NCBI GenBank assembly: GCA_050261575.1
Contig: JBLNDL010000077.1
Location: forward strand, 1-55,396
Origin: Sphingomonadaceae bacterium
Lineage (GTDB): Bacteria > Chloroflexota > UBA6077
Length of the DNA: 55,396 nt
Reading direction: 5' to 3'
The number at the start of each line of letters is the position of its first letter. The first letter of the stretch is position 1. This document shows, in pieces, positions 1 to 55,396 of this stretch. The notes under the pieces were generated by a model. It searched no databases and had not been told where the DNA came from. It saw only the letters and a program-made list of their open reading frames with translations. The translations under genes were made by a program, and so were the position numbers.

Positions 1-70
1 GGGCGATCCAGGCGGCCAGGATGGTGCTGGCGGCAACATAGGGCCAGCTGGTGGGGGCGGCCGGCCGCAC
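1..70 (-). CDS. Possible 5' fragment of a membrane protein running off the window edge
   Basis: GTG at 70, just after the thiY-like stop, opens MRPAAPTSWPYVAASTILAAWIA (hydrophobic); too short to identify. Confidence 0.3.
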   Translation of the reverse strand, partial: MRPAAPTSWPYVAASTILAAWIA

Positions 71-83
71 GCCCCCACGAACG

Positions 84-1154
84 TTACCTCGGCAGGAACT
101 CCGTGGTGAAGACTGACTCTGCCTTCACTTCGGCGCTGAGCAGCTTCATCTGCCTCATCCAGTCCGCGTAGCTCTGCCATCGTTCCCGAGTCTGCCACCC
201 AAATGAGGGCACCCCTTCGGTCCACAGCGGCCTCAGAAGCTGGATACCCTTCTCCTCCACCTCGCGGTTGGTCTCCGGGTTGTTCTTCACCAGTTGATCC
301 AGGGCCTTCTGGGGGTCCTTCGCGGCATCCGCGTACCCCTTGGCCGTCGCCCGGAGGAAGGCACGGACGGCATCCGGCTGCTCTCGGGCGGTCTTGTCGT
401 TGGTCACGAACACCAGCTCGTAGTAGTCCGGGACGCCCCATTCCTCGACCCTCATGACGTCCACTGGATACCCCTCCATCTCCGCCAAGATCGTCTCGTG
501 GGTCCAGAAGGTGCCCAGCGATGCGTCCACCTTCTTGCCGATGAGGGGCTGGACCAGCTCGAAGCCCACGTTCACCAGCTCCACCTTGTCGAAGGAACCG
601 CCGTCCTTCTCCATCATGGTCTTCAGGAGCGCCTCCTGGCCGGGGATGCCTGGGTACCCGACCTTCTTGCCCTCCAACTGCTTTGGTCTGGTGAGGTTGG
701 ACGACTTGAGCGTCGTGACTGAGTTGAGGGGATGCTGGACCAACGCCGCCACAGACTTGACGGGGATGCCCTCGGCCGCGGCCAGCAGCACGTCCGATTG
801 GTAGCTGATGCCGAGGGAGTCCTTGCCGGATCCCACCAGCTTCAGGACATCCTCGGGGTTGGAAGGCACGTAGAGCTCCACCTCGAGCCCTTCGTCGCGG
901 TAATAGCCATTCGCCTGGGCCACGTACAGCCCGGCGTGGTTGGAGTTGGGGTACCAGTCCAGGGCCAGGGAGAGCCTAACCGGGGCCTTGGCCGACTGGG
1001 CGGGCGGAGCCGCTGTCTTGGCGTCTGGGGCTTGGGTGGGGGCAGCGGGCTGGGCTGGGGCCGCCGGTGGGCCCTGGCAGGCAGCCGCGACGGCCGCCAT
1101 ACCCAGGAGAGCGGCGATGGTGGCCCGAAGGGAGGGGGCGGTTGCGTGCTTCAT
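84..1154 (-). CDS. ABC transporter substrate-binding lipoprotein, NMT1/THI5 (ThiY-like) family
   Basis: LDWYPNSNHAGLYVA motif, lipoprotein-like signal (AAAC), DYYELV motif; downstream of a TPP riboswitch; GAGGTG RBS before ATG at 1154. Confidence 0.9.
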   Translation of the reverse strand: MKHATAPSLRATIAALLGMAAVAAACQGPPAAPAQPAAPTQAPDAKTAAPPAQSAKAPVRLSLALDWYPNSNHAGLYVAQANGYYRDEGLEVELYVPSNPEDVLKLVGSGKDSLGISYQSDVLLAAAEGIPVKSVAALVQHPLNSVTTLKSSNLTRPKQLEGKKVGYPGIPGQEALLKTMMEKDGGSFDKVELVNVGFELVQPLIGKKVDASLGTFWTHETILAEMEGYPVDVMRVEEWGVPDYYELVFVTNDKTAREQPDAVRAFLRATAKGYADAAKDPQKALDQLVKNNPETNREVEEKGIQLLRPLWTEGVPSFGWQTRERWQSYADWMRQMKLLSAEVKAESVFTTEFLPR

Positions 1155-1205
1155 CTCGACACCTCTTCTATCAGCGATTAGCAATCAGGATTTGGCGCTC
1201 TGGAC

Positions 1206-1994
1206 TCAGTCGTCGGCCCTCGATTCCCGGTACCAGGGCAGGAGCCGTCGCTCCGATAGGGTCAGCAGACCGAAGAGGGCTATGCCCATCACCGACAGGA
1301 CGACTATGGCGGCGAAAACCCGGGCCGTCTGGAACTGAGAGGTCGAGCGCACCATCAAGTAGCCAAGGCCAGCGCTAGCGCCCACCCATTCCCCGATCAC
1401 CGCACCAATGACGCTGACGGCTATGGCTACCTTCGCGCCAGACATCAGGAATGGGAGGGAGGCAGGCAGTTGAGCCTTGGTGAAGAGTTGCCATCGGGTG
1501 GATCCCATGGTGCGCAGCAGGCTGACCAGGTCCGGATCGACCGATCGCAACCCGTCCACGGTATTCACCGTGATGGGGAAGAAGCAGATCAGCGCCACGA
1601 CGATCACCTTCGGCAGCAGGCCGTAGCCGAACCAGATCAGTAGGATCGGGGCGATGGCGATCACCGGGATGGTCTGAGACGCCACCACGAACGGATAGAC
1701 GGCCCGCTCCAGCGTGCGGGAGTAGGCGATGGCCACCGCCAACGCGACGCCCCCCACGAAGGAGAGGAGGAACCCGATCAACACCTCCTGCAGTGTGACC
1801 CAACTGTGGTGCGCCAGCAGGTCCCAGGACGACACCAGGGATTGGGCGATGTCGGCCGGCGAAGGCAACAGCCACTTGGGCACATCCAGCATCGCCGTGG
1901 CCAACTGCCAGGTCAGCAGGAAGAGAGCGATCAGGAGCGATGGATGCAACCACTCGGCGAACCACCTCGTGGCCGCGGTTCCACGGTTCTTCAT
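1206..1994 (-). CDS. ABC transporter permease (ThiX/SsuC-like)
   Basis: Multiple TM segments, LLPSP, GAVIGEWVGASAGLG motif; ATG at 1994 follows the ATPase stop directly. Confidence 0.9.
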   Translation of the reverse strand: MKNRGTAATRWFAEWLHPSLLIALFLLTWQLATAMLDVPKWLLPSPADIAQSLVSSWDLLAHHSWVTLQEVLIGFLLSFVGGVALAVAIAYSRTLERAVYPFVVASQTIPVIAIAPILLIWFGYGLLPKVIVVALICFFPITVNTVDGLRSVDPDLVSLLRTMGSTRWQLFTKAQLPASLPFLMSGAKVAIAVSVIGAVIGEWVGASAGLGYLMVRSTSQFQTARVFAAIVVLSVMGIALFGLLTLSERRLLPWYRESRADD

Positions 1995-1995
1995 C

Positions 1996-2952
1996 TCACA
2001 GCATCCCTTCTGCCCCTCCACCTCGCGGTCCGCGAGGTGGTCGTGGCGATGGGGGCCGGTCAGCGCTGAGTCCGTCGCCGAACGACTGGAAGGCTCCGCT
2101 GCCCGGTAGCTCGCGGCCATCGGTTCCTCCACGGACGGAAGGCCACCGCCGTAGACCCTCTTCCAGGGCCCTTCGCGCCTCCTCCCTGATGGCCTCCATC
2201 AGCCGCCGCTTCAGCGCGAGGAATCGCCCCGACGTGACCACTCCGTACTCCCTGGGGCGTGGTAGGTCGATCTCGAGAACCAGCTTCACGCGGGCGGGCC
2301 TCGCGGTGAGGACGTAGACTCGATCCGAGAGCAAGACCGCCTCGTCGACGTCGTGCGTGATGAACAGGATGGTCTTGCGCAATCTGTCCCAGAGCTGGAG
2401 GAGCCATTCCTGCATGTGGGAGCGGGTCAGGGCATCCAGTGCCCCGAAAGGCTCGTCCAGCAGCATGATCTCCCGATCGGTGAGGACGGTGCGCAGGAAG
2501 GCCGCCCTCTGCCGCATGCCGCCAGAGAGGGTGGCGGGAAAGGCGTTCTCGAATGAACTCAGTCCGAAGAGATCGAAGAGGGCGAGCGCCTTCTCGCGGG
2601 CGACCGCGCGAGGCACCCCCTGGATCTCCAGTCCAAGGATGGTGTTGTCCAGGACGGTTCTCCAGGGCATCAGGAGGTCCTTCTGGGGCATGTAGGCCAC
2701 CAGCCCCATCCGGCGGGGTGCGGGGCGACCGTCGAAGCGAATGGAGCCGGAGTCCGGCTCCTGCAGACCGGCGACGACGTTGAGCAGAGTGCTCTTGCCG
2801 CAGCCGCTGGGTCCGATGAGGGTGACGAACTCGCCGTTCCGGGCTTGGAGGTCGATCGCATCCAGGACGGGGAGGGGGCCCTGGTCTGAGGGGAAGTGGA
2901 TGGTCACCCCCTGCAACTCGATCTTCGGTTGTGCTTCGTGCGGGCTGCGCAC
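1996..2952 (-). CDS. ABC transporter ATP-binding protein (ThiZ/SsuB-like)
   Basis: Walker A GPSGCGKS, LSGGMRQR signature, Walker B LLDEPFGALD, ITHD. Confidence 0.92.
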   Translation of the reverse strand: MRSPHEAQPKIELQGVTIHFPSDQGPLPVLDAIDLQARNGEFVTLIGPSGCGKSTLLNVVAGLQEPDSGSIRFDGRPAPRRMGLVAYMPQKDLLMPWRTVLDNTILGLEIQGVPRAVAREKALALFDLFGLSSFENAFPATLSGGMRQRAAFLRTVLTDREIMLLDEPFGALDALTRSHMQEWLLQLWDRLRKTILFITHDVDEAVLLSDRVYVLTARPARVKLVLEIDLPRPREYGVVTSGRFLALKRRLMEAIREEARRALEEGLRRWPSVRGGTDGRELPGSGAFQSFGDGLSADRPPSPRPPRGPRGGGAEGML

Positions 2953-3093
2953 CCCGACCCCCTTTCTGGCGGCTGTCTGGGCCTTCGCCGGACGGGGGCC
3001 GGAAACCTAGCCGGGGCGCGCGGCTAGCGTCTCGGTGGATCGACATAACAGAGAGGCGCTGGACCACGCGCCAGCGCCTCTCGCGGAAAGTCG

Positions 3094-3193
3094 TCGTCCG
3101 TTTCCTACGCTGGCATTACCCAGGTCAGGTTCGACGGTCGGCGGCGGAATTCGGCCGCCATCTCAGCCCGGCTCTCCCCGAGCCCCCGTTCCG
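3094..3193 (-). promoter_or_regulatory. TPP (thi-box) riboswitch
   Basis: Minus strand reads GGGGCTC...GGGCTGAGA...GACCGTCGAACCTGACCTGGGTAATGCCAGCGTAGGAA, the TPP aptamer consensus, upstream of the thiamine-precursor ABC operon; P1 pairing looks weak. Confidence 0.93.
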
Positions 3194-3501
3194 TATTGTT
3201 CCAAAGCAGGTATCCCTAGGTAGAGCCCACGTTTCCCGGGAGAGATTCTGGCATGAGCCAGAGATATCTGCTTTGGTGTTCCGAACGATGCCAGCGTACC
3301 AGTAGGGGAGAGTGATGTCAAGCTGTCCTTGGGCGGAGTGTCAGGCAACTTTCTTGCTCTGATTGGTGTGATCACTCTCGCTGAGGGCGTCGCTTCCGGA
3401 GTGCACCGGGGTGCCTCGGCCGGAGGCATCTGGGCAGAGGGCGGTTGGCGCGGGTTGTCGGCCGGGGCGTGGGGGCCGTGGGCGGGGAAACGAGGTGCGA
3501 A

Positions 3502-3876
3502 TTGAAGAGAATCATGGTCATCGAGGACGATCCGGCCATTCTGGAGTTGCTGGGCACGGTGCTATCCGAGGCGGGGTATCAACCTGTGCTGCTGGCCAGC
3601 AGCGAGCGGGTCCCTGAAGAGGTGGCCCGGGAGAATCCGGACCTGATCCTGCTGGATATCCTCCTGCAGCCGAAACACGGGATGGAGGTGCTGGCCTCGA
3701 TCTCGGCGATGGATCCCCGACCGCCCGTGATCATGATGTCGGCTGCCATACGGGGGGTCCGCGAGATGGGACGTATCGCCAGGGGCCTGGGCGCAGCCGA
3801 CTTCATCGAGAAGCCTTTCGAGATAGGCGATCTCCTGAGGAGGATCGAGACGGTGCTGGAGAAGGCAGCCGCCTAG
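3502..3876 (+). CDS. Single-domain response regulator (receiver only)
   Basis: IMVIEDD, LILLD (phospho-Asp), FIEKPF; GAGGTG RBS before TTG at 3502. Confidence 0.88.
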   Translation: MKRIMVIEDDPAILELLGTVLSEAGYQPVLLASSERVPEEVARENPDLILLDILLQPKHGMEVLASISAMDPRPPVIMMSAAIRGVREMGRIARGLGAADFIEKPFEIGDLLRRIETVLEKAAA

Positions 3877-3978
3877 AAGGCTTGCTTCTCGTTCCGCAAC
3901 CCTTTCCCCAGACCGACTCGACCCGCTACAATGTCGCGAGTTGCTCGGGAGGTGGGAAACGAGGGGATGAGGTCGTCT

Positions 3979-5181
3979 GTGGCGCTGTGTGGAAAGCTAC
4001 TGGTCGGGCAGTCTGGTGGGTGCACCGCGGTCATCAACAGCAGCCTGGTGGGCGTGATCGAAGAGGCCAGACGGCATCCCGAGATCCGAGGGGTGCTCGG
4101 CATGCTTCACGGCGTGGAGGGTCTGCTGCGGGGAGAGCTGGTGGACCTGGCCGCGGAGAGCAACGAGACCCTCCAGCGTGTGAGACGCACCCCTTCGGCC
4201 GCCCTCGGCTCCTGCAGGTACAAGCTGCAAGAGGGCGACCTGGAGCGGATCATCCGCATCCTCCGGGAGAGGGACGTCCGCTACTTCCTGTACATCGGCG
4301 GGAACGATTCTGCCGATACCTCCCATAAGATCGCGACGGCCGCCGCCGAGCTGGGATACGATCTCCGCGTCATGGCTGTGCCGAAGACCATCGACAACGA
4401 CCTTCCCATCACCGATCACTGCCCCGGCTATGGCTCGATCGCTCGCTTCGTGGCACAGAGCACCCGAGATGCCGGCCTCGATACAGAGGCCATGAAGCGG
4501 TACGACCCGGTCAAGCTGATCGAGGTGATGGGGCGGGATGCCGGTTGGGTCGCGGCCGCCAGTGCGCTCGGAAGGCGCGATCTGAAGGACGCACCCCACC
4601 TGATCTACACCCCCGAGGTGCCTTTCGACGAGAGGCGCTTCCTCGAGGACGTGAAGGCAGTCCACAGGGAGGTGGGGTTCGTGGTGGCGGTGCTGACCGA
4701 GACGATTCGCGACGACCGCGGGAAGGTGGTCGGCAGCGAGAAGCCCTACTTCGTGGACCCCTTCGGGCACGGCTACTACGAGAGTCCAGCCGCCTATCTC
4801 TGTCGGGTGGTGGCGAGGGATCTGGGGCTGCGAGCGAGATTCGACAAGCCCGGCACCATCCAGCGGATGTCCATGGCCCTGGCCTCCGACACCGACCTGG
4901 AGGAGGCACACCTGGTCGGGCGGAGGGCGGTGGAGTACGCCCTGGCGGGGCGGAGCGACCAGATGGTGATCCTCGTGCGGGAATCCAGTGCCCCCTACGT
5001 CTGCGGTACCGACTCTGCCCCGCTGGAGCAGGTGGCCAACGTGGCCAGGCCGCTCCCCGGGCAGTACCTCAACAGTGCGGGCAACTTCGTGACGCCGGCA
5101 TTCATGGAGTATGCCGAACCTCTGATCGGGGGACCTCTCCTGGAATACGGTCGGCTGGAGAGGCGGGCCCTCCTCTCGTAG
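3979..5181 (+). CDS. pfp: Phosphofructokinase, probably PPi-dependent
   Basis: GQSGG, IGGNDS (Asp at the donor-specificity position), PKTIDND, EVMGRDAGW; start uncertain (3931/3967/3979). Confidence 0.88.
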   Translation: MALCGKLLVGQSGGCTAVINSSLVGVIEEARRHPEIRGVLGMLHGVEGLLRGELVDLAAESNETLQRVRRTPSAALGSCRYKLQEGDLERIIRILRERDVRYFLYIGGNDSADTSHKIATAAAELGYDLRVMAVPKTIDNDLPITDHCPGYGSIARFVAQSTRDAGLDTEAMKRYDPVKLIEVMGRDAGWVAAASALGRRDLKDAPHLIYTPEVPFDERRFLEDVKAVHREVGFVVAVLTETIRDDRGKVVGSEKPYFVDPFGHGYYESPAAYLCRVVARDLGLRARFDKPGTIQRMSMALASDTDLEEAHLVGRRAVEYALAGRSDQMVILVRESSAPYVCGTDSAPLEQVANVARPLPGQYLNSAGNFVTPAFMEYAEPLIGGPLLEYGRLERRALLS

Positions 5182-5287
5182 GAGGGGCGGCTGCTATCGT
5201 GCAGGCGCGCGGCGGATTCCCGCTCTCGTGAGCCGTTCCGGCGATGCGCCCTCTCGTGGCACGCCTGGTGCTGAGCGGTCGCGCAAG

Positions 5288-6247
5288 ATGGAGATTCGGC
5301 TGTTTTCTGGCTCGGCGAATCCAGGACTGGCAACGACGGTGGCCCACGAGCTTGGGATACCCCTGGGCAAGATGCTGCTGCGGCGGTTTCCCGACGGGGA
5401 GGTTGAGTTCCGGCTGGAGGAGACCGTTCGCGGCCGGGACGTGTACCTGCTGCAGCCCACGGGCCCGCCCGTCAACGAGCATCTGATGGAGTTGCTCGTG
5501 ATGATCGACGCCTGCCGGCGGGCCTCCGCCGGGCGCGTGACCGCGATGATCTCCTACTACGGCTACTCCAGGCAGGAGAAGAAATCCAGGGGGAGGGAGC
5601 CAATCACCGCCCGCCTGGTGGCTGACCTCCTGACGGTGGCGGGTACCGATCGGGTCGTATCGATCGATCTCCACTCCCCGGCGATACAGGGTTTCTTCGA
5701 CATCGGTATGGATCACCTCACGGCCGTGCCTCTGTTGATCGAGCACCTGCGGCGGCACCGGGAGCCGGACATGGTGGTGGTCTCCCCGGACACCGGGAGG
5801 GTGAAGCTGGCGGAGAGTTACGCCCGAGCGCTGGGCCTTCCCATGGTGGTTCTCCACAAGCAGCGGCTTGGGGGGGCCGAGACCGAGATCCATGCCGTGG
5901 TCGGCGACGTTCAGGGTCGCCGTCCCATCATCATCGACGACATGATCACCACCGGGAGCACCATTCAGAGCGCGGTTCGGGCCCTGCTGGCGGCCGGGGC
6001 CACTCCGGAGGTCTCGGTCTCCGTGACCCACGGGCTGCTGGTGGGCGAGGCGGTCGAGCGGCTGGCCGAGCCCTCCATCGCGGAGGTGACCCTTACCGAC
6101 ACGGTGCCGATTCCGCGCGAGAAGCGCCTTCCCAAGATGCACGTGGTCTCGGTAGCGGGACTCCTGGCGGAGGCGGTGCGCCGCCTGAACGAGGATCGCT
6201 CCATCAGCGAGATCTTCCCCCCTCGCTACGACCACCATCCGGTGTGA
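5288..6247 (+). CDS. prs: Ribose-phosphate pyrophosphokinase (PRPP synthetase)
   Basis: LFSGSANP, FPDGE, YSRQEKK, DLHS..IQGFFD, IIDDMITTGST. Confidence 0.95.
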   Translation: MEIRLFSGSANPGLATTVAHELGIPLGKMLLRRFPDGEVEFRLEETVRGRDVYLLQPTGPPVNEHLMELLVMIDACRRASAGRVTAMISYYGYSRQEKKSRGREPITARLVADLLTVAGTDRVVSIDLHSPAIQGFFDIGMDHLTAVPLLIEHLRRHREPDMVVVSPDTGRVKLAESYARALGLPMVVLHKQRLGGAETEIHAVVGDVQGRRPIIIDDMITTGSTIQSAVRALLAAGATPEVSVSVTHGLLVGEAVERLAEPSIAEVTLTDTVPIPREKRLPKMHVVSVAGLLAEAVRRLNEDRSISEIFPPRYDHHPV

Positions 6248-6251
6248 GGAG

Positions 6252-7103
6252 ATGCCAGAGCTTCCCGAGGTGGAGACCATCAGGAACGACCTTCGCGAGA
6301 TGGTCGTCGGCCGCCGCATCGAGAGGGCAAGGGTGCTGGATCCTCGCCTCGTGAGACACCCCTCCGGCGATCGGTTCGAGGCGGAGCTTGCGGGGCAGCG
6401 TGTGGAGGCGGTCGATCGGAGGGCGAAGTACCTTCTGTTTCGACTCTCTTCCCGGAAGACCATGGTGGTGCAACTGATAATCACCGGGCAGCTTCTGTTG
6501 GTGGATCCAGAGGCGCCGATACGGAAATCGGTGCGACTCATTCTGGATCTGGACGACGGCCGCCAGCTACGGCTGGTGGACAGTAGCTACCTGGCGCGGG
6601 TGCACCTGCTGGACGCGGACGAGCTGCAGAGTTGGCCGCCGCTGAAGAAGCTGGGTCCCGAGGCGATCTCCGACGAGTTCACGCTGGAGTACTTTCGGCG
6701 GCTGCTTCGGAGCACACGTCGACAGATCAAGGCGGTGCTTCTGGATCAGAGCGGTGTCTCCGGGCTGGGCAACATCTACACCGACGAGTCGCTCTTCGCT
6801 GCCCGCATCCACCCTCTTCGCCCGGCCAACAGTCTCTCGCCTGAGGAGGTAGAGCGTCTCTATCTGGCCATCCGCACCATCCTGCGCGAGGCCATCGCCC
6901 TCAGGGGGACCACCACCAGATCCTACCGGGATCTGTTGGGGCGGAAGGGGGGCTATCAGGAGAGGCTGAAGGTGGTGGCCAGGGCGGGGAAGCCCTGCAT
7001 CGGCTGCAGCGGCACGGTGGAAAGGATCTGGGTCGCGGGTCGCGAAACCTACCTCTGCCCCTCGTGTCAACTGTTGGAGGTCCCAAAGGAGAGGGCAGCC
7101 TGA
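6252..7103 (+). CDS. mutM: Fpg/Nei-family DNA glycosylase/AP lyase (MutM-like, divergent)
   Basis: N-terminal MPELPEVE, RRAKYL, H2TH GLGNIYTDE, C-terminal CxxC...R...CxxC zinc finger. Confidence 0.88.
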   Translation: MPELPEVETIRNDLREMVVGRRIERARVLDPRLVRHPSGDRFEAELAGQRVEAVDRRAKYLLFRLSSRKTMVVQLIITGQLLLVDPEAPIRKSVRLILDLDDGRQLRLVDSSYLARVHLLDADELQSWPPLKKLGPEAISDEFTLEYFRRLLRSTRRQIKAVLLDQSGVSGLGNIYTDESLFAARIHPLRPANSLSPEEVERLYLAIRTILREAIALRGTTTRSYRDLLGRKGGYQERLKVVARAGKPCIGCSGTVERIWVAGRETYLCPSCQLLEVPKERAA

Positions 7104-7116
7104 GACTCCCCTGCCC

Positions 7117-7170
7117 CGGGCCCTGAGTCCCGAGCCCTGTGGATCGACACTCAGGTCCGGGACTCGAGAT
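7117..7170. terminator. Imperfect hairpin of degenerate heptamers between convergent mutM-like and speE-like genes
   Basis: TGAGTCCC (7124-7131) pairs with GGGACTCG (7159-7166). Confidence 0.4.
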
Positions 7171-8712
7171 TCATCGGGCTTGGCGCCAGCCCTGGCGGTA
7201 GTAGCCGGGCAAGGTGGGCTGGATTAGGGTGTTGGGTTCGACGGTCAGCTTGGCCATATCGGCTGGGAAGATGAAGAGAGACCGCAGAGTCGGCGTGTCC
7301 AGGAAGCGGGTGGGAACCGAGACCGCGAGATCCTCGGGGTCCAGTGGTGCGCCGGAGGCCACGAGGAAGCCCCACTCGCCGAAGGCCGGCACGTAGGCAT
7401 GGTAAGGCGCAACGTGGTCCCAAACCCTGCGCATGGACTCCTCTATCGACCAGTAAGCCTCGGGCGCGAAGTAGGGTGAGGTGGCTTGCGTCGCGAAGAC
7501 GCCGCCGACGGCCAGCCTGCGAGCGGCCAGCCGATAGAACTCTACCGTGTACAGCTTCTGGAGACTCTCGTTCCTGGGGTCCGGCAAGTCGGCCAGGATG
7601 ACCCCGTAGAAGCCGGTGTCCTCCTCCAGGAACTTGAACGCGTCAGCGTTCACGACGCGGACTCGCGGATCGGACAGCGCTCCCTGGTTCAGTCGAGTCA
7701 GCTCCGGCTGTGTCCTGAACAGGTCGACGATCTGTTCGTCGAGGTCCACCAGGGTAACCCTCTTCACCTCTGGGTACTTCAGAATCTCGCGCACTGCCAA
7801 GCCATCGCCCCCGCCGAGCACCAGCACCTGGGTGCGGTCCCGGGCGGCGGACATAGCCGGATGAACCAGCGGCTCGTGGTATCGGTGCTCGTCCAGAGAG
7901 CTGAACTGGAGGTTTCCATCCAGGAAGAGCCGTAGATCGTCCCTCCACAGGGTGATGGTGATGTGCTGGTAGGGGGTCTGAGCCGAGTACACGATGGGAT
8001 CGCGGTAGAGCTGCTGTTCGAGCTGTCCCCAGAGGGACTCGCTCTGGACCAGTCCGGCGCCCAGCAGCACAGTGACCGAAGCGGTGAGCAAGGCAACAGA
8101 CTTGCGGCCCGGCATCTGCTTCCAGGAGCTTGCCAGCACCAACGCCGCGACGCCCACGTTGAGAAGGCCAACCGCGAGGGCCGTACGGATCAGTCCCAGG
8201 TAGGGGAGCAGCAGCAAGGGAAAGGCCAGCGAGCCGAGGAGGCCGCCGAGGTAGTCGAAGGAGAGCACGTTCGCGATGTTGACCCGCAGGACGTACCTCT
8301 CGGCGAGGATCCTTGTCAGGATTGGGATTTCCAGCCCGCCCAGGATGCCGATGGCGGCGATGACGCCGTACATGACGGGCTGGTAGACCGACCGAGCGCT
8401 GCCGTAGGTGAAATAGAGCAGCAGGGTGGAGCCGCCCCCTATCGCCCCGATCAGCAGCTCGATGGTGACGAAGGTGCGCAGCAGGTCGCGCTGGACCCTC
8501 TTGGACAGGTAGGAGCCCAAGCCCATGGACGTCAGGAACAGGCCGATGGTGACGGAGAACTGGTATATGGAGTCGCCCAGCAGGTAGGAACTGATGCTGG
8601 CGATCATCAGCTCGTACACGATGGCGCAGGCGGCTATGACGAATACGGAAAACAGCAGAGGCAGGGGGCGGCTGCCCCCTGCGCTCCGAGACTCGGCGGA
8701 TGTGTCCTGCAT
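7171..8712 (-). CDS. speE: Polyamine aminopropyltransferase with N-terminal multi-TM domain (membrane SpeE)
   Basis: About 7 TM helices (IVYEL, GLEIP, DYLG) followed by QTPYQ, LDGNLQ, VLGGGDG, DLPDP, YVPAFGEWGF spermidine-synthase motifs. Confidence 0.92.
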   Translation of the reverse strand: MQDTSAESRSAGGSRPLPLLFSVFVIAACAIVYELMIASISSYLLGDSIYQFSVTIGLFLTSMGLGSYLSKRVQRDLLRTFVTIELLIGAIGGGSTLLLYFTYGSARSVYQPVMYGVIAAIGILGGLEIPILTRILAERYVLRVNIANVLSFDYLGGLLGSLAFPLLLLPYLGLIRTALAVGLLNVGVAALVLASSWKQMPGRKSVALLTASVTVLLGAGLVQSESLWGQLEQQLYRDPIVYSAQTPYQHITITLWRDDLRLFLDGNLQFSSLDEHRYHEPLVHPAMSAARDRTQVLVLGGGDGLAVREILKYPEVKRVTLVDLDEQIVDLFRTQPELTRLNQGALSDPRVRVVNADAFKFLEEDTGFYGVILADLPDPRNESLQKLYTVEFYRLAARRLAVGGVFATQATSPYFAPEAYWSIEESMRRVWDHVAPYHAYVPAFGEWGFLVASGAPLDPEDLAVSVPTRFLDTPTLRSLFIFPADMAKLTVEPNTLIQPTLPGYYRQGWRQAR

Positions 8713-8790
8713 GGTTGCCTTTGGTGTCAGTGGTCAGCCATCGTTCGCACCCGAGTTGAAGGCCGATAGGGGATGTCCGATGGCTCGTGA

Positions 8791-9003
8791 TTACCGAATC
8801 GCGGCGAAGACGATGATGGCCATGCCGACTATCAGGGCGCCGAGCACCACTCCGGCGGCCACGTTGCCCTTCTTGACCTCCTCACGGTACGGGACGGGAT
8901 CGATCCAGTCGAAGACCCGGACAGCAAAGATGAGGAGTAGGACACCGACGATGGCCCAGACTATCGAGGAGAGAATAGACGAGATTACTGCCGTAACTTC
9001 CAT
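8791..9003 (-). CDS. DUF350-family small membrane protein
   Basis: 70 aa, two TM helices around FDWIDP...EEVKKGNVAAGV; upstream of membrane speE as in known clusters. Confidence 0.8.
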   Translation of the reverse strand: MEVTAVISSILSSIVWAIVGVLLLIFAVRVFDWIDPVPYREEVKKGNVAAGVVLGALIVGMAIIVFAAIR

Positions 9004-9007
9004 GGTC

Positions 9008-9271
9008 TTATTTTCCTCCGCTTCCTCCCTTGATTCCGCCACCAAGGATGCTCCCGCCGCTGCTCCGGCCGGGGGACGGCTTCGGCACGGTTCCTCTATC
9101 CCAGCCACCCTGGTTCCATCCCCCTCCGCCGCCGATGATGATGGGCGGGCCCCAGCTTGCGCCGAAGGAGCCGCCATAGCCCCGCGGCGTGCAAGCATCG
9201 GCCATAGCCGAGAACCAGATGGCGATGATGAGTGCGATGATGGCGAGCGTGACGACTCTACTCATATTCAT
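9008..9271 (-). CDS. Small single-TM/secreted Gly-rich protein ending GGGIKGGSGGK (DUF4247-like tail)
   Basis: Hydrophobic N-terminus; overlaps the upstream stop (ATGA); occupies the operon position of DUF4247 proteins. Confidence 0.7.
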   Translation of the reverse strand: MNMSRVVTLAIIALIIAIWFSAMADACTPRGYGGSFGASWGPPIIIGGGGGWNQGGWDRGTVPKPSPGRSSGGSILGGGIKGGSGGK

Positions 9272-9816
9272 TGGGCAGCCCCCGCGTCCGCCAAGTCGAT
9301 CATCGAGCGGGTGTGCACGATGGTCAACTCACCTGGGAAGGTGTGGTAGGTGGTGACGGTTGCCTTCCGTCCTTCTAGTTGCCAGTCGATGCAGGTAACG
9401 GCGCTTCCGGCCTCGTCGCCTCCAGGGAAGCGGTACTGGAGCCTGCACGGCTGCGGAGTACCCAGCCTGGCGCACACAGCATCGAATACGTCGCTCGAGT
9501 AGCGGCGGTGCCGTAGGTCGAACCGGTAGGAGAGGTTGCCTCGTTCCGGACGATGAGACCAGCGACCTGCGCTGATCGTTTCGATCCGGCAGGGCAGGGT
9601 GTCCAGCCCCGGCCGCGGACACACAAGCAGCTCACACAGCAGTGTGCCGGCAGCCTCGACTTCCAAGAAGTGGCTGCCACCGATGATGGCCAGCGTGATC
9701 CGGCCCCCAGGTAGAGACAGCGTGTGCTCGGCAAGAACACGCACCAGTCCCCGCGGAGCCGCGGATTCGAAGAGATAGAAGTTGAGCTCCCCCGCCCGCT
9801 GCTCGACGTAATGCAC
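9268..9816 (-). CDS. DUF2617-family protein
   Basis: LAIIGGSH, YRFPG, TYHTFPGE..IVHTRS motifs; syntenic position; GTG start inferred. Confidence 0.72.
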   Translation of the reverse strand: MHYVEQRAGELNFYLFESAAPRGLVRVLAEHTLSLPGGRITLAIIGGSHFLEVEAAGTLLCELLVCPRPGLDTLPCRIETISAGRWSHRPERGNLSYRFDLRHRRYSSDVFDAVCARLGTPQPCRLQYRFPGGDEAGSAVTCIDWQLEGRKATVTTYHTFPGELTIVHTRSMIDLADAGAAQ

Positions 9817-9863
9817 AGTGGGAACCCCCCGATGGGGGTGGGTGGAGAGGGGGTGGCCTCTGT

Positions 9864-10412
9864 CTACTCCTCGGGATTCCCGGGGTAGATCGTTATCTGG
9901 TAGGGTTTGATTTCTTCCCCTGTGTAGCAACGGATCGTCCCAGTCATCTGCGACTGGTCCTCTTTCACCACGTTGTCGCCCCAGCGCTCGATGCAGAGGC
10001 GCTGGCCGCTCTCGCTCTCGTAGTCCCAGTACTCCACCCGCTCGGTGGTGGTCAGCTTGGACTTCTTTCGGACGATGGCATTGGCGAAGCCGTACTCTGC
10101 GCGGTGGTACTGCTCACCTTTCCAGGTGATGGGGTTCGCGGGCGGCATGTAGGGGTGGAAGGGGATCTCACGGTAGAGAGTCAACTCCAGTCCTTCGTCC
10201 TCGACCACGCCCAGCCAATACTTCTCGTTGGGGTTCACCAGGAGAAAGTCCCACCAGATATCGCCGCCGTCGCCGCGGTACTCGATCCGCTGCTCGACGA
10301 GGTAGTCCTGATCGCGGTAGGAGACGACGTCGCCGACCTGGATGGTCTGAGGCGTCCGTTCCTCGATCCTCTCGGGTTCCTTCTCCAAGCCAAACCACTT
10401 ACGCCAGTTCAT
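9864..10412 (-). CDS. DUF4178-domain protein
   Basis: IQVGDVVSY, WWDF, WLGVVED, VEYWDYE, LCIERWG pattern; GGAGG RBS before ATG at 10412. Confidence 0.8.
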   Translation of the reverse strand: MNWRKWFGLEKEPERIEERTPQTIQVGDVVSYRDQDYLVEQRIEYRGDGGDIWWDFLLVNPNEKYWLGVVEDEGLELTLYREIPFHPYMPPANPITWKGEQYHRAEYGFANAIVRKKSKLTTTERVEYWDYESESGQRLCIERWGDNVVKEDQSQMTGTIRCYTGEEIKPYQITIYPGNPEE

Positions 10413-10454
10413 TCGGATCCCTCCGGGGGAACTATACGGGCACACTGCGCCGGA

Positions 10455-10482
10455 AGCATACCATCTTTCGGAGGCCAGTCAA
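10455..10482 (-). promoter_or_regulatory. sigma70-type promoter for the DUF4178-speE operon
   Basis: TTGACT-N16-TATGCT with extended TG. Confidence 0.55.
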
Positions 10483-10623
10483 GACGAGCCCACTCCCAAA
10501 GAGGCGTCTCTGTCTCGTGTCGACTTCTCTGACTGGAAACGCTTACACCACCTGGAGCTACCTGCTTTGAGTTGGACAGAGGAGTGGCCTCCAGTGTTTC
10601 GGGATTCGGCTCCGTACCTGCCG

Positions 10624-10653
10624 TTGCAGCGGGCTCGGCGGCTCTGGTATAAT
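10624..10653 (+). promoter_or_regulatory. sigma70-type promoter for tRNA-His/tRNA-Arg
   Basis: TTGCAG-N18-TATAAT with extended TG. Confidence 0.6.
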
Positions 10654-10679
10654 TCTCGCACGCGGGGCGACTCGTGCAT

Positions 10680-10757
10680 GGTGAGGGTAGCCAAGTGGTT
10701 TAAGGCGCCAGGTTGTGGCCCTGGAGATCGTGGGTTCGAATCCCATTCCTCACCCCA
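10680..10757 (+). tRNA. tRNA-His (GUG)
   Basis: Cloverleaf, anticodon arm CCAGG-TTGTGGC-CCTGG, G-1, GTTCGAATC T-loop, encoded CCA. Confidence 0.97.
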
Positions 10758-10773
10758 GCCTCTCCAATCGTAT

Positions 10774-10846
10774 GCGCCAGTAGCTCAGGGGATAGAGCAC
10801 CAGTCTTCGGAACTGGGTGTCGGGGGTTCGAATCCCTCCTGGCGTG
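10774..10846 (+). tRNA. tRNA-Arg (UCG)
   Basis: GCGCCAG/CTGGCGT acceptor, anticodon arm CCAGT-CTTCGGA-ACTGG; CCA not encoded. Confidence 0.95.
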
Positions 10847-10865
10847 CCCACGCATGGGTAACCGG

Positions 10866-10903
10866 GCCGTGGCCGACTTACGGTGGGCCACGGCGTTTGA
10901 TTT
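10866..10903 (+). terminator. Intrinsic terminator after the tRNA pair
   Basis: GCCGTGGCC...GGCCACGGC stem followed by GTTTGATTT. Confidence 0.6.
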
Positions 10904-10986
10904 CTGGGCCAACCACTCTGGAGATGCTCGTTTCCGAGCTGCGATCGGCGCCAGCCAGGATGTCAACGCCGGCTACGCGAGCGGGC

Positions 10987-11811
10987 CTACTCGGCCGGCG
11001 CGATGGGCTCCTTCGGCAGGTTCTCCTTGGGTGCGTGACCGTTCTTCTCCAACATCCGTGGCAATAGCCCCTCCAGGAGATCCAGGGGCAGCGGGAAGAT
11101 GATGGTGGAGTTCTTCTCCACCGCGATCTCCGTCAGTGTCTGCATGTAGCGCAGTTGGAGCGCCGCCGGTGTCCGCGCGAGCTGGTCGGCCGCGTCGGCT
11201 AGGCGGGCGGCGGCGTCGTATTCGCCCTGAGCGTGGATGATCTTGGCCCTCTTCTCCCGCTCGGCCTCGGCCTGCTTCGCCATTGCCCGCTGCATCGCCT
11301 GGGGCAGCTCCACGTCCTTCACCTCCACGGTGCTCACCTTGATACCCCAAGGCTCCGTCTGCTCGTCGATGATCTGCTGGAGGTGGCGGTTGATCTTGTC
11401 GCGCTGCGCAAGTAGCTCGTCCAGATCCGACTGGCCCAGCACAGCCCGCAGCGTGGTCTGGGCGATCTGGGACGTCGCTCGGATGTAGTCCAGTACCTTC
11501 ACGACGGCCTGGTTGGGATCGACGACCCGGAAGTAGATGACCGCGTTCACCTTCACGGTCACGTTATCCCGCGTGATCACCTCCTGAGCCGGGACGTCCA
11601 TGGTGACGACGCGGAGATCCACCTTCTGCATCTTGTCGATGCCGGGAATGATGAAGAACAGCCCCGGCCCCTTGGCGCCCACGAGGCGACCGAGTCGGAA
11701 GATCACGCCTCGCTCGTACTCCTGAACCACCTTGATGGATGAAGCCAGGAGGAGGAAGGCCAAGGCGATCAAGAAGACCACACCTGTTCCCGCAGCAGTT
11801 ATGAACCCCAT
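10987..11811 (-). CDS. SPFH/band-7 (slipin/stomatin-like) membrane protein
   Basis: [54 protein letters not shown]. Confidence 0.93.
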
Positions 11812-11890
11812 CTCTAATACCCCTTTCTTTGCCCCTTCGTGGCCCTGGAAGGCACCATCTCCGGGGGGAGAGCATCCCTTACGTCCGCTG

Positions 11891-11954
11891 AGGAGATCAT
11901 ACCATGTACCGAGGTGATCACAGGTGATCATAAGGTGAGGTCCGGGTGTTGACA
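11891..11954 (-). promoter_or_regulatory. Putative SPFH promoter with phased direct repeats
   Basis: TTGTCA-N17-TATGAT on minus; AGGTGATCA repeats at 11912 and 11922, partial copies at 11891 and 11933. Confidence 0.45.
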
Positions 11955-11973
11955 ACAGCGGGGCGCGCTGGAA

Positions 11974-13098
11974 TCAGCCCGGCAGGAACCGCTTGCGGCG
12001 CATGATTATGCTCTGAACTATGCCGATGGAGATCAGGTTGGTGATGAGGGAGCTGCCGCCGTAGCTGATGAAGGGGAGCGTGATCCCGGTTACCGGCAGC
12101 AGGCGGAGGTTCGCCGCGATGTTGACGGTGATACTGAAGAGGAGTGTGATGGCGACGCCGGAAGCTACCATTCGACCGAAATCGTCTCGGGAGAGACTCG
12201 CCACGCGCAGCACCCGCATCAGCAGGAGGCCGAACAGCAGGAAGAGCACGACGGCGCCGACGAAGCCCAGCTCCTCCGCCAGCACCGAGAAGATGAAGTC
12301 GGAGTACTGAATCCGCAGGAAATGGCCCTGGCTCTGGGTTCCTGCCAGGAAGCCGCGCCCGAACATGCCGCCCGAGCCGATGCTGATCTGGGCCTGGATG
12401 ATGTTGTAGCCTTGCCCCCATGGGTCGCTCTCCGGATGAAGGAAGATGAGGATGCGGTCTCGCATGTAGTCCTTCAGCAGCGACCAGATGATAGGTATGG
12501 AAGCGACGGCGGCGGTGATGGTGAGCCCCAGGTATAGGTATCGGACCCCGGCGACGAGGCTCATCAGGAACCAGATCGTGACGAAGGTGGTGGAGGTGCC
12601 CAGATCCGGCTGTGCGTAGACCAGCGCCACCATCGGCGCCGTCAGCAGGAGGGAACCGGCAAAGTGTCGAAGCGCCCGGACCTGGGGCTGGTGATCGGCG
12701 AAGTAGCGGGCCAAGGCGAGCACGAGGGCAGGTTTCGCCAACTCCGAGGGCTGGAGTGGAAAGATCTTCAGGTCGATCCATCGCTGGGAGCCGTACTCCG
12801 CCTGGCCGTGGGCCGTGAACAACACGATCCCCAGCAGCAGGAGCGTGCCCGCGTAGACGAAGTAGGCGAGGGCGTACAGAATCCGGTAGTCCAGCGAAGC
12901 GGCGACGATCAGGAGGATGATCCCCACGACGGCGTACGCGATCTGGCGGGTCACGTAGCTGCTGAAGGCGATGACGTTGTTGTCGGTCGAGGGGAAGGTG
13001 GAGCTGTAGACCAGGGCGAGGCCGTAGGTCAGTATCACCAACAGGACCATCAGCATGAGGTAATCGGCGTAGCGCCACCGCTTCAGTATCGATCGCAT
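11974..13098 (-). CDS. rodA: Rod shape-determining protein RodA (SEDS)
   Basis: LQPSELAK, QPDLGT, SIGSGG..GRG, DFIFSVLAEELG, GITLPFISYGGSS; follows PBP2. Confidence 0.95.
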   Translation of the reverse strand: MRSILKRWRYADYLMLMVLLVILTYGLALVYSSTFPSTDNNVIAFSSYVTRQIAYAVVGIILLIVAASLDYRILYALAYFVYAGTLLLLGIVLFTAHGQAEYGSQRWIDLKIFPLQPSELAKPALVLALARYFADHQPQVRALRHFAGSLLLTAPMVALVYAQPDLGTSTTFVTIWFLMSLVAGVRYLYLGLTITAAVASIPIIWSLLKDYMRDRILIFLHPESDPWGQGYNIIQAQISIGSGGMFGRGFLAGTQSQGHFLRIQYSDFIFSVLAEELGFVGAVVLFLLFGLLLMRVLRVASLSRDDFGRMVASGVAITLLFSITVNIAANLRLLPVTGITLPFISYGGSSLITNLISIGIVQSIIMRRKRFLPG

Positions 13099-13116
13099 CG
13101 AGCTGCCATCAAACCT

Positions 13117-15045
13117 CTATCGGGCTTGCCGCGAGCCGGCCGTGGGGGTCGGCGTCGGATTGGGGTCGGAGTAGTTGAAGTACCGCTTGAAGATCTTCAT
13201 GGCGATGGGCAGGGCATCGCTAGGGCCGCCACCCCGCTGGACGAAGACTGTCACCGACACCTGTGGATCGTCGTAAGGGGCGTAGGCCGTGAACCAGCCG
13301 TGGGTGGGCATGATCCCCTTGGCGTCTTTGGGGCCGGGGAACTCGGCGGTGCCCGTCTTGCCGGCGATCTTCAGGGCGGGGATGTTGAACTTGCGGGCGT
13401 CGTCGTTCTCCGGCACCTTCTCCATGCCCCTGCGGATCGTGGCGAGGTTGCTCTCGCTGATGGGCAGGCGGCGAGTCTCCACCGGCTCCACGTTCCGGAT
13501 GAGGTTGTCCTCGGCGTCGCGGATGGATGCCACGACTCTGGGCTGGAGCAGCCGACCTCCGTTGGCAATGGCGTTGGTCGCGTTGGCCACTTGCAGGGGG
13601 GTGGCCAGCACGAAGCCCTGGCCGATCGACATGTTGTAGGTATCGCCCTTCAGCCACTCCTCTCCCCAGACTTCTTGCTTCCACTGCGCGGTGGGAACCA
13701 GGCCCTCCAGTTCCCCCGGGAGATCGATGCCCGTGGGGGCGCCGTACCCCAACAGCCGGGCGTAGTCGGCCAACCGCTCGTTTCCCAGCCCCTGGAAGTC
13801 CTTGAAGCCCCCTCCCAGGGTCCAGTAGTAGACGTCGCAGGAGTTGGCCAACCCGGTGACGAAGTCCTGGTAGCCATGCACACCCCAGCAGGGCAAGCGG
13901 GTGGGCAGGGCCGGATTGTACGGGTTGGGGATCGTCAGGGCGCCCTCGCACAGTATCCTGGTGTTGGCGTTGGCCACACCCTCCTGGAGGGAAGCCGCGG
14001 CCGTCACCAGCTTGAAGGTGGAGCCGGGGGGGAAGATGCCGCTGATGGCGTAGTTGATCATCGGCTTGCGGGGATCGTTCATCACCTTCTCTAGCTCGGA
14101 CGGGCGGACACGCCCCGAGAACAGGTTGTTGTCGAAGCTTGGGAGGCTTACCATCGCGAGGATCTGTCCGTTGCGGGGATCCATCACGATGGCGACTGCG
14201 GATTCGGACTTCCCCATCCCCTCCTTCAGGATGCTCTCCACGTCCTTCTGGAGGTCCACGTCGATGCTAAGGGTCAGGTTGCGGCCAGGATCGGGACTAT
14301 CGATGCTCAGGTCGTTTACGGGGCGCTCGGTGGCGTCCACCTCGTACAGTTTCTTGCCAGGCCGCCCGCGTAGCTCCCGCTCGTAGGTCGCCTCGATCCC
14401 CGCAGCGCCGATTCGGTCGTCAGGTTGGTAGGCGGCCTCCTTGTCTTGCTGTCTTGCCGCGAGTTGCTCCTCAGTGATGGGAAGCATGTAGCCCAGAATG
14501 TGGGACAAGAGGGCGCCGTACGGGTAGAGGCGGCTGGACTCCGGCTGGACGATGACGCCCGGCAGGCGGAGATGCCTCTCCTCGACGCGCAGCACCACGT
14601 CACGCTCCACATCCGACTTGATGATGACGGCAGCGAAGTCGTTCCCCTTCCGCTTGGCCACCTTGTCGGCGATCTCGGCTGGTGCGAGGTTGAGGAGGGC
14701 GCCGAGCTCCCGGTAGACCCGGTCCGGGTCGTCCTTCGGGAGGGCGGCGGGGACGATGGAGACCTGGAAGCTGGGGGTGTTGGCTGCCACTATCTTCTGA
14801 TTGCGATCGTAGACCACCCCGCGAGGGGCCGCGACCTGGGTCGTTCGGTAGCGGTTGACGTTCGCTAGCTCCAGGAAGGTGTGGCCTTCCACTATCTGGA
14901 GCCGCCACAGTTGAGCCAGGAGGATGCTGAAGACGAGGACTATCCCGGCGCGTATCAACACGAGCCTCCAGTCGGGCCCTGGCTCCTTCTTGGGATCTTG
15001 TGGCTGGGCGAGGGGGCTCCATCGGACGGGTCCAGAGGCTACCAT
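13117..15045 (-). CDS. mrdA: Penicillin-binding protein 2
   Basis: APRGVVYDRN, SxxK (GSTFK), SCD, KTG; within the mre operon. Confidence 0.95.
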   Translation of the reverse strand: MVASGPVRWSPLAQPQDPKKEPGPDWRLVLIRAGIVLVFSILLAQLWRLQIVEGHTFLELANVNRYRTTQVAAPRGVVYDRNQKIVAANTPSFQVSIVPAALPKDDPDRVYRELGALLNLAPAEIADKVAKRKGNDFAAVIIKSDVERDVVLRVEERHLRLPGVIVQPESSRLYPYGALLSHILGYMLPITEEQLAARQQDKEAAYQPDDRIGAAGIEATYERELRGRPGKKLYEVDATERPVNDLSIDSPDPGRNLTLSIDVDLQKDVESILKEGMGKSESAVAIVMDPRNGQILAMVSLPSFDNNLFSGRVRPSELEKVMNDPRKPMINYAISGIFPPGSTFKLVTAAASLQEGVANANTRILCEGALTIPNPYNPALPTRLPCWGVHGYQDFVTGLANSCDVYYWTLGGGFKDFQGLGNERLADYARLLGYGAPTGIDLPGELEGLVPTAQWKQEVWGEEWLKGDTYNMSIGQGFVLATPLQVANATNAIANGGRLLQPRVVASIRDAEDNLIRNVEPVETRRLPISESNLATIRRGMEKVPENDDARKFNIPALKIAGKTGTAEFPGPKDAKGIMPTHGWFTAYAPYDDPQVSVTVFVQRGGGPSDALPIAMKIFKRYFNYSDPNPTPTPTAGSRQAR

Positions 15046-15551
15046 CGCATCTTCTCCTCTTCTCCTGGTGGGGATCCGATGCTCCTAACTAGGGCGAAGG
15101 CCAGCGGGGCCAGCAGGGCGTTGAGGACCGCGCCTGGCACGGTCTGGAGGGCGAGGGTGCTGATCCAGTCCACGCTCATTCCAACTGCCTGCAGCGTCAG
15201 CATGATGATGCTGTGGTAAACCACGGTCGCCAGGAAGACGGCCACCAGCGGGATGATGAGGTTGGCGCGGTAGACGTTATCCTCACCCAGGCCAGTGGCA
15301 AGCCCGATCAGCCCCATCGAAATGGTTGCCGTCCCGAAGGGGACCGCAGAGAGGACGTCGACCAGCAGCCCGCCGAGGAGTCCGGCCAGCAGCCCCTCCT
15401 CGCTGCCCCGGACGACGGCGTGTACCACCACCAGCAGCAGCACCAGGTCGGGTCTAGCGGTGAAGATGGTCACCCTGCCGCCCAGGGCAACCTGAAAGAC
15501 GGCGGCCAGCAGGAGGGCCAGCGTCAGCAGCCCCAGACGTCGTGAGTGCAC
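15039..15551 (-). CDS. mreD: Rod shape-determining protein MreD
   Basis: Hydrophobic, PDLVLL and GLLVD motifs, between mreC and mrdA. Confidence 0.88.
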   Translation of the reverse strand: MHSRRLGLLTLALLLAAVFQVALGGRVTIFTARPDLVLLLVVVHAVVRGSEEGLLAGLLGGLLVDVLSAVPFGTATISMGLIGLATGLGEDNVYRANLIIPLVAVFLATVVYHSIIMLTLQAVGMSVDWISTLALQTVPGAVLNALLAPLAFALVRSIGSPPGEEEKMRW

Positions 15552-15568
15552 CGTGCCTCCAAGACGAT

Positions 15569-15640
15569 GTGACGAGCGATGAGTAATGAGTGACCACGGG
15601 GGACTACCCTGCTCGATACTCGTTACTCGTCACCCATTGC
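15569..15640. repeat. Inverted array of heptamer repeats (GTRAYGA x4 / TCRTYAC x4)
   Basis: gtgacga gcgatga gtaatga gtgacca ... tcgatac tcgttac tcgtcac ccattgc in the mreC-mreD spacer. Confidence 0.7.
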
Positions 15641-16453
15641 TCAATCCTTCGGAAAGTCGATGACGGCGTAGATCCGTTCCAGCTTGGATGTGTCCACAGC
15701 CGGCTCCAGGATGGCCTCCTGGAACATCTCGATGTTTCGCTTCTGCACCCGCACAACCTTGCCGATGGGCAAGCCCTCCGGGAGGCTGCCGCCGACTCCG
15801 GATGTGATCACGAGGTCCCCAGATTGGATTAGTTCCTGTTGGAGGATGTGCCTCATGATCAGGCCTCCCTCTTTGCGTCCGCCGACGATGCCGCTGGCGC
15901 GCGACACTGGGTCCTGCACCCGTGCGGCCACGGAGCTGCTGACGTCGGTTACCAGCAGGACGTGGGCGGTGGTGGGCTCCACCTGAATCACGCGGCCGGC
16001 GAGCCCTCGCCAGGTGATAATGGCTGTATCCTCGCGTATGCCGTCGTTACTTCCCTTGTCAATAATGATGGTGTTGAGGATGCCCGTGGCGTCGGTGCCC
16101 AACTGGCGGACCGGCAGCAACTGTAGCTTGGGATGGGCCTGCTTGAAGTCGAGCATACGGCGCAAGTCTTCGTTTTCCTGCTCCAACTCGCGCATGCGGA
16201 CCAGCTCGAAGTTCAGGCGGTCGATCTCCTCCCGCTGCTGCGCCACGGTGGAGCGAAGGGTGCCGATGCTGCCGAGGGTGTTCCAGAACTCGTAGAAGGA
16301 GTCTGCCAGGCCGGAAATGTAGTAGGTCAGGGGAGCAAGAAGCTGAGTGCCGAGATCCTGTGCTCTGCTTGCGCTGGCCGGCTGGAACACCAAGTAGAGA
16401 GCCGCCACCGCGGCCAGAGCGCTAGCCCACCAGGGAATAGGCTTGCGATCCAA
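15641..16453 (-). CDS. mreC: Rod shape-determining protein MreC
   Basis: TM, coiled coil ENEDLRRML, IDKGSNDGI, TSGVGG..PEGLPIG. Confidence 0.93.
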   Translation of the reverse strand: MDRKPIPWWASALAAVAALYLVFQPASASRAQDLGTQLLAPLTYYISGLADSFYEFWNTLGSIGTLRSTVAQQREEIDRLNFELVRMRELEQENEDLRRMLDFKQAHPKLQLLPVRQLGTDATGILNTIIIDKGSNDGIREDTAIITWRGLAGRVIQVEPTTAHVLLVTDVSSSVAARVQDPVSRASGIVGGRKEGGLIMRHILQQELIQSGDLVITSGVGGSLPEGLPIGKVVRVQKRNIEMFQEAILEPAVDTSKLERIYAVIDFPKD

Positions 16454-16480
16454 TGGCCATACCTCTCTGCCGTCGGTGGG

Positions 16481-17545
16481 TCATCGGCGCCGCGCGCCTC
16501 TGTTATCCTGGTTGTCGACCAGCACCCTGCGAAGCATGTCAAGGTCCTCCAAGACGCGGCCGGTGCCTCGCACCACCGACTGGAGGGGGTCCTCGGAGAT
16601 GTGGACCTCGATGCCGGTCCTCTCGGCGATCAGCCTGTCCAGGCCGGGCAGGAGGGCGCCACCGCCCGCCAGGGTGATGCCGCGGGTCATCATGTCCGCG
16701 ACCAACTCGGGCGGTGTCTCCTCGATGGTCTCGGTGACCGCTTCCAGTATGGCGCTGATCGACCCGGAGATGGCTTCGCGCACCTCCGCGCTGGTCAGCT
16801 CCACCTCTCCGGGTAGCCCGGTGAGGACGTCCCGCCCCCGCACCACGATGCTGCGGTCGTCGGCAGCCGGGTGGGCGCTGCCGGTGGTGATCTTGATCTC
16901 CTCGGCCATGCGCTCGCCAATCATCAGGTTGTGCCGCTGCCTGACGTAGAGCATGATGTCCTGGTCCAGCTCGTCGCCAGCGATGCGAATGGAGCGAAGG
17001 GCCACCATCCCTCCAAGGGAGATGACGGCCACCTCCGTGGTCCCGCCGCCGATGTCGACGATCATGCTCCCCGATGGCTCGGTGATGGGAAGGCCGGAGC
17101 CGATAGCGGCAGCCATCGGCTCCTCGATCAGCAGCGCCTCTCTTGCGCCCGCGCTGCAGGCCGCGTCGTGAACCGCCCTGCGCTCAACCTCGGTGACCCC
17201 GCTTGGGATGCCGACGACAACCCTCGGCCTGGGAATCAGCGTGAACTCCTCGTGCACCCTGCCGATGAAGTAGTGGAGCATCTGCTCGGTGACGTCGAAA
17301 TCGGAGATGACGCCATCTTTGAGTGGCCGTATGGCAACTATATTCGCGGGGGTGCGACCCACCATCCGCTTGGCCTCCGAGCCGATGGCAAGCACCTTCC
17401 TGGTCTTCTTGTTGATTGCGACGACGGATGGCTCGTTGATGACTACCCCTTTGCCTCGCACCAGGACCAGGGTGTTGGCGGTGCCCAGATCGATTCCGAT
17501 GTCCCTGGACATCAAACCAAGGATTGCGTTGAGGGGGCTGAACAC
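16481..17545 (-). CDS. mreB: Rod shape-determining protein MreB
   Basis: DIGIDLGTANT, RPLKDGVI, DIGGGTTE, ETPPEL, GGGALL. Confidence 0.97.
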   Translation of the reverse strand: MFSPLNAILGLMSRDIGIDLGTANTLVLVRGKGVVINEPSVVAINKKTRKVLAIGSEAKRMVGRTPANIVAIRPLKDGVISDFDVTEQMLHYFIGRVHEEFTLIPRPRVVVGIPSGVTEVERRAVHDAACSAGAREALLIEEPMAAAIGSGLPITEPSGSMIVDIGGGTTEVAVISLGGMVALRSIRIAGDELDQDIMLYVRQRHNLMIGERMAEEIKITTGSAHPAADDRSIVVRGRDVLTGLPGEVELTSAEVREAISGSISAILEAVTETIEETPPELVADMMTRGITLAGGGALLPGLDRLIAERTGIEVHISEDPLQSVVRGTGRVLEDLDMLRRVLVDNQDNRGARRR

Positions 17546-17668
17546 GGGCTCCTCCTAGCGTCGAGTCAACGGGGGGTTCAGGGCTGATTTCGGGGCGCTG
17601 CGGGGCGGACGGCCGGGCGCCGTGTGCCGCCATCGCGACCCCATCAAGTTGATCAAGAGCGCCGCGAT

Positions 17669-17698
17669 ACTATACCACGCTGGCGGAGGAGGGTTCAA
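17669..17698 (-). promoter_or_regulatory. sigma70-type promoter for the mreB operon
   Basis: TTGAAC-N18-TATAGT with extended TG. Confidence 0.6.
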
Positions 17699-17745
17699 GA
17701 AAGGAGAAAGGAGCAAAGAGCAACCCGGGACCGGCCCGCTGGCGG

Positions 17746-17791
17746 CGGAAAGGTCACTCGGGGCAAAGAGGTGCCCCGAGTGACCTTTCCG
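17746..17791 (-). terminator. Perfect 20-bp hairpin closing the candidate ncRNA
   Basis: CGGAAAGGTCACTCGGGGCA-N6-TGCCCCGAGTGACCTTTCCG; no U-tract immediately after the stem. Confidence 0.6.
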
Positions 17792-18027
17792 TGACCGCTC
17801 GCTGGTTTCCTTCGCCCGCTCGGACTCTCGCCCTCGCTGGTCGTCAGTCACCTACGGCCGGCTCTCCGCCCGGTTCCGTTCCAACGGCCTGTCAGGCTTT
17901 CGCCCTCCCGGCCCGCTGGCCGTCCCGCTTCGGAGTCCCGAACCTCGCTCCGGCTCTTGCGTCTCGGATTCCCCGCTCCGCCGATCTCCTTCGCTCCGTT
18001 CGGGTCACTTACCGGATCCCTCGGGGC
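17773..18027 (-). ncRNA. Candidate structured non-coding RNA of unrecognised family
   Basis: Own promoter and terminal hairpin, complementary 5'/3' ends, two GA-GGGC-GNRA-GYCY-GA hairpins, strong U depletion, no convincing ORF. Confidence 0.6.
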
Positions 18028-18034
18028 AAGGTGG

Positions 18035-18064
18035 ACTATACCCGACCTCCCACCGGACTGTCAA
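18035..18064 (-). promoter_or_regulatory. Near-consensus sigma70-type promoter for the candidate ncRNA
   Basis: TTGACA-N18-TATAGT. Confidence 0.7.
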
Positions 18065-18145
18065 CTCCCAAAGTGGGAGTTTCGAGCAGTCTGTTAGGAC
18101 TCAGCACGGTTAGCGGGATTCTACCGTGGTTGCAGGGCATGACAA

Positions 18146-18170
18146 GGGGGACGGCGAGCCGCCGTCCCCC
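18146..18170 (-). terminator. Terminator-like hairpin after metY
   Basis: GGGGGACGGCG-N3-CGCCGTCCCCC 11-bp stem. Confidence 0.6.
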
Positions 18171-18187
18171 ACGAAACCGTTCCGTGG

Positions 18188-19586
<1,399 letters not shown>

Positions 19587-19809
19587 CTGCTCTGTGGCTT
19601 TAGGATACGGCATTCCACGGGTCACGCGCCACGCGGGGGCGATCCTCTGGCTCCCGCCGCGTGTCCAGTCGGGAGGGGGCAGGCCGCGAGTGCCTTGGGG
19701 GACGTCTGCGTCCGTGTAGCGGCCACAGCGCGGAGCACCTTCAGGCTGCTCTCTGGCTAGAGGTCCCGGCGGTCCTGGAGGTGTCGTCCTGGTGGCCGAG
19801 GTAGGTGGG

Positions 19810-20517
19810 TCAGTTGAAGCCCAGGCCCTTTTCCTTCAGGCTGATCCAGCGATCGCCTCGCCCGATGATCAGGTGGTCCAGCAGTTCCACGTCCAGCAGC
19901 TTGCCGGCTTCCACCGCCTGACGTGTCACCTGGATGTCGTCTCGGGAGGGGGAGGGGTCGCCCGATGGGTGGTTATGGACGACGATGATGGCCGCGCAGT
20001 TCTGGCGGATGGCCTCTTTGAACAGCTCGCCCACCCGAATCAGAGAGCTGTTCAGGCTGCCCTTGTAGACCTCGTGGAGCCCCAGGACGTGGTTCTTAGT
20101 GTTCAGCAGGAGGACCTTGAGGTGTTCTTGCTCAAGCAGTCCCATGTCCATCACCAAGTGAGCTGCGTCTGCGGGGCATCGGATGGCAGGGCGATCGAGG
20201 TCGGGGGCGGTGAGCAGCCGTCTTCCCAGTTCCAAGCACGCCTTCAGTTCGACGGCGCGCACCGGGCCGATACCCGGCACCAGGCAAAGGTCCTCCGTCG
20301 AGGCTCGGGCCAGGCCGGCCAGTCCTCCGAATTGGCGGAGCAACGTCTGTGCGACCTGGAGCACATTCAGCTTCGAAGTGCCGCTGCCGATCAGGATGGC
20401 CAGCAACTCGTGGTTGGAGAGGGAGGCGGCACCGAGGGTGGCCAGCCGCTCGCGAGGGCGGTCCTCGGGTAGCATCTCCTTGACGCCAAGGCTGTACTCC
20501 ACAGCCTCGGAAGCCAT
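19810..20517 (-). CDS. radC: RadC (JAB/MPN-domain) protein
   Basis: RPRERL, ELLAILIGSG, HhH GIGP, HNHPSGDPSPSRDD, LDHLIIG. Confidence 0.95.
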   Translation of the reverse strand: MASEAVEYSLGVKEMLPEDRPRERLATLGAASLSNHELLAILIGSGTSKLNVLQVAQTLLRQFGGLAGLARASTEDLCLVPGIGPVRAVELKACLELGRRLLTAPDLDRPAIRCPADAAHLVMDMGLLEQEHLKVLLLNTKNHVLGLHEVYKGSLNSSLIRVGELFKEAIRQNCAAIIVVHNHPSGDPSPSRDDIQVTRQAVEAGKLLDVELLDHLIIGRGDRWISLKEKGLGFN

Positions 20518-20648
20518 GGTCCACCTCCATCATAGAAGTAGATGTACTGCAGTATAGCACACGGTGGGTGGTATCATTTGGAGGAAGCAATCGGGATGTA
20601 GGCTCGAGGGCCGGCGGATTGCCGCCGGCCTCGGGAGGAGGCGATAGG

Positions 20649-21602
20649 ATGGTATTCCCGCAGGCGACGAGGATCGTGTTCATGGGGACGGCCCGCTTCG
20701 CCGTGCCTTCTTTGGAGGCTCTGGTCAGGGAGGGGTATGGGGTGGTGGCGGTGTTCACACAACCACCGAGGCCGGCGGGGCGGGGGCGGAGGCTGACTGC
20801 CCCGCCCGTGCTAATGGCGGCGGAGCGGCTGGGTCTGTCTGTGCAGACCCCGGAGAGGGTGAGGGCGCCCGAGGTGGTGAAGTCGATGGCCGAGCTGAAG
20901 CCGGACCTGATCGTCGTAGCGGCGTACGCGCAGATACTCCCGAAGGCGTTGCTGGATGTTCCCAGAAAGGGGTGTGTCAACGTCCACGCCTCCCTTCTGC
21001 CTCGCTGGCGGGGCGCCTCGCCGATCCAGGCCGCGATCCTGGCGGGTGACGAGATCACCGGCGTCACCATCATCCTGATGGAGCCCGGTCTGGACACGGG
21101 GCCGATCCTGTCGCAGCGTGAGACGCGCATCGAGGAGCAGGACACCGCCGCGACCCTGGAGGAACGGTTGTCGCACTTGGGGGCGGAGTTGCTGGTATCG
21201 ACTCTGCCTCCGTACTTGGATGGCACGCTGCGTCCGGTTCCGCAGGACGAAAGCCGGGCAACCTACGCGCCTATCATCAAGAAGGAGGCGGGGCTGATAG
21301 AGTGGTCGCGGCCGGCGAGGGAGATCTGGCGCGCCAATCGGGCCTATACCCCCTGGCCTGGGACGTACACCTACTGGAAGGGGAAGATGCTCAAGGTGGT
21401 TTCCTGCTGGCCGGAGGAAGGGGCGACCGCTGGCGAGCCTCCTGGCACGGTGGTTCCACTGGACGGCAGCAGAGGGGCCGGCGTCGTCACCGGTGGCGGC
21501 ACGTTGCGGTTGCTGGAGGTGGCGCTGGAGGGTAGCCGGCCCATGGGGATCCGGGAGTTCCTGCTCGGCCACCGGGACTTCATTGGGAGCCGGGTCGGCT
21601 GA
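20649..21602 (+). CDS. fmt: Methionyl-tRNA formyltransferase
   Basis: IVFMGT, NVHASLLPRWRGASPIQ, GLDTGPI, PWPG. Confidence 0.96.
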   Translation: MVFPQATRIVFMGTARFAVPSLEALVREGYGVVAVFTQPPRPAGRGRRLTAPPVLMAAERLGLSVQTPERVRAPEVVKSMAELKPDLIVVAAYAQILPKALLDVPRKGCVNVHASLLPRWRGASPIQAAILAGDEITGVTIILMEPGLDTGPILSQRETRIEEQDTAATLEERLSHLGAELLVSTLPPYLDGTLRPVPQDESRATYAPIIKKEAGLIEWSRPAREIWRANRAYTPWPGTYTYWKGKMLKVVSCWPEEGATAGEPPGTVVPLDGSRGAGVVTGGGTLRLLEVALEGSRPMGIREFLLGHRDFIGSRVG

Positions 21603-21714
21603 GGGCAGAGCATCTCAGTTTTGCCTTGTGGACGGGCGCGGCCTGTGCTAGTATCTAGTGTGGTTAAGAGGAGCTTTCTGCCGTAGTAGCGGTGGAAACG
21701 GGAGGACCGATAGG

Positions 21715-22404
21715 ATGTTTTACTTCGATCCAATGTACTTCGTCTTCGCCCTTCCGCCTATGCTGCTGGTGCTGTGGGCGCAAAGCAGGGTAAAGGGTGC
21801 GTATGCAAAGTACTCTCAGATACGCAACATGGCGAATCTGACGGGTGCGCAGGTAGCGCGCATCCTGTTGCAGACGAGGGGATTGGAGCACATCACCGTG
21901 GAGCCGGTAGGGGGGGAGCTGTCCGACCACTACGATCCCACCTCGAAGGTCCTGAGGCTATCCGAAGGGGTGTATTCCAGTCCTTCGGTGGCTGCGATGG
22001 GCATCGTCGCCCACGAGGTTGGGCACGCGGTGCAGGATGCAGTGGGGTACGTGCCGCTGCGGCTAAGGTCTGCCCTGGTCCCCGCGGTGAACCTCGGCTC
22101 CACCCTGGGGTACATCTTCTTCTTTGCCGGATTGGTGATCAACTGGACTGGGCTCGCCTGGTTGGGGATTGGGTTCTTCTCCCTGGGTGTGGTCTTCGCT
22201 CTGGCGACCCTGCCGGTGGAGTACAACGCCAGCAACAGGGCCCTGGCGCTGCTGAAGGGCAACGGCCTCGTCAGCGTGGAGGAGTACCAGGGTGCCAAGG
22301 ACGTGCTGTCCGCGGCGGCCCTCACCTACGTGGCTGCGGTGGCCGCGGCCCTCGGTAGCCTGCTCTACTACGTCTGGTTGCTGATGGGGCGCAGGGAAGA
22401 GTAG
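21715..22404 (+). CDS. Putative membrane zinc metallopeptidase (YugP-like)
   Basis: LSDHYDP, AHEVGHAVQ (HExxH), TLPVEYNAS, AAALTYVAA. Confidence 0.9.
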   Translation: MFYFDPMYFVFALPPMLLVLWAQSRVKGAYAKYSQIRNMANLTGAQVARILLQTRGLEHITVEPVGGELSDHYDPTSKVLRLSEGVYSSPSVAAMGIVAHEVGHAVQDAVGYVPLRLRSALVPAVNLGSTLGYIFFFAGLVINWTGLAWLGIGFFSLGVVFALATLPVEYNASNRALALLKGNGLVSVEEYQGAKDVLSAAALTYVAAVAAALGSLLYYVWLLMGRREE

Positions 22405-22504
22405 AGTCTGAGCACGACTCCAACTCCAATCGAAGCGAGGGCGGCTCCCCAGTGACCCAGGTCCTGGGGAGCCTTGTCTATCCGGTGGACTCTGACGAGC
22501 GAAG

Positions 22505-23596
22505 ATGACTCCGACCAACAGACAGGAAAACCGATCCCTTACCGATATGGATCGGGCCGCCTTGGAGGAGCTTGCGGCTTCGTTGGGCCAGCCCCGGTTT
22601 CGGGGCCGGCAGCTCTTCCATTGGGTTCACGGCCGGCTCGAGACCGATCCAAGGGAGATGACCGATCTTCCTCGCTCTTTGCGAATCGAAGCGGCGGAGC
22701 GGTACCCGGTGGCCACGGTCGAGTCGGAGAGGGAGTTGGTCTCCGCGGACGGGTCTACCCAGAAGCGGCTCCTTCGGCTGGGTGACGGTAGGCGGGTGGA
22801 GGCCGTGCTGATGGAGGCCCCGGCACCTGGCCACGACATCGACCGCTACACCGTGTGCGTCTCCAGCCAGGTGGGCTGCGCCTTGGCGTGCGGCTTCTGC
22901 GCCACCGGCCAGATGGGCTTCGGACGCCATCTGTCGCCTGGGGAGATCGTGGAGCAGGTGTACCATTTCGAGAGGGGGTTGCGCCGGGCGCACCCGAGTG
23001 GCGCGGAGAGGCGTTTCGTGAGCAACGTCGTCTTCATGGGGATGGGTGAGCCCCTGGCCAACTACGACGCGGTGATCGCGGCGATCCGGCTGCTGATCTC
23101 GCCTGATGGGTTAGGGCTCGGGGCCAGGCGGATCACCGTTTCGACGGCGGGCATCGTGCCGGGCATCGACCGCCTGGCCGGGGAAGGACTGCAACTGGGT
23201 CTGGCCATCTCGCTCCACGCGCCCACCGACGATCTGCGCGATCGGCTGATGCCGATCAACCGACGCTATCCCGTCGCTCAGTTGCTGCAGGCTGCCGCCC
23301 GATACGCGGCGTTCACCGGCCGCCGGGTCACTTACGAGTATGCCCTGATAGAGGGGGTGAACGATCTCCCGATCCAAGCCCGGCAGTTGGCGAAGCTACT
23401 GGAGCACCAATTGAGCCACGTGAATCTCATTCCCCTCAATCCTTCCCCCGACTCGAGGCTTCGGGCTTCGGGCCCACGCAGGATCGCGGACTTTCGAAAG
23501 GTGCTCGAGGACGCCCGCATCCCATGCACCGTGCGGGAAACCAAGGGGCAGGACATACTGGCGGCCTGCGGCCAGCTACGCTACTCTACGCAGTAA
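22505..23596 (+). CDS. rlmN: Dual-specificity RNA methyltransferase RlmN (radical SAM)
   Basis: CVSSQVGCALACGFCATG, FMGMGEP, ISLHA, DILAACGQL. Confidence 0.95.
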   Translation: MTPTNRQENRSLTDMDRAALEELAASLGQPRFRGRQLFHWVHGRLETDPREMTDLPRSLRIEAAERYPVATVESERELVSADGSTQKRLLRLGDGRRVEAVLMEAPAPGHDIDRYTVCVSSQVGCALACGFCATGQMGFGRHLSPGEIVEQVYHFERGLRRAHPSGAERRFVSNVVFMGMGEPLANYDAVIAAIRLLISPDGLGLGARRITVSTAGIVPGIDRLAGEGLQLGLAISLHAPTDDLRDRLMPINRRYPVAQLLQAAARYAAFTGRRVTYEYALIEGVNDLPIQARQLAKLLEHQLSHVNLIPLNPSPDSRLRASGPRRIADFRKVLEDARIPCTVRETKGQDILAACGQLRYSTQ

Positions 23597-23664
23597 CGAG
23601 GAACGAGTAGTGAGCGGCGGGTCACCTCGACTCATCACTCGTCACTGATCACCCATCACTCGTC
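23593..23664. repeat. Inverted array of heptamer repeats, same family as 15569-15640
   Basis: gtaacga ggaacga gtagtga gcggcgg ... tcatcac tcgtcac tgatcac ccatcac tcgtc in the rlmN-rpe spacer. Confidence 0.7.
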
Positions 23665-23676
23665 TTGGAGGTGCCC

Positions 23677-24345
23677 GTGGGGATCAAGATAGCGCCGTCG
23701 ATCCTGAGCGCAGACTTCTCTAGACTGGGCGAGCAGGTTCGCGCCGCCGAGGAGGCCGGCGCCGATTACATTCACGTCGACGTGATGGATGGGCACTTCG
23801 TCCCGAACCTCACCATGGGACCCGGCATCGTGGCGGCCGTCCGGGCTTCGACGTCGCTCCCCGTGGACGTCCATCTGATGATCGAGTCGCCCGAGCGACT
23901 GGCCGAGAGCTTCGCGGAGGCGGGTGCGAGCATCCTCACGGTGCACCAGGAGGCGTGCCCCCACCTGGACCACGTGCTCTCTAAGATTCGCAGGCTCGGC
24001 CTGCGGGCTGGAGTGGCCATCAACCCGGGTACACCTATCGGCGTGTTGGAGGAGGTGCTGGATCAGGTGGACCTGGTGCTGGTGATGACTGTGAACCCGG
24101 GTTTTGGCGGTCAGCGCCTCATCCGGTCCACCGTGGAGAAGGTGCGGCGGCTGGCTGCGCAGATGGCCGCGAGAGGGATCGGTGCCGAACTGGAAGTGGA
24201 TGGCGGCGTCGACCCGGAGAACGCTGGAGAATTGGTGGCGGCCGGCGCGCGAGTGCTGGTGGCTGGCTCCAGCATCTTCGACCGGCGGGGTACGGTCGCG
24301 GCGAACCTGTCGGCGCTGAGGAGGGGGGCGGAGGCGGCCCTCTAA
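23677..24345 (+). CDS. rpe: Ribulose-phosphate 3-epimerase
   Basis: IAPSILSADF, HVDVMDGHFVPN, VMTVNPGFGGQ, VDGG; GGAGG RBS. Confidence 0.96.
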   Translation: MGIKIAPSILSADFSRLGEQVRAAEEAGADYIHVDVMDGHFVPNLTMGPGIVAAVRASTSLPVDVHLMIESPERLAESFAEAGASILTVHQEACPHLDHVLSKIRRLGLRAGVAINPGTPIGVLEEVLDQVDLVLVMTVNPGFGGQRLIRSTVEKVRRLAAQMAARGIGAELEVDGGVDPENAGELVAAGARVLVAGSSIFDRRGTVAANLSALRRGAEAAL

Positions 24346-24372
24346 GCAGGCATCCCCATTTCACGTTGACAA

Positions 24373-24394
24373 ACCGGTGCCGATCGGCACCGGT
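24373..24394. terminator. Perfect 22-bp palindrome between convergent rpe and rpmB
   Basis: ACCGGTGCCGATCGGCACCGGT. Confidence 0.5.
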
Positions 24395-24427
24395 GTCTTG
24401 TCTCAACCGTCGTGGAGAAGGGGGTAT

Positions 24428-24610
24428 CTAGGCAGACTTCTGCAGCGTTCGCAGGCAGCGAGTGCAGATCCGGACGCTCTTCTCCGCGTTGCCGATGGTG
24501 ATGGTGGCCTTCTGGATGTTCGGAAGCCACCGACGGTTTGTCCGGCGCTTGGAGTGGCTGACGTTGTGGCCGTAGCCGACTCCCTTGCCGCAGATCTGGC
24601 ACAGAGCCAA
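24428..24610 (-). CDS. rpmB: 50S ribosomal protein L28 (Zn-ribbon form)
   Basis: [35 protein letters not shown] start after AAGGGGGTG. Confidence 0.95.
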
Positions 24611-24692
24611 GGTGTCACCCCCTTCGTCGTTCCCGTAGTGCAGCCCCGGCACAATGCAGGCAGGCCCTTCAACAAGAACCTGCCTGGGCAAC

Positions 24693-24745
24693 TCGACTGC
24701 CGGGCTAACCGCCGTTATAATAGCACAGGGCCCGACCCTTGGCAA
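24693..24745. promoter_or_regulatory. Overlapping divergent promoters for rpmB (-) and the asp23-fakA operon (+)
   Basis: Minus: TTGCCA-N17-TATTAT; plus: TCGACT-N17-TATAAT; the two -10 boxes overlap. Confidence 0.5.
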
Positions 24746-24777
24746 TCGGAGCCAATCCAATGTCGGCGGGGATGCAG

Positions 24778-25134
24778 ATGCCAGACGCAGAGAAGCTAGG
24801 AAGGATCGAGATAAGCCAGAGGGCGATCGCATCTATCGCTGCGGACGCCGTACTGCGATCGTACGGGGTCGTCGGGATGGCTTCGGCGAGGCTCAAGGAT
24901 GGTCTCGCGGAGATGCTCAGGAGGGAGCACCTGGAGCGCGGCGTCGTGGTGCACCTGAGGGATGGTCAGATCACGATCGATCTGTACGTGATCGTCGAGT
25001 ACGGCACCCGCGTTTCAGAGGTCGGCCGCAACATCGCGCAGAGCGTCAAGTTCGCGGTGGAGAAAGCGATCGGCATGCCTGTGGCCCGGGTCAACGTGAA
25101 CGTGCAGGGCCTGCGGATCAGCGACCAAGCCTAG
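24778..25134 (+). CDS. Asp23/Gls24-family protein (YloU-like)
   Basis: [31 protein letters not shown]; precedes the DAK2 gene opposite rpmB. Confidence 0.92.
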
Positions 25135-25185
25135 CGGCGAGGACCTTCTTCTTGCCTTCCCCAACCTTCGATCTCTGGATGAAAA

Positions 25186-26829
25186 GTGGCAGAACAGGAC
25201 AAAGTTGTTAGCACGCTGCGGATCAGCGGCAGCGTCCTGCGGCAGATGCTGGAGGTCGGCACCGCTCTCCTGGAAGAGAACGTTGAACTGGTCAACTCCC
25301 TGAACGTGTTTCCTGTTCCGGACGGTGACACCGGCACCAACATGCTTCTGACCATGCAGTCAGCCCTCGAGGAAATGTCCAAGTCCGGCGACGCAGAGCT
25401 CGGTGCCGTGGCACACGCTGCCGCCCATGGGTCGCTGATGGGGGCGAGAGGCAACTCGGGGGTGATCCTTTCCCAGATCCTTCGGGGTATGGCTCGGCAC
25501 ATCGACGGCAAGCGACAGTTGGACGGCGCGGACCTGGCGGCGGCCCTGAAGGAAGGGGCCAATACCGCCTACCGGGGCATAGGCAAGCCGGTGGAGGGAA
25601 CCATCCTCACCGTCGCCAGGGAGGCGGCGGACGCGGCGCTGAGCGCTTCCCAAGAGGAGCGGAGCGTCGAGCACGTGCTGCGGCGCGCCGTCGAAGCGGC
25701 ACATGTCTCGCTGGCCGGTACCCCGAATCTCCTCCACACCCTCAGAGAGGCGGGGGTGGTGGACGCCGGAGGGCAGGGCTACATTCTGCTGTTAGAGGGC
25801 GCCCTCATGTTCCTCACCGGCGAGCGTATGCCCCCTCCCGCCGCAGAAGCCCACAAGACCGCGCAGGGTGCCCTCTCGGTAGTCCCATCCGGCGAGTTCG
25901 GCTACTGCACCGAACTGCTGCTGCGCGGGGAGAGTCTGCAGGTAGACGAGTTGCGGCGGCAGTTGGAGGCGATCGGCGACTCGGTTCTCGTCGTGGGCGA
26001 AGAGGATCTGGTGCATATCCACGTACACACCCACCACCCTGGGGATGTTCTCAACTTGGCGTCCAGGTTCGGGACCATGGACAAGATCAAGGTGGAGAAC
26101 ATGCAGATCCAGCACACCGCCTTCGTCGGTGGGCTGACGGGAAGCGAGCCCTCGAGACCCGTCGTGTCGCCCGAGGCCGTGGGGGTGGTCGCGGTGGCGG
26201 CAGGTTCGGGGCTGGCGAGGGTTTTCAAAGACCTGGGCGCGGCCTCGGTGGTGGCTGGCGGCCAGAGCATGAACCCCAGCATCGAGGAACTGGTGCACGG
26301 AGCCGGTGCCTCTGGCTGCGGCAAGGTGATTCTGCTGCCCAACAACCCCAACGTCGTGATGACGGCTCAGCAGGCTCAGGCCCTCTCTCACGCTGAGATC
26401 CGGGTGATCCCAACGCGCACCATCTGCGAGGGCATCGCCGCTATGGTGGCCTTCAACCCAGTATCGGACCTGGAGACCAACGTGGCGGCCATGACCGGTG
26501 CCATCGCCGCGGTTCAGAGCATCGAGCTGACTCGGGCGGTCCGGACGACCCGGGTGAACGGACTGCAGATCGAGGAGGGGCAGGCGATTGGCCTGCTGAA
26601 CGGGAAGCTCGTGCATGCTGGCGACTCTCTAGCCGACGTGGTCTTGAAGGTGCTGGAGATGGCCGAGGCCGGCGAGCGCGAGGTCGTGACGGTCTACTAC
26701 GGCGAAGGGGTCTCCATCGACGAGGCCGAGTCCGTCGCCACGGCTATCCAGCAGGTGTGGCCTGCCCTCGCGGTCGAGGTGGTGGATGGTGGCCAGCCCC
26801 ACTACCCGTACATCATATCCGTCGAATAG
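25186..26829 (+). CDS. fakA: DAK2-domain fatty acid kinase catalytic subunit (FakA/YloV)
   Basis: LNVFPVPDGDTGTNM, GARGNSGVILSQ, PVEGTILTV, GYCTE, HIHVHT, GGQSMNPS, GGQPHYPY. Confidence 0.93.
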   Translation: MAEQDKVVSTLRISGSVLRQMLEVGTALLEENVELVNSLNVFPVPDGDTGTNMLLTMQSALEEMSKSGDAELGAVAHAAAHGSLMGARGNSGVILSQILRGMARHIDGKRQLDGADLAAALKEGANTAYRGIGKPVEGTILTVAREAADAALSASQEERSVEHVLRRAVEAAHVSLAGTPNLLHTLREAGVVDAGGQGYILLLEGALMFLTGERMPPPAAEAHKTAQGALSVVPSGEFGYCTELLLRGESLQVDELRRQLEAIGDSVLVVGEEDLVHIHVHTHHPGDVLNLASRFGTMDKIKVENMQIQHTAFVGGLTGSEPSRPVVSPEAVGVVAVAAGSGLARVFKDLGAASVVAGGQSMNPSIEELVHGAGASGCGKVILLPNNPNVVMTAQQAQALSHAEIRVIPTRTICEGIAAMVAFNPVSDLETNVAAMTGAIAAVQSIELTRAVRTTRVNGLQIEEGQAIGLLNGKLVHAGDSLADVVLKVLEMAEAGEREVVTVYYGEGVSIDEAESVATAIQQVWPALAVEVVDGGQPHYPYIISVE

Positions 26830-26903
26830 CCATCTCTCTGGGAGTAGTTCACGGATCCTGTCTGTGGACTACTCTGTTCAGTAGGCCGGAGTCAGGAGGC
26901 AGA

Positions 26904-27746
26904 GTGACCAAGGTCCGGATCGTGACAGACAGCACCGCCGACCTGGACGAGGGGGAAATCGAGCGGTTGGGGATTACGGTGGTCCCGCTCAACGTCCACT
27001 GGAACGGTGACACCTATCAGGACAAGGTAGAGCTGAGCGTGGACGAGTTCTACCGGAGGCTGCGGGAGGAGAAAGGGACGCCTCGGACGTCCCAGCCGTC
27101 GGCGGGCCAGTTCGAGAGCGCCTATCGCGGTCTGCTGGCGGATGCCGAAGGGATCCTCTCCATCCACATCTCTTCGAAGCTCAGCGGCACCATCAACTCC
27201 GCTCAACTGGCGGCGCAGCAAGTCGGGACGGGCCGGATCGTAGTGATCGACTCCCTGTTCACCGCGTTCGCTTTGGGTTTCCTGGTGGAACGGGCGGCTC
27301 GTCTGGCCCAGGAGGGGGCGTCGCTAGCCGAGTGCGCGGCCCTCGTGCAGGGGCTCATCCCCCGCATCAGGCTTGTTGCCGCCGTGGACACCCTGGAGTT
27401 CCTGCGGCGCGGGGGCAGGATCGGAAGGGCTCAGGCGTTCGCCGGAAACCTCCTTTCCATCAAGCTGATCTTCTCGATCCAGGAAGGCGAGGTGGTTCCG
27501 CTCGATCGGGTGCGCACGCGAGCTGGTGCGATCAAGAGGACCGCCGAAGCGGTGCGGGCGTGGGGGGCGGTGGAGGAACTGGCCGTCCTGTACGGAGACG
27601 ATCCCGCCCCGGCAGAGGAACTCGTGGGGCAGCTTCGGGCAGCGCAACACGGGCTTACCGCGCGCCGAGGAAGGATAGGCCCGGTCCTCGGCACCCACAC
27701 GGGGCCCGGGGTGTTTGGCGTCTGCGCGGTGCTTCCGCCCGAGTAG
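26904..27746 (+). CDS. DegV-family fatty acid-binding protein (FakB-like) 1
   Basis: IVTDSTAD, TSQPS, ISSKLSGT, LRRGGRIG, GTHTGPG. Confidence 0.93.
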   Translation: MTKVRIVTDSTADLDEGEIERLGITVVPLNVHWNGDTYQDKVELSVDEFYRRLREEKGTPRTSQPSAGQFESAYRGLLADAEGILSIHISSKLSGTINSAQLAAQQVGTGRIVVIDSLFTAFALGFLVERAARLAQEGASLAECAALVQGLIPRIRLVAAVDTLEFLRRGGRIGRAQAFAGNLLSIKLIFSIQEGEVVPLDRVRTRAGAIKRTAEAVRAWGAVEELAVLYGDDPAPAEELVGQLRAAQHGLTARRGRIGPVLGTHTGPGVFGVCAVLPPE

Positions 27747-27828
27747 CACGGCGCGCCGCGCTCGCGCTGCGTCCAGTGGGGAGAGTATCCATCGGCTACG
27801 ACATCGCCGCTTGTCGGCAGGAGGGGAT

Positions 27829-28668
27829 GTGGCAAAGGTACGGATCGTCACCGATAGCACCGCCGACATGGACGACGGCGACGTAGAGAGGCTGGGGATC
27901 TCAGTAGTACCGCTCAACGTCCACTGGAACGAGAAGACCTATCGAGACAAGGTGGATCTCACCATCGACGAGTTCTACCAGAAGCTCCGGGAGGAGAAGG
28001 GGGCGCCCAGAACCTCTCAGCCTTCGGTGGGGCAGTTCGAGGAGCTGTATCGGGAGTTGCTTGCGGAGGCGGATTCTATCGTCTCCATCCACATCTCCAG
28101 CAAGATCAGCGGGACCTGCAACGCCGCGCAGGTGGCGGCGCAGCACGTGGCGCCGGAACGGATCGCGGTGGTCGACTCGCGGATACTGTGCTACTCCCTG
28201 GGTGTGCTGGCGACGCGCACCGCACAGATGGCTCAGGGAGGTGCGTCACTTCCCGAGTGTGTGGCCTACGCCGAGGCGCTGGTGCCGAGGCTGAGGCTGT
28301 TCGCTGCCGCGGATACCCTGGAGTACCTGCGTAGGGGTGGGAGACTGACCCGCGCGCAGGCATTTGCCGGGACTCTGCTATCCATCAAGCCCCTGATCCA
28401 GTTGGTGGATGGGGAGATCATCCCGGCCGAGAGGGTCCGCACCCGCGCCGCCGCGATCAAGAAGATGGCGGAGTTGGTCATCGGCCTGGGTTCGCTGGAG
28501 GAAGCGGCGGTCTTGTACGCGGACGACCCCGAGCCCGCTGAACAGCTCTATCGGATGCTTCGGGGCGCCTATCCGGAGCTTCCCATCAGAAGAGGGAGGA
28601 CCGGCGCCGTCGTCGGGGCACACAACGGCCCAGGCCTGTACGGCGTCTACGCCCTGCTGGCGGAGTAG
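27829..28668 (+). CDS. DegV-family fatty acid-binding protein (FakB-like) 2
   Basis: IVTDSTAD, TSQPS, ISSKISGT, LRRGGRL, GAHNGPG. Confidence 0.93.
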   Translation: MAKVRIVTDSTADMDDGDVERLGISVVPLNVHWNEKTYRDKVDLTIDEFYQKLREEKGAPRTSQPSVGQFEELYRELLAEADSIVSIHISSKISGTCNAAQVAAQHVAPERIAVVDSRILCYSLGVLATRTAQMAQGGASLPECVAYAEALVPRLRLFAAADTLEYLRRGGRLTRAQAFAGTLLSIKPLIQLVDGEIIPAERVRTRAAAIKKMAELVIGLGSLEEAAVLYADDPEPAEQLYRMLRGAYPELPIRRGRTGAVVGAHNGPGLYGVYALLAE

Positions 28669-28698
28669 CCTCGCCGATCGGGGATGGCAGGAGGAGCC

Positions 28699-29538
28699 GT
28701 GATCAGGGTAAGGGTTGTTACCGATAGCACCGCCGACCTGGATCCTGAAGAGGCCGACCGACTGGGGATAACGATGGTCCCCTTGAGGATCAGCTGGAAC
28801 GGAGAGAGCTTCCGGGACAAGGTCGATCTATCCATCGGCGACTTCTATCGCAAGCTCAAGGAGGAGCAAGGCGTACCCAGAAGCTCCCAGCCTCCCGTGG
28901 GTGAGTTCGAGGATGTGTACCGCCGACTGTTGGAGGAGTGCGAGGGCATCGTCTCCATCCACCTGTCTGGGGGGCTGAGCGGGACGGTGAACGCTGCCCG
29001 AACGGCCGCGCTGGCTGTGGCGCCGGAGTCGATCGCCGTTCTGGACAGCCGCTCCATCAGCTTTGCCACTGGCGTGGTGGCGCTGAGGGTTGCCCGGCTG
29101 GCGGAGCGGGGGGCCTCTCTTGCTGAGTGCGTCGCCCTCGCTGAGGATCTCATCCCCCGACTCCGGTTATACTGCATCCTGGATACCCTGGAGTACCTGC
29201 GCCGGGGTGGCCGGATCGGCCGCGCGCAGGCCATCGCCGGCTCCCTTCTCTCCATCAAGCCTATCGTCTACCTCGACGATGGGCTGGTCGAGCCTGCCGA
29301 GCGTGTGCGCACGATGGGCGCGGCCGTCAGACGCACGGCCGAGTTAGTCGATGCGCAGGGTCCCCTGGAGGAACTGGCCGTGCTGTACGGTGACGATCCC
29401 ACCTGGGCAGAGAAGCTGCGGGACATGCTGCAGCGGTCTCACCCGGACCTGGAAGTGAAGTTCGGCAGAACCGGCTCGACCGTCGGGACGCACACGGGCC
29501 CCGGCGTGCTGGGGGCCGTGTTTGTGCTGGCGAAGTGA
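28699..29538 (+). CDS. DegV-family fatty acid-binding protein (FakB-like) 3
   Basis: VVTDSTAD, SSQPP, LSGGLSGT, LRRGGRIG, GTHTGPG; start 28684 or 28699. Confidence 0.93.
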   Translation: MIRVRVVTDSTADLDPEEADRLGITMVPLRISWNGESFRDKVDLSIGDFYRKLKEEQGVPRSSQPPVGEFEDVYRRLLEECEGIVSIHLSGGLSGTVNAARTAALAVAPESIAVLDSRSISFATGVVALRVARLAERGASLAECVALAEDLIPRLRLYCILDTLEYLRRGGRIGRAQAIAGSLLSIKPIVYLDDGLVEPAERVRTMGAAVRRTAELVDAQGPLEELAVLYGDDPTWAEKLRDMLQRSHPDLEVKFGRTGSTVGTHTGPGVLGAVFVLAK

Positions 29539-29592
29539 GAGGCTGGCTGGGGACCTCGCCGGCCTGGGGCTGATTGCGGATGGTTGCTGTCG

Positions 29593-32184
29593 ATGGCTAA
29601 CTCTCGGGCATCGGGTCCGATGTGGAAGGGGCGAGACGAGCTGCTGAAGCTGTGGTCGACCGCCCAGAAGATCCTGAGCCAGGAGTTGCGCATCGGATGC
29701 GCTGACCGCACGGTGTACGGGGGACTGGAGAAGTTCCTCGCCAACTGGTCGGCCTCCCTCTCCTCGCTGGAGACCTCCTATCCCACCTGGCCCGAGGCGA
29801 GGCACGTGACGGGGCTTCTGCAGGCTTACGGGCAACGGAGCCCCGAGGAACGGGCAGAGCGGGTGCGGGGCGCCCTGGATCTGATAGCCGAGGTGCTCCA
29901 TCGGGTCTCCACGCTCTCTGCACCCAGCGAAAGCGCGCGGGCGCTGTCGGTTGCCGATGAGGCGGCAGGGCTGTCGCCCCGTCGGCGTGCCGGGTTGCCC
30001 GTCGATGCGCCTCCCAAGTCGAGAGGCAGAGGCGAGGCATCCACCGCCTCCCCATCTCCCGCATCTCGCGTCCTCGGGTCTGCCCGCCCCCGCGCGCCTC
30101 GGACTGCCAACCTGGCGCTGGATGATCCCATCCTGGCCGTGAAGGGCGTCGGCAAACAGCGGGCCTCGCTGCTGGCGAAGCTGGGCATCCAGCGTATCAG
30201 GGACCTCCTCCTGCACTTCCCCAGGGACTACCGCGATTTCCGCCCCGTCAAACGGATCGCCGAGCTCATGTACGGCGAAACCGCCAGCATCGTGGGGGTG
30301 GTGGAGGACGTTCAGGTGGTGCCCGGGCCCCACAAGCGGGTGCGAACGACGCTGAAGGTCAGAGACGACAGCGGAAGGATCGCCGCCACCTGGTTCCGAT
30401 ACGGTTACGCAGGGATGCGACTTGCCCCCAACAGCCGCATTGCCCTTGCAGGCACCACGTCCGGTTACGGGGGATACCTCTCCTTCGAGAGCCCCGATTG
30501 GGAGCCCGCGGATCGGCCGCCCCTCCACACTCGGCGCCTGGTGCCGGTGTACCCCCTCACGGAAGGAGTCTCCGACTATTGGCTCCGGGAGTTGATGGCG
30601 GAGGTCGTGCCGTCCTACGCCCCCCGGTTGGAGGAGTACCTGCCGGAGTGGCTCATCCGAAAGTACGGGCTGGCCTCACTGCCGGAAGCGGTGGCGCGGG
30701 TGCACTTCCCCAACAGCCAAGAGGAGCTGGACGAGGCCAAGGGCCGCTTGGCGTTCGACGAGCTGTTCCTGGTGCAGGTGGCCGCGCTGAAGAGTCGGGC
30801 CGAGTGGCAATCGGGCTCCGGCGCGCCGGGCTTGAGGCTGGGGGACGACCTCCTGGAGGGTTTCCTGGGCAGCCAGCCGTTCGCCCTGACCGGTGCCCAG
30901 CGGCGGGTGGTAGGGGAGATTCTGGCGGATCTGGGGCACTCCCGTCCCATGACGCGGCTGCTCCAGGGGGAGGTGGGATCGGGAAAGACTATCGTCGCCG
31001 CCGTCGCCATGCTTGCTGCCGTGGCCGGCGGGTACCAGGTGGCGTTGATGGCCCCCACGGAGATCCTGGCCGAGCAGCACGCGCGCACGCTGTCGGAGGC
31101 CTTCGGAAGAGGGGCGGAGGCCCTGTTGCGTGCCCTCGGACGTCCGCTGCGGCTGGAGCTGCTGACTGGTGCGTCGCGTAAGGCCGAGAGGGAGCGGGTG
31201 TATCGGGGGGTGGCCGACGGTGAGGTGGACGTGCTGGTGGGGACTCAGGCCATCATCCAGGAGGGGCTGGGCTTCCGCCGTCTGGGGCTGGCAGTGATCG
31301 ACGAGCAGCACCGCTTCGGGGTTGCCCAGAGGAGCGCCTTGCGGGAGAAAGGCGGCACGCCCCACCTGCTGGTGATGACCGCCACCCCCATTCCCCGCAC
31401 GATGGCCCTGGTGATCTACGGGGACCTGGATCTCTCGGTGATCGACGAGCTTCCGCCGGGGAGACAGCCGGTAAGGACCCATCTGCTGAGGGCTCCGGAG
31501 CGGAAGCACGCCTACGAGCGCATCCGGAGAGAGGTGGAGAAGGGGCGGCAGGCATTCATCATTTGCCCACTGGTGGAAGACAGCCCCCATTTGGAGGTTC
31601 GGGCTGCCACTGGCGAGTACGAGCGGCTGCAGCGAGGCGAGCTGTCTGGCCTCCGGCTGGCGCTTCTCCACGGACGGATGCGCCCGGCCGAGAAGGACCG
31701 GATCATGCTGGATTTCCGCAACGGCGATTACGACGTGCTGGTATCCACCTCGGTGGTGGAGGTTGGGATAGACGTGCCCAACGCGACTGTGATGCTGGTG
31801 GAGGGGGCGGACCGCTTCGGCTTGGCGCAACTGCATCAGTTTCGAGGGCGGGTGGGCAGAGGACAGTATCCATCCGACTGCATTCTCCTGACGGATGCCA
31901 GCGACCCCGAGGTGCTGGATCGGCTTCAGATGGTGGCCGCGGTCTCAGATGGCTTCAAGCTGGCCGACGAGGACTTGAGGTTGCGGGGCCCGGGGGAGTA
32001 CTTCGGGCTGAGGCAGAGCGGCTTCCCGGACTTCCGCATGGCGGACCTGCGGGACCTCCGGTTGATAGAGCGGGCGCGCGAGGCTGCCACGGAGCTGCTG
32101 GGGCGTGATCCCGAGCTGTCTCGGCCGGAGCATCGGGCGCTGGCGCAGAAGGTGGAGGATCTCAGGATGGCGGGGAGTTCGTGA
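29593..32184 (+). CDS. recG: ATP-dependent DNA helicase RecG with N-terminal extension
   Basis: LQGEVGSGKT, DEQHRFG, MTATPIPRT, LHQFRGRVGRG, RGPGE..G..QSG; start uncertain. Confidence 0.95.
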   Translation: MANSRASGPMWKGRDELLKLWSTAQKILSQELRIGCADRTVYGGLEKFLANWSASLSSLETSYPTWPEARHVTGLLQAYGQRSPEERAERVRGALDLIAEVLHRVSTLSAPSESARALSVADEAAGLSPRRRAGLPVDAPPKSRGRGEASTASPSPASRVLGSARPRAPRTANLALDDPILAVKGVGKQRASLLAKLGIQRIRDLLLHFPRDYRDFRPVKRIAELMYGETASIVGVVEDVQVVPGPHKRVRTTLKVRDDSGRIAATWFRYGYAGMRLAPNSRIALAGTTSGYGGYLSFESPDWEPADRPPLHTRRLVPVYPLTEGVSDYWLRELMAEVVPSYAPRLEEYLPEWLIRKYGLASLPEAVARVHFPNSQEELDEAKGRLAFDELFLVQVAALKSRAEWQSGSGAPGLRLGDDLLEGFLGSQPFALTGAQRRVVGEILADLGHSRPMTRLLQGEVGSGKTIVAAVAMLAAVAGGYQVALMAPTEILAEQHARTLSEAFGRGAEALLRALGRPLRLELLTGASRKAERERVYRGVADGEVDVLVGTQAIIQEGLGFRRLGLAVIDEQHRFGVAQRSALREKGGTPHLLVMTATPIPRTMALVIYGDLDLSVIDELPPGRQPVRTHLLRAPERKHAYERIRREVEKGRQAFIICPLVEDSPHLEVRAATGEYERLQRGELSGLRLALLHGRMRPAEKDRIMLDFRNGDYDVLVSTSVVEVGIDVPNATVMLVEGADRFGLAQLHQFRGRVGRGQYPSDCILLTDASDPEVLDRLQMVAAVSDGFKLADEDLRLRGPGEYFGLRQSGFPDFRMADLRDLRLIERAREAATELLGRDPELSRPEHRALAQKVEDLRMAGSS

Positions 32185-32188
32185 GTAG

Positions 32189-32803
32189 ATGAGGGTGATC
32201 GCGGGTATCGCCAGGGGACATCCCCTCAGGAGCATCGAGAGCCCGAAGGTGCGGCCGACCGCGGACAAGGTGAAGGGTGCCATCTTCTCCATGCTGGAGT
32301 CCATCGCCTACAAACGAGGACTGGTGGAGCCAGGCTACCTGGCGAGGGTGGAGGAAGGGGAGCTGGCCTTCCCGTGGCGCACCGTGCTGGATCTCTACGC
32401 CGGGAGCGGGGCACTGGGGATCGAGGCTCTGAGCCGGGGCGCGGCGATGGCGGATTTCGTGGAGGCCGATCCCCGGGCGAGGGAGGCGATCGTCGAGAAC
32501 CTGAGGCGGACCGGGCTGGCATCGCGCGCCCGAGTCCACGGGATGAGGGCGGAAGCGGCCATCTCGACATTTAAGCACCCCTATGATTTAATACTGATGG
32601 ATCCCCCCTACGATGATCCCGCCGCCGAGACGGTCTTCACTCTGCTATGCGAGTCAGCGCTAGTTGGGCCATCCACCTACCTGGTGCTGGAGCACTCCAG
32701 GCAGCGTACTGTACCTTCCAGGTGTGGGCCGCTGACTCTGATCAAGTCGCGGTATCATGGGAGGACCGGCATCAGCATCTATGCTGCTGGCCAACAGGAG
32801 TGA
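32189..32803 (+). CDS. rsmD: 16S rRNA m2G966 methyltransferase RsmD
   Basis: MRVIAG, RPTADKVK, LDLYAGSGALGIEALSRG, DPPY. Confidence 0.93.
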   Translation: MRVIAGIARGHPLRSIESPKVRPTADKVKGAIFSMLESIAYKRGLVEPGYLARVEEGELAFPWRTVLDLYAGSGALGIEALSRGAAMADFVEADPRAREAIVENLRRTGLASRARVHGMRAEAAISTFKHPYDLILMDPPYDDPAAETVFTLLCESALVGPSTYLVLEHSRQRTVPSRCGPLTLIKSRYHGRTGISIYAAGQQE

Positions 32804-32806
32804 GAC

Positions 32807-33328
32807 TTGCGAGTTGCCATTTATCCTGGTACCTTCGATCCCTTCCACAATGGCCATCTAGACATAGCGCGGCGGGCATCGAGGCTGTTCGACAAGCTGA
32901 TAGTGGCGGTGTACGAGCACCCCGAGAAGAACGCCCTGTTCTCCGCGAGGGAGCGACTGGAGATCGCGCGAAAGTCATGCGAATCCATCTCGAACGTGGA
33001 GGTGGAGAGCTTCTCCGGTCTCGCAGTGGAGTACGCCAGGACGAAGAATGCCTGCGCACTGGTGCGGGGGCTGAGGGCCATCTCCGACTTCGAGTTCGAG
33101 TTCGAGATTGCCCACATGAACCGGAAGCTGAATCCAGACATAGAGGCCACGTTCATGATGACCAGTCTCCCGTACGCCTTCCTGCGCTCGAGCATAGTCA
33201 AGGAGATCGCCAAGCTCGGCGGGTCGCTGGAAGGGCTGGTCCCCCGGCACGTGGAGGCCGCGCTGCGGCGGAAGTATGAGGCGCGTGCCCGGGCTGGAGG
33301 GCTGCCGACCAGCAGCCTGGTGCCTTGA
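32807..33328 (+). CDS. coaD: Pantetheine-phosphate adenylyltransferase
   Basis: YPGTFDPFHNGHLDI, RGLRAISDFE, SSIVKE. Confidence 0.96.
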   Translation: MRVAIYPGTFDPFHNGHLDIARRASRLFDKLIVAVYEHPEKNALFSARERLEIARKSCESISNVEVESFSGLAVEYARTKNACALVRGLRAISDFEFEFEIAHMNRKLNPDIEATFMMTSLPYAFLRSSIVKEIAKLGGSLEGLVPRHVEAALRRKYEARARAGGLPTSSLVP

Positions 33329-33330
33329 GC

Positions 33331-33393
33331 GAGGACTGGGGCCCGAGGACAGAGGGCTGAGTTGGATTCCCTCAGCCCTCTGTCCTTCGTCCT
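33331..33393. repeat. Inverted heptamer array forming a perfect 16-bp stem
   Basis: gaggact ggggccc gaggaca gagggct ... ctcagcc ctctgtc cttcgtc; 33346-33361 pairs with 33371-33386. Confidence 0.65.
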
Positions 33394-33428
33394 GTCGACG
33401 GCGGTGGCGGGGATTAGAGGTGACCAAG

Positions 33429-33929
33429 ATGGACATCATGTATCTGCTGGACCGACTGGAGACAGTGCTCACCACCGGCTCCCGCATCCCCCTCAGCGGG
33501 AAGACCGTGGTGGACGAGCACGAGTGTCTCGACATAATCGACCAGATGCGGGTAGCTATCCCCGAGGAGGTCAAGCAGGCCAAGAAGATGCAGGGGGAGC
33601 GAGAGCGGCTGCTCCAGGAGGCTGAGGAGCGCGCATCGCGGATCGTGGCTCACGCTCAGGAGCAGGCCTCCAGCATGGCCCAGCAGCACGAGATAGTGAG
33701 GGTGGCGGAGGCAAAGGCCAGGCGGATCCTGGAGGAGGCCGAGGCGGAAGCTCGCGAGCGGCGCGAGGGCGCCGACCGGTACGCCGCAGAGTCGTTGGCG
33801 GAACTGGAAAGCCGATTGACCGAGTTGCTGGGCATAGTCAGAAACGGCATCCGGGCTTTGGATCGCGAGGAGTGGAGGAACGGCCGCAAGGTCGATAGCA
33901 GGGAGCAGACGGCGAAGACCGAACTGTAG
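33429..33929 (+). CDS. Coiled-coil protein (DivIVA/SepIVA-like, ATP synthase b-like) conserved between coaD and yceD
   Basis: LLDRLE..RIPLSGK..IPEEVKQA then AEERA/AEAEA repeats and GADRYA; conserved synteny. Confidence 0.8.
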   Translation: MDIMYLLDRLETVLTTGSRIPLSGKTVVDEHECLDIIDQMRVAIPEEVKQAKKMQGERERLLQEAEERASRIVAHAQEQASSMAQQHEIVRVAEAKARRILEEAEAEARERREGADRYAAESLAELESRLTELLGIVRNGIRALDREEWRNGRKVDSREQTAKTEL

Positions 33930-33989
33930 GATCCCCCAGTGGACGCCGTCGGCTGGTCCCACTGGATCGCCGCCGGGGCCAGCGGTTTC

Positions 33990-34018
33990 TTGACGCTTAG
34001 AGCGGGCGACCGTATAAT
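33990..34018 (+). promoter_or_regulatory. sigma70-type promoter for the yceD-rpmF-fab operon
   Basis: TTGACG-N17-TATAAT. Confidence 0.75.
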
Positions 34019-34139
34019 TATCCAGGGCTCGCCGACGGCGGCCTTCTTATTATGCGCGACGTTCTTGGATGGCGCTCTATCGGGACACCCACCGAGGGAC
34101 ACAGGTCAAGGGCGGATCGAAACACGGATGTGATTCGCT

Positions 34140-34700
34140 GTGATTGCATTCAACGTAGCTCAATTGCTCAAGGCCGACACCGGTACCGTCAGGCGAGTGG
34201 AGGTCAACGAGCTGGATCCGGATCTGGCAGCCGACCTGCACTTCGTCTCACCGACCGTTGGATCGCTACGACTCATGCGGACGTCCGCCGGAATCCTGGT
34301 CACCGGGAAGCTGACTCAGCGCGTGGAGGCGACCTGTTCCCGTTGCCTCGAGACCTTCGTGAGGGAGCAGACCATCGAGATCGACGACGAGTTCGTCCCG
34401 GTGGTCGACGTCAACACCGGCCTCGGGCTGCCAGAGCCCAGTGACATCGATGCATTCAGGGTGACCTCTGATCATGTGTTGGACCTGCGCGAGGCGATAA
34501 GACAGTACGCGATAGTGGAGAGCCCGCTTCAGCCCCTTTGTGATGAGGGTTGCAGGGGCCTCTGCCCCAGTTGCGGAGCCAATCTCAACCTGGGCGCGTG
34601 TGGTTGCCAACCGGTGCCTGCGGCGCCCCCCAAGGGAAGCCTGGGGGCGTTGCTGTTGGAGCGGTTGCGCGAGGCGGGATTCAAGCCAGAACAGGAGTAG
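34140..34700 (+). CDS. yceD: YceD/DUF177-family protein
   Basis: CSRCL and LCDEGCRGLCPSCGANLN; immediately upstream of rpmF. Confidence 0.92.
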   Translation: MIAFNVAQLLKADTGTVRRVEVNELDPDLAADLHFVSPTVGSLRLMRTSAGILVTGKLTQRVEATCSRCLETFVREQTIEIDDEFVPVVDVNTGLGLPEPSDIDAFRVTSDHVLDLREAIRQYAIVESPLQPLCDEGCRGLCPSCGANLNLGACGCQPVPAAPPKGSLGALLLERLREAGFKPEQE

Positions 34701-34706
34701 ACTGAA

Positions 34707-34904
34707 TTGGGTGCTCTACCTAAGAAGAAGATCTCTCATTCGGCTCAGGGCAAGCGAAGGAGCCATCTGGGCATCGAGATGCCCAGCCTGATGGCGTGCC
34801 CTCAGTGCCACGAGTTGAAGCTGCCCCACCACGTGTGCCCCAACTGCGGCACCTACAAGGGCGAGCAGGTTCTCCAGGTCAAACCAAGGAAGAGCGAGGG
34901 CTAG
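34707..34904 (+). CDS. rpmF: 50S ribosomal protein L32
   Basis: ALPKKKIS..RRSH..CPQC..HHVCPNCGTYKG. Confidence 0.96.
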   Translation: MGALPKKKISHSAQGKRRSHLGIEMPSLMACPQCHELKLPHHVCPNCGTYKGEQVLQVKPRKSEG

Positions 34905-34907
34905 AAG

Positions 34908-35876
34908 CTGGCTCGGAAAGTCGCTTTCGTTTTCCCTGGGCAGGGTGCCCAGCGAGTTGGGATGGGGGCGAGCCTCTGGCAGTGCAGTTCGGCGGCGAAG
35001 AGTGTCTTCTCCGAGGCCGACCGTGCCACTGGCATGCCTCTGACCCAGGTGTGCTTCGAGGGGCCCGCCGAGCGGCTTACCGACACGGCGCAGGCCCAAC
35101 CGGGTGTGGTTGCCGTAAGCCTGGCGGCCGCCGGGGCGCTGAGAGAGTCGCTCGACCGCGAAGGAGTGCAGTTCGAACCCGTCGTCTGCGCCGGCCACAG
35201 CGTTGGGGAACTGGCGGCGCTGGCCTTTGCGGGGGCGGTGTCGTTGGGCGATGGCCTCCGGCTCGTGGCTGCCCGTGGCAGGTTGATGGCCGAGGCGTCG
35301 GCGGTCGCCGATGGCTCCATGGCCGCGGTTCTCGGTCTGGACGAGGCCGCGCTAGTCGACGTGTGTGCCAGGGCCACCGCTGAGGTGGGCACCACTGTGC
35401 AGGTGGCGAACCTGAACGCCCCCGGCCAGGTGGTTATCTCGGGCAACAGGCGGGCTTTGGCGCGCGCGGGCGAACTGGCGCGGGCGGCAGGAGCTCGTAG
35501 GATCGTCGAGTTGGACGTGAGTGGCCCCTTCCACTCTGTCTACATGCAGCCAGCCGCCGACAGCTTCGGGCCCATCGTGGCGGCAACGTCGATCGTATCC
35601 CCCGGCGTTCCTATCGTTCTCAATGTGACAGCCGAGCCATCCGATGATCCGGAGGAGATCCGGCGCGAGTTGGTGGTGCAGGTGACCCAACCGGTTCGAT
35701 GGTCGGATTCCGTGAAGGCCATGGTGGACATGGGGTGCGACGTCTTCGTCGAGCTGGGGCCCGGCCAGGTCCTGAGCGGCCTGATCAGAAGGATCGCGAA
35801 AGAGGCCCTCGTCTTGAACGTGGAGGATGAGGACAGCCTGCGCGCCGCATCCGAAAAGCTTGGCCAGCTACTGTAA
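34908..35876 (+). CDS. fabD: Malonyl-CoA:ACP transacylase, probable CTG start
   Basis: AFVFPGQGAQ lies upstream of the first ATG (34962); GHSVGE, NAPGQ, SGPFHS, PVRW, ELGPG. Confidence 0.93.
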   Translation: MARKVAFVFPGQGAQRVGMGASLWQCSSAAKSVFSEADRATGMPLTQVCFEGPAERLTDTAQAQPGVVAVSLAAAGALRESLDREGVQFEPVVCAGHSVGELAALAFAGAVSLGDGLRLVAARGRLMAEASAVADGSMAAVLGLDEAALVDVCARATAEVGTTVQVANLNAPGQVVISGNRRALARAGELARAAGARRIVELDVSGPFHSVYMQPAADSFGPIVAATSIVSPGVPIVLNVTAEPSDDPEEIRRELVVQVTQPVRWSDSVKAMVDMGCDVFVELGPGQVLSGLIRRIAKEALVLNVEDEDSLRAASEKLGQLL

Positions 35877-35972
35877 CTGCATGGCGCCATCCTCGTCCCG
35901 TGAACGTGCTCTCGGCGCCTTCACGCCTCTCCCGTAGCGGGTGAGCGCATTCACCTCCCCAAGGAGTTGCCC

Positions 35973-36719
35973 ATGGAAGACTCTAGCAAGGTTGCCCTTG
36001 TGACCGGTGGCTCGCGAGGTATAGGCAGGGCCGTGGCCCTGCGCTTGTCCCGCGAGGGGGTGGCCGTTGTGGTGAACTACGTTTCCAGCGAGGCCGCCGC
36101 CCGAGAGGTCGTGGATGTGGTGACGTCCCAGGGTGGGAGGGCCTTGGCGGTTCGAGCCAACGTGGCGGTCGCAGCGGAGGCCGAGGCTATGGTGGAGCGG
36201 GTGGTGGGCGAGTTCGGCAGGCTCGACATCCTGGTGAACAACGCTGGGATCACCCGAGACGGCCTGCTGATGCGAATGGCTGAGCAGGACTGGGACGCAG
36301 TGTTGGACACCAACCTCAAGGGGGCCTACGCCTGCACCAAGGCCGCGCTGCGCTCCATGATGAAGCGTCGGTACGGCCGCATCGTCAACGTCAGCTCCGT
36401 GGCCGGCCTCATGGGCAACGCGGGCCAGGCGAACTACTCTGCCTCGAAGGCGGGGCTGCTCGGCTTCACCCGTGCCGTGGCGCGGGAGGTCGCCAGTCGG
36501 GGGATCACTGTCAACGCAGTCGCCCCGGGCTATATCGAGACCGAGATCTGGAACGGGGTTCCAGAGTCAGCCAGAAATGGCCTTCTGCAACTGATCCCCC
36601 TGGGTAGGCCCGGCACTCCCGAAGAGGTTGCCGAGGTGGTCGCCTTTCTCGCCTCGGATTCCGCCCGATACGTCACTGGGCAGGTGGTGGCCGTGGACGG
36701 CGGGATGGTGATGAGCTAG
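35973..36719 (+). CDS. fabG: 3-oxoacyl-ACP reductase
   Basis: TGGSRGIG, NNAGITRD, YSASK, VAPGYI. Confidence 0.95.
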   Translation: MEDSSKVALVTGGSRGIGRAVALRLSREGVAVVVNYVSSEAAAREVVDVVTSQGGRALAVRANVAVAAEAEAMVERVVGEFGRLDILVNNAGITRDGLLMRMAEQDWDAVLDTNLKGAYACTKAALRSMMKRRYGRIVNVSSVAGLMGNAGQANYSASKAGLLGFTRAVAREVASRGITVNAVAPGYIETEIWNGVPESARNGLLQLIPLGRPGTPEEVAEVVAFLASDSARYVTGQVVAVDGGMVMS

Positions 36720-38113
36720 TGTTTCGGAAGATCCTTATCGCCAACCGGGGTGAGATCGCCGTCCGGATCATTCGCGCCTGCCGGGAGCTGGGAGTGTCGA
36801 CCGTGGTCGCCTACTCCGAGGCGGACCGACACTCGTTGGCGGTGGAGATGGCCGACGAGGCTATCTGCATCGGCCCCGCCCCCTCCGACAAGAGCTACCT
36901 CAACATCTCCAACGTGGTCAGCGCCGCCCTGGTGAGCGGCGCCGAGGCGATACACCCCGGCTACGGCTTTCTCTCCGAGAACGCATACCTGGCCGAGGTG
37001 TGCGAGCAGTGCCAGATAGCCTTCGTCGGCCCGTCGGCGCGGGCCATCGAGCAGTTCCACGACAAGTCGGCCGCCCGGAACCGGATGAGGTCCGCCGGTC
37101 TGCCGGTGCTCCCCGGGGTTGACAAGCCGGTGTACACTCTGGATGCCGCGCTGGGGATAGCCGCCGAGATCGGTTTTCCGGTCATGGTGAAGGCTTGCGC
37201 GGGCGGCGGGGGCCGGGGTCTACGACCGGCCTACGATGAGGCGGAGCTGGCCCGAAGCTTCCAGATTGCCCAGTCGGAGGCCCAGAGCGCGTTCGGCAGC
37301 GCCGGGCTCTATTTGGAAGCTCTGGTGGAGGGTGCGCGGCACGTCGAGGTCCAGGTGCTGGTCGACCGGTACGGGAAGGCGATTCACCTGGGAGAGCGCG
37401 ATTGCTCCCTCCAGCGGCGCCACCAGAAGATCCTGGAGGAGTCCCCGTGCGTTTCCATCGATCCCGAGGTTCGGCAGGAGATGGGGGCGCGAGCGGCTGC
37501 TGCCGCGGCGGCCATAGGGTACGAAGGGGTCGGGACCGTGGAGTTCCTGGTGGACCAGAAGGGTCGCTACCACTTCATCGAGATGAACACACGAATCCAG
37601 GTAGAGCACCCGGTTTCGGAGATGACGACGGGGATAGACCTGGTAAAATGGCAGTTGCGCGTCGCGGCCGGGGAGCCGCTGAGTCTGGACCAATCGTCGG
37701 TGCGACCGCGGGGCCACGCCATCGAGTGCCGGGTGAACGCGGAGGATCCCGCGAAGGGCTTCGCGCCGCAGTCGGGATTGGTGTCCAGTTGCTCGTTGCC
37801 AGGGGGCCCCGGGATTCGGGTCGATACTCACCTGTTCCCCGGCTACCAGATGCCACCCTACTACGATTCCCTTCTGGCGAAGGTGATCGCGTGGGGGAAC
37901 GACCGCCACGAAGCAGTGTCCAGGATGAGGCGGGCGCTGGAGGAGTTCAAGATCGGCGGAGTCACCACCAACATTCCGTTCCATCTCCGGCTGTTGGCGG
38001 ATCCGGATTTCCTGTGTGGCCGGTTCGATACGCACTTCGTGGAACGGTGGCTGGCCGCCGAGATGCCTCTTCTAGCTGGAGACGCTCCGTCCGCGGTGGC
38101 CAGCGGCGCGTGA
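36719..38113 (+). CDS. accC: Acetyl-CoA carboxylase biotin carboxylase subunit
   Basis: ANRGEIA, HPGYGFLSEN, GGGGRG, ERDCSLQRRHQK, EMNTRIQVEH, YDSLLAK. Confidence 0.95.
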   Translation: MFRKILIANRGEIAVRIIRACRELGVSTVVAYSEADRHSLAVEMADEAICIGPAPSDKSYLNISNVVSAALVSGAEAIHPGYGFLSENAYLAEVCEQCQIAFVGPSARAIEQFHDKSAARNRMRSAGLPVLPGVDKPVYTLDAALGIAAEIGFPVMVKACAGGGGRGLRPAYDEAELARSFQIAQSEAQSAFGSAGLYLEALVEGARHVEVQVLVDRYGKAIHLGERDCSLQRRHQKILEESPCVSIDPEVRQEMGARAAAAAAAIGYEGVGTVEFLVDQKGRYHFIEMNTRIQVEHPVSEMTTGIDLVKWQLRVAAGEPLSLDQSSVRPRGHAIECRVNAEDPAKGFAPQSGLVSSCSLPGGPGIRVDTHLFPGYQMPPYYDSLLAKVIAWGNDRHEAVSRMRRALEEFKIGGVTTNIPFHLRLLADPDFLCGRFDTHFVERWLAAEMPLLAGDAPSAVASGA

Positions 38114-38211
38114 GTTGCCGCGAGTCCGTTGGGTTGGGGCGGCTGGCCCTTCTCGCGGAGGGCGAGGCGGACCGGTGCCGACGGTGGGCAGCAAGTCCGG
38201 GAGGCGACGGC

Positions 38212-38550
38212 ATGTCGACGGATAGCGATTTCTGCACGGTTAGGATCGCCCCGAGCGTTCTCGCGACCATAGCTGGGCTGACTGCGATGGAGGTGCCTGG
38301 GGTCCTCCGGACCAGTGGCGGCTTGGTCAGTGGCGTGAGCAAGCTGGTTGGGCGGGAGGATCCCACCCGAGGCGTAAGGCTGAGGGTGAAAGACGACCAG
38401 GTCTACCTCGACATCCACGTTGTCGTGGAGCAGGGGGCCGACCTGGTTCGGGTTGGCAACCAGATCCAGCGGGATGTGGCTCGTGCCATCGACAAGATGG
38501 TGGGGCTGCCGGTCGCTGAGATCAACGTGTACGTGCAGGACCTCGAGTAG
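38212..38550 (+). CDS. Asp23/Gls24-family protein (YqhY-like)
   Basis: IAPSVLATIAG..EVPGV..RGVRL..INVYVQD; between accC and nusB as in Firmicutes. Confidence 0.9.
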   Translation: MSTDSDFCTVRIAPSVLATIAGLTAMEVPGVLRTSGGLVSGVSKLVGREDPTRGVRLRVKDDQVYLDIHVVVEQGADLVRVGNQIQRDVARAIDKMVGLPVAEINVYVQDLE

Positions 38551-38571
38551 CGGCTCAACGGGGTTGGACAG

Positions 38572-39042
38572 ATGGCGTCTTCTCAGCGGTTGGTCCGAGG
38601 ACGAAGGGCGGCTCGAACGCTCGCGTTGCAGGTTCTGTTTGAGGTGGACACCACCGGGCATGGTCCTCAAGAGGTGCTCGCCAGACGGCTTGCCGAGGAT
38701 GGGCTCGATCCTGAGGCGGCGAAGTACGCCGAGGGGCTGGTCAATGGCGTTCTCCGGCACGTCGAAGCCATCGACGGCCTCATCCAGAAGGCCGCGCCGG
38801 CGTGGCCCTTCACGCAGATGGCCGGGATCGACCGCAACATTATACGAATAGCCCTCTACGAGGCGCTTTTTCAGCCCGAGAAGGTGCCCTTCAAAGTGGC
38901 CGTCAACGAGGCGGTGGAACTGGCTAAGAAGTTCGGGTCCGAGAGTTCTGGCCGGTTCGTCAACGGCGTTGTTGGAAGGATAGTCTCACAAGAGATCGCC
39001 AAGAGTGAGGGCGACAACCCACCCGAGGACACGACCCAGTAG
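38572..39042 (+). CDS. nusB: Transcription antitermination factor NusB
   Basis: RRAARTLALQVLF, IDRNIIR, VNEAVELAKKFG, FVNGV. Confidence 0.95.
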   Translation: MASSQRLVRGRRAARTLALQVLFEVDTTGHGPQEVLARRLAEDGLDPEAAKYAEGLVNGVLRHVEAIDGLIQKAAPAWPFTQMAGIDRNIIRIALYEALFQPEKVPFKVAVNEAVELAKKFGSESSGRFVNGVVGRIVSQEIAKSEGDNPPEDTTQ

Positions 39043-39060
39043 TGAAAGGAGGTGAAGAAG

Positions 39061-39306
39061 GTGGCTCTAGATGCCCAGGCACAGGCTCGCTTGAAAAAGA
39101 TCGTGGCGGAGCAGCTCAGCGTCGACGAGGATGACGTGGTTCCGGAGGCCTCGTTCATAGAGGACCTGAACGCGGATTCCCTGGACCTGGTCGAGTTGAT
39201 CATGACGTTGGAGGAAGAGTTCAACATCAAGATCTCCGACGAGGACGCCGAGAAGATCCAGACTGTTCAGGATGCCATGGATTATCTGCAGGAGCACCTC
39301 GACTAA
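39061..39306 (+). CDS. acpP: Acyl carrier protein
   Basis: [30 protein letters not shown]. Confidence 0.96.
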
Positions 39307-39455
39307 AGGGGGCGCTTTCGAGCTTCAATCCCATAGGTCTCCGCGGGGATTCGGCCGGGTAGTGCGGCTTTTCGGGATCCTCGTCGGAGGCTATGGGGGG
39401 AAGTCTATCTGAGAGGGGTAGCAGGGCTAGGAGAAGCGAGGCGAGAAACCAGGCA

Positions 39456-40178
39456 ATGCAAACAGCCCACGAGGAAGAGTTCGAGGGGAAGAAGCTCACC
39501 ATCATCGAGCACCTGGAGGAGCTGCGAGAGAGGCTTATCAAGTCCGTCTTGGCCCTCCTGGTTGCGACCGCAGCGTCGTTCGCCTTCACCGGAAAGCTGT
39601 TGGAGATCCTACTGATCCCCTCTGGGGGCATCAAGCCCGTCTTCCTGAAGCCGACCGAGATGTTTGTCACTTACTTCAAGGTGGCATTGATCGGCGGCGC
39701 GGTCTTGGCAATGCCTGTGATCGCCTATCAGGCCATCCGTTTCATCGTGCCTGGGCTCAAGGCGCACGAGAAGAAGTACCTCTTCTTTGTGGTCCCCGCA
39801 ATGAGCCTCCTCTTCGCGATGGGCGTTGCGTTTGGGTACCTGGTGCTCTTGCCATTCGCCCTGCGATACCTCCTGACCTTCGGCGGCGACATTGCCAGCG
39901 CCTTCATTAGCATCGGCGAGTACGTCTCGTTCGTGGTGACCCTGTTGCTCTGGATGGGCGTGGCCTTCGAGCTGCCCATGCTGATCGTCTTCCTCGCGAA
40001 GATCGGCATCGTGGATCAGAAGAAGCTGAGCGGCTATCGGAAGTACGCCCTCGTGGGGGCCTTCGTTCTGTCGGCGGTGATCACGCCGACTCCCGATCCC
40101 TTCAACCAAACCATGGTGGCGGTGCCGATCTACCTCCTTTACGAGGTTGGGGTATTGTTTGCTCGGCTGGTTCGCTAG
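39456..40178 (+). CDS. tatC: Twin-arginine translocase subunit TatC
   Basis: [33 protein letters not shown]. Confidence 0.94.
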
Positions 40179-40203
40179 CGGCCGGCCATCGGGGGGTGAT
40201 GCC

Positions 40204-41586
40204 GTGAGCGGCGGAATCGTGTATGGATGCGTGGCTCCTCATCCCCCCATCCTCGTGCCTGCCGTGGGTGGGCCCAGATCCGAACAGGTGCGCCAGACCC
40301 GCGAGGCCATGCGGCAGGTCGCGCGGGAGATCCGCAGACTGGCCCCAGACACCCTCGTGCTGGTGTCCCCTCATGCTCCCATCAACGCTCGCACCATGAG
40401 CGTGTGCGTTGCGGGCAGGTACGTCGGCGGCTTCGAGGCTTTCGGTGCTCCCTCGGTCAGGCTCTCGTATCCCGGAGACCCGATCCTCGCGTCCGCGCTG
40501 GAGGATGAATGCAAGCTCAGGCGCCTGCCGGTAGTGCGGATCGGCCGCCCCGACGGTAGCTACCGACTCGATCACGGCGCGGGGGTTCCCCTCTACTTCT
40601 TGCAGGAGGCAGGGGTTCGCGCTGCCCTGTTGGTGCTCGCCTTCTCGGGGCTGTCGGTGGATGCACACCGCCTGTTCGGCCGCACGGTCGCAGACGTCGC
40701 GCGGAGCGTCGGCAGGCGGGTCGCAGTTATCGCCAGCGGTGATCTCTCCCACCGCCTCATCCCGGGTGCCCCGGCCGGCTTCAGCCCCAGAGCTAAGGAG
40801 TTCGACGACACCCTCGTGTCCGCCCTTCGCCGGCAGGATCGCGATGGGGTGTTCACGATGGATGAGGATCTCATCTTCGAGGCTGGGGAGTGCGGCTACC
40901 GCTCCGTGGTGATAGCACTCGGCGCGATGCCGGAGGCGCAGGTGCAGGTGCTCTCCTACGAGGCGCCGTTCGGGGTGGGCTACCTCGTGGTACGGCTGGA
41001 GACGACGTATGCTTCGCACGGGGAGGCGGTCGCGCACGGGGAGTCGCCTGCCCGGGCGAGGGCTCCTTGGGAAGCCGAGGTGCTCGGCCTGGCCCGCCGG
41101 GCAGTGGAGAACTACGTGCTGGAGGGCAGGATGATCGAGCCGCCGGCCGAGCCCGCCGGTGTGCTGGGGCAGAGTGCGGGCGTGTTCGTCACTCTGAAGA
41201 TCGGGAGAGAGTTGCGCGGCTGCATGGGCACGTTCCTGGCGACCGAACCGACTGTGGCGGCGGAGATTGCGCGCAACGCCATTGCGGCCGCGAGCCTGGA
41301 TCCCCGCTTCCCTCCGGTCGGGCGGGAAGAGCTGCCCTACCTCCACTACTCGGTGGATATCCTCTCACCGCCCGAGCCGATAGAGGACATCGCGGGGCTA
41401 GATCCGAAGCGGTATGGGGTGATCGTGCAATCGGGAGCCAGGAGGGGGTTGCTGTTGCCCGATCTTGAGGGTGTGGAGACGGCGGAACTTCAGGTGGAAA
41501 TCGCCCGCCGGAAGGCCGGGATAGCGCCGGGCGTACCGGTCCAACTGTATCGCTTCACGGTGCGCCGGATCAGTGAGGAAGGATAA
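40204..41586 (+). CDS. amrA: AmmeMemoRadiSam system protein A: LigB/Memo-like domain fused to an AMMECR1 domain
   Basis: [30 protein letters not shown], then GVFVTL..LRGCMGT..DPRF..GLLLPDL. Confidence 0.88.
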
Positions 41587-41613
41587 GGGGCGGGTCAGCG
41601 GGACCCGCCCCTT
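41585..41613. terminator. Hairpin between convergent amrA and cupin genes
   Basis: AAGGGGCGGGTC-N5-GACCCGCCCCTT. Confidence 0.65.
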
Positions 41614-41632
41614 GTACGCGTTCGATGGGGTG

Positions 41633-41962
41633 CTACTCCAGATACTCCGCCCGCACGGGAGTGAACACGTCGATGGCAACCGCGTCCTCGATCACCTCGA
41701 CGGAGTGGACAGCGTTGGGGGGGACGGCATAGCCATCGCCAGCCTTCAAGAGCATCGCCTCCCCCGCTATGTCGAAGCGCAACTGGCCCGAGGCCACGAA
41801 GCCGATCTGCTCGTGTGGATGGCTGTGGGCCGGAAGGACGCTACCCTTGGCCAGTTCGAACCGCACGGCCATGACTCGTTCTCCCGCGGTCACCAGCGTG
41901 CGCCGTATGCCCGGCAAAGCGTCGACCGTCCTCCTGTCCTCTGCGTGCCAGAAGTAGGCCAT
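41633..41962 (-). CDS. Cupin-domain protein
   Basis: PAHSHPHEQIG..SG and PPNAVH motifs, DVFTPVR. Confidence 0.9.
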   Translation of the reverse strand: MAYFWHAEDRRTVDALPGIRRTLVTAGERVMAVRFELAKGSVLPAHSHPHEQIGFVASGQLRFDIAGEAMLLKAGDGYAVPPNAVHSVEVIEDAVAIDVFTPVRAEYLE

Positions 41963-41975
41963 GTCTCTCGTCTCC

Positions 41976-43256
41976 TTACGCCGTCTGATCCTTCAGGTCG
42001 TCGACTTCGACGGGGCGTTCCGCCCTCGTCAGCAGGAGAGGGCCCTTTCGATTGCTGATGGTCTCGGCGTTGATGATGCACTTCTTGACGTCGGTGCGAG
42101 AAGGGACCTCGTACATGACGTCGAGCAGCACCTCCTCGATGATCGTCCGGAGGCCACGGGCGCCAGTCTTGAGACGCAGCGCCTGCTCGGCCGCGGCCTC
42201 GAGTGCGTCTGGAGTGAAGACCAACTCCACCTTGTCCAGGGCGAGGAACTTGGAGTACTGCTTGGTGATGGCGTTCTTCGGCTCGGTCAGGATGCGAACC
42301 AGATCCGGCTTGCTGAGCGGATCGATCGACACGGTGATCGGCAGCCGGCCGATGAACTCTGGGATCAGGCCGTAATGGAGCAGATCGTCGGCGATCAACT
42401 GGTGGAGCAGGTTGGCCTTCTCCTCCGCGCTGCGCTTCTCTGCGGTGAAGCCGATGGTCCTCTTATTGCCCACCCGCTTGGCCACGATCTCCTCCAACCC
42501 CTCGAAAGCCCCGCCGCAGACGAACAGGATGTTGGCGGTATTGATCTGGATGAAGTCCTGGTGGGGGTGCTTCCTGCCGCCCTGAGGGGGCACGTTAGCA
42601 ACGGTGCCTTCGATGATCTTGAGTAGGGCCTGCTGGACACCCTCTCCGGAGACGTCTCGGGTGAGGGATGGGTTGTCGCTCTTGCGGGCGATCTTGTCGA
42701 TCTCGTCGATGTAGACGATTCCCCGCTCTGCCCTGGGGATGTCGAAGTCTGCCGCCTGGATCAGGCGCAACAGGATGTTCTCGACGTCCTCGCCAACGTA
42801 GCCAGCCTCGGTAAGGGCGGTTGCATCGGCTATGCAGAAGGGAACGTCCAGGATCTTGGCCAGGGTCTGAGCCAGAAGGGTCTTGCCGCAGCCGGTCGGC
42901 CCGACCAGAAGGATGTTGCTCTTCTGCAGCTCGACGTCATCGATCTGCATGCCCGCGTTGATGCGTTTGTAGTGGTTGTACACCGCAACGGAGAGGACCT
43001 TCTTGGCCCGTTCCTGTCCGATGACGTAGGAATTGAGCTGCTCGAGGATTCTCTTGGGAGTCGGGATCTTGGACAGGGGAACCTTGGCCCGGGTGGCCGG
43101 CTGAGACTCTTCATCGATGATTTCACGGCACAGATCTACGCACTCATCGCAGATGTAGACGGCGCCTGGCCCCGCGATCAAACGGCGCACCTGGTCCTGA
43201 CTCTTTCCGCAGAAAGAACAGTGGTACTGACCGCGGGTCGGTCGCTGATTGGCCAT
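41976..43256 (-). CDS. clpX: ATP-dependent Clp protease ATP-binding subunit ClpX
   Basis: CSFCGK zinc domain, [30 protein letters not shown] loop. Confidence 0.98.
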
Positions 43257-43423
43257 GTCTGAAGGGTCCTCCTCTTTGCGGGTTTGCGGGAAGCTGCAGT
43301 ATCGCGGTGGCGGGCCACGCTGCCCGCGATGAACGGCGACCTTGGGCTGCGAGGGGGGCGGGCGGTGAGCCGGATGCCCCCTCGTCCATTATTGTAACCT
43401 ATCGCAGCCAAAGACTGTTAGTG

Positions 43424-44065
43424 TTAGCGCTTGGACAGCACGGCATCCACGATGCCGTACTCCTGGGCCTGGTTGGCGTCCATGAAGAAGTCGCGGTCGG
43501 TGTCGCGGATGATGCGATCCAGAGGCTGACCGGTGTGGAAAGCCATGATCTCGCGGATCCGGTTCTGGAGCCGCAGGATCTCCTTGGCTCGGATCTCGAT
43601 GTCGGCAGCGGCTCCCTCGAATCCTCCAGAGGCCTGGTGGATCATCACCGTCGAGTTGGGTAGGGCGTATCGCTTGCCCTTGGCGCCGCCGACGAGCAAT
43701 ACCGTGCCCATGCTTGCGGCGAAGCCGACGCAGATGGTGGCCACGTCCGGCTTGATCAGTTGCATGGTGTCGTAGACCGCGAGCCCGGCGGTGATGATCC
43801 CACCGGGGGAGTGGATGTACATGTTGATGTCTTTGTCCGGGTCCTCGCGATCCAGATAAAGAAGCTGGGCGATGATCAGGTTGGCGATGGTATCGTCGAT
43901 GGGGGTTCCGAGGAAGACGATCCGCTCCTTCAGCAGGAGGGAGTAGATGTCGAAGGCCCTCTCGCCCCTGCCGGTGGTCTCGATGACCATCGGCACCAAC
44001 TGACTCCTGATCTGGTCCTCGTGCTTCTTGAGGTAATCGGGGTTTCTCAGGTAATCCGGGATCAT
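43424..44065 (-). CDS. clpP: ATP-dependent Clp protease proteolytic subunit
   Basis: [29 protein letters not shown]. Confidence 0.97.
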
Positions 44066-44104
44066 GTTTCTTCCTTTGCTAGTCGCTGACCGGCCGCGGG
44101 CAGA

Positions 44105-45448
44105 CTACTCGGAACCCTCAGCCACCTCGGCCTCGCTCTTGGCCTCGGCTGCGGTCTCCTGCTCGACGCTCTCGGCCTGCTCGGCCTTGCCAAGGGCAAT
44201 CTCGACCAATCGGTCCACCGTCTTGCGGTCCCGCATCATCAAATGGAGGCTCGACCGAAGCCGGTCCCTCTCGGCGGGGGCAACCTTCCCCCCGCGAGGC
44301 GCGATAGCCTGCTCCAGAGCAGCGTCGAGCTCCTCGTCGCTCACTGTTATCCCCTCGGCTTCGGCGACGGCGTCGAGCACCAGAGTGCGCTTGATCTGGC
44401 GCTTGGCAGCAGTCTGCAGTTCCTCGCGGTAGCTCTCATCGGTGCGATTGGTGAACTGCAGGTACTGATCGACGTTGAGGCCATCTCGGGCGAGGCTCTG
44501 CTGGGTGTTCCTGCGGAGGGTCTCGGCCTGCTCCTCAACCCAGACTTCAGGGGGCTCGGCTTGGGCCTGGTCGATGACCGCGGCCATCACGGAGTCCTCC
44601 AGGTTCTGCCTTGCCTGGGCCTTGACCTGCTCCTCAAGCTGCTTGCGGATGGCTGCTCGGACCTCGTCCAGTGTTGAGTACTCGCCGAGGGACTTGGCGA
44701 ACTCATCGTCCAGGGCGGGCAGGTGCTTCTCCTGAACCTCGCCCAGGCCGACCTCGACGACGGCCTCCTTGCCGGCCAATTCCTTGTCGGAGAAGTCCGC
44801 CGGCAGGGTCACGTCTATAGCCTTCCGGTCTCCCGCCTTCATTCCCACGATCGCCTCTACGACGCCGGGGGCAAGGATCGGTCGCTCGGGATCGAGCACC
44901 AACTGGATGCCCTTCCTGTCGACCAGCACCTTGTCTTCGACCCGCGCGCGCAGGTCGATCGTGACCAGGTCACCGGCTGCGGCCTCTCGCTCTACGAGTG
45001 CCCAGGTCGCACGGGACTGACGCAGGCTCTCCAGGGTGCTTTCCACCTGCTCGTCTGTGATCTCTGGCACTTCCATCGTCTGTCGAATGGCGTGATAGTC
45101 GCCCAGGACGACTTTAGGGCGGATTGGAACAGTGGCCTTGATCGAGAGGGGCTCGGCGCTGACGATGTCCAGATGGGGCTGAGCGACGGGATCGATACCG
45201 GTTTCCCGGACCGCCTCCTCATACACTTCGGGGACAAGGATCTCCAGAGCCTCGTTCATGAGCGCTTCCCGGCCGACCAACCGCTCGACCAGGACGCGCG
45301 GCGCCTTGCCGCGGCGGAAGCCGGGGACGTTGACTCTGGAGGCAACGCGGCGAAAGGCTTTCTCCATGGCCTTCTCGACGCGTTCGGGTTCGATCTCCAT
45401 ATCGAGGACAACCTGGCTGCCCTCAATCTCAGAGGCGGTTACCTTCAC
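44105..45448 (-). CDS. tig: Trigger factor
   Basis: PGFRRGKAP ribosome-binding motif, LDDEFA; upstream of clpP; GTG after AAGGAG. Confidence 0.95.
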   Translation of the reverse strand: MKVTASEIEGSQVVLDMEIEPERVEKAMEKAFRRVASRVNVPGFRRGKAPRVLVERLVGREALMNEALEILVPEVYEEAVRETGIDPVAQPHLDIVSAEPLSIKATVPIRPKVVLGDYHAIRQTMEVPEITDEQVESTLESLRQSRATWALVEREAAAGDLVTIDLRARVEDKVLVDRKGIQLVLDPERPILAPGVVEAIVGMKAGDRKAIDVTLPADFSDKELAGKEAVVEVGLGEVQEKHLPALDDEFAKSLGEYSTLDEVRAAIRKQLEEQVKAQARQNLEDSVMAAVIDQAQAEPPEVWVEEQAETLRRNTQQSLARDGLNVDQYLQFTNRTDESYREELQTAAKRQIKRTLVLDAVAEAEGITVSDEELDAALEQAIAPRGGKVAPAERDRLRSSLHLMMRDRKTVDRLVEIALGKAEQAESVEQETAAEAKSEAEVAEGSE

Positions 45449-45504
45449 GAAGCTGTCATCTCCTTCTTGCGCTGCTCCCACGAACGGGGGTGGGTATTAC
45501 ACAA

Positions 45505-45533
45505 TTGGGCTCTTTAGCACGTAAAGAGCCCAA
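45505..45533. promoter_or_regulatory. Perfect 12-bp inverted repeat upstream of tig
   Basis: TTGGGCTCTTTA-GCACG-TAAAGAGCCCAA. Confidence 0.4.
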
Positions 45534-45551
45534 CCCTGGTGACTGTGCACC

Positions 45552-45581
45552 AAAGGAAAGAGGCAAGGAACACCTTGCCTC
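45552..45581 (-). terminator. Intrinsic terminator after the tRNA-Lys/Leu/Gly operon
   Basis: GAGGCAAGG-TGTT-CCTTGCCTC followed by TTTCCTTT on minus. Confidence 0.75.
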
Positions 45582-45594
45582 GACCGAGAGACTG

Positions 45595-45669
45595 TGGAGC
45601 GGAAGACGAGATTCGAACTCGCGACCCTCTCCTTGGCAAGGAGATGCTCTACCACTGAGCCACTTCCGC
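45595..45669 (-). tRNA. tRNA-Gly (GCC)
   Basis: GCGGAAG acceptor, anticodon loop TTGCCAA, encoded CCA. Confidence 0.97.
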
Positions 45670-45732
45670 ATTCGACATCAACCGCAAGAAGCCGGCAGCC
45701 TGATCCTAGCTCCGCTTCTCACTCCACTTCAG

Positions 45733-45814
45733 TGGGGAAGGCGGGACTCGAACCCGCACGGATCACTCCACATGATCCTAAGTCATGCTCGTCTACCAGT
45801 TCCGACACTCCCCC
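45733..45814 (-). tRNA. tRNA-Leu (UAG)
   Basis: GGGGGAG/CTTCCCC acceptor, loop CTTAGGA, long variable arm; CCA not encoded. Confidence 0.95.
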
Positions 45815-45818
45815 GCCC

Positions 45819-45894
45819 TGGTGAGCCGCGCAGGACTCGAACCTGCAACCCAGTGATTAAGAGTCACTTGCTCTGCCAATTGAGCTAGCGGCCC
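45819..45894 (-). tRNA. tRNA-Lys (CUU)
   Basis: GGGCCGC acceptor, AGTGA-CTCTTAA-TCACT, encoded CCA. Confidence 0.97.
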
Positions 45895-45907
45895 AAGCGC
45901 AAGGAGG

Positions 45908-45936
45908 ATTATACCCGACACCCTCTCCGATGTAAA
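45908..45936 (-). promoter_or_regulatory. sigma70-type promoter for the tRNA operon
   Basis: TTTACA-N17-TATAAT. Confidence 0.7.
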
Positions 45937-46152
45937 GTGCGTGTACTCGTTCGCTACGCCCGCGACACATCCCCCTTTCGTGAGTGTTCACTCCGGCGCG
46001 TTCCTGGGCTCGCAATCCCTCCGTGGCCCGATTATTGCGACAGAGGGTGGTTGACAATATGTGAGGACGGATGGGTTCGCGACGGCTCGCAGGCTTGCCC
46101 CGATGCCCCTCGCGAGGGGGCAGACTCTTATGTTCTTAATCTGACCAAAGGA

Positions 46153-46181
46153 TTGACGCTGCTGTTGCGGATTGGTAGAAT
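46153..46181 (+). promoter_or_regulatory. sigma70-type promoter for rpoB
   Basis: TTGACG-N17-TAGAAT with extended TG. Confidence 0.65.
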
Positions 46182-46245
46182 AGCCTTTACGGCCAAAGTA
46201 TGCCCAGTTCACGCCTGCCACGACTAGTGCGGAGGGTTGCAGTTC

Positions 46246-49680
<3,435 letters not shown>

Positions 49681-49896
49681 GAAGCTAGAGACCGCTACAC
49701 TGACTGTACGAGGCGGGGTTGACCTCAACCCCCGCCAGCGTTCCGGTGGCGGCGCGACGAAGCTCCCGCCCCGGCTGGTTCCTCCAAGTCAGAATCAGTC
49801 TGGTGGTGTGCTAGAGGCGAATGAGGCGAACGGCGAATGGTGAGCAAAGGTTGGCGACGCCATTCGCTTTTCGTCCGTTGAGGAGGATGGGCCTTC

Positions 49897-54107
<4,211 letters not shown>

Positions 54108-54111
<4 letters not shown>

Positions 54112-54136
54112 CAGGGTAGAGGCCCTTTGGTAAACT
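54108..54136 (+). promoter_or_regulatory. sigma70-type promoter for the str operon, overlapping the rpoC stop
   Basis: TTGACA-N17-TAAACT. Confidence 0.7.
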
Positions 54137-54220
54137 CGTCAATTGCTGTGTCCAGGGCGGAGTGCGGCCCTGACGACGAGGTAGCAGTAACAGTGAAGCA
54201 GGCCGGGGAGGAGCTGGATC

Positions 54221-54646
54221 TTGCCCACGATTAGTCAGTTGGTCCGAAAGGGCCGCCGGAAGCTCACCAAGAAGACCAAGGCACCTGCGCTACGGTTCAT
54301 CTATAACGCGCTGGAGCGGAAGACCACCCGGAGCGGTGGGGCACCGCAGAAGCGGGGCGTCTGCACGCAGGTCAAGACGATGACCCCGAAGAAGCCGAAC
54401 TCCGCGTTGCGGAAGATCGCCAGGGTGCGGCTGTCGAACCAGATGGAGGTCACCGCTTACATTCCTGGCGAGGGCCACAACCTGCAGGAGCACTCCGTAG
54501 TGCTGATCCGAGGTGGGCGCGTGAAGGATCTCCCTGGCGTGCGCTACCACATCGTCCGCGGCGCTCTCGACGCGGCGGGCGTGAAGGATCGCAAGAAGGG
54601 GCGGTCGAAGTACGGGGCCAAGGCGCCCAAGGCTGCGGCCAAGTAG
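54221..54646 (+). CDS. rpsL: 30S ribosomal protein S12
   Basis: [34 protein letters not shown] start. Confidence 0.98.
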
Positions 54647-54753
54647 TCGGGAACAGGCTGGTTGAGAGATACCGGGCCAGGTTCTAACGAGCAATCGCTG
54701 GCCCGGTATTCATGTGGGTTGTTGGGCTACTTGTAATATCTTTGGAGGAAAAC

Positions 54754-55224
54754 ATGCCGAGGCGAGCACGGGTGGTCCGGCGTCCGGTCGTTCCGGATGC
54801 CCGGTACGGCAGCCGGACTCTCTCCAAGTTCATAAACCGGGTCATGGAGAGGGGCAAGAAGAGCACGGCGGAGGCGATCGTCTACGACGCCATGGACCGG
54901 ATCGAGAAGCAGACGCACAGGAATCCGGCCGACACCTTCGAGCAGGCGATGCGGAATGCTGCGCCGGTGCTGGAGGTCAAACCCCGCCGAGTCGGTGGTG
55001 CCACCTACCAGGTGCCGGTGGAGATCAAGGGAGATCGACGCTTCGCACTCGCCATGCGCTGGATCCTCGCTTCCGCCAGGGCTCGTTCCGGCCGCTCCTT
55101 CGCCGAGAAGCTGGCCGCAGAGCTTCTGGACTGCGCCCACGGAACGGGCGCGACCATAAAGAAGAAGGATGACGTACACCGGATGGCCGAGGCCAACAAG
55201 GCCTTCGCCCATTACAGGTGGTAG
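54754..55224 (+). CDS. rpsG: 30S ribosomal protein S7
   Basis: MPRR, RRVGGATYQVP, HRMAEANKAFAHYRW; GGAGG RBS. Confidence 0.98.
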   Translation: MPRRARVVRRPVVPDARYGSRTLSKFINRVMERGKKSTAEAIVYDAMDRIEKQTHRNPADTFEQAMRNAAPVLEVKPRRVGGATYQVPVEIKGDRRFALAMRWILASARARSGRSFAEKLAAELLDCAHGTGATIKKKDDVHRMAEANKAFAHYRW

Positions 55225-55242
55225 AGAGTCTAGGTTTCCACC

Positions 55243-55396
55243 ATGCCGCGGGCTGTACCGCTAGAAAAGACCCGAAACATCGGGATCATCGCGCACATCG
55301 ACGCCGGAAAGACCACGACCACCGAGCGGATCCTCTACTACACCGGCCGGACCTACAAGATCGGCGAGGTGCACGAGGGCACCGCGGTGATGGACT
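55243..55396 (+). CDS. fusA: Elongation factor G (5' partial)
   Basis: [33 protein letters not shown], follows rpsG. Confidence 0.96.

Follow-up and report, generated by a model that had tools for sequence, protein, structure and literature searches.

On the minus strand of the window (the whole stretch of DNA analysed, 55,396 nucleotides), positions 18027 to 17773 are the gene of an RNA that is about 255 nt long, discrete, stable and very abundant, and whose transcription starts from a sigma-70-type promoter of its own. The 255-nt gene is intergenic, placed between metY and mreB in the genome of an uncultured soil Chloroflexota. Its product is a new structured non-coding RNA, without a relative in Rfam 15 or in the literature searched, and is independent of the mreB transcript. 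A first-pass annotation of the sequence had proposed a new folded, abundant and independent RNA gene at this place, and this proposal is now supported by covariation, by the lack of an Rfam match and by metatranscriptome contigs. The Rfam comparison, the search for Chloroflexota homologues with covariation and the search for csrA that it suggested are all reported below. The features of the locus are collected in Table 1.

Table 1. Features of the RNA gene and of its surroundings, in window coordinates.
Feature	Position	Strand	Remarks
metY-like PLP enzyme gene, upstream neighbour	18188..19471	-	Pfam Cys_Met_Meta_PP, E = 2.7e-147
Conserved element directly 5' of the -35, CTCGAAAC..TTTGGGAG	18065..18086	-	common to the promoters of the orthologues and the paralog; single occurrence in own genome
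Sigma-70-type promoter of the RNA gene, TTGACA-N18-TATAGT	18035..18064	-	11/12 positions match; kept in 7/7 further members
Structured RNA (P1 clamp, junctions, three arms)	17773..18027	-	covariance model R1, 224 bits; covariation; metatranscriptome cover confined to the stretch
P1 5' strand, GCCCCGAG-G-GAUC	18015..18027	-	pairs with the P1 3' strand; invariant in L-type, covaries across 20 clamp RNAs
J1/2 junction, CGGUAAGUGAC	18004..18014	-	holds the invariant GGUA half of the putative loop-E-like motif; invariant alignment columns
Arm P2: CCGAAC/GUUCGG base, purine-rich internal loops, apical GGG-loop-CCC hairpin	17938..18003	-	helices 2-6
Arm P3, tip GCC-GGGA-GGGC-GAAA-GCCU-GACA-GGC (17912-17887)	17866..17933	-	helices 7-9; 4 pairs with compensatory changes
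Arm P4: irregular rod, GA/AA internal loops, tip hairpin 17840-17816 with GAGA loop	17795..17861	-	helices 10-12
J4/1 junction, UCACGGAAA	17786..17794	-	holds the invariant GAAA half of the putative loop-E-like motif
P1 3' strand, GGUC-A-CUCGGGGC	17773..17785	-	abundant RNA species ends here (3')
Pyrimidine/U-rich tail after P1, ACCUCUUUG	17764..17772	-	after P1 in all L-type members; U runs also after P1 in S and X types
20-bp hairpin, 5' arm = P1 3' strand	17746..17791	-	no U run after; formation excludes P1; peculiar to own genome
Separate mreB promoter, TTGAAC-N18-TATAGT with TG extension	17669..17698	-	kept in relatives as TTGTCC..TGGTATAGTAT
mreB, downstream neighbour, then mreC, mreD and PBP2 gene	16481..17545	-	Pfam MreB_Mbl, E = 9.6e-142

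The promoter of the RNA gene and a start near 18027 had already been read at first pass, and both stand: the -10 element ends 7 nt ahead of G18027, which is the first nucleotide of P1. A promoter scan of 17400-18400 found three promoter-like sites, against 0.1 expected from shuffles, and the TTGACA-N18-TATAGT pattern is present at only nine sites in the whole 3.72-Mb genome. A loose pattern of the conserved element upstream of the -35 has one other match in the genome (contig C63), without adjoining -35 and -10 elements, and therefore no regulon can be inferred from it. At the opposite end of the gene, P1 together with the U-rich tract that follows it resembles a long-range terminator stem.

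The RNA is composed of 43.5% G, 23.5% A and 7% U. The early hand counts (54 A, 14 U, 9 AGCG and 14 GGA) were exact. AGCG is enriched (9 versus 2.6 ± 1.5 in shuffles, 0.1% of which reach 9), whereas GGA is not (14 versus 11.2 ± 2.6, with 18% of the shuffles reaching 14). The members are 255, 257, 258 and 259 nt long, and 323 nt if the paralog is included, with indels of 1-2 nt. A reading frame conserved among homologues, which the first-pass annotation had named as the contrary outcome, was not found, none being open in all members; the overlapping ORFs at 17791-18225 (plus strand) and 17555-17851 (minus strand) have no Pfam match. A protein-coding gene was rejected, as lengths vary by 1-2-nt indels and the frame is not kept across members.

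Three arms radiate from a four-way junction, which is closed by the 12-bp helix P1 that joins the 5' and 3' ends of the RNA (13 nt each). The arms are irregular, purine-rich and mostly GNRA-capped; the three tip loops are all of 4 nt, mostly GNRA-type (GAAA, GAGA, GCAA), and none is GGA-centred. The consensus contains 70 pairs. Standard pairs fill 92.2% of the pair cells, whereas slid controls reach 27-44%. In an alignment of only seven sequences, or eight with the paralog, from which the tested structure was itself derived, compensatory changes are found in 14 of the 70 pairs against 5.2 ± 1.8 in shuffles (0/500 reach 14), and in 19 pairs against 6.7 ± 2.1 once the paralog is added. Each of the three arms carries such changes, and the fold is specific to the minus strand on account of its many G-U pairs. 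The RNA folds with a minimum free energy of -147.1 kcal/mol, whereas 200 shuffles give -122.9 ± 4.7 and none of them is as low (z = -5.1). P1 keeps its 12 pairs in 7/7 aligned homologues, and 10 of these 12 pairs never vary among the eight L-type RNAs. The paralog carries a 70-nt insertion in arm P2. Most structural elements named at first pass were recovered: the pairing of the 5' and 3' ends is P1 itself, the twin hairpins at 17886-17913 and 17816-17840 are as described, with compensatory changes in helices 9 and 12, and the CCGAAC/GUUCGG helix is kept, with one A-U to U-A swap.

Homologues of the RNA (L-type) are found only in one Chloroflexota family (f1), in 5/5 genomes, on two metagenome contigs and as one paralog. 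An order-wide search with the model R1 found the RNA in 5/39 genomes, all from this one of the seven families of the order, and a class-wide search in 6/66 genomes, where the additional match is only a 44-nt clamp hairpin. In 25 mreB loci of other families, searched with the same model and filters off, the best match is 15.1 bits and all matches are short hairpins. The 18-nt word of the 5' end recovered 42 stretches in species genomes, five of them true (from four MAGs of the family) and 37 due to chance, as well as 36 stretches in metagenome contigs, of which two are true; the window's own genome has no further copy. At six of the eight L-type loci, mreB follows the RNA directly and on the same strand; of the others, L081 ends before the downstream gene, and the paralog, in genome G001, adjoins a HicB-like gene. 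The adjacency of metY and mreB is seen only in five f1 loci (0/25 of the others), and the RNA has no conserved protein-coding neighbour beyond this inherited synteny.

RNA contigs from two soil metatranscriptome studies have a cover limited to about 17772-18027, as analysed in four of the eight RNA runs that contain the stretch. The depth figures are k-mer depths summed over contigs (strandless and rough levels, not read counts), with the neighbouring genes as yardstick. The RNA gene has 418 contigs in run X10 and 358 in run X11, and their summed depth across 17774-18011 is 8e4-7e5. A single contig, spanning 17776-18014, is present in run X8, and in study P4 the depth on the RNA gene, by the same rough measure, is only 6.9. 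Near the 3' end, this summed depth is still about 1.5-3.9e5, and one bin further, past 17773, it is only 188-377 (about 1000-fold less); adapter letters abut 17772-17780 in the RNA contigs. The RNA is independent and not a leader of mreB, because the cover is confined to the RNA stretch: in the same summed units, it is 0 on metY, 0 across 17672-17739 and at most 5 on mreB, so that the RNA is roughly 1e4-1e5 times more covered than its downstream gene. A further RNA contig, 17407-17652, ends below the mreB promoter. No joints indicating a circular form are present among the RNA contigs. Natural variants of the RNA also number in the hundreds in the metatranscriptome runs.

The perfect 20-bp hairpin that the first-pass annotation had taken as terminal is real, but it is confined to its own genome and lies outside the abundant RNA species, the cover on its 3' arm being about 1000-fold below that of the RNA core. 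In this genome the hairpin beats P1 thermodynamically, and therefore P1 must form first during transcription. Relatives have an ordinary hairpin-plus-U terminator at the same position, followed by the conserved mreB promoter. The precursor would probably end at the U-rich tail or at the downstream hairpin, and then be trimmed back to the base of P1. Each neighbour had also been credited with a signal of its own: that of mreB, a promoter, was found and is conserved, whereas the terminator assigned to metY is a GC hairpin of 11 bp that lacks a U run and was not recognized by the terminator scan (0 found).

The novelty of the RNA with respect to the catalogue follows from the lack of any Rfam match. 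At the gathering threshold, Rfam 15 recognizes only five tRNAs and a TPP riboswitch in the whole window, all elsewhere; on 17550-18200 at E <= 10 it returns microRNA- and snoRNA-type noise on the 20-bp hairpin, with at most 30 bits against cut-offs of 39-233. The same models find nothing on the RNA at seven homologue loci, nor at seven loci of other clamp RNAs. The 6S RNA model (RF00013) has no match on the RNA region, and its best match in the genome lies elsewhere (18.9 bits, E = 0.19, cut-off 46.4); 6S RNA was likewise found in 0/39 genomes of the order, with a model that matched only 5/14 control genomes. RNase P RNA, SRP RNA and tmRNA were rejected as identities, and the genome has its own copies of the three at C20:47014-47300 (75.3 bits), C78:11360-11624 (196.6 bits) and C46:772-1130 (162.6 bits), respectively. 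At such abundance an RNA is usually part of the core machinery or a global regulator; 6S, tmRNA, RNase P and SRP RNA are examples. A full-text literature search returned no description of the RNA, and the terms searched in the retrieved portions of PMC2864571, PMC11109978 and PMC5737381 likewise gave none. Chloroflexi-1 (RF01698), the only Chloroflexi-specific motif listed in the retrieved literature text, does not match the RNA.

The ends of the RNA link it to other RNAs. P1 and the GGUA/GAAA junction beside it form a clamp, which in most relatives has AGUA/GAAA. The clamp is defined by the ends RYCCCRAG / CUYGGGRY with a further 4 bp, followed by RGUA on the 5' side and preceded by GAAAGGU on the 3' side; in the window RNA, 12 of the 13 clamp positions are paired, and GGUA and GAAAGGU are both present. 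Within the same class the clamp closes rods of 138-146 nt (S-type), RNAs of 87-323 nt and hairpins of 43-44 nt in pfk leaders. Among 20 clamp RNAs from seven families, P1 covaries at positions 1, 2, 6, 8 and 10, GAAAGGU is fixed in 19 (M078 has GAAAGAU), RGUA is present in 19, and the bodies between the clamp strands range from 18 to about 300 nt. The 3' clamp word is found in 12/46 sampled genomes of the class against 3/355 genomes outside it, and these three matches are chance-like, lying within coding sequence or without a 5' partner. Among the 66 genomes of the class, the clamp is present in families f1, f8 and f10-f16, and was not found in f2-f7, f9, f17 and f18. Two clamp RNA copies are present in each of G001, G054, G056 and G059. 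The paralog and the S and X types adjoin unrelated genes. In the S-type relatives, which are rods, the middle is loosely paired and highly conserved; at 3 mismatches, forward matches to the S-type word are no commoner than those to the reversed control, and only the matches with 0-2 mismatches are real.

The smallest versions of the clamp are placed directly upstream of pfk at 5/5 loci, where they adjoin a hairpin that covers the ribosome-binding site. No mini clamp is found at the pfk gene of the window (3994-5163), nor at pfk in the L-type genomes, and G054 is the only examined genome in which a mini hairpin and a free clamp RNA are found together. In the mini hairpins the order is AGUA, closing pair, loop of 6 or 7 nt, GAAA. 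The junction beside P1 has (G/A)AGUA in the 5' strand and GAAA in the 3' strand in 11/12 S, X and mini members. The consensus of the loop E or sarcin-ricin (bulged-G) motif is AGUA/GAA, and the AGUA/GAAA of most of these members resembles it, so that the clamp junction may be read as a loop-E / sarcin-ricin-like motif. The L-type, on the other hand, has GGUA and not AGUA, and the motif is a building block rather than a family.

Taken as a whole, the data are best explained by a discrete abundant RNA with a protein-binding role in trans and with the clamp as its handle, a reading that appears reasonably probable. The RNA would be a scaffold for an RNP or else a decoy. A shared protein or processing factor would use P1 and the GGUA/GAAA junction as its handle, and whatever is lineage-specific in the function would reside in the variable three-arm body. 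The repeated protein-binding modules suggested by the first-pass annotation are likewise putative. The handle idea is supported by a clamp sequence that is fixed in the L-type, where ordinary helices drift, and by bodies that differ among clamp RNAs. Alternatively, the clamp could serve end protection and transcription termination only. The Y RNAs (Ro/Rsr, YrlA type) also have an end helix as shared handle, a variable body and, in some genomes, two paralogs; they differ in that the present RNA has no tRNA-like module and no Rfam match. Ro60/TROVE (PF05731) has no match in the genome, which is rated 100% complete.

Rather unlikely is a functional analogue of 6S or Ms1, in which the abundant RNA would bind RNA polymerase (holoenzyme or core) as a reserve in slow-growing or dormant soil cells. 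In 6S, a large central bubble within a long rod imitates an open promoter; the RNA binds RNA polymerase and serves as the template of product RNAs. The likeness extends to an abundant and stable non-coding RNA, very highly represented in the soil metatranscriptome contigs, with a strong sigma-70-type promoter of its own, a closing helix made of its paired 5' and 3' ends and a mature 3' end that is not at a classical terminator. The rods of the S-type, with their loosely paired and conserved middle, point in the same direction, as do the clamp RNAs that lie just upstream of sigma factor genes in G058 (primary sigma) and G056 (ECF sigma), although such neighbours are seen at only 2/20 loci. The niche may be free, as 6S was detected neither in the genome nor in the 39 genomes of the order, but this silence says little with a model that matched 5/14 controls. 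On the other hand, RF00013 matches neither the RNA nor the 14 loci with 16 of the 20 clamp RNAs that its scan covered (outside it lay the S-type loci L155 and L156, the G056 locus L165 with two RNAs, and L166, the locus of G058). The covariation-backed fold is a three-arm four-way junction without the central bubble of 6S, its closing helix is invariant in sequence, and its distribution is limited to one of the seven families of the order. According to the retrieved portion of PMC4191392, expression of Ms1 is high in stationary phase, and its binding partner is the RNA polymerase core.

More doubtful is a large "ornate" RNA that acts by itself, as a ribozyme or by self-assembly, in the manner of raiA, OLE, ROOL and GOLLD. 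These RNAs share with the present one a complex covariation-backed structure, 4-nt and mostly GNRA-type caps and high expression, and such a self-acting role would agree with the conserved multi-arm fold, the many invariant unpaired purines, the G- and A-rich and U-poor composition and the lack of a conserved protein-coding neighbour beyond inherited synteny. They differ in host phylum, and none of their Rfam models matches. In the present RNA, moreover, the clamp is fixed and the body exchangeable: the bodies of 18-300 nt and the 70-nt insertion of the paralog argue against one conserved catalytic core. Neither a cleavage nor a joint signature is seen in the RNA contigs.

Very unlikely is a cis-acting leader of mreB, whether riboswitch or protein-dependent attenuator, in which closure of P1 would let the downstream hairpin terminate transcription. 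The layout resembles that of a riboswitch with a terminator platform, since a P1-closed multi-helix junction is followed by a hairpin and by a gene on the same strand, mreB in 6/8 L-type loci. The 3' strand of P1 has an alternative partner in the GCCC(U/C) that follows it, a pairing that overlaps with an arm of the terminator in G004 and G002 and that gives the 20-bp hairpin in the window; mini clamps in the pfk leaders beside a hairpin covering the ribosome-binding site would also suit control in cis. This overlap with the terminator is, however, missing in G003 and G001, and mreB has its own conserved promoter past the terminator. The rough cover, falling about 1000-fold after P1 and to 0 across 17672-17739, exceeds that of the downstream gene by the 1e4-1e5 times given above. 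A riboswitch would show the opposite of what is seen here, an invariant P1 round a variable core. The paralog and the S and X types have unrelated neighbours, and the 25 mreB loci of other families gave nothing beyond 15.1 bits.

The first-pass annotation had also suggested a CsrB/RsmZ-like sponge that titrates CsrA, and this has become hardly credible. CsrA is encoded in the genome (82.9 bits), and the RNA is abundant with 14 GGA triplets; these triplets are, nevertheless, at composition level (11.2 ± 2.6), and the arm-tip loops are not centred on them. The csrA gene lies after fliW and a flagellin gene, and in the flagellin-fliW-csrA arrangement it is FliW, not an sRNA, that antagonises CsrA. 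The distributions also disagree, with CsrA in 19/39 genomes and 6/7 families (none in the single f4 genome) and the RNA in one family. Least credible of all is a non-autonomous mobile element or relic with the P1 strands as terminal inverted repeats round a variable cargo: its inverted-repeat ends, interiors that differ by locus and two copies each in G001, G054, G056 and G059 are outweighed by one or two copies per genome with no further copy in the own genome, a conserved promoter outside the "repeats", synteny kept across six loci, selection on one RNA strand as shown by G-U pairs and compensatory changes, and a massive presence in RNA libraries.

The preferred reading, an abundant protein-binding RNA that acts in trans through its clamp, can be extended to a circuit. 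The clamp would be the site for one putative RNA-binding protein, the short clamps of the pfk leaders would be its regulated targets, and the free L- and S-type RNAs would be decoys that determine how much of the protein is unbound. Such a circuit is speculative and on balance improbable. It shares with CsrB/RsmZ a proposed logic only, namely one element shared by mRNA leaders (pfk) and by free RNAs of high abundance, as in the layout of a titration circuit. The element itself is different, being a helix with a loop-E-like junction and not GGA loops, CsrA is here of the FliW-linked type, and a mini hairpin and a free clamp RNA were found together only in G054.

Soil Chloroflexota are abundant and almost wholly uncultured and, to our knowledge, their RNA biology is essentially unexplored. 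The clamp points to a modular construction of RNAs, in which the handle is fixed while the bodies can be exchanged, and it gives experiments a concrete point of attack. The natural variants present in metatranscriptomes could provide deep covariation without culture. If the titration circuit is true, a Csr-like or 6S-like global control would have been built from unrelated parts, and through it dormant soil cells would couple growth state to central carbon flux.

The minus strand of 17500-18300, which takes in the stretch marked by the first-pass annotation, almost certainly carries a real and independent structured RNA gene, extending from 18027 to 17773. The proposed promoter, TTGACA-N18-TATAGT at 18064-18035 (minus), is near-consensus (11/12 positions match) and G18027 lies 7 nt past its -10 element. 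A promoter scan retrieved 3 promoter-like sites in the 1 kb around the RNA vs 0.1 expected. The predicted end pairing also exists: GCCCCGAG-G-GAUC (18027-18015) pairs with GGUC-A-CUCGGGGC (17785-17773), forming the 12-bp helix P1. A second promoter-like site (TTGTCA-16-TAGAAT, 18118-18145, minus) is found immediately past the metY stop and overlaps a GC hairpin of 11 bp (18142-18166) that no U run follows. The pattern TTGAC-N-N16-19-TATAGT occurs at just 9 sites in the 3.72-Mb genome (G000), including C25:85957, C42:24783, C47:6726 and C93:22966; the sequence past several of these is GC-rich and looks structured, and they might be promoters of further non-coding RNAs.

The composition counted by hand, 54 A and 14 U in 17791-18010, is exact, as are the 9 AGCG words (2.6 ± 1.5 in shuffles, 0.1% of which attain 9). 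The folding energy of a 291-nt stretch is -147.1 kcal/mol vs -122.9 ± 4.7 in shuffles (z = -5.1; 0/200 as stable). In an alignment of seven sequences and 264 columns, the RNAalifold consensus has 70 pairs, with P1 closing a four-way junction. Standard pairs fill 92.2% of the cells vs 27-44% with the partners shifted by 1-3 columns, the structure being derived from the same seven related sequences. On this same basis both-sided changes occur in 14 pairs vs 5.2 ± 1.8 in shuffles (0/500 attain it), and when the paralog is added to an alignment fitted to the model they occur in 19 pairs vs 6.7 ± 2.1. Since G-U pairs are many, the fold belongs to the minus strand. No reading frame is kept among the homologues, which measure 255, 257, 258 and 259 nt and differ by 1-2-nt indels.

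Coordinates of the RNA arms, the flanking genes and other clamp-closed RNAs
Feature	Location	Remarks
Arm P2	18003-17938	RNAalifold consensus, coordinates on window RNA
Arm P3	17933-17866	RNAalifold consensus, coordinates on window RNA
Arm P4	17861-17795	RNAalifold consensus, coordinates on window RNA
metY-like PLP enzyme gene	18188-19471	Flanking gene of RNA
mreB	16481-17545	Flanking gene; then mreC, mreD, PBP2 gene
Mini clamp hairpins	L135, L136, L137 (1474-1517 +), L138, L142	Near-identical across three f10 genera and one f12
S-type RNAs	L140:1372-1517:+, L155:1494-1637:-, L156:1481-1618:-, L165:1590-1727:-	Same end clamp

The RNA is well represented in soil metatranscriptomes. In eight runs from two studies, 0.10-0.22 of the words sampled from the surrounding 1001 nt are present (0.19-0.22 in seven), a share close to what the RNA by itself makes up. 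Cover was mapped in four of these runs on Logan contigs, which are not reads and do not give the strand. In study P5, about 17772-18027 is covered by 418 contigs in run X10 and 358 in run X11, of which 331 and 172 are at least 99% identical. The summed word depth, a poor measure of level, is 8 × 10^4 to 7 × 10^5 over 17774-18011 in both runs and 3.5 × 10^3 in the bin with the RNA's final 16 nt. It then falls to 377 and 188 in 17740-17773 and to 0 in 17672-17739; it is 0 on metY and at most 5 on mreB. Adapter letters adjoin 17772-17780 in both runs, and are present at some internal places too. In study P4, run X8 gave a single contig (17776-18014, depth 6.9) and run X7 a single mreB contig (17407-17652, depth 2) that ends below the mreB promoter. 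Thus, the RNA libraries, in contigs without strand, contain a discrete species whose ends are those of P1 and whose level far exceeds that of its neighbours. Carry-over of DNA is formally another possible origin of this cover, but it would not give a 10^4- to 10^5-fold excess over the flanking DNA.

The host group being uncultured, every result comes from MAGs or from contigs of metagenomes and metatranscriptomes. By blastn, the RNA stretch matches 5/41 related genomes, namely its own and all four others of its family (f1), and 0/36 genomes of other families. One of the relatives, G001, has a second copy of 323 nt. The 18-nt word of the 5' end retrieved 42 stretches in a collection of species genomes (5 true, all from the same four f1 MAGs) and 36 in metagenome contigs, where the 2 true ones are additional members. 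The covariance model R1 finds the RNA in 5/39 genomes of the order, in f1 only, and in 6/66 of the class, the sixth match being a 44-nt hairpin. In 25 mreB loci of other families, R1 with filters off gave nothing above 15.1 bits.

The neighbourhood raises the alternative that the RNA is a cis-acting leader of mreB. The order metY-RNA-mreB is kept in the five genomes and in contig L078 (contig L081 has the metY side only); as metY adjoins mreB in 0/25 loci of other families, this synteny may simply be inherited. In G004, G002 and the window genome, the 3' strand of P1 can pair instead with a following GCCC(U/C), as an alternative to P1. In the window genome this pairing is enlarged to the perfect 20-bp terminal hairpin noticed earlier, whose 3' arm lies outside the abundant species; being thermodynamically preferred, it implies that P1 must form first during transcription. 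On the other hand, the overlap of this alternative pairing with the terminator is absent in G003 and G001, and the steep fall of depth past P1 favours an independent gene. Downstream of the RNA the relatives have, in order, a U-rich tail, an ordinary terminator (hairpin plus U) whose sequence is unrelated, and a conserved mreB promoter (TTGTCC..TGGTATAGTAT). The mreB promoter of the window was likewise recovered by the promoter scan, at 17698-17669. The supposed metY terminator, a GC hairpin that no U run follows, failed the terminator scan. The paralog of G001 has the promoter type, clamp and terminator of the L-type (the 255-nt RNA and its relatives) at an unrelated locus, beside a HicB-like gene and unannotated ORFs. 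What still speaks for a leader is the alternative pairing; the proposed independence of the unit from mreB stands.

The RNA, its homologues and the further clamp-closed RNAs scanned have no match in Rfam 15; the scans covered 14 loci with 16/20 clamp RNAs, and the S-type loci L155 and L156 and the loci L165 (G056) and L166 (G058) lay outside them. RNase P RNA, SRP RNA and tmRNA were rejected as identities, each being encoded elsewhere in the genome. The RNase P RNA match (C20:47014-47300) covers 287 nt vs a 367-position model and scores 75.3 bits, under the gathering score of 100; this RNA may be reduced or divergent. The window also holds a TPP riboswitch (3085-3199, minus; 58.2 bits vs a gathering score of 54.3) and clusters of three (45598-45894, minus) and two (10681-10846, plus) tRNA genes. 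No Ro/TROVE gene was found in the genome.

Two functions had been suggested for the RNA. A 6S/Ms1-like role may apply in function, with no structural support: 6S RNA is a rod and this fold is not of that type. 6S RNA was detected neither in the window genome nor in any of 39 genomes of the order, by a weak model that matches only 5/14 control genomes. A CsrB-like sponge is disfavoured because the 14 GGA, although correctly counted, are at chance level (11.2 ± 2.6 in shuffles, 18% of which attain 14) and no arm-tip loop is GGA-centred; csrA, for which a check had been advised, is present 3' of fliW and a flagellin gene, and CsrA occurs in 19/39 genomes of the order irrespective of the RNA. What holds of the original proposal is a folded, abundant and independent new RNA, through covariation, metatranscriptome cover and its own promoter.

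The 44-nt match (G044) consists of P1, the 3' word GAAAGGU, a U-rich tail and an interior of just 18 nt. The class was scanned for the 3' word of the clamp (P1 and its adjoining junction) with at most one mismatch, the 5' partner then being checked, and further RNAs with this closure turned up: mini hairpins, S-type rods and single RNAs. Across 20 members from seven families, P1 is a true helix, since its positions covary: position 1 is G-C in 16 and A-U in 2; position 2 C-G in 14, U-A in 3, A-U in 1 and U-G in 2; position 6 G-C in 17 and A-U in 3; position 8 C-G in one; and position 10 G-C in 11 and A-U in 9. At position 9 the L and mini types have two mismatched purines, the S and X types a Watson-Crick pair. 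Within the L-type, P1 is frozen in sequence (10/12 pairs invariant, paralog included). GAAAGGU is constant in 19/20 (GAAAGAU in one) and RGUA in 19/20. The junction, (G/A)AGUA opposite GAAA, fits, as read from sequence, a loop-E/sarcin-ricin (bulged-G) motif. Given the U-rich tracts directly 3' of P1, the clamp may double as the stem of a long-range terminator.

Of a 401-genome phylum sample, 12/46 class genomes have the 15-nt 3' word (11 published; G049 unpublished), as do 3/355 outside the class, where it is always in coding sequence or lacks a 5' partner; about 9 matches in all came from the reversed control. The mini hairpins (43-44 nt; four published genomes of f10 and one of f12, with another, uncounted, in G049) are immediately 5' of a phosphofructokinase gene in 5/5 loci, and may be cis-regulatory leaders. 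Another hairpin lies 3' of the mini clamp in G043 and G044 and spans the ribosome-binding site. The window genome's own phosphofructokinase homologue (3994-5163, plus; 56% identical to the G044 protein) has no clamp hairpin upstream. The S-type rods (138-146 nt) each have their own TTGACA-type promoter and highly conserved internal words. Model R2, built from four of them, finds 6/66 class genomes (f8, f11, f12, f13, f14 and f16) and none in f1-f7 or f10; S-type and L-type occur together in no genome examined. L206 (G050:C126:7976-8177), a relative of the S-type about 200 nt long, has an internal expansion and a variant clamp with CCCGGG for CCCGAG; it retains the AGUA/GAAA junction. The single RNAs measure 87, 120 and 206 nt. 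The contexts of the free clamp RNAs vary, and include a primary sigma-factor gene (G058) and an ECF sigma/anti-sigma pair (G056): the 120-nt RNA is just upstream of the primary sigma-70 gene in L166, and an S-type RNA in tandem with the 87-nt RNA is 5' of the ECF pair in L165.

Because the clamp is fixed in sequence far beyond the needs of pairing and is re-used with unrelated bodies, it would be what a protein or processing factor recognizes. The precursor would be trimmed back to P1, and the RNA would be trans-acting, either as part of an RNP or as a decoy. This model as a whole is reasonably probable. Its boldest version, a titration circuit with the phosphofructokinase-leader clamps, is unlikely; the absence of these clamps from L-type genomes counts against it, and among the genomes examined only G054 combines a mini clamp with a free clamp RNA. 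The RNA is not described in those portions of the full-text literature and of the surveys of bacterial structured RNAs that were accessible. In sequence and structure it represents a new RNA class; it has a promoter of its own, forms a discrete species of about 255 nt with a four-way junction, is very highly represented in RNA libraries and carries the shared clamp.
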